Source of the DNA: a virus
Virus genome (UHGV): UHGV-0268593
Reading direction: 5' to 3' (one strand)
Length of the DNA: 36,393 bases
Below, in pieces: positions 1 to 36,393 of the stretch. A program made the translations under genes and the position numbers. How positions within the stretch are numbered: the first letter of the stretch is position 1; each line of letters opens with the position of its first letter. The notes under the pieces were generated by a model. The model was given only the letters and a program-made list of their open reading frames with translations. It was not told the DNA's origin and searched no databases.

Positions 1-558
1 CTTTCCCATCCGCTGTAATCGTACTCCTGATTTCAGCGTTTCTGTGGACGGGATCATATCTTGCTGAATTGTATCCATTGACGGCAACACATCCAACAAC
101 TTTTTCACTCCCGTCACATTGATTCCCTCCAACGTAATCTCAAATACCGGGCAATCATCCACAAGATCACCCTCCTGCAGATTCCCTTTTGTATATGCAG
201 GAACTGTAGGTGTCCCGCTCGTTGGCGTTCCCATAATATACAGCCATTCATTTGTCTCGATACCGGTCTCTTTATTCCGGGTATACCGGTTTACGACCAG
301 GTCTTTTCTCTTCATTCCCTGCGTTCCGTTCGTGATCGTGACCTCGTCATAAGTACCAATCTTCACAGCTGATACATTCCCGTGATGTGCCATGATTCCA
401 CTTCGGATCTTAAGCAGATTATTCGATGTTAATTCCGGTTCAAGATTTTCCCCGGAAGTCAGAATGCAGCTCCCCTGCCCAGCAGTTCCCTCAAGGATCT
501 GACGGAACTGCTGGCTGGTAACGTGAGGACTGCCAGTCTTTCCTGATACTATCTCCAT
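1..558 (-). CDS. Tail protein downstream of Tal (fiber/receptor-binding-like); the C-terminus runs off the left edge
   Basis: ATG at 558..556 follows an AGGAGA SD, and the frame stays open through position 1 (186 codons). It sits just after the Tal-like gene in the tail operon. Confidence 0.5.
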   Translation of the reverse strand, partial: MEIVSGKTGSPHVTSQQFRQILEGTAGQGSCILTSGENLEPELTSNNLLKIRSGIMAHHGNVSAVKIGTYDEVTITNGTQGMKRKDLVVNRYTRNKETGIETNEWLYIMGTPTSGTPTVPAYTKGNLQEGDLVDDCPVFEITLEGINVTGVKKLLDVLPSMDTIQQDMIPSTETLKSGVRLQRMGK

Positions 559-560
559 GT

Positions 561-1538
561 TCAATCTCCTTCCAATTTATATTCTTTTGATATAACTCCA
601 TTTGTGACACTGTAAACGATATTTCCGACAGATTTTTTCATCGTCATGCCGGTCAGATAATCTCGTCCACCGATGACATCACCGATTGCCACATCAATTC
701 CCAGTTTTTCGATATCCATATCGAATGTCTTTTTATTGCAGATCCCTTTCAACTTTTCCACTGCTTTTGATTTAAGCTCCGCTGTCTCCGTTGACGTATT
801 TTCGTACACCTCTGCAATCTCATTCAATCCTGTATAGTAAGGCTCTTCCCGAAAAGATCCGTCCGGCCAGACATACAGATGGTATACAGTACGATCAGCA
901 AGCTCCCCTTTTCCAGCTACGATCAGATGATTGATTCCGTTCCGACTGTCTTTCATCGTATAGTTCAGGCTGCAGTCTTTTGATAATTCCACCTGATCCG
1001 AATGATCTACAACCGGCACGGCACTGATCAGAACGTATCCGGGAATCCCTTCCTCTCGTTTGTGCCGGATCTCTAATCTGTACCCCTTACTTGCGAGCAT
1101 TTCTACAATTCCATCGAGCAAGGTACAATATCTGTCGAACTGGTAGTTGCTCACAGACACCCCGGTATTCTCCTGGCTTACTACAAAGAGTCCGTCAAAT
1201 TCCGGCTCGATCAGCGTCTTCAACACTTCATTCAGTTCCCCGGATATTTTTTTATAATCACTTCCGGCTGGCGGCTGGATAATTTTATGCTCCAGCATTC
1301 CACGCCATGTATAGCCTTTCAATTCCACGTAATCCAGAGTTGTATCGGTCAATACACTTCCTATGATTCCACCGTATTCCGTATCCGGGACGTACACCAA
1401 CGCATCAAATGTCAGCGACTGTGTCCAGTAGCAGCGTGCAATCTGCACTGTAAACATCTTTTTGTCGTTGACATCAAATTCAACATTTGCGTCCTTCAGA
1501 CTTCCGATTTCTCTTTGTGCATCTGCCAAAATCACCAT
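561..1538 (-). CDS. Tail-associated (Tal-like) baseplate protein
   Basis: A 325-aa ORF sits immediately downstream of Dit and overlaps it by 7 nt. Its position and size fit a short Tal. The family assignment rests on position only. Confidence 0.5.
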   Translation of the reverse strand: MVILADAQREIGSLKDANVEFDVNDKKMFTVQIARCYWTQSLTFDALVYVPDTEYGGIIGSVLTDTTLDYVELKGYTWRGMLEHKIIQPPAGSDYKKISGELNEVLKTLIEPEFDGLFVVSQENTGVSVSNYQFDRYCTLLDGIVEMLASKGYRLEIRHKREEGIPGYVLISAVPVVDHSDQVELSKDCSLNYTMKDSRNGINHLIVAGKGELADRTVYHLYVWPDGSFREEPYYTGLNEIAEVYENTSTETAELKSKAVEKLKGICNKKTFDMDIEKLGIDVAIGDVIGGRDYLTGMTMKKSVGNIVYSVTNGVISKEYKLEGD

Positions 1539-2320
1539 GCTGCTTCCCTCCGTTCCGGGAAGATATCCAAATCTATCCCATACGTTCCCGCCCAGTTCAC
1601 CCGGATGAGACCGCTTGGGATCTTTTCAAAAATGGAATATTCATAACCTCGTTCATTAAACAGATTGGATACAGTTCCATTTGTCAGATATTTATATACT
1701 GTCTGCTCTGCGGAATCAATAATCATGTATTCATTGCGTTCCAGTGTGGTTCTGACTTCGTACGGGTATCCGTTGATTAATATCTTCGGATTTGTGCAAG
1801 GTCCGTATATCGTCATCTTAAAATCTGATGCAGAGGGATGGTCAATTTCAAATTCAGCCGTCCCCGCCCGAACATCTGCGAAATCAAAAGGAAAATCAAA
1901 GGGGAAGTCCAGTCCGCTTGCCGCTGTCATCTGACTTTGCGGAAAAAGCTGCTGACTTACCACTGTCATCCATGACAAGGATGGGGCTGTAAAAGTAAGC
2001 TCCACCTCTGCCATATCGAACCCTTTCCAGTTCGACTTCTTTGACTTCTCCACACGGCAGGAGAGAAATGTATCATTGACGTACAATTTTCCATGTACTC
2101 CGAGATCTGCATCTACAGCAAGCACGCTGTACAGTTTTTCCATATTTTTCGCAAGACCTTCCCCGCTGCCATATACATCCACCTGTACCGTCTTCTGATA
2201 TCCGCTTGCAGTCTCATCCCATTCGGAATCATACCAGTCTGCTTCTGCCGTATAATACGGATCAACAAGAAAATTCAGGATCACTCCTTTTGAATTTATG
2301 TAATACGCTTCTCTTATCAT
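1532..2320 (-). CDS. Distal tail protein (Dit, siphovirus tail component)
   Basis: A 262-aa ORF lies directly after the tape measure gene with an ATGA-type overlap. This is the canonical TMP-Dit-Tal order. Confidence 0.65.
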   Translation of the reverse strand: MIREAYYINSKGVILNFLVDPYYTAEADWYDSEWDETASGYQKTVQVDVYGSGEGLAKNMEKLYSVLAVDADLGVHGKLYVNDTFLSCRVEKSKKSNWKGFDMAEVELTFTAPSLSWMTVVSQQLFPQSQMTAASGLDFPFDFPFDFADVRAGTAEFEIDHPSASDFKMTIYGPCTNPKILINGYPYEVRTTLERNEYMIIDSAEQTVYKYLTNGTVSNLFNERGYEYSIFEKIPSGLIRVNWAGTYGIDLDIFPERREAAW

Positions 2321-5300
2321 ATTTTCGGCACCGCTCCTTTCGGCAGTTCCCGGTCTAACCGGGTCGTACCCAGGTAAACCGGTCTGCTCTGCATCTTCTT
2401 AACACCGGCAGCCGTTGCATTCCCTACTTTCGTTGCCAGTTGCGTCAGATCCTCGTCTGAAATCCTCATAGTACTCTGTACGCTCTGCTGATTTATGATC
2501 TTTTCTGTACTCTGCAAGGCAAATGAGCTGGTGATCCTATTTGTATTCACCGCCATCGCCTCCCGCACCCGATTGGACAGATCTGCCATGTCCAGCGAAT
2601 TCAGTGCCGAACGTGCCATTCGTTCTGAAGCCTTTTTTACAGCCGGAATCTGATCGTCAATTCCAAGTGCGAATCCCTTGCCAGAAAAACGCCCCGCTCC
2701 TCGCATTACTTTTGATGGTGAATGAATCCCCAGTACGCTCTTGACTTTTTCATAAGCCGTACTTGCCATCTCTGCCGCTTTTGATGCAGCTTTTCCAACC
2801 CAGTCACCAATTCCACGAACAAATCCTGATCCGAAATTAGACCCGGTATCGTATGAATTAATACTTCCTGCTCCGCTTTTTGCACTGGTAGCAAGGGATG
2901 TTCCTTTTGCCCTTGCATCCCCTGCCTTACTTCCGACAGCAGAAGAATATGCTGTTCCGAACGATTTTCCAGTACTTCCCGGATTCACCGATCCAGCTCC
3001 ACGCTTCGCACTGTCTGCCAGTCCTTTTCCTCTTGTCAACAGCTTCCCGACAAAACTGCCGATCGCTGTATCGAAAAATCTTCCAAATGCACTACCGGTC
3101 GAGGTCGGGTCAACAGCCCCTGCTCCTCTTTTTGCAGCTTCTGCATTCGCTTTTCCCTGTTGTTCCGAAACTGACAGCTGTGATCCGATTCCTTCATTAA
3201 AAGAAGTCATCAACCCTGATCCGATTTCTTTCGTATCTCCTACTGATCCCCGCATAGCATCAAGCAGCCGGGAGATCACGCCAGTACCGGAAGAAGTAAG
3301 TTCCTCCTGACCTTCGTTCAATCCTTCAACCGCTCCCGGCCAGACATACGAAAAGATTTCTTTCACCGCACGGGACGGACTGTGGACATCAAGAGTCGTG
3401 ATCAGGCTTTGCAGGAATGCATCCGCACCTTGCTCTGCCGGATCAACCAGCGTTTCAAACCCTTCCAGTCCTTCCAAAGCTCCATACCACGCCTGTGACC
3501 ACGTCTCTTTAGTTTTTTCGTCCAGTCCTGAAAATCCTTTCAGAAAGCTTTCCATTCCTGCCTGCGCCTCAGTGCTCAGCGTACCGGATATCTTTGCCTG
3601 TGCCATAGCCGCTACAAGTTTTGCAGAGCCATCCTTACCGGCATTTTTTAATATTTCCTTGATCTGATCTGCACCAGTTCCGACCTGATTCAGGGCAATC
3701 CCCATTGCCTCCGTCAAGCCATCTTTGGTCTGCTGGGTTAATTGCATTGCTCCATCTTTTTCAGCGGAAAAAATACTGGTAAGCTTATCTGTCATTGCAC
3801 TGGCCTGCTCGATGGCTGCTTCTGATCCAATCTCCAAAGTAGTGTCAATTCCGCTCTGAATTTCTGCCAGTGCAGAGTTGATCGTATCAGTATTTCCACT
3901 CATTGCTGCCTCTGTCAGGCTACTGTAATCGGAGATGACTTTCTGATTATCCTGCATCGCCGCATTGGCAGCGTCAAAGTTTGCCTGCAATTCTTCCAGT
4001 CCACTACCTGCTTTTTCAAGCTTTTCTTTCAGTTCTCCGTACTTTTCAGTATTCCGCACAATAGCTTCGCCCTGGGCATCATACCCCATTACTACAGCAT
4101 TTGCCGATTCTGCTTCAAGTTCCTTCTCAAGTTCTGCGATCTTGCTTTTTTTGCTACTAAGCTTTTCGTAAGCATCTGCCAGTTCAGCCGCCTTGTCTGC
4201 CTGCTCTTTCATTGCATCCGCATAGTCCGACTTCATGGAGTCAAGAACGGCTTCTGCTTTTTTTGCCGCAATCAGATCGTAGACAGATTTCTTCAAGTCG
4301 CTGTAGTTCTGAATCAGTCCATCGTTCAGGCTGATTTCTACACCTAACGCACTGGACAGCTCACCTGTGATATACGCTGCCCTTGCCTCCTGTCCTGCCT
4401 GCACTTTTCCATTCGCATCAACAATCTTTTGCAGTTCTCCCCACAATGCTTCTGCATTGTCGATCTCAGATGTGGCTGCCTGAATATTTTTCTGCCTTGC
4501 CGCTGCCTTTTCGTTAATACTGTCAATTTCATCCTGTGCTGCCTGGATATTTTCCTTTTGTGCCTCCGTCAGCCGATCTGTTGATGCCGCTTCATCATCC
4601 GTCAGCAGGATTGCTGTTCCGATACAGGCTGCCAGTGCCGCCCCTGCGGTAACAAGCAGACCGATTGGATTTGATGCCATAGCAGCGTTCAGGGCTGTCT
4701 GTGCTTTCGTCCACAGTCCGGTCAGGGCAGTCGTGACTCCGATCTGACCGCTATAGACTCCCATCAGCGTTTCCCGGAGTGTCAGACCGCCGTTAGATGC
4801 TACAAGCTGTAAAGCATTTGCTTTTTCCATCGCAGTCAGCCTTGCCAGGGCTGCTGCATTCAGATTCGTCTGATTCTTGCTGACCTTGGTGGCTGTGCTG
4901 TACAGCTTCAATGCTGTCGTAGCTCCAGCCACCAATGGAGCAATCACACCTAGATTTCCACTCAGCAGGTCGATGGCTTTTGTGACCGGTGGAAGTGCCA
5001 CTTTCGCAAGCGTTCCTGCCGCTTTGGTCAGATTCTTGAATACAGATACTGCTTTTTTCCCGGCTGATTTCAATCCACCTGAATTGAGCGACTCTGACAA
5101 GGCTTCTACTGCATCCTGTGCCGGTTTCTTTAATTCTGCCGGCAGAAGGCTTGCAAGTCCTCCTGCTATTGATTCTGCTACTTCTGCTGCGGCTGTCAGA
5201 AGTCTTCCTTTATTTCCTGACACGCCGGAAATGAAAGATTCGATGAAATCAACCGCTGTATCCACCATTTCCGGTGCGTGGGATGCTGCATCCACGGCAA

Positions 5301-6459
5301 AATCTGCAAAGATGTTTCCGGCCTCTTTTACAGCCGCTTTCAGACCACCATTTTTAAAGGCGTCCGTCATATCGCCTACAGCCTGCGTGGCTTGCACGGC
5401 TGTATTTTTCAGTGGCGTATCAAGAGATTCATAAATTTCAATGCCGAGACCCTCAAGACTGGATTTCAAAATCGTAACCGCACCTTCAAGGTTGTCCTGC
5501 ATTGTCTCTGACATATTCGCAGCCGTTCCGTCAGCGTTCTTTATGGCAGATGCAAGCTTGTCAAAATCACCCTGCGATGCATTTACGATAGCCAGCAATC
5601 CTGACATAGCCTCCTGCCCTCCAATTGCCGCTGCCGCCGCTGCCTGCTCATCCGCGGGCAACCCCTGAAGGGAATCCCGCATATTCTCCATGACTTGCAT
5701 CAGGGTTTTCATGCTGCCATCTGCGTTTTTCATGGATATATCATATTTGTCCAATGCCGCTGATGCTTCTTTTGGCGGCTTGGCCAGTCTGGTCAGCACA
5801 CTCCTGAGGGCAGTACCTGCCTGGGTTCCCTTGATTCCCGAGTTTGCCATCAGTCCGATAGCCTGAGACAGGTCTTCAATGTTATACCCCAACGCTCCTG
5901 CTACTGGTGCAGCGTACTTAAATGTTTCACCCATCATAGAGACGTTGGTGTTCGCATTACTGGATGCTGCCGCAAGGACATTTGCGAAATGGGTGGAGTC
6001 CGATGCAGCCAGTCCCATCGCTGTCAGTGCATCTGTAACGATATCAGAAGTCGTTGCAAGATCTTCACCGGATGCCGCCGCAAGATCCATGATCCCCTCA
6101 ATACCGGACAGCATATCCTGTGTCTTCCATCCCGCCATAGCCATGTATTCCATAGCCTGAGCAGATTCAGAGGCACTGAACTTCGTCTTTGCCCCCATTT
6201 CCTTTGCCTTATCAGTCAGTTTCTGCAGTTCGTCCCCTGTAGCTCCTGAAATGGCTGATACTTTCGACATCTCAGATTCGAAGCTGGCACCGACCTTTAC
6301 AGCTGCCGCTGCTGCACCTCCAAGAGCAGTGGACACTGCACTCACCGCTGTTGCTACGGTTTTCAGACCGGTTTTCGCAAGCTTTCCCATTTTGCTTAAA
6401 TCTTTTTCAATACCGGATGTGTCCAGTCCGGTATCAATAATCACTTTTCCGTCTGCCAA
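2317..6459 (-). CDS. Tail tape measure protein
   Basis: 1380 aa, Ala/Gly/Ser-rich with long helical stretches, placed between the tail chaperones and Dit. Internal tandem repeats sit near the C-terminus. Confidence 0.9.
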   Translation of the reverse strand: MADGKVIIDTGLDTSGIEKDLSKMGKLAKTGLKTVATAVSAVSTALGGAAAAAVKVGASFESEMSKVSAISGATGDELQKLTDKAKEMGAKTKFSASESAQAMEYMAMAGWKTQDMLSGIEGIMDLAAASGEDLATTSDIVTDALTAMGLAASDSTHFANVLAAASSNANTNVSMMGETFKYAAPVAGALGYNIEDLSQAIGLMANSGIKGTQAGTALRSVLTRLAKPPKEASAALDKYDISMKNADGSMKTLMQVMENMRDSLQGLPADEQAAAAAAIGGQEAMSGLLAIVNASQGDFDKLASAIKNADGTAANMSETMQDNLEGAVTILKSSLEGLGIEIYESLDTPLKNTAVQATQAVGDMTDAFKNGGLKAAVKEAGNIFADFAVDAASHAPEMVDTAVDFIESFISGVSGNKGRLLTAAAEVAESIAGGLASLLPAELKKPAQDAVEALSESLNSGGLKSAGKKAVSVFKNLTKAAGTLAKVALPPVTKAIDLLSGNLGVIAPLVAGATTALKLYSTATKVSKNQTNLNAAALARLTAMEKANALQLVASNGGLTLRETLMGVYSGQIGVTTALTGLWTKAQTALNAAMASNPIGLLVTAGAALAACIGTAILLTDDEAASTDRLTEAQKENIQAAQDEIDSINEKAAARQKNIQAATSEIDNAEALWGELQKIVDANGKVQAGQEARAAYITGELSSALGVEISLNDGLIQNYSDLKKSVYDLIAAKKAEAVLDSMKSDYADAMKEQADKAAELADAYEKLSSKKSKIAELEKELEAESANAVVMGYDAQGEAIVRNTEKYGELKEKLEKAGSGLEELQANFDAANAAMQDNQKVISDYSSLTEAAMSGNTDTINSALAEIQSGIDTTLEIGSEAAIEQASAMTDKLTSIFSAEKDGAMQLTQQTKDGLTEAMGIALNQVGTGADQIKEILKNAGKDGSAKLVAAMAQAKISGTLSTEAQAGMESFLKGFSGLDEKTKETWSQAWYGALEGLEGFETLVDPAEQGADAFLQSLITTLDVHSPSRAVKEIFSYVWPGAVEGLNEGQEELTSSGTGVISRLLDAMRGSVGDTKEIGSGLMTSFNEGIGSQLSVSEQQGKANAEAAKRGAGAVDPTSTGSAFGRFFDTAIGSFVGKLLTRGKGLADSAKRGAGSVNPGSTGKSFGTAYSSAVGSKAGDARAKGTSLATSAKSGAGSINSYDTGSNFGSGFVRGIGDWVGKAASKAAEMASTAYEKVKSVLGIHSPSKVMRGAGRFSGKGFALGIDDQIPAVKKASERMARSALNSLDMADLSNRVREAMAVNTNRITSSFALQSTEKIINQQSVQSTMRISDEDLTQLATKVGNATAAGVKKMQSRPVYLGTTRLDRELPKGAVPKI
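2765..3145 (-). repeat. Three tandem ~42-aa repeats inside the tape measure gene
   Basis: The protein shows AKRGAGAVDPTSTGSAFG.., AKRGAGSVNPGSTGKSFG.. and AKSGAGSINSYDTGSNFG... The DNA shows a recurring gctcc(g/a)c.ttttgc about every 126 nt. Coordinates are approximate. Confidence 0.6.
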
Positions 6460-6464
6460 TCATC

Positions 6465-7082
6465 TCACCATCCTTTTAGCAGCTCGCTTACATCTTCGCC
6501 CCGTTCCAGTGCCTCCTCCAAAGCTTTCAATTTCGCCTTATCCGGTGCTTTTTCTGTATCTAGTCCGTAATATTCCTGCATCGCCTGATAGAATCTCTTT
6601 TGATCCTTTGATAAACCTTTTGCCGAGAGATCCAGTGTCCGGTACTCCATGATCTTCTGGAATCTTGTATCTCCTCCGAGATTTTCCAGTAAAATCATAA
6701 ATTTCCACCAGTGCATCTCCTCTGTCTGCAGGTCGATTCCATACTGCTGGATAAATGCCGCATAGATCAGATCGGCATCTACCTCAAAATCAAACGCCTG
6801 CTTGCTGTTGATCCCGGCGATCTTCCGTGGAAAATGCTTACGCTCCGGCTCTCTCCCACAGGAGAAAAACCACAGCATCTTGTCAAAATGTTCTTCTGTA
6901 TACCAGGTGTACTGACCGTAAAAAAGCCTGAGCAATCTCGTCATTTCGTCCTCAGTCAGCTCTCTTCCTGCATCCTGAAGGATTTTCTGACAACGTAAAA
7001 CGGTGCGGAAATCCCAATGGATCGGACATTCCACACCGCTAATGGTCAGACTTACCGGAAAAGGCTCTGTAAGGGAACTCAT
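6465..7082 (-). CDS. Tail assembly protein (Phage_Gp15-like, second chaperone-type gene)
   Basis: A 205-aa ORF sits between the major tail gene and TMP, with an ATGA overlap to the upstream chaperone ORF. Confidence 0.55.
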   Translation of the reverse strand: MSSLTEPFPVSLTISGVECPIHWDFRTVLRCQKILQDAGRELTEDEMTRLLRLFYGQYTWYTEEHFDKMLWFFSCGREPERKHFPRKIAGINSKQAFDFEVDADLIYAAFIQQYGIDLQTEEMHWWKFMILLENLGGDTRFQKIMEYRTLDLSAKGLSKDQKRFYQAMQEYYGLDTEKAPDKAKLKALEEALERGEDVSELLKGW

Positions 7083-7405
7083 TCAGCCCCTTTCATTCCC
7101 AGTCGCTCTTTTACTGCTCTATACCTCTCACACTGTCGGATCTGTTCGTTAAGCAGTGCTTCATAAGCTTCCAGACATAAGAGGTGATCGTGACCCGTTC
7201 CGCATACTTTTTCCCCTGTGCCTTCCCCAAAAGTCACATCGAAAAGGTGCTTAACTGTATCACACTGCTGTCTGATCGCATCTGGTTCCGTTCCTGTATC
7301 TCCAATCTTTGAGATTTCTTCCAGTTCTTTCAGATATGCCTTTTTACCCTCCTCAAAATCCGGGTCAAAAAATGAAAAATTTAATGTAACTCCGTTAATC
7401 TGCAT
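7079..7405 (-). CDS. Tail assembly chaperone
   Basis: Start moved to the internal ATG at 7405 (MQINGVTLNF...), which follows a GGAGGAG SD. The ORF is small, acidic, and lies just after the major tail gene. Confidence 0.5.
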   Translation of the reverse strand: MQINGVTLNFSFFDPDFEEGKKAYLKELEEISKIGDTGTEPDAIRQQCDTVKHLFDVTFGEGTGEKVCGTGHDHLLCLEAYEALLNEQIRQCERYRAVKERLGMKGAE

Positions 7406-7492
7406 TGTCTTTCTCCTCCATCTGTTCAAATAAATCTTTTTCTGCTTCGTCCGCTACAGCCTCACCAACTGAAGCATTATCAGTGAGGGAGA

Positions 7493-8023
7493 TTATTTTC
7501 CCTCTGTAAATGCCTTGGTTGCTGTGTTGAACGTACCCTTTACCCAGTCAGTCTTGCCAAGCAGGTTGCCGGATCCCTGAATTTCACCATCGTTATCCTT
7601 AAATTCAGAAATCTCAACCGCAACTTTTCTGCGTTTTGCTTCATAAGTTCCGGCTGAGCCGCTCACCGGTTTGTCCAGGTATACCTTCACGTAAAATGTA
7701 TCTGCCTCCACTCCGGTCTTTTCGTTCTCGCCGATCTCCGAAATGTAAGCGATTGCCGGTTCACTCTGGATCAGATCGAACTCAAGCGGTGCTGTCCATT
7801 CATAACCGCCAATGCTCTGTGTTGCACTTTTCTGATTGACGTATCTCTTTGACGTAGTCTGTGCGGACGGTGAATCATCCAACTGGGTCACACCAATTCC
7901 GAGAAGCTCATATTTCGGGGAATCAGATCCTCCTGTAACATCAATGTAATCTGCACGCTGGTAACGCTGCGTTACACCAGTGTCTTTTGCTGCTTCAAAA
8001 ATCTGTAAATTCATTCTTTTCAT
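7493..8023 (-). CDS. Major tail protein
   Basis: Internal ATG at 8023 with a GGAGGT SD. The N-terminus is MKRMNLQIF-EA, and the position before the chaperones matches a major tail gene. Confidence 0.65.
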   Translation of the reverse strand: MKRMNLQIFEAAKDTGVTQRYQRADYIDVTGGSDSPKYELLGIGVTQLDDSPSAQTTSKRYVNQKSATQSIGGYEWTAPLEFDLIQSEPAIAYISEIGENEKTGVEADTFYVKVYLDKPVSGSAGTYEAKRRKVAVEISEFKDNDGEIQGSGNLLGKTDWVKGTFNTATKAFTEGK

Positions 8024-8027
8024 TGCC

Positions 8028-8456
8028 TTACCTCCGTTTGTAATATAAAAAGCGGCACTGAATGCGGTACTGGCATTTCGTGCCTTCATTATCGTATAAA
8101 TAACCGCCTGTCGTAGCCTGAATAGACTTACTCGTGAGATTTCCCGACAGTGCCGGAAGTCTTCCCTGCTCCGTACATTCATCCAGCCAGTCAGAGAATT
8201 TTTCGTAAAATTCCGCCGTGTCCTTGTTGCTTTCTTCTCCGTACCATTCCCGGGAACAAAGAGAAAATACCATCTGCCGGATCGTATCTCCGTTCGTATA
8301 CCGTCTGACAATCGGGTCTGCCGGAGCAAGCTCCAGACTATACGCTGTTGCATCCTCTCCCAGCAGATCCACGTTCACGATCGGGAACATCTGTTCAAAC
8401 TCTTCCAGGAACGGACACCCAGCTATAAATTCAGCGACGTTTGTTGCTACGCTCAT
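8028..8456 (-). CDS. Tail terminator/completion-type protein
   Basis: ATG at 8456 overlaps the upstream stop (ATGA) and follows a GGAGGG SD. A GTG at 8519 is an alternative start. Confidence 0.4.
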   Translation of the reverse strand: MSVATNVAEFIAGCPFLEEFEQMFPIVNVDLLGEDATAYSLELAPADPIVRRYTNGDTIRQMVFSLCSREWYGEESNKDTAEFYEKFSDWLDECTEQGRLPALSGNLTSKSIQATTGGYLYDNEGTKCQYRIQCRFLYYKRR

Positions 8457-8782
8457 CCTGCTTTCCCTCCACAAAAACTGGCTACTGCCTTTACAATCTC
8501 CGGCCCTCTGTCTGCCCACATCCGTTCTGCCCAGTGCGAACCCCGAAGACCGTCTCCTTTGTGTTCATAATACTGCCGCCTTGCATAAGGTGCATTGTAT
8601 GTGATTGTGGAAATTGCTTCTGTGGCATCCGTCTTCAATCGTCCAGTCAGCCGTGGAACATAAGGATCGGACAGCCGCCTGACTTCACTTGTAAAAAATC
8701 TCTGCCCTTTTCCATTCTTGTTCAGGCTTCTCCTGAGCAAGATCTGATCTTTCGGATCTAACTGCATTCTGATTACCATCAC
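8453..8782 (-). CDS. Head-tail joining protein (HK97 gp10-like)
   Basis: A 109-aa ORF with GTG start lies within the connector cluster between capsid and major tail. Confidence 0.45.
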   Translation of the reverse strand: MMVIRMQLDPKDQILLRRSLNKNGKGQRFFTSEVRRLSDPYVPRLTGRLKTDATEAISTITYNAPYARRQYYEHKGDGLRGSHWAERMWADRGPEIVKAVASFCGGKAG

Positions 8783-9183
8783 GCACCTCCACTGATTCTG
8801 ATATGCGGGGATGATCCGATAAAGTTCTCGGAATGGCTCTTCACCACCCCGACTACTCCGCTATACTGCTTTTTCAGGTCATCAATCCCTGTGACTTCTC
8901 CACCGCACCATTCTCCCTGGATAAAGAGATCCCCATTCTGAACAGTCCAGCAAGATCCTTTCTGCCCTGTCGCAAATTGATCCACAGTTTTCCAGTCTGC
9001 ACACTGATCAAATGGGATGCGGATCATATGCTCGTCCGAGCTGATCAGGCCACCCTGTGATGGCGTAGTCTTCCTGCTGACGTGATACCATGCCCAGTCA
9101 ATCCGGTGCGGCAGATACACTATCTTTTTCTGCTCCTTATCCGGGTAACGGTTAAAGAGCGTGATCACTGCATTTGTAAGCAT
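8779..9183 (-). CDS. Head-tail adaptor / head closure-type protein
   Basis: It belongs to the connector cluster. The start is uncertain (M at 9183 or further upstream). Confidence 0.35.
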   Translation of the reverse strand: MLTNAVITLFNRYPDKEQKKIVYLPHRIDWAWYHVSRKTTPSQGGLISSDEHMIRIPFDQCADWKTVDQFATGQKGSCWTVQNGDLFIQGEWCGGEVTGIDDLKKQYSGVVGVVKSHSENFIGSSPHIRISGGA

Positions 9184-9565
9184 CACAATATCCCACCTTC
9201 CTGGACAGCCATCCCAGCGGAAGCAGATAGGTCCGTGCAACTTCGTAAGCTTTGCGGGATGCGACCGCTTCTGCCGTCTCTCCGTCCACCTGCTCGTTTA
9301 CATAAGTCACACTGTATCCGTCCGTATTTTCCGACTTTACAGATCCGTTTCCCTGCTGATTTTTCAAGTCGCAAGAATAATAAATCTCTGCAACTGCACA
9401 TACAGCATCTTTTACGGTATCGTTTTCGCAAGCGAAAATATCTCCATGCATATAAGTCAGATGCCTTATATAGGCTTCTGCTTTTTTCTCTGCTTTTGCA
9501 AATCTTTCAAGCGGAATCAGTTCACCACCGTATTCAGACGAATAATAGAAAGAATCCACGTACAT
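9152..9565 (-). CDS. Head-tail connector (gp6-like, DNA packaging) protein
   Basis: Internal ATG at 9565 follows an AAGGAGC SD and begins just after the capsid stop. Confidence 0.45.
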   Translation of the reverse strand: MYVDSFYYSSEYGGELIPLERFAKAEKKAEAYIRHLTYMHGDIFACENDTVKDAVCAVAEIYYSCDLKNQQGNGSVKSENTDGYSVTYVNEQVDGETAEAVASRKAYEVARTYLLPLGWLSRKVGYCDAYKCSDHAL

Positions 9566-9582
9566 ATCGCCTTGCTCCTTCC

Positions 9583-10563
9583 TTATTCTCCCGCTTTCAG
9601 GATCGCAAACGGGCATCTCTTAGTCTTATCTTTTGCAAGAGCATTGATTGGATTCGGGATTTCCCATCCAAGACGCATCACCGCACGAAGAGCAATCATA
9701 TCATTCTGCATCAGGTTGTATGCGATAGTTCCATCGGTGTTCTGAATCACGCCTTCCGTGAATAACTTGAATGTAATATCCTGTCTGATGGAATATACAA
9801 GCTGAGAGAAGTCTCCTGAAATCATCAGTGCCTTTGATTTGTCAAACGCTCCGTTGTTTGGGAAATTCATCGGAGAGCCATCTAAAGCATACTGCGTTGT
9901 TCCCTGCAGATCCTGCTTGAACAGCGGATCACCATTCGCGTTCTTCAACCCCCTGAGCTTTGCCCTCATGGAGATATCTGCCATGTGACCATTTACAAAG
10001 TAGCCAGATCCCTCAACTTTCGCAATGACGCCATCTTCTGCCATAATCTTGTCGTACAGACTGTCAGATGCTCCGAGTGTTACGACTGCACTCGCCTTTG
10101 TTGCAGTTGCAACCACATCTTCTCTCCATGTTGACGGCTTATTTTCTCCAAAAAGTACCGCTCCATCAATGACTTTTCCAAATGCTTCTGTCACTCTTGG
10201 CCTTACTTCTGCCCAAATATCATATTCCGAATCATCCAATACAGCTTCTGGAATCGGAACAATTACCGCAATTTCTTCCGCAGTGATAAACTTCTTGTCC
10301 CATGCCTGCTTTGCCGTTTTTTTCTGTCCATTGTCGCCATTTACAAAATAAGCGATCGGCAGCATATCCAATACCGGCATCTTGTACTGCTTACTGGTCA
10401 TATTTGCAAGCTTACGCCCTCTCGAAAGGACTGCCGACTGTGCGATTGTTCCCTGAATAATCTCGCTTGCTTCCTGCACCGGGATTAAAGACTCCGCTCC
10501 GGTACGATCGATAATGCTTACGTCATTATCAAAAATTCTTAAATTCATTCTGTTTCTGTTCAT
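9583..10563 (-). CDS. Major capsid protein
   Basis: A 326-aa ORF follows the scaffold gene. The N-terminus MNRNRMNLRIF-DND resembles a Prp cleavage motif. Confidence 0.8.
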   Translation of the reverse strand: MNRNRMNLRIFDNDVSIIDRTGAESLIPVQEASEIIQGTIAQSAVLSRGRKLANMTSKQYKMPVLDMLPIAYFVNGDNGQKKTAKQAWDKKFITAEEIAVIVPIPEAVLDDSEYDIWAEVRPRVTEAFGKVIDGAVLFGENKPSTWREDVVATATKASAVVTLGASDSLYDKIMAEDGVIAKVEGSGYFVNGHMADISMRAKLRGLKNANGDPLFKQDLQGTTQYALDGSPMNFPNNGAFDKSKALMISGDFSQLVYSIRQDITFKLFTEGVIQNTDGTIAYNLMQNDMIALRAVMRLGWEIPNPINALAKDKTKRCPFAILKAGE

Positions 10564-10575
10564 CTTCTACCTCCA

Positions 10576-11181
10576 TCATCTTCTTGCTGCAGCACGGATA
10601 CGTTCATTGATAGAAGCATTCATGCTTCCACCGGCTCCCTCCGAAGAGCTTCCCGAAGACGTAGACACCCGGTACGTGCCACTGCCTGTATATTTCGGGT
10701 TTTCTTTCAAATACTGTTCTGCAGCTTTTTCAAATGTTGTCTTGTCGTTTACCAGTTTCGATACCTTGAACATGACATAATCAAGATCCTCTGTCTTCAC
10801 TCCTTTGCCTGACAGAAATTTCTCGTTTTTCATCTGCTGTACTTCCTTTAGGGCATCGTCACGTTCTTTTTGCAACTTCGCCGTGTCCGGCTGATTCGCT
10901 GCACGTTCTGACTTAAATCTTGTGATCGCTTCTGTGACTTCTTCCTCTGTCATTCCCTGACCACGGAAAAAGCTTGCAAGAGCTGCACGTTCCGACTTGC
11001 TTGCCCTGGCACTTGCAATTTCTTCCAGCTGTTCATAGGTATAAGTTCCGGAATTGGAAGCTCCGGATGCACTTCCAGCGGTTCCCTGACCGCTGTTCCC
11101 AGTCCCGGCATTTCCGCTCTGTCCGTTAGAGCCAGCTCCGCTGCCGTCCTCAAAAAGCTGTAACATCATTCTTTTCTTCAT
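10576..11181 (-). CDS. Scaffolding protein
   Basis: 201 aa with a Gly/Ser-rich region followed by a charged helical region, placed directly upstream of the capsid gene. N-terminus is MKKRMMLQLF-ED. Confidence 0.7.
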   Translation of the reverse strand: MKKRMMLQLFEDGSGAGSNGQSGNAGTGNSGQGTAGSASGASNSGTYTYEQLEEIASARASKSERAALASFFRGQGMTEEEVTEAITRFKSERAANQPDTAKLQKERDDALKEVQQMKNEKFLSGKGVKTEDLDYVMFKVSKLVNDKTTFEKAAEQYLKENPKYTGSGTYRVSTSSGSSSEGAGGSMNASINERIRAAARR

Positions 11182-11239
11182 TGTTTCTACCTCCGTTTAT
11201 GCTTCGTTGAGCTCCCGAGCTTTTAACGCCTTCACGTTT

Positions 11240-11270
11240 TGGGCAAAAGAAAAACACCCCTCAGGGTGTC
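11240..11270 (-). terminator. Hairpin plus U-tract between the Prp and scaffold genes (terminator/attenuator-like)
   Basis: Stem ACACCC (11254-11259) and GGGTGT (11264-11269) with loop ctca. On the minus strand a T-rich run follows. The stem begins 3 nt after the Prp stop codon. Confidence 0.45.
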
Positions 11271-11272
11271 TC

Positions 11273-11560
11273 CTACAAAAATGTTATACAATTATATTCC
11301 CGGTTGATATCTGTCAATCCGAGAAACCACGAATCTAGCAGCAACTTCCCTCTGTCAGAAAGCCGCTCCCATTCGATCACGGTTCTTCCGCTCCCGGTAT
11401 CTGCCCTGATCCGGTCACCTGTCAGATCATTCAGCGAATTGATCAGGTTGCAGGTGAGAGCGGATACCGCTGCACATGCCCGGTCAATACCATCTGACCC
11501 TTTTCGGCAGGCATGGCCTTTTAATGCAAGCATGTCCTCTCGGACTTTCACCTCAATCAA
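11273..11560 (-). CDS. Prp-like cysteine protease (DUF464 ribosomal-processing protease family, phage form)
   Basis: The motif LKGHACRKGSDGIDRACAAVSAL matches the His/Cys dyad signature GHA...D.vCAavS. The gene sits immediately upstream of scaffold and capsid. Confidence 0.65.
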   Translation of the reverse strand: MIEVKVREDMLALKGHACRKGSDGIDRACAAVSALTCNLINSLNDLTGDRIRADTGSGRTVIEWERLSDRGKLLLDSWFLGLTDINREYNCITFL

Positions 11561-11623
11561 ACAATCACTCCTTTACATTTCCGGTCATTCCCCGCCGGTG
11601 GGAGATATCGGATCACCGCCTTT

Positions 11624-12073
11624 CTATGGATAGTCGTTTGCCATCATTTTCTCGAGATACCATTTTTTTAATTGTTTTTCATTGTCAATCTGTCGCTCTA
11701 TCATTTCGATTTCGTTATCGATCATTCTGATCTGTTCTACAATGTATCGCTGGTCTTTCTCGTTGTCATGCCAGTCTAAAATAAAATTTACGAGAGTACT
11801 AAACTGCAGATTGATTGTAGTCCTATATCTTCTTAAAAAATCTGGAAATACTCTTTTGATAGCTATGTAAAGGTAATCACAATCCACTTCTTTTTTCGGT
11901 TCAAACACTGCAAATCGGCTGTCTATGTTCCCAGCTTCCTTGATCTGTCCGACGAACTCATCGACTGCACTCAATTTAATAAAGCATGTACCGGCTTTAT
12001 ATTTCTTTCCTGATACAGCTCTCTCAACAATGCACACTTCACTGATATTTCTTTTTCTGCATCTTAATTTCAT
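11624..12073 (-). CDS. Type I HsdS-like specificity protein with a single target-recognition domain
   Basis: A TRD-like core (YLYIAIK...LVNFILDWH..EQIRMIDNEIE, a conserved helical repeat) overlaps the MTase gene through ATGA. The region is AT-rich. Confidence 0.55.
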   Translation of the reverse strand: MKLRCRKRNISEVCIVERAVSGKKYKAGTCFIKLSAVDEFVGQIKEAGNIDSRFAVFEPKKEVDCDYLYIAIKRVFPDFLRRYRTTINLQFSTLVNFILDWHDNEKDQRYIVEQIRMIDNEIEMIERQIDNEKQLKKWYLEKMMANDYP

Positions 12074-13371
12074 GTCCAGCTCAACTCCAACTGATCATAT
12101 TGTTTCTTTTCTGTTTTCCTTCTTTGCTTTGGATTTAAAATGATCTTATGCATCTCAATGGCATTCATATCCTCAGCGTTTCCAGTTAAATCCTGCAGCA
12201 TTTTATATAGCTCGTCTTTAACTTTTTTCTCTTCTTCGTCAATTTCTCTAAGATTCGTCAAAATCTTTCGTACATCTGGCAAAGGTTCATGCACGAAGCT
12301 GTCTACATACCTTGGTATGTTCAAATTGAAATCATTCTTTTCAATTTCCGAATAACTCGTAATATGCGAGTATCTCTCCACTTCTTGTCTGTTTAAAAAA
12401 GTATCTACAACTTTACCGGTCTGCTGTTCTGTCATATCGTTTTGTGCAGATTTTTTTATGAAATCTTTGCTCGCATCTATAAAAAGTATGTCCGGAGAAT
12501 CATATTGCAAAATTAAAACGAAAACCGGAATACTTGTATTTAAGAACAACTTATCCGGAAGTCCTATTACCGCATTGATTAAGCGCTCTTGCACTAACCA
12601 TTTTCGGATATCTCCTTCACCTGCCCCACGGAATAAAACACCATGCGGAAGAATTGCGATCAGTCGCCCGCCTCTGTTTAGATGCTCTAATCCACGTAAT
12701 ATGAATCCATAATCTGCTTTACTTTTCGGTATTTTATGTCCCATGATTCTCATCTCATCCGCCTCCGGAAATTTCATGGAATACGGTGGATTCATGATTA
12801 CATTATCAAAACATCCTGCTTCTTGTCGTTCCTGTAAGGATACGATACTGATACCGCCCCGCTCTTCAAGTAAGTAGGTTTCCTGTACTGTATTCCTCAG
12901 ACAATCCGCCTTGCTTATCGTGCCTTGCATACCGTTCATACATGCGTCCAGAATGGCAAATGGAATCGTCCTTTCAGAAAATTCCTGTTCGTTAATTTCA
13001 ATCCCACGTTTTAATGCAGCCATTTTACTCAGAGCTCCTGTTCCGGAACACATATCCAAACAAGTACCGTCAATCATTAGATCGGCTACAATAGAGCAGA
13101 TGCAATCGGGTGTAAAATCTTGCTTTAAACTTTTTCTATCTCCCTGCTCTTCCTGGAACATATCCCGAATATCGCAAGAAATTTGTTCTTTAATCTGCGT
13201 GATAGTCTTTTCTGCATCCGGTGATAATAACATCTCCATTATTTTGTCCGGAAGCCGGTAAGATTCTTTTACGTCAAAAAACTCCTGAAGTGTCATACCA
13301 CAACCTCTCCTCGCCTTAAAAATGGGTACAAAAATACCACTCACTCTCTCGAATGGGTGGTATCTATTCAA
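12070..13371 (-). CDS. N6-adenine DNA methyltransferase (gamma class, HsdM-like)
   Basis: Motif I is LDMCSGTGALS and motif IV is VIMNPPYS, with an FTPD N-terminal region. No restriction subunit is adjacent. Confidence 0.8.
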   Translation of the reverse strand: MNRYHPFERVSGIFVPIFKARRGCGMTLQEFFDVKESYRLPDKIMEMLLSPDAEKTITQIKEQISCDIRDMFQEEQGDRKSLKQDFTPDCICSIVADLMIDGTCLDMCSGTGALSKMAALKRGIEINEQEFSERTIPFAILDACMNGMQGTISKADCLRNTVQETYLLEERGGISIVSLQERQEAGCFDNVIMNPPYSMKFPEADEMRIMGHKIPKSKADYGFILRGLEHLNRGGRLIAILPHGVLFRGAGEGDIRKWLVQERLINAVIGLPDKLFLNTSIPVFVLILQYDSPDILFIDASKDFIKKSAQNDMTEQQTGKVVDTFLNRQEVERYSHITSYSEIEKNDFNLNIPRYVDSFVHEPLPDVRKILTNLREIDEEEKKVKDELYKMLQDLTGNAEDMNAIEMHKIILNPKQRRKTEKKQYDQLELSWT

Positions 13372-13621
13372 TTTGTTTCATTTCATCTTCTATTTCTTCT
13401 CTTTTCCAACCTTCCTCTGAGAGAATATCTAAGATTTCTTCCGGCTCACACAATATCTCTTCCAATTTCCAAATTCTTTCACGCAAGTGTGTTCTTCTGA
13501 CGGCAAATTCTATTTCTTCATCAGAATCCCCTAGCCTTCTAAAAACATCTTTCATTTCCTCATCTTCAATTTCCTGAAGTTTTTTATCGATATCAGGTGT
13601 ATCTGGGTCAAACATTGTCAT
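13364..13621 (-). CDS. Small highly acidic protein (possible DNA mimic)
   Basis: 85 aa, very rich in D/E, overlapping the MTase start. Confidence 0.4.
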   Translation of the reverse strand: MTMFDPDTPDIDKKLQEIEDEEMKDVFRRLGDSDEEIEFAVRRTHLRERIWKLEEILCEPEEILDILSEEGWKREEIEDEMKQIE

Positions 13622-15519
13622 TATAATCCCTCCATGATTTCTTCGAGTATTTCACCAAAGATTCTTGCTGCTTCTCGTGGTTTTTTACTAGTCATATATT
13701 CAGAAAAACATTCCGCAAAGAACTCTCGCTCATTTTTGTAAGCGTATTCTGAAATATGCTTTGTGATGAATTCCTTTTTAGAAAAATCTAACGCATCGTT
13801 CAGTTCTCGTCCTTTGTAGCCCATTCTAGTCCAGTCTGCACGCTCCGCACGTGTATAATCAAAATATCCTAATCTTTGTAAGACTTCTCTCCTAACTGCT
13901 ACGCTCGTCCTTGTTACACCATATTTTTCTATCTTTCCTCCATATATACCTTTCCATGTAAGGTAACCATCTAACTGATGTCCCATTTCATGAACGATTA
14001 TACTGTCGGCGGTAGTTCCAAGTGGAGAAAATCCAATTTTTATATAATGCTCATATTTTTTCTTTAACTTTTCGTAATCCGAAAAATAGGAACTAAGTTT
14101 AATAACACCATGCATAGAACTGCTTGAGGCAATCGACTTCAAATCTGAATCATATATGATTTTATTTGTATATCCTTTGAGCTGCGGAAATTTGTCAAAT
14201 ACTTTCTTAATTCCATTATATACCGATTTTCTTGATTTTTCATCAACTTTACTGAAATCAATTTTATCCTTACCGATACCCATTACTTTTGATAATTTTG
14301 ACTTTTCAAACAAGTTATCTGTACTGGAGGCTTTTATAACCATTTTTCTGGATATTTTTCCAGGTGCAACCCTGCCTTTCATATCCAAATAAATTCTTTC
14401 ACGTTCCTGTTTAAGTCCCATTTTCTTCGAGAACCTTGCATACTCATCTAACTGTCCTTGGTACTTACATCGAGCTAACATAACATCATCCGGATCAGCA
14501 CCGCCTTTTTGCAATAGCTGCACCTTTTCACGCTGTGCCCGCATAGCAGTTTCCATTTGACGCTGCCGTTGTTTTGCTTCGTAAAGAGTGTATTCTTTAC
14601 CACGGAACTCGGTCGGCTCGCTTTCTTTCCGATTCTGTTCGTCTAGCCAGTCATCCGTATAAGCTCGTACCGATACACCGGGAACAAAAGGGAAGTAAGT
14701 ATGGTAGCAGTTTGCTCCACATAGTCCGGTTACTGTACCGAGTCCACAGACATCATACAATTGCTGTTGACTCCACACTCTGCCCTGCCATATCGTATGC
14801 GTTGGTCTCGCCCCTGCGTGCCATTCCACTTCAAAATATTCCGTACCGAGCTTTTCAGCATTATATTCCGCAATCTTCCCAGAAAGCTGCGTCAGTCCGG
14901 TCATGACAGCCCGTCTTGCTGCGACCTCGATTCGATTTGCATACCCCGATGAATATTCTATCTGCCGAAGTCCGCTATTCGTGAGCTGAGTGACTACCCG
15001 CCGGAGAACTGTATTATAATCAAATGCTCCTGTGACAATGTCCATGCAGGCATTATCGAGATACCCACTGTATACCTGTGACAATGGAGTTAATACCTTT
15101 CTGCCACCGTAATCCAAATAAAAGCCTAGAGATCTTGTAATATTTTCCAAGTCCTCAAGGCTTTGCTTTTTGATAGCTGATGTCACCTGTATCAGATGTT
15201 CATTTTCTTCAAAAGGTATGTATTCCGCATTGATCTGTTCATAGAGGTCCTTGTTCCTGACGTATTCCCAGTCGATCACTTTGTCGTACAGTTCAAACAT
15301 TTCCGGGTAAGAAGCATTCAGAGTGTCTTTCAATGCATTTTCAATGTCCTCCGAAGAATACCCTAGTATTTTTAACCGGTTAATCTGCCAGTCTGCTGTG
15401 CTGGTGATTTCGCCCGTCTTCTTAATTCTCCGAACAATATCCTGCATGATCCTGACTTCAAGATCTGCGTATCTTGCCGCAATCTTGCTGGCGATCTTTT
15501 CCTTGTATTCATTTCTCAT
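13621..15519 (-). CDS. Minor head protein (MuF/SPP1 gp7 family) fused to a C-terminal anthrax-lethal-factor-like zincin domain
   Basis: 632 aa placed right after the portal gene. The C-terminus carries HEMGH followed by NEREFFAECF, the HExxH plus ExxFAExF gluzincin pattern. Confidence 0.75.
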   Translation of the reverse strand: MRNEYKEKIASKIAARYADLEVRIMQDIVRRIKKTGEITSTADWQINRLKILGYSSEDIENALKDTLNASYPEMFELYDKVIDWEYVRNKDLYEQINAEYIPFEENEHLIQVTSAIKKQSLEDLENITRSLGFYLDYGGRKVLTPLSQVYSGYLDNACMDIVTGAFDYNTVLRRVVTQLTNSGLRQIEYSSGYANRIEVAARRAVMTGLTQLSGKIAEYNAEKLGTEYFEVEWHAGARPTHTIWQGRVWSQQQLYDVCGLGTVTGLCGANCYHTYFPFVPGVSVRAYTDDWLDEQNRKESEPTEFRGKEYTLYEAKQRQRQMETAMRAQREKVQLLQKGGADPDDVMLARCKYQGQLDEYARFSKKMGLKQERERIYLDMKGRVAPGKISRKMVIKASSTDNLFEKSKLSKVMGIGKDKIDFSKVDEKSRKSVYNGIKKVFDKFPQLKGYTNKIIYDSDLKSIASSSSMHGVIKLSSYFSDYEKLKKKYEHYIKIGFSPLGTTADSIIVHEMGHQLDGYLTWKGIYGGKIEKYGVTRTSVAVRREVLQRLGYFDYTRAERADWTRMGYKGRELNDALDFSKKEFITKHISEYAYKNEREFFAECFSEYMTSKKPREAARIFGEILEEIMEGL

Positions 15520-15520
15520 A

Positions 15521-16936
15521 TCACTCCATCACCTGATTTTGCTCGGGAAGATTCTGACGAGCCTGCTCAACCGTTTCTCCATACCACTTCGCCCGATATT
15601 CTTCCAACCTCATCACGCCCATGCTCACATCCTGCCGATCCTGCTGACGTTCCGAATCCTTATCCTCAATGATGGAATCATCAAAATCTATCGTGATTTC
15701 TGTATCAGGATCCAGTACATTCCCCGTGACCTGACCGAGCCGGATAATAATTCTGATTAATCTCTTTAGCACGTCTTCCAGAATGATCTCATGCTTTTTC
15801 AGCATCCGGTACATGTCTGAATTTTCAGAAATAATTTCCGTAGCTGTTTTGGCTCCAATCCCGTTAAATTGATACCGGTTCGTGCCAAATCCACACTTTA
15901 AGGAAAGATAATTCAGATCGTCATTGATCGCCTTGCTGTGTGCTTCTACCCGAAGCTGCATATCAACTTCTTTGATAAGCCCTTCACCTTTTTCGTTATA
16001 ATCATCCGGCAGCTTGTAAAATACCGCATCCTCCGGGTCAAATGCCGGTGTCCCGTCATCATTGGTCAGCAATTCAGGTGCAACAAAAATCCGCTTTCGC
16101 CCAAGATCAAACTCATTACAATACGAATCATATTCAGTATCCAATTTTCTCAACGTATCAATAGCATTCGCAAAAATAGCAATTCCCATCGGGTTGCTCG
16201 TATCTGCATTATTGGTTATGTTTAAACGGTCAAGCACAAACTGCGGCTCTGTCGATCCGGTTTGAACAGTAGCTGTCAAATTCTTAAATGGTCGCAATTC
16301 TTTCCATTCTTTCTCATCAACTTCTGTTCCTGAAGACTCACCGGATCCACATCTGAGAACTTTATTTTCTATAATGTAATTTCCATCTTCTGCTTTTCGA
16401 TGATGCTGCAAATGCACATATTTCTTTCGATTGGCTGTATGCGGAAAAGCAAAAATACACTCCGAAACTTCTCCATTCTTCCAGCTCACTGGAAAAATAT
16501 TGGGTGCATCCACATATTCAATTCCAATCTTTCCTGATAGTACGGAGCCATCCTCGCTCACTTCCGTATCATACAAATACGGAATGTATGCAACTGTTCC
16601 AGTGTATGCCTTACGCTCCTGGAAGTCATTTCCGATCACCAGAAAATGGTTTTCATCTAATATTTCCTGCACAAATTTTTGTGTAGCATCATCTTCCAAT
16701 GTGATCATAACCTTTTCGTTTAGCAGCAGGTCTGCAATATCCTCAGAAAGCTTTTTCGCCATCCCCATGCTCTTTCGCCTGCATCGGTTATACGTTCCAC
16801 GCCCAGTATACGCCTTGTAAAAAGAAAACCCTCTTACATTGGAGTTGTACCAGCTGATCCATTCGTTTATCTTTTGATAAAATGACGTATCCACAGTGTC
16901 TATTCCTGCTTTCCTGAAATAACTAAAAATGTTCAC
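15521..16936 (-). CDS. Portal protein
   Basis: 471 aa between TerL and the MuF gene, with an ATGA overlap to TerL. Confidence 0.85.
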   Translation of the reverse strand: MNIFSYFRKAGIDTVDTSFYQKINEWISWYNSNVRGFSFYKAYTGRGTYNRCRRKSMGMAKKLSEDIADLLLNEKVMITLEDDATQKFVQEILDENHFLVIGNDFQERKAYTGTVAYIPYLYDTEVSEDGSVLSGKIGIEYVDAPNIFPVSWKNGEVSECIFAFPHTANRKKYVHLQHHRKAEDGNYIIENKVLRCGSGESSGTEVDEKEWKELRPFKNLTATVQTGSTEPQFVLDRLNITNNADTSNPMGIAIFANAIDTLRKLDTEYDSYCNEFDLGRKRIFVAPELLTNDDGTPAFDPEDAVFYKLPDDYNEKGEGLIKEVDMQLRVEAHSKAINDDLNYLSLKCGFGTNRYQFNGIGAKTATEIISENSDMYRMLKKHEIILEDVLKRLIRIIIRLGQVTGNVLDPDTEITIDFDDSIIEDKDSERQQDRQDVSMGVMRLEEYRAKWYGETVEQARQNLPEQNQVME

Positions 16937-18291
16937 CCCTCATCACCTCCTTCATCTATTGGCAGCCAATGCCTTATCCTGCTCCACGCTCCCATCACCG
17001 CGTACCGGATCGCATCCATGCAGTGATCATCCATTTTTACTGGCACTTCCTTACCTCTTTCAATAGATTTTTTATCATATTCATAAGTTCCAAATTCCCG
17101 GTCTGCATTCTCCTGACTGGGATCAATCGACATCACCTCGAACGAAAGTGCTTTTTGCACTCTGCTAATGCCAAGAGCAACACTGTTATCTGCATCACGC
17201 AACTTCACAGAATATTCTAGGTTTCTCGTTGCTCTCCTGACCTCTTCCGCAAGCCCTTTTGCTGATGGATCCAGGAACAGATAAAAAACTGATGTCCCAT
17301 ATTTTTTCCTGATGTTTTTTGTAAAATCCACAAAGTCCTGAGCATATTCTGACGGACTTTTCTGCCGCCCGGAATCACGCCCACTGTGGTAGTATTCTCC
17401 AAGTCCGGGGAATTTCTTGCGGTACAGATCTAGTCCGAAAGCTTCAAAGGTTGTGGCGTTCTGCTGTCCATAGTCGCCACCGATATAGACTCTTTCATAA
17501 ATCCGTTGCGAATCTGCTTTCTGCCTGTGGCGATTGCCGTACATATAGTAGATCAATTCGTCCACACCGATCGCCTCGCCCAGCCAAACCCATCTATACA
17601 TTTTTGGATCAGATTTCTTCATAGCTTCAGCAGATGCAATCAGGTCAGGACCAAGCCAGTCCACCGGCACGTCCCGGTAATCCGTATGAATATGGATGCA
17701 GTCCTCTCGTTTTTCCATCTTCTTGCACCACAAATTGATGGGGGCATTCGGATTCTTTGGAGGATTATAGAGATAGATCATCTGAAATCCACCTTTATTT
17801 CCACGAACAAACGTCGCTTCAATATTGGTCAGTTCATCTTCTCCCTCTCCATCGTCAAAAAACTCTGTCAACTCATCCAACACAACCAACTTGATTGGCT
17901 TATCTTCATCAATGATACCTTTTGTATCATCGATCCCGTCTGACCCAGCAAAATACATTGTCGTCCCATGCTTTTTATATGTTATTTCCATCGGGGATTT
18001 TGTAATCAGGAATTTACTTTTGGGAATTTCCAACCGATTGATCCCCCTTAGCATTTCTTTGTAGACTGTTTTTCTCAGCTTATTATGGTGTTTTCTTAAA
18101 ACAACAACCGATCCATTCGCATCTGATACAAGCTGATAATCCGATCTTACCGCTGCGTAGCTCGACTTCGTTCCGGCTCTTCCGGAAGTCAGTATAATGT
18201 GCTTAATATGCCGATTATTAAATATCGGCAGGTATTTCGGGATTATTATCTCCGATATCTTCACTTGCTTCTTTCGGTGCGTCATTGACAA
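16933..18291 (-). CDS. terL: Terminase large subunit
   Basis: 452 aa with a Walker A-like motif (LTSGRAGTKS) and nuclease-type acidic motifs, placed upstream of the portal gene. Confidence 0.85.
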   Translation of the reverse strand: MSMTHRKKQVKISEIIIPKYLPIFNNRHIKHIILTSGRAGTKSSYAAVRSDYQLVSDANGSVVVLRKHHNKLRKTVYKEMLRGINRLEIPKSKFLITKSPMEITYKKHGTTMYFAGSDGIDDTKGIIDEDKPIKLVVLDELTEFFDDGEGEDELTNIEATFVRGNKGGFQMIYLYNPPKNPNAPINLWCKKMEKREDCIHIHTDYRDVPVDWLGPDLIASAEAMKKSDPKMYRWVWLGEAIGVDELIYYMYGNRHRQKADSQRIYERVYIGGDYGQQNATTFEAFGLDLYRKKFPGLGEYYHSGRDSGRQKSPSEYAQDFVDFTKNIRKKYGTSVFYLFLDPSAKGLAEEVRRATRNLEYSVKLRDADNSVALGISRVQKALSFEVMSIDPSQENADREFGTYEYDKKSIERGKEVPVKMDDHCMDAIRYAVMGAWSRIRHWLPIDEGGDEG

Positions 18292-18772
18292 TCTCTACTC
18301 CCCCATCTTCATCTCCATCGCCGCCGCTCATCCTTGCTGTATTCGCACGGATCTGTTCAATTCTTGCCTGCTGCTCCTCTTCATCCAGTTCTGTCTTTTC
18401 CGTCCAACCCTTGAAGTTGTTTCTCAGGCTGAACTGAGCCCCGCTCGACCCGTCCCGGTCAAAGAGCCGTTCCTCTGCATAGGCCTCTATCATCGTCTTT
18501 GCACGCGTAATCGTGTTCATAAACTCCTTTTTCCCTTGATAGTTCAATAGTGACAGCCTCGTAGAAAATCCAAGGGCTAAAGCTAGTCCTGTGACTGTTG
18601 GAGGACGTTGATTGATCACTACCGGACTTCCGAATTTATTAAATATCGGCTTTCCTTCATCATCTTTCAGAATTTCTCCTTCACATTCTTTAAAATACTC
18701 TTCAATCTTTTCTTCAATTTCTTCTTTACTCTTATACTTTGGCGGTCTTCCGACTGCCTTTTTTGTAGCCAT
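18218..18772 (-). CDS. terS: Terminase small subunit
   Basis: 184 aa with an N-terminal GRPPKY HTH-like motif and an acidic tail, placed directly upstream of TerL. Confidence 0.7.
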   Translation of the reverse strand: MATKKAVGRPPKYKSKEEIEEKIEEYFKECEGEILKDDEGKPIFNKFGSPVVINQRPPTVTGLALALGFSTRLSLLNYQGKKEFMNTITRAKTMIEAYAEERLFDRDGSSGAQFSLRNNFKGWTEKTELDEEEQQARIEQIRANTARMSGGDGDEDGGVEIVNDAPKEASEDIGDNNPEIPADI

Positions 18773-18790
18773 TTGACCACCTCCATGCTA

Positions 18791-19168
18791 TTAAATGCCT
18801 CTACGTCCTCCACGGCGACCTTTCGTAGCTCTCCTCTGATCTCCACGGTTGCCGCCCATCGATGCGTCTGCCTGGTTAAGAAAATCGTTCGTCGCTTTCC
18901 TGTCTGCCTCATATGCCTTCTGTTCTGCTGCTTTCGACGCTGCAGTTACCGGCTTTACAGTTGCCCCATTTGCCTGGACTCTTTTTGTAAAATCCCTTAC
19001 TGTCATATTCAGCGGAGTAGGCTGTGGCGTTCCTCCCACTCCCCGCTGATAATAATTCATTCCGTTTTTCTCGGAAAAATAATACCTTGTAGTCTCTCCG
19101 TTGTGCGTTACATCAACACCACTTCCACCTCCGCCGCCACCAGATTTACTCCCTCTACCACCCATCAC
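18791..19168 (-). CDS. Gly-rich hypothetical protein
   Basis: 125-aa ORF in the late operon before terS. Confidence 0.35.
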   Translation of the reverse strand: MMGGRGSKSGGGGGGSGVDVTHNGETTRYYFSEKNGMNYYQRGVGGTPQPTPLNMTVRDFTKRVQANGATVKPVTAASKAAEQKAYEADRKATNDFLNQADASMGGNRGDQRRATKGRRGGRRGI

Positions 19169-19787
19169 ACGATGCCTCCTTAAATTTTTCCTGAAATGCC
19201 TTTATTCGTACAATGTTCCCCGTACACTCTTCTGGGATCTGCCCGTAAAATATAATCTTAGTCGGATGCAACTTCTTAACCATTTCTTTGTATCCGGCAA
19301 GAAATAGTTCCCGGCTCTTTTTATTTTGCATGCACCCCACACTGGATACTGCCACCGTGCCTCCTGTGGGCTCTCCATCAAAGCACCAGGAATATGAATC
19401 CTCTGTACTCCATGCGATCGTTGGGATCACTTTTACCCCGTACATCTGCATATAAGCACCAATCCAATGCTTTCGGTAATGATTAAAGATCTGAACAGCT
19501 TTCGGAAAATCTGTATAAAGACTAAAATCCGGAGTAAATACGTACTGAAACTGCTGAAGCATCGGTATATATCTATCCGGATCATTCCATAATCTTATAA
19601 ATTGATAGTCGTCAATAAAGAAATGAATGCTTTTCTTTTCTCTATCCTTACTTGTTGCTGCAAAATTGAATGGAATAAACTCTGTATCTCCATCAAAATC
19701 TACTGGCTTAAGTGTAGGTATCCCATACTCGCCCACACCATCAAATACCATACGTTCTAAATTTTCATATCTTTTCGGATCTCGCAA
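19155..19787 (-). CDS. Phage protein (DUF4417-like), first gene of the late operon
   Basis: 210 aa with TTG start and a GAGGTGGTGA SD. Confidence 0.45.
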   Translation of the reverse strand: MRDPKRYENLERMVFDGVGEYGIPTLKPVDFDGDTEFIPFNFAATSKDREKKSIHFFIDDYQFIRLWNDPDRYIPMLQQFQYVFTPDFSLYTDFPKAVQIFNHYRKHWIGAYMQMYGVKVIPTIAWSTEDSYSWCFDGEPTGGTVAVSSVGCMQNKKSRELFLAGYKEMVKKLHPTKIIFYGQIPEECTGNIVRIKAFQEKFKEASCDGW

Positions 19788-19814
19788 TCATTTCACCACC
19801 TCATATCTCCCTGC

Positions 19815-19843
19815 ATACAAAAAGACACCCTTTTCAGGGTGCC
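19815..19843 (-). terminator. Hairpin plus U-tract in the late-operon leader
   Basis: Stem CACCCT (19826-19831) and AGGGTG (19836-19841) with loop tttc. On the minus strand UCUUUUUGUAUG follows. Confidence 0.5.
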
Positions 19844-19931
19844 TTTGTACGGGGAGGATTCGTCGAAAGTATCCCAAGAAGCTTTTCACTTCTTGCATTA
19901 TAACTATACCATGTCCAAATTATTAATTTTA

Positions 19932-20342
19932 TTAATCTTTTATAGCTGCTACGATTTGTGCTATTCTCCCCTGCGTATACCCCGTCATCCTCGCCACCTC
20001 TTCTTGCGTCATATCATCCAGGTATATGGATTCCAGTATTGTCTTTTCCAATCCTTCCGGCAGTCCGGCTATGTAAGATTCTACGGTATCCAGTTCTGCC
20101 AGTACGGCTGTCTTCTGCCGTTCTTTCTCGCTGATCCGCAGCTTGATCCGTGTCGCTTCTGCCGGTTCCGGCACTTCCACGCTGATATGCTCCCGGATGT
20201 ATGGAAAGTCATCCCCGGATTTTTCCACCTTCCCCGATACGGTCGGAACGCTCTCAAGACGGTCATGCAGCCGTTCCAGTGACTGCTCAAGAGTCAGTAG
20301 TTCTTTCTTTCGCTTTTTGTATCGCCTTAGTAAGTCTTTCAT
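19932..20342 (-). CDS. Late-gene transcriptional activator (ArpU/RinA-like, sigma-70 region 4-like HTH)
   Basis: 136 aa with a C-terminal YLDDMTQEEVARMTGYTQGRIAQI HTH, placed just upstream of the packaging operon. Confidence 0.55.
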   Translation of the reverse strand: MKDLLRRYKKRKKELLTLEQSLERLHDRLESVPTVSGKVEKSGDDFPYIREHISVEVPEPAEATRIKLRISEKERQKTAVLAELDTVESYIAGLPEGLEKTILESIYLDDMTQEEVARMTGYTQGRIAQIVAAIKD

Positions 20343-20574
20343 CCTTGTCCACTTCCTTCCGTATCCTGTTTATGATATAATCACCGTCAACGTCCATATA
20401 TGCTCCGGCATCCCTCCGAAAGAATCTTTCAATGTTCATCTTTTCCCACTGTGCCTGACTGTCTTCGGGATTCCTCTTCAGCTTTTTCAGGACTGCCCGG
20501 TAGTCTCTCCCGGCTTTTTCCACGATCGCATGGGCAAGCCGGACATAGCCATCAATGTTCCGCTCCACCGGCAT
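20287..20574 (-). CDS. Hypothetical protein
   Basis: One of a run of co-oriented small ORFs. Confidence 0.3.
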   Translation of the reverse strand: MPVERNIDGYVRLAHAIVEKAGRDYRAVLKKLKRNPEDSQAQWEKMNIERFFRRDAGAYMDVDGDYIINRIRKEVDKDERLTKAIQKAKERTTDS

Positions 20575-20764
20575 CCACTCCCTTCTTCGTATCTACTCCC
20601 CACTTTTTCAGTGCATCCTCCACTGTATAATTCGGGTATGCCGGACGGCGGAAGTCCGCACTGGCTTTCCGATCCGGTGGATGCTCTGCCATCCCGGCAT
20701 AGTGTTCTTTCTGATTCTGCCGGATTTCTGCTGGACTCCAGCGTCTGTCTGTGCTTCGTTTCAC
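20552..20764 (-). CDS. Hypothetical protein
   Basis: Co-oriented small ORF. An alternative frame (20487..20804) is also open. Confidence 0.25.
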   Translation of the reverse strand: MKRSTDRRWSPAEIRQNQKEHYAGMAEHPPDRKASADFRRPAYPNYTVEDALKKWGVDTKKGVDAGGAEH

Positions 20765-21078
20765 GAAAAATCACTCCATTCTTCCGATGCAAGCCAATCT
20801 TCATATCCTGTATGTCCCTCGTAGCACATTTCCTGTGCTATACAATCGGAGCAGCATCTTGTTATTTTGCACAGCATATCAGCCAATTCCTTGTCTGTTG
20901 CTTTCTTTATGCGGTCGGCATTTGTCATTTTCTCAGCCATTTCATAACGCCTCCAACTCTTTTTCATACTCTGATTTTTTCTGTCGCAGCCACTCACACA
21001 ACTCTTTTTGGAATCGGAGCGACTGCCCATAATTGCAGGGAAATGAGCTGGATATGTGTAATCCATCCCCTTTCTCAT
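20761..21078 (-). CDS. Hypothetical Cys-rich protein (start probably at the internal MAEKM)
   Basis: The ORF carries CC..C...C motifs, and its upstream part overlaps 20942..21166. Confidence 0.3.
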   Translation of the reverse strand: MRKGMDYTYPAHFPAIMGSRSDSKKSCVSGCDRKNQSMKKSWRRYEMAEKMTNADRIKKATDKELADMLCKITRCCSDCIAQEMCYEGHTGYEDWLASEEWSDFS

Positions 21079-21166
21079 AGTCCTCAGTCAAGCTCCTAAT
21101 GCTTTCAATATCTTTTTCCAAATCTTTTGCTCTATTTAAAACGTCTTTAGTCATGACTTTCCTCAT
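20942..21166 (-). CDS. Hypothetical protein
   Basis: 74-aa ORF preceded by a GAAAGGATGAGG SD. Confidence 0.35.
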   Translation of the reverse strand: MRKVMTKDVLNRAKDLEKDIESIRSLTEDYEKGDGLHISSSFPCNYGQSLRFQKELCEWLRQKKSEYEKELEAL

Positions 21167-21303
21167 CCTTTCTACCTGTTTCTACTGGAACTTTCCTCTT
21201 GAAATGTTTCTCGCATCCCGCAAGATCGCAGTTGTAAAAATTCAATGGGTTTTCATTTCGGTGTAGCTGCCATAATATTTTCCTTTCAAATTTGTCGCAT
21301 GGC

Positions 21304-21618
21304 TTATACTGTTTCTATGTTTTTGAGTTTTCTTTGCAGAAGCTTGATTACTTTATAATATCTGTAATTCTGTCGCAATCCAATCTTTTTGACATATCGA
21401 AACTTGATTGTAAATTTAATATGTTTACAAAGAAAATAGTTGCAAAAATCAACGGGTGTCAGATGGTTCAGATGTTCAGAATCACCTATAAAGCCCATAA
21501 AGCCATTCTGTTCATCATAGCTAAGTGGCTTTGTAAATACATAGACGATGCTGTCGGTGGCAAACTTTTCCATATCAGTGAAGTCTTTGTTTGCCGACTG
21601 CCATCTTAGTCTGGTCAA
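21304..21618 (-). CDS. Hypothetical protein (doubtful)
   Basis: A TTG-start ORF in an AT-rich tract. It is co-oriented with its neighbours, but an opposite-strand ORF is also open. Confidence 0.2.
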   Translation of the reverse strand: MTRLRWQSANKDFTDMEKFATDSIVYVFTKPLSYDEQNGFMGFIGDSEHLNHLTPVDFCNYFLCKHIKFTIKFRYVKKIGLRQNYRYYKVIKLLQRKLKNIETV

Positions 21619-21910
21619 AAATATGTTATGGTCTTTTATAGGATTTTTTTTCTAATGTATTGCACATAGCATTTTTCTCCATTCTTCGAGTTAATCGGTT
21701 TTTTATTTGAATAAATTTCAGTTTACTGCGCCTATTCTAATCAATATCTGCATTATTTTATACTTATCACATTTCACGTGTTTACAATTTCTACATCTCA
21801 ACAGAGATGCTTTACTACACTCAATCATAAAATCGCTCCTCATACCAAATATCTGCCATAGCCCTTGTCAGTTGGACACCCTCCAAAATAGTGTATCGTT
21901 CAGCCTTTTT

Positions 21911-22096
21911 CTACTCAATTACATAATCTTCATCCAATAATGCAATATCTAAACCATTGAAATTGTAATCAGATTCAAACCAAGTGTGATTCGTTTTTAT
22001 ATACTGTATTGCTTTTTCTCTTGCAGATTCATAGCTATCCGCTTTTATTACAACTTGATAGCTATCGTCTGCAAACCTAGCTATATACAATTCCAT
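21911..22096 (-). CDS. Hypothetical protein
   Basis: 61-aa co-oriented ORF. Confidence 0.3.
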   Translation of the reverse strand: MELYIARFADDSYQVVIKADSYESAREKAIQYIKTNHTWFESDYNFNGLDIALLDEDYVIE

Positions 22097-22128
22097 ATTT
22101 TCACCTCAATCTCCCATGAAATCGTCAT

Positions 22129-22398
22129 TCAATCTACCTCGCATTGCTTAGCACCGGATTTCACAATCTCAATACATTTACATATTCTTTGGTATTCATT
22201 AATGCCATGTGCTGGTGTTCCGTCAATCAGTTCCATGTCTTTGAAATCTTCCAACATATCAACAACCTTGTCCACGTCATAGGCTGTTGGCTGTTCTTTT
22301 AGCATATCTTCAATATCGGGAATACAAAACTCGTATCCTCTACCCAGATACTTTGCAATTTCACCGCTTGTAATCTTGTCCACATCAATTAGTCTCAT
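22129..22398 (-). CDS. Hypothetical protein
   Basis: 89-aa co-oriented ORF. Confidence 0.35.
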   Translation of the reverse strand: MRLIDVDKITSGEIAKYLGRGYEFCIPDIEDMLKEQPTAYDVDKVVDMLEDFKDMELIDGTPAHGINEYQRICKCIEIVKSGAKQCEVD

Positions 22399-22582
22399 AA
22401 CTACTCCTCCTATTCCACATTTTTATTGCTCCATCTCTTGTATCAGCGTTTCCGGCTCGTCCGAAACATCTGCTGCATACCACCATATATCTCGTTCCAC
22501 CGCCCAATGCCTGCGGAGCTTCATGAGAAAACAGTTCGCCTTCTCTTCTGCAAAACGGGCATGGTTTTAATTCTTCCATCAA
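22385..22582 (-). CDS. Lar-family restriction alleviation protein
   Basis: KPCPFC...CSRC zinc-ribbon with a C-terminal WNRR, typical of Lar-family proteins. Confidence 0.55.
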   Translation of the reverse strand: MMEELKPCPFCRREGELFSHEAPQALGGGTRYMVVCSRCFGRAGNADTRDGAIKMWNRRSSYETN

Positions 22583-22920
22583 TCGTCCTCCTTATACAGT
22601 TCCGGCAGTGGCATCCAGGCAATGACCTCACACAAAATTGCAAACCCAGTGCGTGCATTTCTCCAACGGTCTGTATATTCCTCAACTGTATGACAAGCAC
22701 ATAAATAATTGCAGGAATTATGCCTACCTCCGATATATGCCAACACGGTTTGTCCATCTTCCGGCAGCCTCTCACTGCATGGAATCCATCCCGGATTCCC
22801 TAACTCGCCAACCTCTTCTGCCAGTTCATCCAGTTTTGCATGAATAAATTCTGATGGAACTCTCGTCAGCGTCCTGATATCTTCCTGTATTTCTTTCAAT
22901 GTTCTTTTTCTGCTCATCAA
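22579..22920 (-). CDS. DUF551-like phage protein
   Basis: Carries the WIPCSERLPEDG motif and follows a GGAGG SD. Confidence 0.45.
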   Translation of the reverse strand: MMSRKRTLKEIQEDIRTLTRVPSEFIHAKLDELAEEVGELGNPGWIPCSERLPEDGQTVLAYIGGRHNSCNYLCACHTVEEYTDRWRNARTGFAILCEVIAWMPLPELYKEDD

Positions 22921-23091
22921 TCATTCCTCCTTATCATGATCTGAATCCCAAGTTCATCTCTGATCTGCTCCAGTGATGTATGCGTAAGGTATTCTGCCGT
23001 ATATGTCTTGTTTGCAATCAATGTTCTGCTTAAACTTCATCATATCCCCCAATCTTTCCTTGGACCGGGCATACCGCCCAGCCATTCTTAA

Positions 23092-23931
23092 TTACCTTCC
23101 AAGTAGCTTGCTTTCCAGATCATCCATGTCATATCTCCGCCGTTCAAAGTTGTTATTATTCCTTACAGTTGTTTTCCTTTTTTTCTCCGAAGTGGTCGTT
23201 TTATAGAAACTTTTCCACCCTCCTGCAGTAGCTTTTTTCACAATCGCAATCCGTTCCTCTTCCTTGTCGCTCAACTTGATCAGATCCTCTCTCAGTGCCT
23301 GTATTTGTTCCGGTATCATCGCTCCGTAATTGCTTGAACGAACAAGAATATACATCTGAAATGCCTGTTCCAGTTCCGGGCTGAATCCTAATATATTATT
23401 TATATTCTTTACTTTACTTTTCTTTAGGGATTTTTCCGTGGAATTACAATCGTTATTCCCGGAATAACTCTCTTTTTTCTCGGATAAATCCCTAAAATGG
23501 GTACACTTAATAAAAGGTTCTGTATCATTTTTTTTCAAAAGCCAGTACCTTCCAACTTCTATCGGATTTTTTCTTGCCCGTTCTTTTACAGCAAGCTGAA
23601 ATCTTTTCTGTATTCCGGCAGAGGTCAAGACCTTGTCCGACTGAAAAAGTTTGTTATCAAACAGTGACCGTGACAGCAAGAAGTTCAAGACCTGCTTCGC
23701 CTTGTTCTGATCAATTTTTAAATCATCAGATATAATATACTCAAAATCATCATCTACCTGCAGGTAATATCCCTGCTTATATATTTCGCACAAGAGGTAG
23801 ATATAAAACACGATACCATCTCTGCCATACCTGGCTTTTAGTATCTTTATTTTCGGATCATCGAGGAAGTCAACATCAAGTGGAAAGTAATCCAACCCAT
23901 TCTTTTTTGGTCTTGGCACTGCTGCCACCAC
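23092..23931 (-). CDS. Replisome organizer / replication initiation protein (DUF4373-like N-terminus, DnaD-like C-terminus)
   Basis: DYFPLDVDFLDDPKI at the N-terminus and a YxxxIxxW DnaD-like region at the C-terminus. Confidence 0.6.
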   Translation of the reverse strand: MVAAVPRPKKNGLDYFPLDVDFLDDPKIKILKARYGRDGIVFYIYLLCEIYKQGYYLQVDDDFEYIISDDLKIDQNKAKQVLNFLLSRSLFDNKLFQSDKVLTSAGIQKRFQLAVKERARKNPIEVGRYWLLKKNDTEPFIKCTHFRDLSEKKESYSGNNDCNSTEKSLKKSKVKNINNILGFSPELEQAFQMYILVRSSNYGAMIPEQIQALREDLIKLSDKEEERIAIVKKATAGGWKSFYKTTTSEKKRKTTVRNNNNFERRRYDMDDLESKLLGR

Positions 23932-23939
23932 CTTTCCCC

Positions 23940-24380
23940 TTATTCTGTTGCTCTATATTCCTCCACCACGATATCCAGTCCCTCCTCGGCTGAATACGCT
24001 TTTTTTGCCGCAACAAATACGATCTGCGTATCATCCTTATAGGCTACTCCGTTCAGAGCGTCTGCTACAACTTTTACAATATTATCCACATCCGGCTTCT
24101 TCATGACATGGATCTCACCTTCCAGCATCTGCTGGGCTTTTTTCTTTGAGGTACTCTTCGGAGGCTCAAATCTTGCTACAATCCGGAGAGCCACCGGTAT
24201 ATCTTTGTCAAATCTTGTTCCTTTGGCAGCAGTGATATACATTGCTTTGATCAGATTTTCATATAATAAGTCATTCTCAGGAGTATAACTGATAGAATGA
24301 CCTAAATTTTTATTATAGACAGTTCTTGCTCTTGCCTTTCCCTGCGGCTTTCCCGGAACATGAAATGATACTGATTTCAT
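23940..24380 (-). CDS. rusA: RusA Holliday-junction resolvase
   Basis: GKPQGKARAR and KPDVDNIVKVVADALNGVAYKDDTQIV are RusA catalytic-core motifs. Confidence 0.85.
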   Translation of the reverse strand: MKSVSFHVPGKPQGKARARTVYNKNLGHSISYTPENDLLYENLIKAMYITAAKGTRFDKDIPVALRIVARFEPPKSTSKKKAQQMLEGEIHVMKKPDVDNIVKVVADALNGVAYKDDTQIVFVAAKKAYSAEEGLDIVVEEYRATE

Positions 24381-24484
24381 TTCTTCTCCTTTCTTCCCGC
24401 ACCGGATCAGCGTATCCGGTACAGGAGAAACATGATTTACAAGTTACGTGTGTGACATATGATCAATCATAAGAAAGTATCATT

Positions 24485-25237
24485 TTACGCAATAATCGTT
24501 AATCTTCCTTCTTTCAGAATAGAAACCTCTGCAAGCTCATACTCGAAATATTCTTTGATTTTCTTCATTGCTGCATTTTTCCATAAACCATTATCGGCTT
24601 CTACCAGTTTAAACATCGGCTCTCCACCATCGTCCCTGATACGGAACACATACAGGCTGGAAGGCTGCTCAACTTCCGAAAATGTACGATAAGGAACAAG
24701 TTTTACCGGATTCGGAACAATCACATCCGCTCTCTGTACGCCACTTTTGATCGTTGTTTTCTGAGATACGCCATCATCCGAATACGATGCTGTAGTTCCT
24801 GCCTGAATATTTCCGGACACTTTCATAATTGTTTCAAGGTCTTCGCTTGTAACAAAATTGGCCTGAAGCTCAATCAAAAAACGTTCCTGATCATAATATT
24901 TATCAAAGTGGAATTCATTTACGATTGCTTCACATTCAAACAGCGTTTCACGATGTTTTTCCTCCAAAAGTCCGGAATACAGCTTCACTTCTTTCGGGCT
25001 CACAATATGTAAGATCATCTTATCTCTCAGCTCTTCCGGCATCCCTTTGATGTAATCTACCAGTGCTGAAAGTGTATTAACTCTGATCGGATCAGCAAGA
25101 TCCTCTTTACCATACCGCACCAGACTTTTATTACAGTAAGTTTTTCCATCAATCGTCTTTACAATTGGATCCATGGACTCTTCTTTCAGCTTTGCCACAT
25201 ATACAAACGCATCTTTTAATTCTTCAAACATCTTCAT
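24485..25237 (-). CDS. Hypothetical protein
   Basis: 250 aa between RecT and RusA. I recognise no motif. Confidence 0.4.
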   Translation of the reverse strand: MKMFEELKDAFVYVAKLKEESMDPIVKTIDGKTYCNKSLVRYGKEDLADPIRVNTLSALVDYIKGMPEELRDKMILHIVSPKEVKLYSGLLEEKHRETLFECEAIVNEFHFDKYYDQERFLIELQANFVTSEDLETIMKVSGNIQAGTTASYSDDGVSQKTTIKSGVQRADVIVPNPVKLVPYRTFSEVEQPSSLYVFRIRDDGGEPMFKLVEADNGLWKNAAMKKIKEYFEYELAEVSILKEGRLTIIA

Positions 25238-25243
25238 ATCCTC

Positions 25244-25693
25244 CTATGCTTCTCTTGCTTTTCTCAAATCTACTACTTTATTTCCTGCATCCTGTGATCC
25301 CAAAATTTCTCCTGTCTCTGCATCCACAGCTTTCCCATCGATAGTCTGAACTGTTGATGCCTCCGGACCATGACTCATATCATCCATGGACATCTGCCCC
25401 GGAATCTGATTTCCGATCTCTGCTGCCTGTACCTCTCCGGTTACAAGGTCTTTTGCCATCTGAATTGCTGTAACCGCTCCAAGGGCAGGTGCCAGTGTCG
25501 TTTTTGACTGTATTCCGATTGGGGCAAGTGTACGATCCTGATTTGGCTTGAATCCAATGGTTACAGTAATTTTTCTCGCTGCCGTTGCATCCGTATTGGG
25601 ATCCTGAATATTTTTTGTAACTTCTTCAATTGCCCGGTTTACCTGTGCCGTAAAAGCACCATTTGCGAAAGTTTCTAAATTAATATGCTGCAT
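25244..25693 (-). CDS. Hypothetical protein (Ala/Gly/Thr-rich)
   Basis: 149 aa directly after RecT. It is not an OB-fold SSB by motif. Confidence 0.4.
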   Translation of the reverse strand: MQHINLETFANGAFTAQVNRAIEEVTKNIQDPNTDATAARKITVTIGFKPNQDRTLAPIGIQSKTTLAPALGAVTAIQMAKDLVTGEVQAAEIGNQIPGQMSMDDMSHGPEASTVQTIDGKAVDAETGEILGSQDAGNKVVDLRKAREA

Positions 25694-25711
25694 AGTTGGT
25701 CTCCTTTCCTC

Positions 25712-26632
25712 TTACTGCTGACTGAAAAATTCATCTTCAATATTCTTTTCCTGCTTTGCTGCTTTTCCATCCATCACCTCCTGAATCTCCTGCTCAGCTA
25801 CAACAGTATTCTGTTCGGGTTCGTTTTCCACATAATCTGTTGTGCCATCTTCGTGGATCACAGCCATATCCTTATCAATAGCATTCTGCAGATCAATGCT
25901 CATGATTCCCCACTTGCTGATCAGCTGGCGGAGCATCGTCTTCATGGCCATTCCGTCAAAATCTTTGAACCAAAAAGAAGAGTATTTCCATAAGTCCTTT
26001 TCCGGAATCTTTCCCTGCTCCAAAAGCTCCAACGATTTCGCACCACCATTTCTCTTGAATGCCTGGGAATACTTTTCTGCATGTGCAAGCATTTTCTTTT
26101 TCGACCAGTACATCGTTTTGCGGAATCCGTTTTCATATTCAAACATCGCATAATATCCCATGGCCGGAGTCTCTTCACGGATCACATCATCCTCGATCAG
26201 TTCAACCTCGATCTCCTCGTTCAGAGGATCATACTGGATCAGCTCACCTTCTTTGATTGCAAGAACATTTAATTTTTTATAATATCCTGAACGTTCTGCC
26301 AACTGAATATATCCTTTGTAACCAAGCTGAAACTGTGCTTCTTTGCATCCTTTCTTCTTATTATCAAAAGGAACCATGTAAAACTGACCAAGCTGTGGGG
26401 ATGGGGAAAGGTTCAATGCCTCTCCCAGTAATGCTGCTGACAAAATACTTGGATTCGTACATTCCTGCAGAGCCGGTGTAGTCTGAACTGCCGATACAAT
26501 ACTAGAAATGAATCTTGTACCATTCTTCCCACCAACTACACTGTTAATCTGCTTCTTTACTGCATCCTGCGTCAGGTAGGCTGCCATTCCTGTCTTCGTC
26601 TGTCTTTTTGCTAAACTGTTCTGTACTGCCAT
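25712..26632 (-). CDS. recT: RecT-family single-strand annealing protein
   Basis: 306 aa with RecT-like core motifs, adjacent to the YqaJ exonuclease. Confidence 0.8.
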   Translation of the reverse strand: MAVQNSLAKRQTKTGMAAYLTQDAVKKQINSVVGGKNGTRFISSIVSAVQTTPALQECTNPSILSAALLGEALNLSPSPQLGQFYMVPFDNKKKGCKEAQFQLGYKGYIQLAERSGYYKKLNVLAIKEGELIQYDPLNEEIEVELIEDDVIREETPAMGYYAMFEYENGFRKTMYWSKKKMLAHAEKYSQAFKRNGGAKSLELLEQGKIPEKDLWKYSSFWFKDFDGMAMKTMLRQLISKWGIMSIDLQNAIDKDMAVIHEDGTTDYVENEPEQNTVVAEQEIQEVMDGKAAKQEKNIEDEFFSQQ

Positions 26633-26635
26633 TTT

Positions 26636-27517
26636 TTACTCCACCTTTCCAAATTTGATCTGATGCCCGATTAGATACTCTCTCAAACCAAGCAGCTGCT
26701 CCCGGGTAGCCCATACACGAAAATCCATTTGAATCAGATCAGCCTGAGCTGTTTCTGCCTCGGCTTCCGCATTCTCTTCAACAACTGGAACACTGTCCGC
26801 AACCGGGGTCTCAACTGCAGGTTGTACTGCCATTTTCTGTTCCGCATCCTGCCTTGCCTTTTCAGCGGCAATCCGTTTCTGATCTTCCTCATACTGCTGT
26901 TTTTTCTTCTGAATCTCTGCCAGTCTCTGTCCTTCGGCAATCGCCTGATTCAGGTCCAGTGTCTTCTTATAAATTTCCAACGCTTCAAAGCTGAATTCCG
27001 GAAGACTGCTGATCGTAGCAACTTCTGTTCCGACCTTAAACAGGATATTCTTCATCTGTTCTTCAATCTTGCCAAGAGATACCGTTGCATTCAGCCATTT
27101 CGGATCCATGATTCTTTCCAATACAATAAAATCCTGAAAGCCGATGGTTTTGAAAAGCTCCTCGATGTCTTTCTGCTTCTGCTGTTTTCTCTTTTCTTCG
27201 ATTTCTTTCAGTTGTTCATCAATCAATCCGATCGGCTCATCAATCAGACCTGTGACTTCTTTCACCTGACGTTCAAAACGCTCATACGGCTCCATACACA
27301 ATTTTTTGATCCGCTTGCGTTCGTTCTCGATTGCCGTCTTTGCTTTATTCAGCTCCGCACGGTCCTGCTTCATATCCTTGGCTGCATCTTCTGTATAGGC
27401 GATATTTTTATATTCCTCCACCCTGGATGCCACCCATGCCTTTACCTCTTCGTAATTCCACTGGATCTCTGAAAGAAATCCTGATTCTTCTGACGGGTTG
27501 ATAATTCTTAATTCCAT
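26636..27517 (-). CDS. DUF1351-like phage protein
   Basis: 293 aa, coiled-coil-rich, between the exonuclease and RecT. Confidence 0.45.
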   Translation of the reverse strand: MELRIINPSEESGFLSEIQWNYEEVKAWVASRVEEYKNIAYTEDAAKDMKQDRAELNKAKTAIENERKRIKKLCMEPYERFERQVKEVTGLIDEPIGLIDEQLKEIEEKRKQQKQKDIEELFKTIGFQDFIVLERIMDPKWLNATVSLGKIEEQMKNILFKVGTEVATISSLPEFSFEALEIYKKTLDLNQAIAEGQRLAEIQKKKQQYEEDQKRIAAEKARQDAEQKMAVQPAVETPVADSVPVVEENAEAEAETAQADLIQMDFRVWATREQLLGLREYLIGHQIKFGKVE

Positions 27518-27537
27518 GCTGTTCCTCCTTGATTTTT

Positions 27538-28215
27538 TTATATTTCAGGAAGTATGAGGGGCGGCTTTCTGCCACTCTCTACATAATTCCAGAATTTCGT
27601 TTCCTCTCTGAGCAGCATGTCCAAATCATCTTGAACGTCTGCCCGTTCTATATGGTAATGTTTTACCGTTGTACGCTTCTCTCCACCCCACTCTGTCCTC
27701 AGGTGGGCACACAATTCAACGAATTCATATCCTGTTACAAGTAAATAGTGCAGAACCTGTATGTAATAGTTGTCCGGGATCCGGTCTCTCCACTTTTCTT
27801 TCTGCATACTCTGCAGGATATTTGTAGTCTTGATCTCAAGAATTCCTCTTCTGCCATCCTGATCTGTCAGCTCCCCATCCAGTGAAGCCTGCATGAATGG
27901 ATGCTGAATGCTTCTCAGGATTCTGAATTCATGATGTTCCACTTCATATTCAGGATAATCTAATTTAAACAGCTCCCTGATTGGCTGTTCTGCGTACTTT
28001 CCATAAATCACACAGGCTTTTCCTGAGATATCCTCGGGAATCCGTCTCCCAGTCTTCTCTTCAAACAGATCAATATTGCTTTTATATGGATTCATCCCTA
28101 CTACAGCACTGGCATCACTTCCACCGATCCCGTTCATTCTTCCATTCAGCCAGTCTGTTTCATCCTTGAAATCAAAGATTTCAAATGGACTGCCCATTGC
28201 CATATCCTCCTCCAT
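27538..28215 (-). CDS. YqaJ-like (lambda Exo family, PD-(D/E)XK) exonuclease
   Basis: GIGGSDASAV and the downstream EIK motif are characteristic of YqaJ viral recombinase nucleases. Confidence 0.8.
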   Translation of the reverse strand: MEEDMAMGSPFEIFDFKDETDWLNGRMNGIGGSDASAVVGMNPYKSNIDLFEEKTGRRIPEDISGKACVIYGKYAEQPIRELFKLDYPEYEVEHHEFRILRSIQHPFMQASLDGELTDQDGRRGILEIKTTNILQSMQKEKWRDRIPDNYYIQVLHYLLVTGYEFVELCAHLRTEWGGEKRTTVKHYHIERADVQDDLDMLLREETKFWNYVESGRKPPLILPEI

Positions 28216-28283
28216 TTGTTATTATTATGTTGGTTATTTTTCTAAGTGCCTGAGAGGTTGCCGCCTCGCTACGGCACTTTTTT

Positions 28284-28445
28284 TCATGTCTGCCCGAAAG
28301 CAACACAGCAGACCATTAATGCGATGCTGAACCCGATCACGAACCAAAAGGCTCGTTCAACAATCTTGTCGTATGTATCCGGCTGTCTTACCGGTTCTTT
28401 TGTCTGCTTTCTCTTCCTGATCTGAATTACCTTTAACTGCTCCAC
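28284..28445 (-). CDS. Small membrane protein (53 aa)
   Basis: GTG start with an AAAGGAGGTGA SD and a C-terminal hydrophobic helix. It is too short to appear in the ORF track. Confidence 0.4.
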   Translation of the reverse strand: MEQLKVIQIRKRKQTKEPVRQPDTYDKIVERAFWFVIGFSIALMVCCVAFGQT

Positions 28446-28526
28446 GTTTCTCACCTCCTTTAAATGATGTGCAGATACCTCTGTGTCGTTCCATGCAGTA
28501 TCTGATTTTTCTGCAGTCTTTGCAGG

Positions 28527-28775
28527 TCATATGACCTCCCTCCCTATTCGTTCCTTTTCCTCTTCCGGGATCTTAAGAACTTTCAGAATCTCTCTCAGCT
28601 CGCCCAGTCTGATGTCTTCCGGCACACTAAATCTTTGGTACAGTGTGCTTTTCGGGATTCCTGTCAGCTTGGAAAGCTTTTCTACGCTGACACCCTCCAT
28701 CACTTTTCCTGACTGGATGATGGCGATCAGCGTCCTGTTCTGACGCTCCCGGTCTGAGAGCTTTAATTTAGGCAT
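28527..28775 (-). CDS. Cro-like HTH regulator (XRE family)
   Basis: 82 aa with an HTH, a GAGGTGA SD, and divergent orientation to the cI-like gene. Confidence 0.6.
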   Translation of the reverse strand: MPKLKLSDRERQNRTLIAIIQSGKVMEGVSVEKLSKLTGIPKSTLYQRFSVPEDIRLGELREILKVLKIPEEEKERIGREVI

Positions 28776-28879
28776 TCTATCACCTCGCTTCTCTTGCTTT
28801 CAGCACTTCTGCACTCCCCTTTACTAAATACACGAAAAAGCTCACTTCCATAACTTCTTCTCTCAATGAAGAACTCGCA

Positions 28880-29041
28880 TCAACCAAGCCAGTCATACAA
28901 CGCGAACCCAGTGAAAGCTAATGCTACGAACAGAACCCACACAGGATATATCTTGTTGTCGGGTTCTATTTTTTTCATGACCCGTACACAAAGCCCACCA
29001 AGTACCCATACTCCCAGTGTAATTAAAAGTTTGTAGTACAT
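28880..29041 (-). CDS. Small two-helix membrane protein (53 aa)
   Basis: ATG start with a GAGGTGAGG SD and two hydrophobic stretches. It is the first gene on the Cro side. Confidence 0.4.
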   Translation of the reverse strand: MYYKLLITLGVWVLGGLCVRVMKKIEPDNKIYPVWVLFVALAFTGFALYDWLG

Positions 29042-29301
29042 CTTCCTCACCTCGCTTTCTCTTCCTTATCCATCGCTTCTCTTACTTTCAGTATCTCTGC
29101 ATTGTTCCTGCTGCCTCAAGAGCAAGGTATTAGCATCCCTTGTCAACAGAATAATGTCCGGCAAATCAATTTGTTCCAAAATTGCCACCATATTGTTAAT
29201 TTCCTGTCGTTTCTTTTTTTCAAGATCCAACATGTAACATCTCCCTTCGCTATAATATTGGTTGCGGACTGCAAATCGCCTCTTTGAAAGGAGGTGATAT
29301 A

Positions 29302-29436
29302 TTGAAAATCCATAAAATTGTAAAATCGGATAAGCTCATCCGAAAATATGAAAAGTTCGGATATAAGCTTCTGTATTTTACTTACACGGGTAATGACCTC
29401 TCCACAATGTCAGCCCATTTAGAAAAGGAACTTTAA
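29302..29436 (+). CDS. Small hypothetical protein (44 aa)
   Basis: TTG start 6-7 nt after AAAGGAGGTGA. A TATAAT sits at 29251-29256 upstream. Confidence 0.3.
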   Translation: MKIHKIVKSDKLIRKYEKFGYKLLYFTYTGNDLSTMSAHLEKEL

Positions 29437-29551
29437 TGTTCCGGGTAACTATCAACCTTTCTCCAATGCAGTCCGCTGCTTTCTTAAGCAACTGTTTGTT
29501 GCTTGTGAGATTATAATATATCACAAAATCAATATTGTCAATCTCTTTTTC

Positions 29552-29589
29552 ATTGTTTATGAGATATTTTATTGTTTATGAGATATTTT
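29552..29589. repeat. Perfect 19-bp tandem direct repeat (attgtttatgagatatttt x2) abutting the cI promoter
   Basis: Exact copies at 29552-29570 and 29571-29589. This is operator-like. Confidence 0.6.
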
Positions 29590-29592
29590 GTA

Positions 29593-29621
29593 TTGACGAA
29601 AAATGTAACGCTGTGTATAAT
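29593..29621 (+). promoter_or_regulatory. Sigma-A type promoter for the cI-like gene
   Basis: TTGACG at 29593-29598, a 17-nt spacer, and TATAAT at 29616-29621. Confidence 0.6.
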
Positions 29622-29649
29622 GTAAATCAAGAAAGGCGGTGAGCATTTT

Positions 29650-30036
29650 TTGAAAGATCGTTTAAAAAAATTACGCAAAGAATTAGATTTAACACAACAA
29701 GCTTTTGCAGATAAAATAGGAATGAAGCAAAACACAATTGCTCAATATGAAATGGGTAGAACAACCCCTAGTGACGCAATTATATTTTCTATATGTAGAG
29801 AATTTGGAGTTAATGAGAAGTGGTTAAGATCTGGTGAAGGCGAAATGTTTGAGGAATTGACTAATCAGCAGAAAATTCTGAAATACACAGCATTACTGCT
29901 CAAAGATAAAGATTCGGCTGTAGCAGACGCTATTCAAACATTAATTGTTACTTATGAGCAACTGGATGATACAAGTAAAGCAGTATTGGAAAAGATTGCT
30001 AAGCAATATATTGATAACTTAAAAAAGAGCCAGTAA
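29650..30036 (+). CDS. cI-like repressor (XRE HTH)
   Basis: 128 aa with an N-terminal HTH (LTQQAFADKIGMKQNTIAQYE). The TTG start follows a GGCGGTGAG SD. No S24 peptidase domain is present. Confidence 0.7.
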   Translation: MKDRLKKLRKELDLTQQAFADKIGMKQNTIAQYEMGRTTPSDAIIFSICREFGVNEKWLRSGEGEMFEELTNQQKILKYTALLLKDKDSAVADAIQTLIVTYEQLDDTSKAVLEKIAKQYIDNLKKSQ

Positions 30037-30053
30037 GCACTGACTCTCCATGA

Positions 30054-30176
30054 CTACTTCTCAATGTAACTTCGGATAAATACAAGTACTTCTCGTATTT
30101 TTTCCGGAGATTGTTTTCGAAGCAATTCAACAATGAAGTCGATATCTTGTTGTTTTGTACAATTATCTTTTTCCAT
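30054..30176 (-). CDS. Small ORF (40 aa) antisense to the lysogeny module
   Basis: ATG 8 nt after AACGGAGGT, co-directional with the 65-aa HTH gene. Confidence 0.35.
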   Translation of the reverse strand: MEKDNCTKQQDIDFIVELLRKQSPEKIREVLVFIRSYIEK

Positions 30177-30346
30177 ATGTATGACCTCCGTTCTCGTGCA
30201 GAACGCTTGTTCGAAATTCCTTAATCAGATAATACTACATTTCCTGTGGTAAATCAATAGGAAAATCGAACGCACGTTCCGTTTGTTTGTATCTACATTA
30301 ATAGAACAATCGAGAACGGAAATACATACGGCATTTTAATCAATCG

Positions 30347-30360
30347 TCCGGTATACCGGA
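30347..30360. promoter_or_regulatory. Perfect 14-bp palindrome TCCGGTATACCGGA
   Basis: It lies 4 nt from the stop of the 65-aa HTH gene. Confidence 0.35.
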
Positions 30361-30363
30361 CAC

Positions 30364-30561
30364 TTATTCCGAATCAGGATCAAAAAGGTCTGTGATATCA
30401 CATTTCAGACCCGCAGCAAGCTTTCCGAGCGTCCTGATTCGTGGATTGGAGTCTTCACGCATACATTCCTGTATGGTAGAACGTGGAACTCCCGACATTA
30501 GGGAAAGCTGACGTACAGATAGATTTTTTTCATACATAATTTTTGCTAATACTATTTTCAT
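30364..30561 (-). CDS. Small XRE-family HTH regulator
   Basis: 65 aa (LSVRQLSLMSGVPRSTIQECMRE), divergent from the DUF4041 gene. Confidence 0.65.
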   Translation of the reverse strand: MKIVLAKIMYEKNLSVRQLSLMSGVPRSTIQECMREDSNPRIRTLGKLAAGLKCDITDLFDPDSE

Positions 30562-30604
30562 GGAAATAGTATGCTAATTTTACGAATAAATTATTCATGG
30601 AAAT
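30549..30604. promoter_or_regulatory. Operator-like repeats in the divergent HTH/DUF4041 intergenic region
   Basis: A palindrome ATACTATTT-tcatgg-AAATAGTAT (30549-30572) is centred on the HTH start codon. TTCATGGAAAT occurs at 30557-30567 and again at 30594-30604. Confidence 0.4.
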
Positions 30605-30692
30605 TCCTAAATATAACCCCTCGTGGGATTATATAAATGAATAAGTGGTGTTATTCATAAAGAACGGTTCTTATTAACAAAGGAGAAAACAA

Positions 30693-32285
30693 ATGGGTAT
30701 AGGGGATATTTTTAAAATCAAGCAATTCAAAGAACGGATTGCCAGTCTTGAAACGGAGAATCAAACGCTTTCACAAAATAATGCCGACTTACAGGCAGCT
30801 ACTACTGAATTAAGAGGAAAGCTTTCTGAAATTGGTGGATTTGACTACTATAAAGTAAAATCCATGACCGAACAGATGGAAAAAGAGTACGCTGTCAAAC
30901 AAAGAGATCTGAGTATAGAGTATGATGTAAAAGTAGATACTCTGAAAAAGGAATACGAAAGAAAGCAGGCAGAAGCAGAAAAAGGCTTACGAGAGCAACT
31001 TGTCCAGCTTGAAAGAATGATTTCTGACCGCACAGACAAATCGCAGTCATTACAGGAAAAAATTGCTGAAGAAATGCTTCAGGAAAGTAAACTTGCTAAA
31101 CAGATCAAGACCCAAACCAATAAACTCGGACGATCAAAAGAGTTGGTAAAAGCAATCAATTACAGTTTGGACAATTTCTTTAATTATGATCCTGCAATCA
31201 GTTCTTTAAAATTTAGCGAAAAAGATTTAACCGATTTGGAGGAAATCAGTCCTTCCGTTATCCTAAAACTCCATTGCATGGATGTAAAAGATCTCCGCAA
31301 AGCCTACCGTCAAAATGATAAGCAAATCAATGATCTTTTAGCAAAATATTCTGCCCGGTATACTACTAAAGCGAATCAGGCAATTTATAAACTTATGGTC
31401 ATTGCTCTTAGAGCAGAACTTCAAAATATCCTGTATAACCTTAAATTTGAAAAGCTTGAAAAATCTATTGATGATATCAAAGATGTAACTCATAAATATC
31501 TTGAGATTGCAGGAAATGGAAATCAGAGCATCGCAGGAACTCTTACCAAATTTATTGGAGAAATAGAGTATTTGTTTATTAATGCAGCAAAGATTGAATA
31601 TAATTACTACGTTAAAAAAGAACAGGCTCGTCAGGAACAACTTGCTATCCGTGAGCAAATGAGACAGGAAGCCGAGGAACGTAAAGCACTGGAAGCTGAA
31701 CGTAAAAAAATAGAACAGGAAGAATCAAAATACAATTCCGAAATTGAAAAGCTGAGAACCCAACTCACCAGTGCTAAAGACGAGGAGGTTGAAAAATTAA
31801 ACGCAAGAATCCTTGCACTACAGGCTCAACTTGCTGACGTTGCTATAAAGAAAGACGAAATTTCTACTCTTGCCAATGGAAAAGCTGGTAACGTGTACGT
31901 TATCAGTAATCTTGGATCTTTTGGCGAAAATGTATTTAAGATTGGAATGACCCGAAGACTCAATCCACAGGATCGAGTAGATGAACTTGGTAATGCATCT
32001 GTTCCATTCCGTTTTGACGTACATAGCTTTATTTTTTCTGATGATGCAGTTGGTCTTGAAAACAAACTCCATACTATCCTGACTGACAAACGTGTAAATA
32101 AAGTAAATATGAGAAAAGAATTTTTCAATGTATCACTTGATGAACTGGAACAACTTGTTACAGAAATAGAACCTACAGCAGAGTTCAACAGGACTATGGC
32201 TGCTGAAGAGTTCAGACAATCACAATCAACAGACAGCATTTATTCGTCCGATTATACTTATAGTGATGATGAAGACGATGAATAA
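30693..32285 (+). CDS. DUF4041 coiled-coil protein with a C-terminal T5orf172 (GIY-YIG-like) domain
   Basis: 530 aa with a long coiled-coil N-terminus. The C-terminus carries VYVISN..FKIGMTRR..ASVPF.FDVH..IF.DDA...RVNKVN.RKEFF. AGGAGA SD. The gene is AT-rich relative to its flanks. Confidence 0.8.
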   Translation: MGIGDIFKIKQFKERIASLETENQTLSQNNADLQAATTELRGKLSEIGGFDYYKVKSMTEQMEKEYAVKQRDLSIEYDVKVDTLKKEYERKQAEAEKGLREQLVQLERMISDRTDKSQSLQEKIAEEMLQESKLAKQIKTQTNKLGRSKELVKAINYSLDNFFNYDPAISSLKFSEKDLTDLEEISPSVILKLHCMDVKDLRKAYRQNDKQINDLLAKYSARYTTKANQAIYKLMVIALRAELQNILYNLKFEKLEKSIDDIKDVTHKYLEIAGNGNQSIAGTLTKFIGEIEYLFINAAKIEYNYYVKKEQARQEQLAIREQMRQEAEERKALEAERKKIEQEESKYNSEIEKLRTQLTSAKDEEVEKLNARILALQAQLADVAIKKDEISTLANGKAGNVYVISNLGSFGENVFKIGMTRRLNPQDRVDELGNASVPFRFDVHSFIFSDDAVGLENKLHTILTDKRVNKVNMRKEFFNVSLDELEQLVTEIEPTAEFNRTMAAEEFRQSQSTDSIYSSDYTYSDDEDDE

Positions 32286-32465
32286 TTAAAAAACCGCCCC
32301 TTCGCCAAAAGGAGCGGCACTGGAAGCACACGCCAATGTGCTTATCGAATACCTCCGAAGAGATACACTTCAAATCCAATGAATATTGTATCATCTTCGG
32401 ACAGCCACTGCAAGTGGAACACACGTTCCTCGCTGGCTGTTATTTTTATACTAGGAGATGATAAT

Positions 32466-33581
32466 ATGGCTACAGCTAAAAAGTTACCTTCAGGATCTTG
32501 GAGGTGCTTAGTTTTTTCGCACTATGAAAACCTGTTCAATGAGGACGGAAGTCCTATGATTGACGAGAAGACCGGAAAGCAGAAGCGGAAAAGGATTTAT
32601 GAATCGTTTACCAGTGACTTACAGGGAAGACGTGGAAAGCGGGATGCAGAAGCTCAGGCGGCTCAGTTCCTTGCAGAGAAAGACCGGAAAAAACGCCCTG
32701 AGAACTGGACAGTGAAGGAAGCTTTTGAAAATTACATAAAGTTAAAGGATCATGTGCTGTCCGAGACTACTCTCCGTGGTTATGAGACGATCACCCGGAA
32801 TCAGATCGGACAGATAGCAGATATCAGCCTCCGCAAGCTCTCGCAGGAAGACGTACAGAGCTGGATCAACATTCTGTCGGTAAAGTTATCGCCTAAGACC
32901 GTAAAGAACGCTTACGGGCTGTTTACAGCGGTCATGCGGATGTATCTGCCGGATATGCACTTCCATACCACTCTACCATCTGCAAAGACCTATGAGGGGT
33001 ATGTGCCATCCGATCAGGACATCACGGATCTGATCTGCTATATCCGGGGAACTGAACTGGAAAAAGCAGTGCTTCTCGCAGCGTTTGGAAGTCTCAGGCG
33101 TGGAGAAGTCTTCGGGCTGACGAAAGAGGATATCAAGGGGAACTCCATACGGATCAGAGAGACGAAAGTCCGGGGACGTAGTGGGATCATCAAAAAAGGT
33201 CCTAAGACACAGAGCAGCTACCGATACATTATCATGCCGGAATTTGTGATCCGAAAATTTGACGATATCGAAAGCGGTCCGCTTGTCAGGATGCACCCGG
33301 AAGATCTCTCTAAAAACTTTAAAAAAGTGCTTCGTTCTGCTGGGATTCCTGAATTTCGATACCATGATCTCAGACATTATACTGCATCCATTATGCACGC
33401 CCTGAACATTCCGGATCAGTACATCATGAAGCGTGGTGGATGGAAGTCTGACAGAGTCCTGAAAAGGGTATACCGTGGCACGATTGCACCGGAAGAAGAG
33501 AGATTTACAGACCGAATCAACGAGCATTTTACGGAAATGATGCAACACGCCATGCAACACGATAAGCGAAAAGCCTTATAA
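32466..33581 (+). CDS. int: Tyrosine integrase
   Basis: Contains RYHDLRHY, the catalytic R..H..R..Y context. ATG at 32466 follows an AGGAGA SD. The track also shows an in-frame upstream ATG at 32379 without an SD. Confidence 0.9.
   Translation: MATAKKLPSGSWRCLVFSHYENLFNEDGSPMIDEKTGKQKRKRIYESFTSDLQGRRGKRDAEAQAAQFLAEKDRKKRPENWTVKEAFENYIKLKDHVLSETTLRGYETITRNQIGQIADISLRKLSQEDVQSWINILSVKLSPKTVKNAYGLFTAVMRMYLPDMHFHTTLPSAKTYEGYVPSDQDITDLICYIRGTELEKAVLLAAFGSLRRGEVFGLTKEDIKGNSIRIRETKVRGRSGIIKKGPKTQSSYRYIIMPEFVIRKFDDIESGPLVRMHPEDLSKNFKKVLRSAGIPEFRYHDLRHYTASIMHALNIPDQYIMKRGGWKSDRVLKRVYRGTIAPEEERFTDRINEHFTEMMQHAMQHDKRKAL
33540..33563 (+). repeat. Two tandem ATGCAACACG arm-type-like repeats in the integrase 3' end (candidate P-arm sites)
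   Basis: ATGCAACACG at 33540 and at 33552. They encode MQHA and MQHD. Confidence 0.45.
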
Positions 33582-33607
33582 ATACAGCATTTTCCTGTAG
33601 GTTTTCT

Positions 33608-33631
33608 GGGTTCGATTCCCGCCAGGTCCAC
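33608..33631 (+). other. attP-like core that copies the 3' end of a tRNA/tmRNA gene
   Basis: GGGTTCGATTCCCGCCAGGTCCAC holds a T-loop, the T-stem 3' half, and a 7-nt acceptor 3' strand plus discriminator. No D-arm or anticodon arm lies upstream. Confidence 0.55.
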
Positions 33632-33660
33632 TTTTTCAAAAAGTGCGTAATTTCAAGGAT

Positions 33661-33704
33661 AGCGGAGAAAGCCTTTAAAATAAGGGTTCTCCGCTTTTTC
33701 TTTT
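33661..33704 (+). terminator. Rho-independent terminator downstream of int and the att core
   Basis: Stem agcggagaa / ttctccgct (9 bp), followed by tttttctttt. Confidence 0.65.
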
Positions 33705-33754
33705 ACTGAAATGATTCTATTATTTCGGACTTTTTAAGCGTATTTTACAATCTT

Positions 33755-33790
33755 ATGCAACACGAAATACGCAAAAATGCAACACGAAAA
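33755..33790 (+). repeat. Two further ATGCAACACGAAA repeats (candidate P'-arm sites)
   Basis: ATGCAACACGAAATA at 33755 and ATGCAACACGAAAAC at 33777, in the same orientation as the copies inside int. Confidence 0.45.
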
Positions 33791-33809
33791 CAGATGATAC
33801 AATATTCAG

Positions 33810-33831
33810 CCCCGGAGTTACTGCTCCGGGG
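33810..33831 (-). terminator. GC-rich hairpin just after the endolysin stop
   Basis: CCCCGGAG-ttactg-CTCCGGGG, with a weak U-tract. Confidence 0.35.
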
Positions 33832-33836
33832 TGGTC

Positions 33837-34865
33837 TTATTTCACTCTCAGTTTCTGACCAACATAAATCTTATTCGGATTTTTGATGCCGTTCAGCGTT
33901 GCAATCTTCTGATAGGTTGTACCGTATTTTGCTGCGATCTTTGACAGGGTATCACCTGATTTCACCGTATAGTACACAGCAGACGATCCTGAGCCACTTC
34001 CGTTGATTACTTTCTGCACTTCTGCATACCGTTTTCCGAGTACCGTCTTTCTTGTATCTCCATTTCCATATTTTCCTGCCTTTGTTTCCGATGCAAGCGT
34101 GGATGCTGATGCAGTAGCGATATGGTTAATAAAGGTCTGCACCTCGGAGTAACGACTGCCAAGTTTCGTCTTACGTGTATCGCCATCACCATACTTGCCT
34201 GACAGCGTATCTACCACAAGCTGCAATGTTGTTCCAATCGGCACGACTGCACTGGGACTGGATGCAGGCTGTGATGGCTTGCTGATCCCTGTGATTTCTG
34301 CCGGAAAATCACGATAGCAATAATTAACATCTACCCGTCCACTAATGCCCGGAACACTTCCATCGGAGCTGTACTGCCACATATCAGCTTTCATCCCAAG
34401 TGTACTGTTATAGCGTGCAATCCACAGTGGATATCTTGTCCCCAGCGAACTTAAGTAATTATCCCACCAGGATTTATTACAATACACTCCACACTTATAT
34501 CCTGCTGCTTCGATCAGTGCAGCAAATTTCTTCATACGGTCAACCGCACCTGTCTGTGTTCCTGATTCTTCCAGGTCATAAAATACCGGATACGACAGTT
34601 TATATCCTTTCACCAGTCTCAGCACATGTCTTGCCTCTGACTCTGCCTGTGCAGTTGTCTTTGCATACGAATAAATATAAACACCAAACGGAATCCCCAG
34701 TCTGGTACATTCATTTGCATTTCTCTTCCACTGCTTATCATCCTGGGAAGTCAGATCATCCCCGTAACCACACCGAATGATCGCATGATATCCTGCTGCC
34801 TTAACTTTCTCCCAGTTAATAGTTCCCTGATGATACGATATGTCTACTACATTAATTGTTGCCAT
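33837..34865 (-). CDS. Endolysin: GH25 muramidase with two CW_7-like repeats and a C-terminal LysM
   Basis: The N-terminus has the GH25 pattern ([12 protein letters not shown]...G). Two GKYG(N/D)GDTRKT.LG.RY.EVQ repeats and a LysM ([17 protein letters not shown]) follow. Confidence 0.85.
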
Positions 34866-34867
34866 AA

Positions 34868-35290
34868 TTATTCTTCCTCCTTATCTGAATCTCTCAACTG
34901 TAAAAGTACATCTTTCAGCCGTTCCGGGATTGGAACAAATACAGCTGCATTTTCCAAAAGACTCAACGCTTCGTTGCAAATGTAAAATGTAATAACCACT
35001 TCCCGGAGTGGAATCGTGCCACCGATCAGCATCTGAATTAAGTAAGCCACAGCGATCACAATAAACATCACGATCTTTTTCAGCAATCCACGAAATCCCG
35101 TTTCTGATGAGAGCTGTTTCAGGTAAATCCCTTTCAGGACTCCCGTAACATAATCCAGCACTGCAAGACACACGATCGTCTTAAGCAGTACATCCCATCC
35201 TCCTAAAAAGTACGCAAGGATTCCACCTAAGAATCCAAACACAATGCTGATTTCATTAAATAACTTGTCCATCTTTTTCATATTCCTCAC
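34868..35290 (-). CDS. Holin (phage_holin_4_1-like)
   Basis: 140 aa with multiple TM helices and a charged C-terminus, placed immediately upstream of the endolysin. Confidence 0.75.
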
Positions 35291-35297
35291 TTTCCTT

Positions 35298-35552
35298 TCA
35301 TCCTATTGCGAACACCGGGCGAATCCCGTAAGTGCTTGTAGCTGCATCTGTACTGGCATCTCCGTATTGCGATATCAGGGTGTATGTCTGCGATCCTGCC
35401 ACATTTCTTAACCAATAGTTTACACCGATAGTCTTCAATTCAGGAGCAAGCCGGAACAGTGCTAACTGCTGTGTCTCGTCCACCTTGTCAAGAATCTGCT
35501 GCCATACTGTCGGCTCAAGATAGAGCCGCTGATTTACTACTTTGATTTTCAT
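35298..35552 (-). CDS. Hypothetical late protein
   Basis: 84-aa ORF coupled to the upstream gene through ATGA. Confidence 0.4.
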   Translation of the reverse strand: MKIKVVNQRLYLEPTVWQQILDKVDETQQLALFRLAPELKTIGVNYWLRNVAGSQTYTLISQYGDASTDAATSTYGIRPVFAIG

Positions 35553-35752
35553 GCTTTTTCCTCATCCTCTTTTACAAGTTCTGCCATACCGGAATCCTCC
35601 AGAATCTCTTTTACCTTGTCCTTCAAGAGCCGTGGGACCTGTCCATATGTTTTCTTTCCTAAGATAATCTGCTGTGCCCATAACATTGCCATCATTTCTT
35701 TTCCTTCCTTTCCTATGATATATATGAATATATTGGTTAATAGAGTTACCAT
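35549..35752 (-). CDS. XkdX-like small phage protein
   Basis: 67 aa with the W.QQIILGKKTY.QVP..LK..VKEIL pattern typical of XkdX. Confidence 0.5.
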   Translation of the reverse strand: MVTLLTNIFIYIIGKEGKEMMAMLWAQQIILGKKTYGQVPRLLKDKVKEILEDSGMAELVKEDEEKA

Positions 35753-35753
35753 T

Positions 35754-36125
35754 TTACTGATACACCTGTTCAGACATCTCCAAGATGCATCCTTTCAACA
35801 TCTCCACCTGTTCTTTTAAATCTGCATTCTCCCGGATCAGTGCGTCCATCTTTTCTGCCACTGTTTCACCCGGCCTCGACAGAATAATGCCTATAATACC
35901 GGCTGTGTACTTGGTGATTCCCTCAAGAGTGGTATACCCCTCGTACTCTCCGACCGTCTGGCTACGTTCTGATATAACCATCTTCCGGGTCTTCAGCTCG
36001 TCCCCGAACATTCCCCGCAGATCCTCTTCCGTTGCTGATACTGTCTTGATCAGCAGTGTCCCATCCCCCTGGATGGATGCTGACTGGATCTGCAGATCTG
36101 TGCCATCGTTGTATATAAGTTTCAT
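35754..36125 (-). CDS. Hypothetical late protein (XkdW-like position)
   Basis: 123-aa ORF between the tail fiber-like gene and the XkdX-like gene. Confidence 0.4.
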   Translation of the reverse strand: MKLIYNDGTDLQIQSASIQGDGTLLIKTVSATEEDLRGMFGDELKTRKMVISERSQTVGEYEGYTTLEGITKYTAGIIGIILSRPGETVAEKMDALIRENADLKEQVEMLKGCILEMSEQVYQ

Positions 36126-36141
36126 TTACACTTTTTCCTCC

Positions 36142-36393
36142 TTAATCTACCAACCACGCAATCTGTGAGCAGATATAGCCGTTATACTGCATCTGCACAT
36201 TGGCTCCACGAAAAAGTCCTACTTTTCCAGTTCCTGCACTAACTGGTGTCACGGAAATGAAAAAATCCGGATAGGTCTGCCCTCTGACTATTGCTGGTGC
36301 AAAAACATAATTTGCCGGACGGTCACTCGCCGCAAGATTAACGATTGTTCCGTCTGCTGCGGAACTGGTGTCCACAAGATTCAGGATTCTTAA
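36142..36393 (-). CDS. C-terminal part of a tail fiber-like protein; the N-terminus lies beyond the right edge
   Basis: The frame stays open from 36375 to 36393. It is in frame with the left-edge ORF if the sequence is circular. Confidence 0.45.
   Translation of the reverse strand, partial: LRILNLVDTSSAADGTIVNLAASDRPANYVFAPAIVRGQTYPDFFISVTPVSAGTGKVGLFRGANVQMQYNGYICSQIAWLVD

Follow-up and report, generated by a model that had tools for sequence, protein, structure and literature searches.

The window analysed here is the whole 36,393-nucleotide stretch of the virus genome UHGV-0268593. Its minus strand carries the genes for a Prp-family cysteine protease and for scaffold, capsid and tail tube proteins, and each of the three structural proteins begins with a leader ending in a predicted cleavage site (marked ↓):

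11273..11560, minus strand: Prp-family cysteine protease, 95 aa, TTG start (PF04327, phrog_4478, alignment with solved Prps)
10576..11181, minus strand: head scaffolding protein precursor, 201 aa (phrog_2303 'head scaffolding protein', E 2.5e-41)
11152..11181, minus strand: scaffold leader MKKRMMLQLF, predicted cut F10↓E11 (MKKRMMLQLF↓EDG; from the sequence)
9583..10563, minus strand: HK97-fold major capsid protein precursor, 326 aa (PF05065, TIGR01554, phrog_10)
10531..10563, minus strand: capsid leader MNRNRMNLRIF, predicted cut F11↓D12 (MNRNRMNLRIF↓DND; from the sequence)
7493..8023, minus strand: tail tube (major tail) protein precursor, 176 aa (PDB 11ok, AF2/Foldseek, phrog_3099, gene position)
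7997..8023, minus strand: tail tube leader MKRMNLQIF, predicted cut F9↓E10 (MKRMNLQIF↓EAA; from the sequence)

The protease gene is flanked by a DNA methylase cassette on one side and by the scaffold gene on the other, with the scaffold start 91 nt past the Prp stop codon. Coordinates, sequence and domain match bear out the initial annotation, which had placed a Prp-like cysteine protease directly upstream of the scaffold gene. The ORF is preceded by an AAGGAG ribosome-binding site, contains KGHAC...DRACAAVSAL and matches Pfam PF04327 with 48.7 bits (gathering cutoff 27; E 9.3e-13) over positions 1-86 of the 90 in the profile, as well as phrog_4478 'peptidase' (E 5e-24). The solved Prps 2g0i, 2idl and 4peo/7kld align to it with the GHA and CAAVS motifs matched, and His16 (GHA) and Cys29 (RACAAVS) are predicted to form the catalytic dyad. 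GHA and the Cys are invariant in 10/10 phage Prps compared, which argues for an active protease. The best score against the NCBIfam cellular-Prp equivalog is far too low (33.6 bits vs a cutoff of 166), and the gene sits in a phage head module, with no rplU-rpmA context; judged by these features, the enzyme is not the cellular ribosomal-processing orthologue (S. aureus Prp/YsxB). A second, short phage Prp subtype reads GHAxxPVVCHGISA. Type-A head modules that seemed to be Prp-less in a tblastn and regex screen were ruled out as such, the ORFs upstream of their scaffold genes being this short Prp. A hairpin after the window's Prp stop codon is absent from the terminator-scan list; direct folding shows one 3´ of the stop, and the whole region is no stabler than shuffled sequence (z -1.07).

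The capsid protein matches PF05065 (E 5.3e-28), TIGR01554 (E 4e-24) and phrog_10, and its Pfam domain begins only at residue 26, past the leader. The scaffold motif ..[MFYN]LQLF↓[ED]DG is kept in every type-A head module examined, and the capsid motif MNL[RK][ILMVR]F, usually followed by E or D (once by Q), is found in ~60 related loci. A Prp gene immediately precedes the scaffold gene in 15/15 leader-bearing head modules of the dereplicated table, and all those of the Prp-anchored sample show the same arrangement. Prohead proteases of the S78, U35 and ClpP types were looked for between the portal and capsid genes of the window and none was seen.

Neither Pfam nor NCBIfam assigns a family to the tail protein, and its identity was therefore drawn from a PDB sequence search and a fold search. 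By phmmer, residues 16-175 align with residues 2-155 of PDB chain 11ok_A, 'Phage tail tube protein' (E 1.1e-36); the tail-tube family profile matches a structurally characterised tail tube with E 7e-57, and the protein also matches phrog_3099 in an alignment that begins at residue 13. An AF2 model based on a diverse alignment of 79 sequences reached a pLDDT of 92.1, replacing an unusable earlier model (pLDDT 42.9) from a shallow alignment of close homologues. Its top Foldseek matches are the 80alpha/SaPI1, monocin and lambda gpV tail tubes (probability 1.0), with TM scores of 0.5-0.64 normalised by query and 0.57-0.74 by target. Model confidence is ~58 over residues 1-10 and >90 across most of the remaining residues. 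The gene order is tail completion (phrog_3266), tail tube, DUF6673, Gp15 (PF06854) and a 1380-aa tape measure protein, and a position between the tail-completion and the tail chaperone/tape-measure genes fits a siphovirus major tail protein. Homology, predicted fold and gene position agree in identifying the protein as a siphovirus tail tube.

The tail ORF as called mechanically (7493-8353) has 110 open codons ahead of the proposed start, and this upstream portion overlaps the tail-completion gene. In the scaffold, capsid and tail genes alike, the proposed ATG is preceded at 7 nt by a strong GGAGG ribosome-binding site. For the tail gene, this signal, together with homologues called at 176 aa, indicates that translation begins with the ATG at 8023 and not at the ORF start (8353), although one database gene call (P0003, 200 aa) starts elsewhere.

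An L27-like motif at the N-termini of the scaffold, capsid and major tail proteins had been proposed from inspection of the sequence; all three N-termini were confirmed, and their placement is non-random. Six-frame translation of the window gives ~72,800 residues, in which the loose motif L[QRKN][ILFMV]F[ADENSG] occurs five times: three occurrences lie at residues 6-12 of these proteins and the other two in non-coding frames. The chance of three such N-termini, estimated from the background rate, is of the order of 1e-7. From P5 to P1 the cores read M-L-Q-L-F in the scaffold, N-L-Q-I-F in the tail tube and N-L-R-I-F in the capsid. They follow the Prp-substrate motif, defined as a hydrophobic residue or Asn (P5), Leu (P4), Gln (P3), a hydrophobic residue (P2) and Phe or Leu (P1) within the first ~9-14 residues, the capsid deviating with Arg at P3. 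The P1´ residues of scaffold, capsid and tail are Glu, Asp and Glu instead of a small one (Ala, rarely Ser), and in the tabulated L27 and 80alpha sites P1´ is always Ala or Ser (PMC9405229). Cleavage before Glu or Asp would be unprecedented among documented Prp sites, and the scissile bond could lie elsewhere.

The L27 leader of Eubacterium rectale (Lachnospiraceae) is MLNMNLQFF↓AHKK (PMC9405229, Table 2), and its core recurs in MKMNLQFFAE, the N-terminus of 73 among the 120 nearest cluster representatives of the tail tube; the comparison uses the E. rectale sequence, which may not equal the L27 of this phage's host. Prps are highly substrate-specific, with P1-P3 as the main determinants, and the C. 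difficile enzyme fails on the S. aureus peptide (PMC9261936). This narrow specificity provides a rationale for a matched phage enzyme.

A leader on a major tail protein had been regarded as unusual. Within the subfamily it is common, being present on 116 of the 120 closest cluster representatives; at 50% identity, only ~8 of 150 cluster representatives have it. Conservation of the motif among tail homologues, put forward earlier as a check, holds in the close group and breaks down in phiCD38-2 gp12, L016 and the L043 group. Leaderless homologues (phiCD38-2 gp12, MAGMETIQRYRVADY; P0094; L016; PDB 11ok) start 2-6 residues past the predicted cut, at positions corresponding to residues 12-16 of the window protein. 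As they begin almost at the predicted mature N-terminus, they argue for a removable add-on and do not refute processing. The homologous tubes of C. difficile phage phiCD38-2 and C. perfringens phage vB_CpeS-1181 have no leader, and these phages have no Prp. In the Prp-anchored sample the tail tube is leaderless in 39/42 distinct phages with the window-type Prp/head, which indicates that it is not an obligatory Prp client; the locus L017 has Prp and head leaders with no recognisable tail leader.

The predicted sites also co-vary within single genomes. L050 has LQLL↓A on scaffold, capsid and tail tube, Acutalibacter phage Fontainebleau has LQLF↓D on all three, and Dorea phage DO134P1 has GLQVF↓T on the capsid and GLQVF↓S on a tail tube of the PF06199 family; the sites of the window phage are F↓E, F↓D and F↓E. 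An acidic P1´ on scaffold and capsid proved uninformative as a marker of Prp-encoding phages, because type-A heads always have both Prp and an acidic P1´. The tail leader is informative where the head is leaderless. Among the 29 distinct related loci of this kind in the dereplicated table, phage Prp is present in 5/5 with an F↓E tail-tube leader (L005, L015, L076, L078, L079) and in 0/24 with an F↓A, F↓S or absent tail leader (unweighted Fisher ~8e-6, the loci not being phylogenetically independent). The five Prp-positive loci cover two Prp subtypes and two head types, and in all of them the tail tube is the sole leader-bearing ORF found. One of them, L005, shares the Prp, methylase and tail genes of the window and has its head module swapped for a leaderless one; Prp is still kept.

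We consider it probable that the source phage is a temperate siphovirus infecting Lachnospiraceae, that its morphogenesis module carries its own Prp-family cysteine protease gene, and that this enzyme removes L27-mimic leaders from the scaffold, capsid and tail tube precursors. In the proposed mechanism, these three abundant self-assembling proteins would be made as precursors whose leaders of 9-11 residues mimic the N-terminal extension of Firmicute L27, consisting of a basic patch and then [M/N]-L-[Q/R]-[I/L]-F. Prp would most likely cut after the Phe (scaffold F10↓E11, capsid F11↓D12, tail tube F9↓E10), so that the trimmed proteins would correspond at their N-termini to leaderless homologues. 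Since P1´ is acidic here and Ala or Ser in host L27, we infer that the divergent phage enzyme, not that of the host, does the cutting; this would free head and tail maturation from the specificity of host Prp. Before removal, the leader could plausibly hold the tube subunit or the scaffold in an assembly-incompetent or chaperoned state. Together, the three leaders suggest that tail proteins are trimmed during assembly, like head proteins. This agrees with the Prp-dependent tail maturation suggested in the initial annotation, a reading that the comparative data support. Even if it occurs, cleavage may be dispensable, as uncleavable capsid and scaffold mutants of 80alpha are viable (PMC5744158).

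An improbable alternative is that the host ribosomal Prp trims all three leaders and the phage Prp is redundant, a late capacity boost or directed at another target (e.g., host L27). Host Prp does cleave the capsid (gp47) and scaffold (gp46) proteins of S. aureus phage 80alpha (Wall 2015; Kizziah 2017, PMC5744158), at least 16 distinct related phages carry an MNLQFF↓A or NLQLF↓A tail leader and no phage Prp, so that they can evidently depend on the host enzyme, and the canonical F↓A tail leader is retained in the Prp-positive L032, L035, L038 and L052, where the host enzyme could serve it. However, the acidic-P1´ tail leader tracks phage Prp perfectly among the leaderless-head loci, every leader-bearing head module has Prp directly upstream of its scaffold gene, and both the constant Ala or Ser at P1´ in L27 (PMC9405229) and the narrow specificity of Prps (PMC9261936) speak against host processing of the acidic sites.

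It is quite unlikely that the leaders stay uncleaved, either as permanent chaperone/assembly tags or as an AT-rich, translation-boosting 5´ coding region, with Prp non-proteolytic or unrelated. Assembly of 80alpha needs the scaffold leader and not its cleavage (PMC5744158), and the leader-bearing proteins are all highly expressed structural proteins. The leader codons are strongly AT-rich, with scant synonymous variation at Leu (P4; TTA in 17/18) and Phe (P1; TTT in 20/20), and some mRNA-level selection may be at work. Against this, synonymous variation is present at N, Q, P2-Leu and Ala, most homologues match the L27 cleavage motif residue for residue, and leaderless homologues indicate that the extension is dispensable for the fold. 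Furthermore, the invariant catalytic His and Cys of the phage Prps point to a working protease, and the co-occurrence of Prp and leaders is hard to explain without an enzyme-substrate relation. Chance resemblance or a start-codon artefact, for which the 110 open upstream codons of the tail ORF and the divergent P0003 call could be cited, is very improbable given the ribosome-binding site before every proposed ATG, the overlap of the upstream part with the tail-completion gene, the conservation of the leader in dozens of loci, and the near absence of its motif elsewhere in the window.

Processing of the three precursors by the phage Prp, the reading preferred here, admits a tentative extension, possible though doubtful: the Prps of gut Clostridia phages might have a specificity orthogonal to that of the host, accept an acidic P1´ and act as whole-virion maturation proteases, with the tail leader as a propeptide that blocks assembly until its removal allows the tube to polymerise. 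If true, tail tube assembly in siphoviruses would gain its first described proteolytic checkpoint. Prp processing of phage proteins has so far been known from one model, 80alpha, with a host enzyme and head proteins only. The locus and its relatives add that the protease is often phage-carried, that its predicted sites need not match the L27 site of the host, and that tail tubes from three or more unrelated families can be predicted Prp clients, in some phages apparently the sole ones. A passing remark in the literature thereby becomes a sharply testable hypothesis: natural swaps exist (the same tail with and without the leader, the same Prp with and without head leaders), and two cultured phage-host pairs, those of Fontainebleau and DO134P1, make it directly testable. 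The locus also bears on Prp as an antibiotic target, as phage Prps explore other specificities on one and the same protein scaffold.

Among known systems, the HK97-type prohead proteases (S78/U35/ClpP) likewise mature an HK97-fold capsid by proteolysis, through removal of the delta-domain or scaffold. They are unrelated to Prp in fold and mechanism. They are packaged in the prohead, where they degrade internal domains, and to our knowledge they do not process tail tube proteins. The cellular Prp of the Firmicute rplU-prp-rpmA operon belongs to the same family, with the catalytic His and Cys and a substrate extension ending in NLQ[FL][FL]; it is encoded in a ribosomal operon instead of a phage head module, and the P1´ of L27 is non-acidic.

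Another close system is that of 80alpha, for which cleavage of scaffold and capsid, taken as known in the initial annotation, is indeed documented (PMC5744158). Like the window phage, it is a siphovirus with a separate scaffold, L27-like leaders of ~10-14 residues on scaffold and capsid, and a cut after an aromatic residue in x-L-Q-x-F by a protease of the Prp (C108) family. Unlike the window phage, which encodes its own divergent Prp, 80alpha encodes none and relies on that of its host; its sites are F↓A instead of F↓E and F↓D, with Gln where the window capsid has Arg at P3, and no leader has been reported on its tail tube.

The idea of Prp acting on a tail protein is not wholly new, since a Prp motif on the major tail protein of Staphylococcus prophage phi13 was already remarked on in 2017 (Kizziah 2017, PMC5744158). 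A literature search for Prp in connection with tails and for phage-encoded Prp, made outside the original Prp paper (Wall 2015), returned only this remark. The phi13 N-terminus was verified as MIEKLKQAPRFLKLNLQHF↓ADTG. As in the window phage, the tail tube protein begins with an L27/Prp motif; it comes from another family (PF04630 plus Big_2), its site is the canonical F↓A, and phi13 has no phage Prp, its head being served by an HK97-type maturation protease.

Two cultured phages of gut Clostridia, Fontainebleau (ON453893) and DO134P1 (OP172779), for which no processing data were found, share the layout of the window. In both, the scaffold gene directly follows Prp, and all three structural proteins carry leaders, although the tail tube family of DO134P1 is a different one and its Prp ORF is unannotated. 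Their sites, LQLF↓A, LQVF↓T and LQVF↓S in DO134P1 and the uniform LQLF↓D of Fontainebleau, differ from each other and from those of the window phage.

The head and tail genes of the window form a standard siphovirus morphogenesis set, all relevant genes lying on the minus strand, and an integrase encoded at 32379-33581 identifies the phage as temperate.

Morphogenesis genes of the window in order of transcription (coordinates, strand, product, basis)
16933-18291, -, large terminase, PF04466
15521-16936, -, SPP1-type portal, PF05133
13621-15519, -, minor capsid protein 2, PF06152
13364-13621, -, 85-aa ORF, no family basis
12070-13371, -, N6-adenine DNA methylase, PF02384
11624-12073, -, 149-aa ORF, no family match
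11273-11560, -, Prp-like protease, PF04327
10576-11181, -, scaffold, phrog_2303
9583-10563, -, HK97-fold capsid, PF05065
9152-9568, -, head-tail adaptor, phrog_541
8779-9240, -, DUF6751 protein, PF20536
8453-8782, -, minor capsid 2-like protein, PF11114
8028-8519, -, tail completion, phrog_3266
7493-8023, -, candidate tail protein (tail tube), PDB sequence match and fold
7079-7429, -, DUF6673, PF20378
6465-7082, -, Gp15, PF06854
2317-6459, -, tape measure (1380 aa), size and position

The methylase (PF02384, E 1e-49) and the 149-aa ORF constitute an insertion within the head module (11624-13371, minus strand), flanked by the minor capsid protein/85-aa ORF and Prp; this cassette recurs in the related locus L005 and is absent from most others. 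In minor capsid protein 2, the PF06152 domain (residues 2-363) is followed by a C-terminal extension of around 270 aa that contains the HExxH sequence VHEMGH and matches the anthrax lethal factor domain below threshold (PF07737, E 1.4e-5; 25.4 bits, cutoff 27.4); this may be a virion-borne metalloprotease domain. Adjoining the integrase, a 530-aa protein whose C-terminus holds a T5orf172/MUG113 (GIY-YIG-like) domain (30693-32285, plus strand) lies within a short plus-strand block of low GC (0.36) and reversed GC skew.

The Prp-like cysteine protease proposed in the initial annotation is confirmed by the Pfam Prp model, which the 95-aa protein passes with 48.7 bits (cutoff 27). Alignment to solved Prps from S. 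mutans, S. pneumoniae and S. aureus places GHA and CAAVS in register, so that His16 and Cys29 are the predicted catalytic dyad. The score against the NCBIfam equivalogs (33.6 bits, cutoffs 133-171), combined with the location in a phage head module, shows that it is not the cellular enzyme. Between the portal and capsid genes of the window, no prohead protease of another family was found. Heads of the window's kind (type A) harbour two Prp subtypes, type A (window-like) and the short-loop type B (GHAxxPVVCHGISA); all phage Prp subtypes exceed the Pfam threshold and keep GHA and the Cys. Immediately upstream of type B Prp, the head modules of L076 (3353-4189) and L078 (3182-4137) hold two additional genes, one Tad2-like (PF11195), the other an ORF of 110 aa that contains an HExxH motif (RHEIIHA). 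In the window, a hairpin (GGAGACACCC-UGAG-GGGUGUUUUU plus a U-run; 11245-11273, minus strand) begins at the Prp stop codon, within the 91 nt that separate Prp from the scaffold gene. It resembles an intrinsic terminator, is absent from the consensus terminator scan, and lies in a region whose overall fold shows no gain in stability over shuffles (z -1.07).

Three L27-like leaders had been described, and the re-read sequence is identical: MKKRMMLQLF/EDG in the scaffold, MNRNRMNLRIF/DND in the capsid and MKRMNLQIF/EAA in the tail protein (a slash marks the predicted cut). A GGAGG ribosome-binding site precedes all three starts. The mechanical ORF of the tail protein has 110 extra upstream codons overlapping the tail-completion gene; the start is placed at 8023 by the ribosome-binding site and the gene calls of homologues. 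Some selection at the mRNA level is conceivable, the leader codons being strongly AT-rich and varying little synonymously. Coincidence is hardly a credible explanation, since the loose motif L[QRKN][ILFMV]F[ADENSG] has only five matches across all six reading frames of the window and three of these are the N-termini in question. A stretch of the Gp15-like protein (6465-7082, minus strand; residues ~46-57, MTRLLRLFYGQY), kept in relatives, fits a loose leader pattern; being internal rather than N-terminal, it was rejected as a false positive.

The tail protein has no Pfam or NCBIfam match, and its PHROGs match is an unannotated family. Its assignment as the major tail protein nevertheless stands: the sequence matches the PDB entry 'Phage tail tube protein' 11ok_A (E 1.1e-36; family profile E 7e-57), the AF2 model adopts a tail-tube fold (pLDDT 92.1, with ~58 for residues 1-10), and the best Foldseek matches are the 80alpha/SaPI1, monocin and lambda gpV tubes, which together identify it as the tail tube.

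An L27-like leader starts 116 of the 120 closest tail-tube cluster representatives (at least 69% identical), most commonly as MKMNLQFFAE (73/120), whose MNLQFF/A core is identical to that of the L27 leader of Eubacterium rectale (Lachnospiraceae), MLNMNLQFF/AHKK (PMC9405229 Table 2). Prophage copies occur in genomes of Blautia, Mediterraneibacter, Faecalimonas and Lachnoclostridium. In the wider family, around 140 of 150 representatives are leaderless. Leaderless homologues, which also include phiCD38-2 gp12 (MAGMETIQRYRVADY), the solved protein 11ok, the cluster representative P0094, the loci L016 and L054, and the L043 group, begin 2-6 residues past the predicted cut. By this comparison the leader is an add-on outside the fold. 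Some tubes carry N-terminal extensions that are not L27-like, e.g. MGSSEVTRVMAAAVAAGTKGG and MSNNGVTRTAAMTAEVGAG (L042-L049, L051 and L074, gene start ~7941 in the 16-kb loci; L054, 7950; L017, 7908).

Within single genomes, the three leaders co-vary.

Leaders in individual genomes (scaffold; capsid; tail tube)
L050: LQLL/A; LQLL/A; LQLL/A
L067: LQLF/A; LQLF/A; IQFF/A
Acutalibacter phage Fontainebleau: LQLF/D; LQLF/D; LQLF/D
Dorea phage DO134P1: NLQLF/A; GLQVF/T; GLQVF/S

The DO134P1 tube belongs to a separate family, PF06199, and the Prp homologue of this cultured phage (OP172779; ISGHANYAACGQDIICAGVTAL; L083 ~6990-7290, plus strand) has no gene annotation in the GenBank record. Staphylococcus prophage phi13 carries LKLNLQHF/A on a PF04630-type tube; thus, with the window type, three unrelated tube families carry L27-like leaders.

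Across related loci the tail module is paired with head modules of at least five kinds, a mosaicism that provides natural experiments. Type A heads always have scaffold and capsid leaders, with the Prp gene always directly upstream of the scaffold gene, whereas head types B, C and D are without leaders. Among 29 distinct, dereplicated loci with leaderless heads, phage Prp is present in 5/5 with an acidic residue after the Phe of the tail leader (F/E; L005, L015, L076, L078, L079) and in 0/24 with F/A, F/S or no leader, counts that span two Prp subtypes and two head types and are unadjusted for shared ancestry. This association was predicted ahead of checking cluster representatives P0012 and P0059, and was borne out in both. 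In all five Prp-positive loci the tail tube is the sole leader-bearing ORF found. L005 is a particularly informative case: it has methylase, Prp and tail genes near-identical to those of the window; its scaffold and capsid are swapped for leaderless ones, and Prp is retained. Conversely, a Prp-anchored search found a leaderless tube in 39 of 42 distinct phages that share the window's Prp/head type and whose tail tube could be identified, so the tail would be an occasional, not a constant, client. L017 has Prp and head leaders, although its tail N-terminus lacks the motif and bears one of the other extensions.

It is established that host Prp processes both the capsid and the scaffold protein of 80alpha (PMC5744158, PMC9405229); for the scaffold, the leader is required and cleavage is not (PMC5744158). 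In 2017 the same group remarked that the phi13 major tail protein has the motif, Prp apparently associating with 'ribosomes, procapsids and tails' (PMC5744158). In the searchable literature, which does not include the founding 2015 Prp paper, we found neither experimental follow-up of this remark nor any discussion of tail substrates for phage-encoded Prps. Prp-dependent maturation, as initially proposed, is supported to the extent that comparative genomics allows: the window combines a phage-encoded Prp with non-canonical leaders, acidic at the predicted P1', on scaffold, capsid and tail tube, a system unusually easy to test. Ala or Ser follows the cut at every documented Prp site (PMC9405229), unlike the Glu or Asp of the window, and cleavage before these residues is predicted here and would be unprecedented. 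Narrow specificity is reported for Prps, with recognition dominated by P1-P3: cleavage is lost when the P3 Gln is replaced by Ala or Glu, and the S. aureus substrate is not cut by C. difficile Prp (PMC9261936). This narrow specificity makes a matched phage enzyme plausible.

Follow-up and report, generated by a model that had tools for sequence, protein, structure and literature searches.

A late head operon in a temperate Lachnospiraceae siphovirus carries a two-gene accessory insert that probably encodes a nuclease-less adenine methylase in the style of the 'Type 1 1/2' enzymes, which would act late and de novo on the phage's own DNA as an anti-restriction measure. An earlier sequence-only reading of the window, by which we mean the whole stretch of DNA analyzed (36,393 nucleotides of the virus genome UHGV-0268593), had gathered three genes into one anti-restriction block. 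Two of them, for an HsdM-like methyltransferase (M) and a half-size specificity subunit (S), make up the insert, and the third most likely belongs with the neighboring MuF gene. The analysis shows the gene content, the homology and folds, the strict linkage of M and S, the absence of R and the boundaries of the insert. Coordinates of the features are collected in Table 1.

Table 1. Features of the cassette, its surroundings and the separate Lar-family gene, in positions of the window
Feature	Position	Strand	Basis
M+S cassette, ~1.74 kb	11575..13310	-	DNA alignments against L003/L004/L005; missing from sister phages
S subunit, 149-aa half-HsdS; TRD ~10-100, conserved-region helix 105-146	11624..12073	-	Profile, PADLOC, fold
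M subunit, 408 aa, gamma-class N6-adenine DNA methyltransferase, HsdM-like without HsdM_N	12070..13296	-	PF02384, PADLOC, PDB 3lkd, fold
Terminator-like hairpin, 14-bp stem and U-run	13332..13365	-	Terminator scan match; between 85-aa gene and insert
85-aa acidic protein, outside cassette; putative MuF-C immunity/accessory partner	13364..13621	-	Synteny, MuF overlap, composition
MuF C-terminal extension, residues 364-632, HEMGH motif	13621..14430	-	PF07737 ATLF, HExxH
Lar-family small protein, early region	22385..22582	-	PF14354 4.5e-12

The insert and its boundaries

Three minus-strand open reading frames occupy this part of the window (13364-13621, 85 aa; 12070-13371; and 11624-12073, 149 aa), and they had been taken together as one accessory block inserted among the head genes. 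Alignment with three relatives (L003, L004 and L005) draws the limits more narrowly: DNA homology ends straight after a conserved hairpin and T-run 3' of the 85-aa gene and picks up again at the Prp ribosome-binding site (AAAGGAGTGAT), which leaves the 85-aa gene and then MuF on one side of the insert and Prp on the other. The gene order in the relatives is MuF-85aa-Prp with nothing between, and therefore the 1.74-kb insert consists of M and S only. The insertion site is vacant in L003, L004, L080 and L082, is occupied by other cargo in L005 and holds an additional 60-aa ORF in L084, while in sister phages that lack the cassette the head module is identical. What stands of the earlier proposal is an accessory, R-less M+S pair; its three-gene extent does not. 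The cassette lies in the late head operon between the MuF/85-aa unit and Prp, and the position 3' of that unit is a cargo hotspot with the hairpin as its left edge. A megablast search of positions 10500-16000 against GenBank phages gave zero matches, so a close cultured relative is absent.

Judging from the sequence around it, the ATG at 13296 is most likely the translation start of M. It is preceded by the ribosome-binding site GGAGAGG, lies just 15 nt from the insert edge, and gives an N-terminus that agrees with the homologues, which begin MTLxEIF. The longest ORF would start at a TTG at 13371, a candidate that we rejected because the added stretch is the conserved hairpin region found also in relatives lacking the methyltransferase, and because of where the homologues begin. 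These positions bear on the suggestion that all three genes are co-transcribed and translationally coupled. Coupling of M and S is borne out by the ATGA at which the start of S overlaps the stop of M. The 85-aa gene is a different matter, as it overlaps the stop of MuF (TAATG), whereas M starts 68 nt past the 85-aa stop with the hairpin between them.

That hairpin folds at -23.2 kcal/mol (z -3.16) and is kept in the methyltransferase-less relative L003 with its loop altered from GAGA to UUCG. Our promoter search gave 8 promoter-like sites against 7.1 expected, with none 5' of M inside the insert, which has no room for a promoter of its own; no terminator was found after S (fold z +0.85). Low GC in this region is real, at 0.358 for S and 0.390 for M compared with 0.493 for Prp and 0.454 for the MuF N-domain. 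It also spans the 85-aa gene (0.353) and the MuF C-terminal domain (0.343), however, so that the AT-richness earlier ascribed to the block is not specific to it, and 15% of same-length windows have a GC content equal to or lower than the 0.389 of the whole insert. The description as a moron fits only loosely. The cassette is present or absent between conserved flanks, but it lacks its own promoter and terminator and the low GC is not confined to it.

The acidic 85-aa protein and MuF

As the sequence-only reading had it, the 85-aa protein is indeed rich in D/E (30 residues, net charge -17, pI 4.3). That strong acidity, together with a position adjoining the cassette in the window phage, is what would commend the original picture of a three-gene anti-restriction operon, in which an Ocr/ArdA-like DNA mimic stands beside M+S. 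We consider this picture extremely improbable, and synteny largely refutes it. The 85-aa gene occurs without M/S in L003, L004, L006 and L080-L086 and beside other cargo in L005, and it is missing from all other M+S contexts. What it always follows, directly and whether M/S are present or not, is a ~634-aa MuF with an HExxH C-terminal domain. In L081 the MuF C-terminal domain and the 85-aa gene have travelled together into a different head module, in which TerL, Prp and MCP have no detectable relation to those of the window and the portal is just 28% identical. The conserved hairpin separates the gene from M, and searches of Pfam, NCBIfam and PHROGs (E<=0.1) and of PADLOC (E<=0.01) gave no match to the Ocr or ArdA families. 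Membership in the anti-restriction cassette therefore falls away, and the protein, though acidic, is linked to MuF rather than to M/S.

On this sequence evidence the 85-aa protein is most likely a partner or immunity protein of MuF and not a DNA mimic, because its position and composition fit such a role. Its GC3 of 0.291 is close to the equally very low 0.289 of the MuF C-terminal region. The N-domain of MuF matches PF06152 at 6.4e-108, and the C-terminal part matches PF07737 (ATLF) at 1.4e-5 with 25.4 bits, slightly below the 27.4 cutoff. MuF polymorphic toxins carry a metallopeptidase domain in 20% of cases, and an ORF of <150 aa lies downstream of 89% of MuF toxin genes (Jamet et al. 2017, PMC5576092). 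The phage MuF likewise joins an N-domain to a variable C-terminal domain, and the 85-aa ORF overlaps it and shares its atypical composition. Toxicity and immunity are putative here, and the comparison with the described toxin pairs is limited by an ATLF match just under the Pfam cutoff and by an 85-aa family without annotated function. Weak UBA/RepB_primase_C-like matches of that family and an internal repeat in the protein (9/2000 shuffles) yielded no functional assignment.

The methyltransferase and its miniature specificity subunit

The translation of M contains the motifs DMCSGTG and NPPY in that order, and the assignment as an N6-adenine methyltransferase, made earlier on the strength of these motifs, is upheld by PF02384 (1.3e-49; 169.6 bits with the cutoff at 20.4) and by the PADLOC model MTase_I (4.6e-65). 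The closest structural relatives are HsdM proteins. The sequence of PDB 3lkd matches at 1.1e-50 up to residue 374, and Foldseek with the predicted structure (pLDDT 86.5) gave HsdM chains (3lkd, PacII and EcoR124I) as the best matches. The model thus predicts an HsdM fold with C-terminal helices (342-403) of the type that dock on the conserved region of S, as they presumably would here. M nevertheless falls short of a full-length HsdM equivalog, which would include HsdM_N: TIGR00497 scored 125.5 bits, under its cutoff of 242.75, and aligned over profile positions 197-513 only, and HsdM_N (PF12161) had no match in M at E<=0.1 and does not feature in the precomputed Pfam annotations of the 120 best homologues either. 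M.EcoKI becomes a de novo methyltransferase when the N-terminal part of its M subunit is mutated (PMC3874165), and the absence of HsdM_N in the phage protein is consistent with de novo activity of that sort.

By profile, PADLOC and fold searches, which concur, the 149-aa protein is a true single-TRD homologue of HsdS, in agreement with the earlier impression of one target-recognition domain (TRD) plus the conserved HsdS helix. As a single sequence S had no Pfam match at E<=0.1, PF01420 (Methylase_S) included, and nothing useful in NCBIfam. A profile of 32 homologues, on the other hand, matched the HsdS of 1yf2 at 1.5e-7 and also 1ydx, 5ybb, 3okg and the EcoR124 S subunit (7bst), and 16 PADLOC Specificity_I models matched with a best value of 7.9e-7. 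The predicted structure (pLDDT 91.1), with its one long helix, retrieved 5ybb_D, 1ydx, 1yf2 and 3okg (prob 1.0, TMq 0.63-0.72) as well as the half-S homodimer Esub1 (E 1.2e-3, TMt 0.50). Identity to canonical HsdS, or to any TRD of known specificity, is only ~15%, and the chain has one TRD and one helix where the canonical subunit has two TRDs and two conserved regions (CRs).

An exhaustive search with the mini-S profile found, at E<=1e-10, 256 clusters made at 50% identity, mostly of 140-160 aa. Among the best 150 matches, 10 proteins are 553-606 aa long and match mini-S at their C-terminus; all four of these that were scanned with Pfam have an N-terminal N6_Mtase domain, and from their sequences we take the long proteins to be natural M~S fusions. 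One of them, P0285, is 40% identical to the window M over residues 7-387 and 34% identical to the window S over residues 433-568. P0285 and a second fused relative, P0298, pass PF01420 (24.5 and 25.3, with the cutoff at 22), and in P0285 it is the S portion that does so. Relatives with two TRDs were also found, in which the N-terminal half is a mini-S and the C-terminal half is PF01420.

In 63/63 IMG/VR loci with sequence preserved ahead of S, the gene immediately upstream is M, and over those loci the identities of the two proteins co-vary (M 50-68%, S 56-67%). This linkage bears on whether S might instead be an add-on to resident enzymes. Orphan HsdS genes borne on Lactococcus plasmids change the Type I specificity of their hosts, and the phage half-S, with or without M, could similarly join host HsdM/HsdR and alter or jam their specificity. 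Combination of orphan HsdS on mobile elements with chromosomal HsdM/R has precedent (PMC11318856), and the CR helix of S would in principle allow pairing with a second S or with an M. We nonetheless find an add-on role highly improbable, since S was never seen without its own co-evolving M, the natural fusions involve that same M family, S is so remote from canonical HsdS and M lacks HsdM_N. Even for Esub1, binding to host HsdM has not been conclusively demonstrated (PMC11754733).

The statement that no HsdR is present holds for the window, where no ORF other than that of the tape measure protein exceeds 650 aa, and agrees with the annotated contexts, as 13 metagenomic contexts with Pfam annotation and 3 GenBank phage records showed no HsdR or other restriction endonuclease. 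Nor was a Type IIP endonuclease or C protein found next to M+S; the insert holds the pair only, and no nuclease gene adjoins it in the other contexts. A scan of GTDB genomes returned 3 loci, all prophage-like, and no chromosomal restriction-modification ancestor of the cassette. The pairing of M with a ~145-aa protein occurs in cultured Streptococcus phages as well, where M is annotated (IPP23, phiZJ20091101-4 and Pika) and S is labelled 'hypothetical protein'; the cultured phages of Streptococcus equinus (Pika, PQ621709) provide an experimentally accessible counterpart of the pair.

The closest known kind is therefore the 'Type 1 1/2' methyltransferases (M.AhdI, 2M+2S), here minus the nuclease. 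M.AhdI, M.BsaBI and M.PshAI are natural equivalents of truncated HsdS mutants and recognize symmetric interrupted sites (Loenen et al. 2014, PMC3874165). Like the phage pair they have an HsdM-like M and a single-TRD S on separate genes, but they form the modification half of systems with a Type IIP nuclease, which the contexts examined here do not contain; the phage M is also shorter and its S very small, and for this pair the 2M+2S form and the site are inferred only. With the canonical Type I M2S1 enzymes (EcoKI, EcoR124I) the pair has in common the catalytic fold and motifs, the C-terminal helices of M, a TRD and CR in S, and translational coupling of overlapping hsdM-hsdS genes. It differs from them in having one TRD instead of two in S, no HsdR and no HsdM_N, an M under the TIGR00497 equivalog cutoff, and a TRD more conserved than its CR. 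Esub1 of Streptococcus pyogenes (PDB 8VSQ/8VSR; PMC11754733) is a solved half-S with a TRD-like head and a dimerization helix whose homodimer mimics a full HsdS; it is, however, a stand-alone protein of 23 kDa encoded on the chromosome, has an insertion helix and lacks an adjoining M, while the phage S is always paired with M. Orphan anti-restriction methyltransferases of phages and mobile elements (PMC12707154) are R-less and found on temperate phages, as here. Those described are mostly single-chain and Type II-like, whereas the phage M would need its separate specificity subunit.

Function and meaning of the cassette

The best functional reading of M+S, given the gene content, is self-methylation against host restriction, and orphan methyltransferases that guard exported DNA are a recognized strategy of mobile elements (PMC12707154). 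The stoichiometry, the symmetry of the site, the timing and the benefit against restriction are what we infer, along the following lines. Two S chains would pair through their helices and so mimic the two-TRD HsdS that is otherwise a single chain, and each TRD would dock one M to give an M2S2 complex of ~130 kDa that methylates one adenine per strand at a symmetric interrupted site. Half-S proteins do dimerize and yield symmetric sites in EcoDXXI-delta, EcoR124I-delta-50 and the 2M+2S enzyme M.AhdI (PMC3874165), engineered M-half-S proteins behave likewise (PMC6158711), and Esub1 is a homodimer in the crystal (PMC11754733); the sequences of the M~S fusions and two-TRD relatives lend indirect support to 2M+2S and a symmetric site. 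Because the insert lacks its own promoter, M and S are assumed to be expressed by read-through of the late operon past the conserved terminator-like hairpin just upstream of M. Such late expression would mean that replicated phage DNA is methylated de novo shortly before packaging, and progeny would reach the next host pre-protected from restriction enzymes with sites overlapping the motif. The suggestion that the pair protects against host Type I systems survives as far as an R-less, Type-I-like M+S goes; 'Type I' is too specific, because a single-motif methyltransferase shields only from enzymes with an overlapping site. By analogy with the AhdI family, the enzymes countered could equally be Type IIP. 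No host restriction-modification system with a matching specificity came to light, which counts against the anti-restriction reading.

Conservation within the S family is higher in the TRD (0.63) than in the coiled-coil helix (0.43), the reverse of the pattern in classical HsdS families driven by an arms race. At the sequence level this could mean a fixed motif with a regulatory or housekeeping role, as opposed to anti-restriction. Regulatory orphan methyltransferases are well known (PMC13076061), and ICE-like elements (L011-13) bear the same cassette. M+S made by the prophage might then methylate the host chromosome at one fixed motif and shift host or prophage expression, as a form of epigenetic or lysogenic conversion and not of restriction evasion. 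We judge this unlikely, as the insert shows no above-chance promoter-like signal and has no space for a promoter, and the late packaging or head operons that house the cassette, in the window phage as in several further lineages, are silent in lysogens. In GAS, moreover, transcripts of prophage methyltransferases were scarce or absent in lysogens (PMC8597746).

At least three independent placements of the cassette are in packaging or head operons, namely between the MuF-85aa pair and Prp in the window, between portal and ClpP in L007-10, and between TerL and portal in L038 and L087-89. Cleavage of the P1 pac site is controlled by Dam methylation, and a comparable mark, by which methylation of the motif governs DNA packaging or late expression, would explain repeated insertion there and suit the conserved TRD. 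The majority of the family, streptococcal phage copies included, instead precedes TerL by 2-4 kb or belongs to replication modules, and the cassette-less sister phages with identical head modules indicate that the cassette is dispensable for packaging; a packaging-linked mark is thus very improbable. Somewhat less doubtful, though still a long shot, is the broader idea that the ~145-aa mini-S and ~405-aa HsdM_N-less M may be a distinct, uncurated and nuclease-free 'Type 1 1/2' family of Firmicutes mobile elements, with one conserved specificity and with methylation coupled to packaging. If so, placement in terminase, portal, MuF and protease operons would be a means of marking export DNA only, or of regulating packaging or late expression, and the cassette would not be mere cargo.

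Late self-methylation by M+S remains our preferred reading, and elsewhere in the genome the Lar-family gene, whose identification by the sequence-only reading holds up (46.5 bits with the cutoff at 28.6, over profile positions 1-57 of 58), is by sequence a separate candidate anti-restriction gene.

The phage M+S is an ordinary kind of phage counter-defense and does not overturn current understanding. Its value lies in part in closing an annotation gap, in that widespread ~145-aa phage 'hypothetical proteins' prove to be specificity subunits of the adjoining HsdM-like methyltransferases, so predictions of phage methylomes or host range should not take those methyltransferases for single-chain Type II orphans. 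The acidic 85-aa protein is likewise reassigned and becomes a candidate for the immunity partner of a metallopeptidase-type MuF polymorphic toxin. As a natural, minimal combination of M and half-S of ~65 kDa per protomer, the pair could serve the study of how Type I methyltransferases assemble, and of the form from which Type I enzymes are proposed to descend.

Layout and boundaries of the methylase block

Judged from sequence profiles and predicted structures, the feature is an R-less, two-subunit, Type-I-like adenine methylase cassette in the phage late operon, in the style of the 'Type 1 1/2' enzymes. The sequence-only reading had described three translationally coupled genes here; its observation was partly confirmed and its interpretation partly supported. 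Coupling holds for the MTase (M) and the HsdS-like gene (S), the M stop and S start being merged in ATGA, but the 85-aa gene instead overlaps the MuF stop (TAATG). The longest MTase ORF opens at TTG 13371. An alternative ATG at 13296 has the ribosome-binding site GGAGAGG, and homologues open with MTLxEIF, so the MTase is most likely a 408-aa protein beginning there, 68 nt past the 85-aa stop. As had been noted, the window holds no HsdR-sized gene, the sole ORF above 650 aa being the tape measure protein, and the Lar-family gene assigned elsewhere in the genome is real.

Features of the methylase block and other genes of the window
Feature	Position	Strand	Remarks
MuF	13621-15519	-	632 aa
85-aa ORF	13364-13621	-	acidic protein
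Hairpin	13332-13365		14-bp stem, -23.2 kcal/mol, z -3.2; U-run after it
MTase ORF, longest form	12070-13371	-	motifs DMCSGTG and NPPY
S ORF	11624-12073	-	149 aa
Prp	11273-11560	-	after S; then scaffold, major capsid protein
Lar-family gene	22385-22582		PF14354, 46.5 bits vs cutoff 28.6
DUF4417 protein	19155-19787	-	7e-62; just upstream of small terminase
HTH repressor	29650-30036
PD-Lambda-1-like protein	30693-32285	+	530 aa; C-terminal T5orf172/MUG113 domain
Integrase	32379-33581	+
Endolysin and holin	33837-35290	-	endolysin GH25-CW_7-LysM

DNA alignments with sister phages place the insert edges at ~13310 and ~11575. Homology spans the hairpin and U-run after the 85-aa stop, is lost 15 nt short of the MTase ATG and picks up again at the Prp ribosome-binding site. 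Four related loci (L003, L004, L080, L082) have Prp directly after the 85-aa gene with no MTase or S, L003 keeping the hairpin with a different loop; at the same place L005 carries other cargo, namely genes for two HTH proteins and AntA plus a pair of small ORFs, and L084 a 60-aa ORF. Four IMG/VR contigs (L014-L017) share the window's arrangement exactly. Because the 85-aa gene occurs without M and S in relatives and the insert edges could be mapped, the accessory element is, on these comparisons, a 1.74-kb cassette of two genes located in a cargo hotspot. In phages of this group the hotspot occupies the interval separating the 85-aa gene from Prp (window 11561-11623 and 13297-13363; L005 6259-8914; L084 5281-5463); its left edge always lies right past the conserved hairpin and U-run, and the site is empty in some relatives. 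The AT-richness ascribed to the block is real (GC 0.389 against 0.435 for the window) but not distinctive, as 15% of equal-length windows reach GC as low and both the 85-aa gene and the MuF C-terminal domain (MuF-C) lie below the M+S block.

A promoter would not fit within the insert, and promoter-like sites in the region number 8 against 7.1 expected, which is no excess. On this basis M and S expression would follow the late operon, shortly ahead of packaging; read-through is assumed, since the terminator-like hairpin sits just upstream of M.

The M and S subunits

The MTase ORF with its proposed motifs was borne out, matching PF02384 at 1.3e-49 and PADLOC MTase_I at 4.6e-65. The match to TIGR00497 hsdM is confined to profile positions 197-513 and scores 125 bits where the cutoff is 242.75; the best solved relative is Streptococcus thermophilus HsdM (3lkd, 1.1e-50). 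In the predicted structure (pLDDT 86.5), a Rossmann domain (64-335) is preceded by short helices at the N-terminus (1-51) and followed by helices at the C-terminus (342-403); all top Foldseek matches are HsdM chains. HsdM_N appears in none of the 120 Pfam lists for the closest MTase homologues (~400-440 aa when full-length).

As a single sequence, S does not match Pfam Methylase_S. A profile of 32 S homologues nevertheless matches solved HsdS proteins (1yf2 at 1.5e-7, 1ydx, 5ybb, 3okg and EcoR124 S), and 16 PADLOC Specificity_I models match S, the best at 7.9e-7. In the AlphaFold model (pLDDT 91.1), residues 65-83 form a helix, residues 105-146 form a second, C-terminal one of 42 residues, and the head is small and rich in beta structure. 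Foldseek ranks HsdS chains first (probability 1.0, TMq 0.63-0.72), with further matches to S of PacII, S of BsaXI and Esub1, the last a half-S homodimer by crystallography (PMC11754733). The suggested HsdS likeness thus stands, and the 149-aa protein is, by profile and model, a half-size HsdS.

Exhaustive profile search returned 1070 clusters (formed at 50% identity) with E<=1e-3, of which 256 reach E<=1e-10; almost all are 140-160 aa long. Among the best 150 matches, ten measure 553-606 aa and have the mini-S at the C-terminus; the four scanned against Pfam all carry an N-terminal N6_Mtase and so read as M~S fusions. Examples of this size class include P0285, P0298, P0324 and P0337. P0285 is 40% identical to the window M over residues 7-387 and 34% identical to the window S over 433-568, and its S part passes PF01420. 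Two further proteins, of 341 and 348 aa, pair a mini-S first half with a PF01420 second half; two-TRD S proteins that join a mini-S half to a canonical Methylase_S half are exemplified by P0276 and P0395. Such fusions tie the mini-S family to canonical HsdS and offer Rosetta-stone evidence for joint M/S function, and one family holds every step of the evolutionary series proposed to lead from half-S to full-S and from M+S to M~S. Mean pairwise column identity is 0.63 in the TRD and 0.43 in the coiled-coil helix, the reverse of the pattern in classical Type I families. The conserved TRD suggests one fixed specificity, with which a regulatory role or one linked to packaging would be compatible.

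The 85-aa protein as a probable part of the MuF unit

The 85-aa protein had been read as DNA-mimic-like and as belonging to the cassette. It is indeed acidic (pI 4.3, net charge -17), but matches neither Ocr nor ArdA in Pfam, NCBIfam, PHROGs or PADLOC, and it is present without M and S. Its homologues lie directly 3' of a ~634-aa MuF, with overlapping start, in every context fetched. The gene always accompanies MuF-C (residues 364-632); phages whose MuF is devoid of MuF-C have no 85-aa gene. The pair also occurs in L081, whose portal shares just 28% identity with the window's and whose TerL, Prp and MCP are not detectably similar to their window counterparts. GC3 is 0.291 for the 85-aa gene, 0.289 for MuF-C and 0.455 for the MuF N-terminal domain. 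Among MuF toxin genes, 89% are followed by an ORF of <150 aa, proposed to confer immunity, and 20% of MuF toxins have a metallopeptidase domain (Jamet et al., PMC5576092). From the co-occurrence, the equal GC3 and this precedent, we infer that the 85-aa gene belongs to the MuF unit, not the methylase cassette, and encodes a putative immunity or accessory protein.

The 269-aa C-terminal extension of MuF (13621-14430) has an HEMGH motif, and its match to the anthrax-lethal-factor-like (ATLF) family, at 25.4 bits, falls just under the Pfam cutoff of 27.4. MuF looks like a metallopeptidase-class polymorphic toxin, with the 85-aa gene as candidate immunity partner. Within the 85-aa protein a ~25-aa motif, E-E-h-x-D-h-h-x-x-x-G-x-x-x-E-E-I-E, occurs twice (local self-alignment score 45, reached in 9/2000 shuffles), and the protein's homologues have weak UBA-like and RepB_primase_C-like Pfam matches.

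Distribution and proposed mode of action

Through S, 66 IMG/VR loci were found, and M lies immediately 5' of S in 63/63 with upstream sequence kept; identities co-vary (M 50-68%, S 56-67%). The commonest position is 2-4 kb upstream of TerL. Placements include TerL|portal (L038, L087-89), portal|ClpP (L007-10), MuF-85aa|Prp (the window), replication modules of the streptococcal phages IPP23, phiZJ20091101-4 and Pika, and an ICE-like element (L011-13) that encodes Rep, a ParB-like protein and an integrase. In Pika, the mini-S profile matches (hhalign 99.3%) a 145-aa 'hypothetical protein' encoded 3' of the MTase. No annotated context of the cassette holds HsdR or a recognisable restriction endonuclease. 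Some prophage copies have the MTase split into two ORFs (L009 6782-8010, L052 4793-5990), and in L083 (3096-5004; NCBI assembly GCA_001312505.1) MuF is split into 525 + 87 aa, which suggests accessory or toxin genes decaying in resident prophages.

Hosts appear to be Lachnospiraceae, from genome matches including a Lachnospiraceae MAG and Bilifractor porci and from homologue source names including Lachnospira and Mediterraneibacter. With lysis genes beyond the integrase and tail genes beginning at the opposite end, the window has the look of a temperate phage genome of ~36 kb, complete or circularly permuted, and not of a prophage with host flanks. The 530-aa protein encoded between repressor and integrase matches models of the PD-Lambda-1 anti-phage defence (1.7e-82); it is probably a defence protein that the prophage makes during lysogeny.

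One TRD binds one M and one half-site, and truncated single-TRD HsdS proteins dimerise to recognise symmetric sites (EcoDXXI-delta, TCA N8 TGA; EcoR124I-delta-50, GAA N7 TTC)(Loenen et al. 2014, PMC3874165). M.AhdI, M.BsaBI and M.PshAI are natural 'Type 1 1/2' enzymes with separate M and single-TRD S, M.AhdI being 2M+2S (PMC3874165), and engineered M-half-S proteins are active MTases with palindromic sites (PMC6158711). By analogy, the cassette products would assemble as M2S2, ~130 kDa from computed masses, and their target would be a symmetric bipartite site, methylated on both strands. Mutations in the M N-terminus turn M.EcoKI from a maintenance into a de novo MTase (PMC3874165); the absent HsdM_N would be compatible with the de novo activity needed by a phage. 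Protecting DNA for export by orphan MTases is a recognised strategy of MGEs (PMC12707154). The cassette joins two known kinds, phage orphan MTases and single-TRD M+S MTases, and many small phage 'hypothetical proteins', one large family, can now be read as specificity subunits.

Follow-up and report, generated by a model that had tools for sequence, protein, structure and literature searches.

A SNIPE-family nuclease without a transmembrane segment, carried in the lysogeny region of a gut Lachnospiraceae phage

Layout of the lysogeny region

We analysed the viral genome UHGV-0268593 (36,393 nucleotides; the whole stretch is hereafter called the window), which derives from a temperate siphovirus-type phage whose host is a gut Lachnospiraceae. 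No match to positions 28500-34000 was found among isolated phage genomes by megablast, and the window is thus not a known cultured phage. The region between the repressor and the integrase contains the following features.

29650-30036, plus strand: cI-like repressor of 128 aa with an XRE HTH (Pfam HTH_3, E 2e-16; RstR-like in NCBIfam)
30054-30176, minus strand: 40-aa ORF that lies behind two LexA (Cheo) boxes (30201-30212 and 30268-30279) and has a strong Shine-Dalgarno sequence
30364-30561, minus strand: HTH65, a 65-aa XRE-type HTH gene (Pfam HTH_3; co-occurrence analysis)
30549-30572, no strand: palindrome over the HTH65 start codon (ATACTATTTTCA and TGGAAATAGTAT; 11/12 complementary, perfect as 9-6-9)
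30594-30604, no strand: second exact copy of the 11-mer TTCATGGAAAT
about 30611-32310, no strand: exchanged cassette (blastn)
30693-32285, plus strand: PD-lambda-1/SNIPE-family gene of 530 aa, without a transmembrane segment (ORF, PADLOC, PHROG)
30693-31175, plus strand: N-terminal coiled-coil region, aa 1-161 (AlphaFold2 helices, pLDDT up to 95)
31185-31622, plus strand: middle domain, aa ~165-310 (AlphaFold2; conserved within its own clade)
31623-31880, plus strand: long alpha-helical linker, aa ~311-396 (hhalign; AlphaFold2)
31887-32225, plus strand: GIY-YIG/T5orf172 nuclease domain, aa 399-511 (Pfam, conserved residues)
32293-32318, minus strand: G+C-rich hairpin directly 3' of the stop codon of the 530-aa gene (terminator scan)
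32466-33581, plus strand: tyrosine integrase (Pfam Phage_integrase and Phage_int_SAM_3)

An earlier note, made from the sequence without database searches, had described the 530-aa ORF and the divergent 65-aa HTH gene as lying between a cI-like repressor and an integrase, and both the genes and their position proved correct. The 530-aa ORF is preceded by a Shine-Dalgarno sequence (AAGGAG, 30680-30685), and the intergenic region that separates it from HTH65 (30562-30692) measures 131 bp, one less than the 132 bp given before. Searches of Pfam and NCBIfam detected no peptidase domain in the cI-like repressor, next to which two divergent promoter-like sites are found (29593-29621, plus strand; 29541-29513, minus strand). 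The hairpin behind the 530-aa gene has a T-run on the minus strand only, and Rfam and tRNA scans of the region returned nothing significant.

A single-gene cassette in a variable cargo slot

At 36.3% G+C, the 530-aa gene lies below both the integrase (47.1%) and the window as a whole (43.5%), and its GC3 is 29% against 53% for the integrase. The earlier impression that it is richer in A+T than the integrase was therefore accurate, and the cI gene nearby is just as rich in A+T (32.6% G+C). Evidence for separate acquisition also came from blastn, in which four related loci (L002-L005) were 97-98% identical to the window from exactly position 30611 and unrelated to the left of it. On the other side, identity stopped at 32310 in L002 and L004 and continued further in L003 and L005. 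The cassette so delimited holds a single gene, together with its 82 bp leader and most of the 3' hairpin.

The 530-aa gene is missing from sister phages whose integrase is 98-99% identical, and its place is taken there by a gene for Ltp (Pfam E 5e-28) or for another lipoprotein; among sister phages, an added HicAB pair also occurs in this slot between immunity module and integrase. Across related loci the neighbours of the nuclease gene also vary: upstream there may be ImmA, HTH65 or another gene, and downstream other morons or a recombinase of the tyrosine or serine type, as befits a gene with no obligatory partner. These observations support the view that the 530-aa gene was separately acquired, as the earlier note had suggested, and is swappable cargo (a moron) in the lysogeny region.

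Membership in the PD-lambda-1/SNIPE family

The 530-aa protein matched the PADLOC PD-Lambda-1 profile PDLC03976 over almost its whole length (E 1.7e-82; protein residues 57-515 against profile positions 38-474 of 491). The N-terminal 399 aa alone still matched at E 1e-12, and the E. coli reference scored E 2e-198. The protein also matched PHROG 1847 (E 7e-100), and BLASTP gave 47% identity over aa 319-510 to a protein of E. coli phage PhiR26_1 annotated as PD-lambda-1. When a profile built from its own clade was compared with an E. coli-clade profile by hhalign, aa 299-510 aligned with a probability of 100% (E 5e-57).

PD-lambda-1 was validated in E. coli by selection (Vassallo et al. 2022, PMC9519451) and has since been dissected mechanistically under the name SNIPE (Saxton et al. 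2026, PMC13190303). A further member, EU01 of Streptococcus thermophilus, works as a single gene from its native promoter and gives >3 log protection against several siphovirus genera (bioRxiv 10.1101/2024.10.22.618286). The 530-aa protein is thus a member, without a transmembrane (TM) helix, of an already characterised family, and the earlier statement that such proteins have no demonstrated function no longer holds.

Another reading of the mosaic distribution is that of homing: the gene would be a selfish free-standing GIY-YIG homing endonuclease or a T5orf172/Bro-like DNA-binding phage regulator without a role in defence. The cassette boundaries are sharp, the phage backbones around them are otherwise different, and T5orf172 and GIY-YIG domains are known from homing endonucleases and phage DNA-binding proteins. 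The match to a defence-system profile, however, runs well beyond the nuclease domain. Moreover, the gene always lies in the lysogeny module beside a recombinase, in a slot that may alternatively hold Ltp or HicAB, and never inside or beside a conserved target gene, unlike the genes of homing endonucleases. We regard this reading as extremely improbable.

The nuclease domain

The C-terminal domain was recognised by Pfam as T5orf172 (residues 400-492, E 5e-15) and as MUG113 (E 1e-18), in keeping with the T5orf172-type domain first recognised by eye. Its invariant residues comprise Y402, K416-I417-G418, R421/R422, H444, E456, N469/N472 and E476-F477-F478. Those of GIY-YIG catalytic type (Y402, R421/R422, E456 and N469/N472) are invariant in both the clade of the 530-aa protein and the E. 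coli clade (82 sequences), and the second Tyr of the GIY-YIG motif is replaced by K416 (KIG), as in T5orf172. Catalytic roles were assigned from the sequence alignment and secondary-structure position, not from superposition; on this basis E456 corresponds to E414 in the E. coli homologue. The domain has the beta-beta-alpha-beta-alpha core fold of GIY-YIG nucleases.

Foldseek with the domain model found nothing significant in the PDB (the best matches were to SLX1, E 0.33), and the best PDB hits by sequence were OXA beta-lactamases at chance level (E 0.12). Against viral structures, the full-length model recovered T5orf172 domains and one homologue wrongly labelled 'Helicase' (E 1.7e-10), and what else came back was mostly coiled-coil noise. 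Taken with the family assignment, the nuclease domain supports the proposal that this is a defence gene with a nuclease-type effector.

N-terminal region, middle domain and linker

In an AlphaFold2 model of moderate confidence (pLDDT 72 at full length, 76 for the domain), two helices (aa 4-46 and 52-161) come first, followed by a helical middle domain (about 199-275), a long helix (278-396) and the nuclease domain. The roughly 370-aa N-terminal coiled coil proposed earlier was therefore no more than roughly right, and resolves in the model into separate helices plus the helical middle domain. At the N terminus lies a conserved motif, MGxGDIF, whose M1, D5, I6 and F7 do not vary across 30 clade members. 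The coiled coil that follows gave a sub-threshold DivIC/FtsB-like match (E 0.002). A DivIVA-like N terminus, which is common in published homologues without a TM helix, was considered and rejected, as no DivIVA match was obtained and the DivIC and ZapB coiled-coil matches were sub-threshold. We likewise discount the source annotations 'chromosome segregation ATPase', 'SbcCD ATPase subunit' and 'helicase' as coiled-coil artefacts, no ATPase family having been detected. The C-terminal tail is acidic, with a net charge of -9 over aa 496-530.

No TM segment was detected in the 530-aa protein, whose highest Kyte-Doolittle hydrophobicity over 19 residues is 0.98 (3.37 in the E. coli protein), or in its 120 closest homologues, in which this maximum never exceeds 1.6. 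Among relatives with the same middle domain, N-terminal TM helices occur in 32 of 59 representative clusters and in 37 of 163 loci, and TM-bearing and TM-less proteins that share the middle and nuclease domains interleave at 55-69% identity. In the SNIPE family at large, about 59% of proteins have one TM helix, 7% two and 34% none, and alternative membrane targeting has been proposed for the last group (PMC13190303).

The earlier note had called the 530-aa product a DUF4041 protein, an assignment that Pfam did not return: PF13250 was not detected in the 530-aa protein even at E<=10. Precomputed PF13250 annotations are present in 120/120 homologues of the E. coli clade and in 0/120 of the closest homologues of our protein, an iterated HMM seeded with the DUF4041 region of the E. 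coli clade at no point picked up the latter clade, and the PADLOC PD-Lambda-1 profile does not match the middle domain alone. These results may reflect divergence of the middle domain. The domain is strongly conserved inside its own clade, and hhalign weakly paired aa 229-268 with aa 188-227 of the E. coli PD-lambda-1 homologue (probability 44%, E 2.4e-4, 40 columns); such weak matches to DUF4041 regions keep a consistent register (15-20 bits). The middle domain may therefore be a divergent counterpart of DUF4041 in SNIPE with only weak profile similarity. The linker, for its part, is homologous, by the profile alignment, to the helix that precedes the nuclease in SNIPE.

HTH65 and the immunity module

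The 65-aa product of HTH65 matched Pfam HTH_3 (E 1.8e-8). The palindrome described earlier is indeed centred on its start codon, and the duplicated motif is also real: TTCATGGAAAT has exactly two copies in the window, the first of which (30557-30567) lies inside the palindrome. A 9-nt perfect inverted repeat arose in 50 of 2000 dinucleotide shuffles of positions 30500-30700 and occurs only twice in the whole window; an 11-mer repeat like TTCATGGAAAT arose in 15 of 2000 shuffles. We predict that the palindrome is probably the HTH65 operator. Related loci have comparable elements, such as a 19-nt inverted repeat on either side of the HTH65 homologue's start codon in L070 and a degenerate palindrome (9/12) at the 95% identical HTH65 of L168, which adjoins an Ltp gene.

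It had been suggested that the nuclease gene has its own divergent HTH regulator, and a regulated two-gene cassette, with HTH65 as a dedicated regulator or antitoxin-like partner that is inherited and acts together with the nuclease gene, would fit some features of the locus. The two genes are divergent and 131 bp apart with the palindrome and the repeated 11-mer between them, TTGCTA-18-TAGTAT, a weak promoter-like site pointing rightward, overlaps the palindrome, and a second one (TTCCTA-17-GATTAT) abuts the second 11-mer. In six related loci a divergent HTH65 homologue is adjacent, next to nuclease genes 61-100% identical to the window gene.

Comparison of loci argues against this arrangement. 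The exchanged cassette includes neither HTH65 nor the palindrome nor either 11-mer, all of which lie to the left of its start at 30611. In L002-L005, nuclease genes 97-99% identical to ours occur without HTH65, directly after an XRE repressor and M78/ImmA protease pair (ImmR/ImmA-type) on the same strand; because nuclease genes 99% identical to ours exist without it, an antitoxin role of HTH65 was rejected. Co-occurrence is not conserved: a divergent HTH65 homologue is adjacent in those six of 152 related loci, whereas an ImmA-type protease gene stands immediately upstream on the same strand in at least 61. Four loci (L029, L070, L076 and L133) have an HTH65 homologue 1.1-2.1 kb from the nuclease gene, with an ORF identified between the two in L029 and L070/L076. 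Conversely, HTH65 homologues (52-95% identical) and cI homologues are found beside Ltp or lipoprotein cargo without a SNIPE-like gene. A conserved partnership of HTH65 with the nuclease gene is thus largely refuted, and we give the two-gene cassette as a whole little credence.

HTH65 belongs instead to a three-gene immunity module, made up of cI, the LexA-boxed 40-aa ORF and HTH65, that is swapped as a unit. The 40-aa ORF is a candidate SOS-controlled antirepressor within this module; ORFs of the same size occupy the same position in L166, L168 and L172, and L070 has one of 58 aa. Most likely HTH65 controls its own expression through the palindrome at its start codon, and any control that it exerts on transcription of the nuclease gene would be a local, incidental effect.

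Proposed mode of action

Considering the locus as a whole, the explanation that we find probable is a SNIPE-family single-protein defence nuclease, carried as a moron in a variable slot, with HTH65 as a separate gene of the immunity module. SNIPE cleaves phage DNA during injection, acting as a direct defence that infected cells survive; an induced prophage is unaffected, and the E414A substitution abolishes defence (PMC13190303). By homology, the lysogen would make the SNIPE-like protein constitutively, and the protein would rest auto-inhibited close to the cell envelope. Upon genome injection by a different long-tailed phage, the incoming DNA or the tape-measure complex might be engaged by the middle domain and linker, and the C-terminal GIY-YIG domain, with E456 as catalytic Glu, would then cut the DNA. 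The cell would survive, and induction of the resident prophage would be unaffected. The MGxGDIF motif and the coiled coil of ~160 aa presumably stand in for the anchor or adaptor. That the middle domain binds DNA or the tape measure is an extrapolation, considering that this domain is not recognised as DUF4041 and gives only a weak profile-profile signal.

The lack of a TM helix bears on how resident DNA would be spared. SNIPE without its TM helix is toxic in E. coli and cuts the host chromosome (PMC13190303), and for this reason the spatial self/non-self logic of SNIPE does not transfer unchanged to a protein that naturally has no such helix. The same two facts are consistent with abortive infection, which the earlier note had entertained: TM-less proteins would be cytoplasmic nucleases unleashed by infection on host and phage DNA alike, killing the cell, and the acidic C-terminal tail could be auto-inhibitory. 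That tail is, however, also present on a TM-bearing relative in L070, the interleaving of TM-bearing and TM-less proteins argues for one shared mode of action, and the characterised family member defends directly, with alternative membrane targeting proposed for its TM-less homologues (PMC13190303). We therefore judge killing of the infected cell improbable, and prefer direct defence by a SNIPE-family nuclease.

It is conceivable, if rather unlikely, that the anchor-less, Pfam-DUF4041-negative clade, of which gut Lachnospiraceae prophages contain many members, discriminates incoming from resident DNA by a route other than the membrane tethering of SNIPE. The MGxGDIF N terminus and coiled coil might, for instance, bring the protein to the tape-measure complex itself or to a partner in the divisome or envelope; alternatively, injection might free a cytoplasmic form from auto-inhibition. 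If true, this would amount to a mechanistic variation, in Gram-positive bacteria, on DNA cleavage coupled to injection.

Significance and comparison with known systems

The main value of these results is corrective: the gene does not encode an uncharacterised DUF protein, the mechanism of its family was published in 2026, and its HTH neighbour is a component of the immunity module. They also indicate that SNIPE-like nucleases are widely carried by temperate phages of gut Lachnospiraceae, in a cargo slot beside the recombinase gene, and that Pfam-based annotation misses the putative DUF4041-like domain across the whole clade of the 530-aa protein. How anchor-less SNIPE homologues avoid host DNA is a question left by the SNIPE paper (PMC13190303), and the close TM-bearing and TM-less variants found here, with their divergent middle domain, form a natural set that can be used to ask it.

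With SNIPE itself, the 530-aa protein shares the single-gene format, frequent carriage on prophages, the catalytic Glu and the order of parts, namely an N-terminal targeting region, coiled coil, middle domain, long helix and C-terminal GIY-YIG/T5orf172 nuclease. It differs in having no TM helix, in an N-terminal 300 aa that is unrelated to SNIPE in sequence, in a middle domain with weak profile similarity only, and in its acidic C-terminal tail. Since the host is a Gram-positive Lachnospiraceae, the ManYZ-type adaptor logic of SNIPE should not be assumed. EU01 of S. thermophilus is a Firmicute member of the same PADLOC family, likened to our protein by this assignment; it is chromosomal and not shown to be prophage cargo, whereas the 530-aa gene is carried by a prophage. 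The GIY-YIG domains of SLX1, I-TevI and UvrC are more distant, with YIG where our protein has the KIG typical of T5orf172/MUG113, no sequence-level similarity and a wholly different surrounding architecture.

Ltp (Pfam PF07553) is comparable in position and in the step at which it acts. The prototype of this superinfection-exclusion lipoprotein comes from S. thermophilus phage TP-J34. In L168 its gene fills the same slot, between an HTH65-containing immunity module and a 99% identical integrase, and like the SNIPE-like gene it is a prophage-encoded block acting at DNA injection. Ltp is, however, an unrelated extracellular lipoprotein that blocks injection without a nuclease.

Family assignment and nuclease domain

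The 530-aa product of the nuclease gene belongs to the PD-lambda-1/SNIPE family and has a nuclease fold with catalytic-type residues. It matched the PADLOC PD-Lambda-1 profile over nearly its full length (E 1.7e-82; residues 57–515 against profile positions 38–474 of 491) as well as PHROG 1847, a group of unknown function (E 7e-100). Residues 400–492 were matched by T5orf172 (E 5e-15) and MUG113 (E 1e-18) in Pfam. Of the two domains named in the earlier note, T5orf172 was therefore recovered, whereas DUF4041 gave no Pfam match, even at E<=10. Our SNIPE reference was the protein annotated as PD-lambda-1 in Escherichia phage PhiR26_1 (L083; 500 aa, transmembrane (TM) helix at residues 6–24). The window protein shares 47% identity with it over residues 319–510, and E456 (GLENKLH) aligned to its E414 (SLEKKLH). 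When the window clade (the window protein and its closest homologues) was compared profile to profile with the E. coli clade (relatives of the PhiR26_1 protein), residues 299–510, i.e., the linker helix and nuclease, aligned at 100% probability. Y402, K416, G418, R421, R422, H444, E456, N469, N472, and E476-F477-F478 were invariant in all 82 sequences drawn from the two clades; catalytic-type residues of the kind looked for in the C-terminal domain (Y402, R421/R422, E456) are present, and the proposal of a defence nuclease is supported by the PADLOC match, T5orf172, and the conserved E456.

PD-lambda-1 was discovered by functional selection in E. coli (PMC9519451). A mechanistic study gave it its new name, SNIPE, reported ManYZ and siphovirus tape-measure proteins as its partners, and found that defence requires the DUF4041 domain and residue E414 (PMC13190303). 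A homologue from S. thermophilus gave >3 log protection (bioRxiv 10.1101/2024.10.22.618286). Given this published work on E. coli SNIPE and the S. thermophilus homologue, the description of the family as having no demonstrated function is out of date.

Gene layout and local motifs

ORF and Pfam analysis bore out the genes read from the sequence in the earlier note, whose sequence observation as a whole was confirmed and whose interpretation held up in part.

Features around the nuclease gene
29650–30036, + strand: cI-like XRE repressor, 128 aa (cI128; Pfam), to the left of HTH65 and the nuclease gene
30364–30561, − strand: divergent XRE HTH gene, 65 aa (HTH65; ORF), 131-bp spacer to the nuclease gene
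30549–30572: palindrome ATACTATTTTCA/TGGAAATAGTAT on the HTH65 start codon
30693–32285, + strand: nuclease gene, 530 aa (ORF), AAGGAG ribosome-binding site at 30680–30685
32466–33581, + strand: tyrosine integrase (Pfam), to the right of the nuclease gene

The 11-mer TTCATGGAAAT occurs exactly twice window-wide, at 30557 and 30594. Both motifs are uncommon by chance: when the local 200 nt were dinucleotide-shuffled 2000 times, such a palindrome arose in 50 shuffles and such a repeat in 15. The nuclease gene has a GC content of 36.3% (GC3 29%), below both the integrase (47.1%, GC3 53%) and the window (43.5%); the cI128 gene is as AT-rich as the adjacent nuclease gene.

Several further elements were observed. 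The 5′ leader of the nuclease gene holds a perfect 6-1-6 palindrome, AAGAAC-G-GTTCTT (30660–30672, within the exchanged cassette described below), and AAAGAACGG recurs at 30729 inside the coding sequence. Past the stop codon lies a hairpin (32293–32318) with a T-run confined to the minus strand, so that it would terminate antisense (leftward) transcripts and not that of the nuclease gene; the right-hand limit of the cassette, 32310, is inside this hairpin. At 33608–33620, 27 nt past the integrase stop, lies a 13-nt match to the tmRNA 3′ end that falls short of significance (Rfam E 0.24) and is a possible hint of an attP core in ssrA.

Independent assortment of the nuclease gene and HTH65

We retrieved 80 related viral and 80 genomic loci, with Lachnospiraceae as hosts (Mediterraneibacter closest, 74% identity). 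The nuclease gene DNA in four of these loci (L002–L005) is 97–99% identical to the window, and this identity begins exactly at 30611 and either ends at 32310 or runs into the integrase region. To the left of 30611, these loci instead encode an XRE repressor and an M78/ImmA-type protease, transcribed in the same direction as the nuclease gene, and HTH65, cI128, and the 40-aa ORF (30054–30176, − strand) were found in none of them. The exchanged unit therefore includes neither HTH65 nor the palindrome nor either 11-mer. Among the 152 loci with sufficient upstream sequence, an adjacent divergent HTH65 homologue was present in six, and four had a homologue 1.1–2.1 kb away, with another ORF in the gap in two of those locus types; an ImmA-like gene directly upstream on the same strand was found in at least 61.

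The converse arrangement was seen in six phages without the nuclease gene (L166–L171), which share the early region and an integrase that is 98–99% identical. Five of the six retain HTH65 (52–95% identical) and a cI homologue, and the two with ORFs listed (L166, L168) also have 40-aa ORFs. Each gene thus occurs without the other, and their assortment is independent whichever of the two is followed. One type of immunity module ends with HTH65, which is not, as had been proposed, the nuclease gene's own regulator. A degenerate palindrome retained at the HTH65 start in L168, and an inverted repeat flanking the start of the homologue in L070, are consistent with HTH65 autoregulation. Weak rightward promoter-like sites (consensus-level matches only), one overlapping the palindrome and one abutting the second 11-mer, make it possible that HTH65 incidentally controls whatever cargo sits rightward. 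In L174 (1221–1709), the interval from the 40-aa ORF to the nuclease gene contains no called 65-aa HTH gene; its 519-aa nuclease protein is the same as in L172 and L173, and HTH65 may have been lost within this single lineage.

A cargo slot between immunity module and integrase

The slot after the immunity module accommodates several different cargos, the nuclease gene among them. In L168 it holds a superinfection-exclusion lipoprotein gene of the Ltp family (3808–4803; Pfam E 5e-28) and in L166 a 305-aa lipoprotein-like ORF (3896–4813); L002 has an added HicA/HicB pair between the nuclease and integrase genes (7747–8378). Our comparisons show single-gene mobility and a lysogeny-region position, and the cassette (30611–32310), together with sister phages bearing other cargo in its place, supports the earlier reading of a moron. 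The L002 copy (6001–7593), otherwise 99% identical, has an in-frame stop following codon 91 that divides it into ORFs of 91 and 422 aa, apparently through pseudogenisation or faulty assembly.

LexA boxes

The window contains four exact Firmicute LexA (Cheo) boxes, GAAC-N4-GTTC, versus 0.41 expected by chance. Two of them (30201–30212 and 30268–30279) flank a minus-strand promoter-like site, TTGATT-17-TATTAT (30257–30229), upstream of the 40-aa ORF, which has a GGAGG Shine-Dalgarno. Because cI128 is without a peptidase domain, the 40-aa ORF is a candidate small antirepressor under SOS control. Between cI and HTH65 homologues, 40-aa ORFs also occur in L166, L168, and L172, and a 58-aa ORF in L070. 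A third box (32417–32428) lies inside a ~70-nt block just 5′ of the integrase start (32382–32452) that is 83–90% conserved across many of the related loci, among them L003, whose integrase differs. Exactly one box between the nuclease and recombinase genes was found in ~35/80 viral loci, and the box may place integrase or excision under SOS control. The fourth (GAACATCTGTTC, 8385–8396) lies among the structural genes, on the genome's minus-strand side, and may be due to chance.

Comparison with SNIPE and proposed mechanism

No TM segment was detected in the window protein (maximum 19-residue hydropathy 0.98, versus 3.37 for the E. coli protein) or among its 120 closest homologues. This falls inside the known family range; 34% of published SNIPE homologues are without a TM helix, some also without any N-terminal globular domain (PMC13190303). 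Relatives sharing the window middle domain, such as the 532-aa protein of L070, have N-terminal TM helices in 32/59 representative clusters (37/163 loci). In the TM-less clade, M1, D5, I6, and F7 of an N-terminal MGxGDIF motif (aa 1–7; 30693–30713) are invariant and the next ~130 residues are variable. The C-terminal tail (aa 496–530; 32178–32282) is strongly acidic (net charge −9), as it is in TM-bearing relatives.

The middle domain (~aa 165–310) is not recognisable as DUF4041 at the sequence level. PF13250 was annotated in 120/120 E. coli-clade homologues versus 0/120 of the window clade, and an iterated HMM of the DUF4041 region recruited 48/150 representatives but never the window clade. 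A weak match in consistent register links aa 229–268 to 188–227 of the E. coli homologue (hhalign probability 44%; 15–20 bits). The full-length model (pLDDT 72) begins with coiled-coil helices (4–46, 52–161), which lead through a helical middle domain to a long helix (278–396) and the nuclease.

By analogy with the characterised homologue, the nuclease would be expressed from the lysogen and would cleave incoming siphovirus DNA at injection; the infected cell would survive, and the enzyme would be compatible with the resident prophage. SNIPE leaves an induced resident prophage unaffected and acts by direct defence rather than abortive infection (PMC13190303), which argues against the abortive mode proposed earlier and leaves it a minority possibility for the window protein. 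SNIPE becomes toxic in E. coli once its TM helix is removed (PMC13190303); an anchor-less member might spare the chromosome by reaching the envelope in another way, with its conserved N-terminus and coiled coil, or by being auto-inhibited. Set against E. coli SNIPE, with its TM helix and DUF4041, this gene of an already known kind, PD-lambda-1/SNIPE, shows two modest twists: its product has no TM anchor, and Pfam misses the middle domain.
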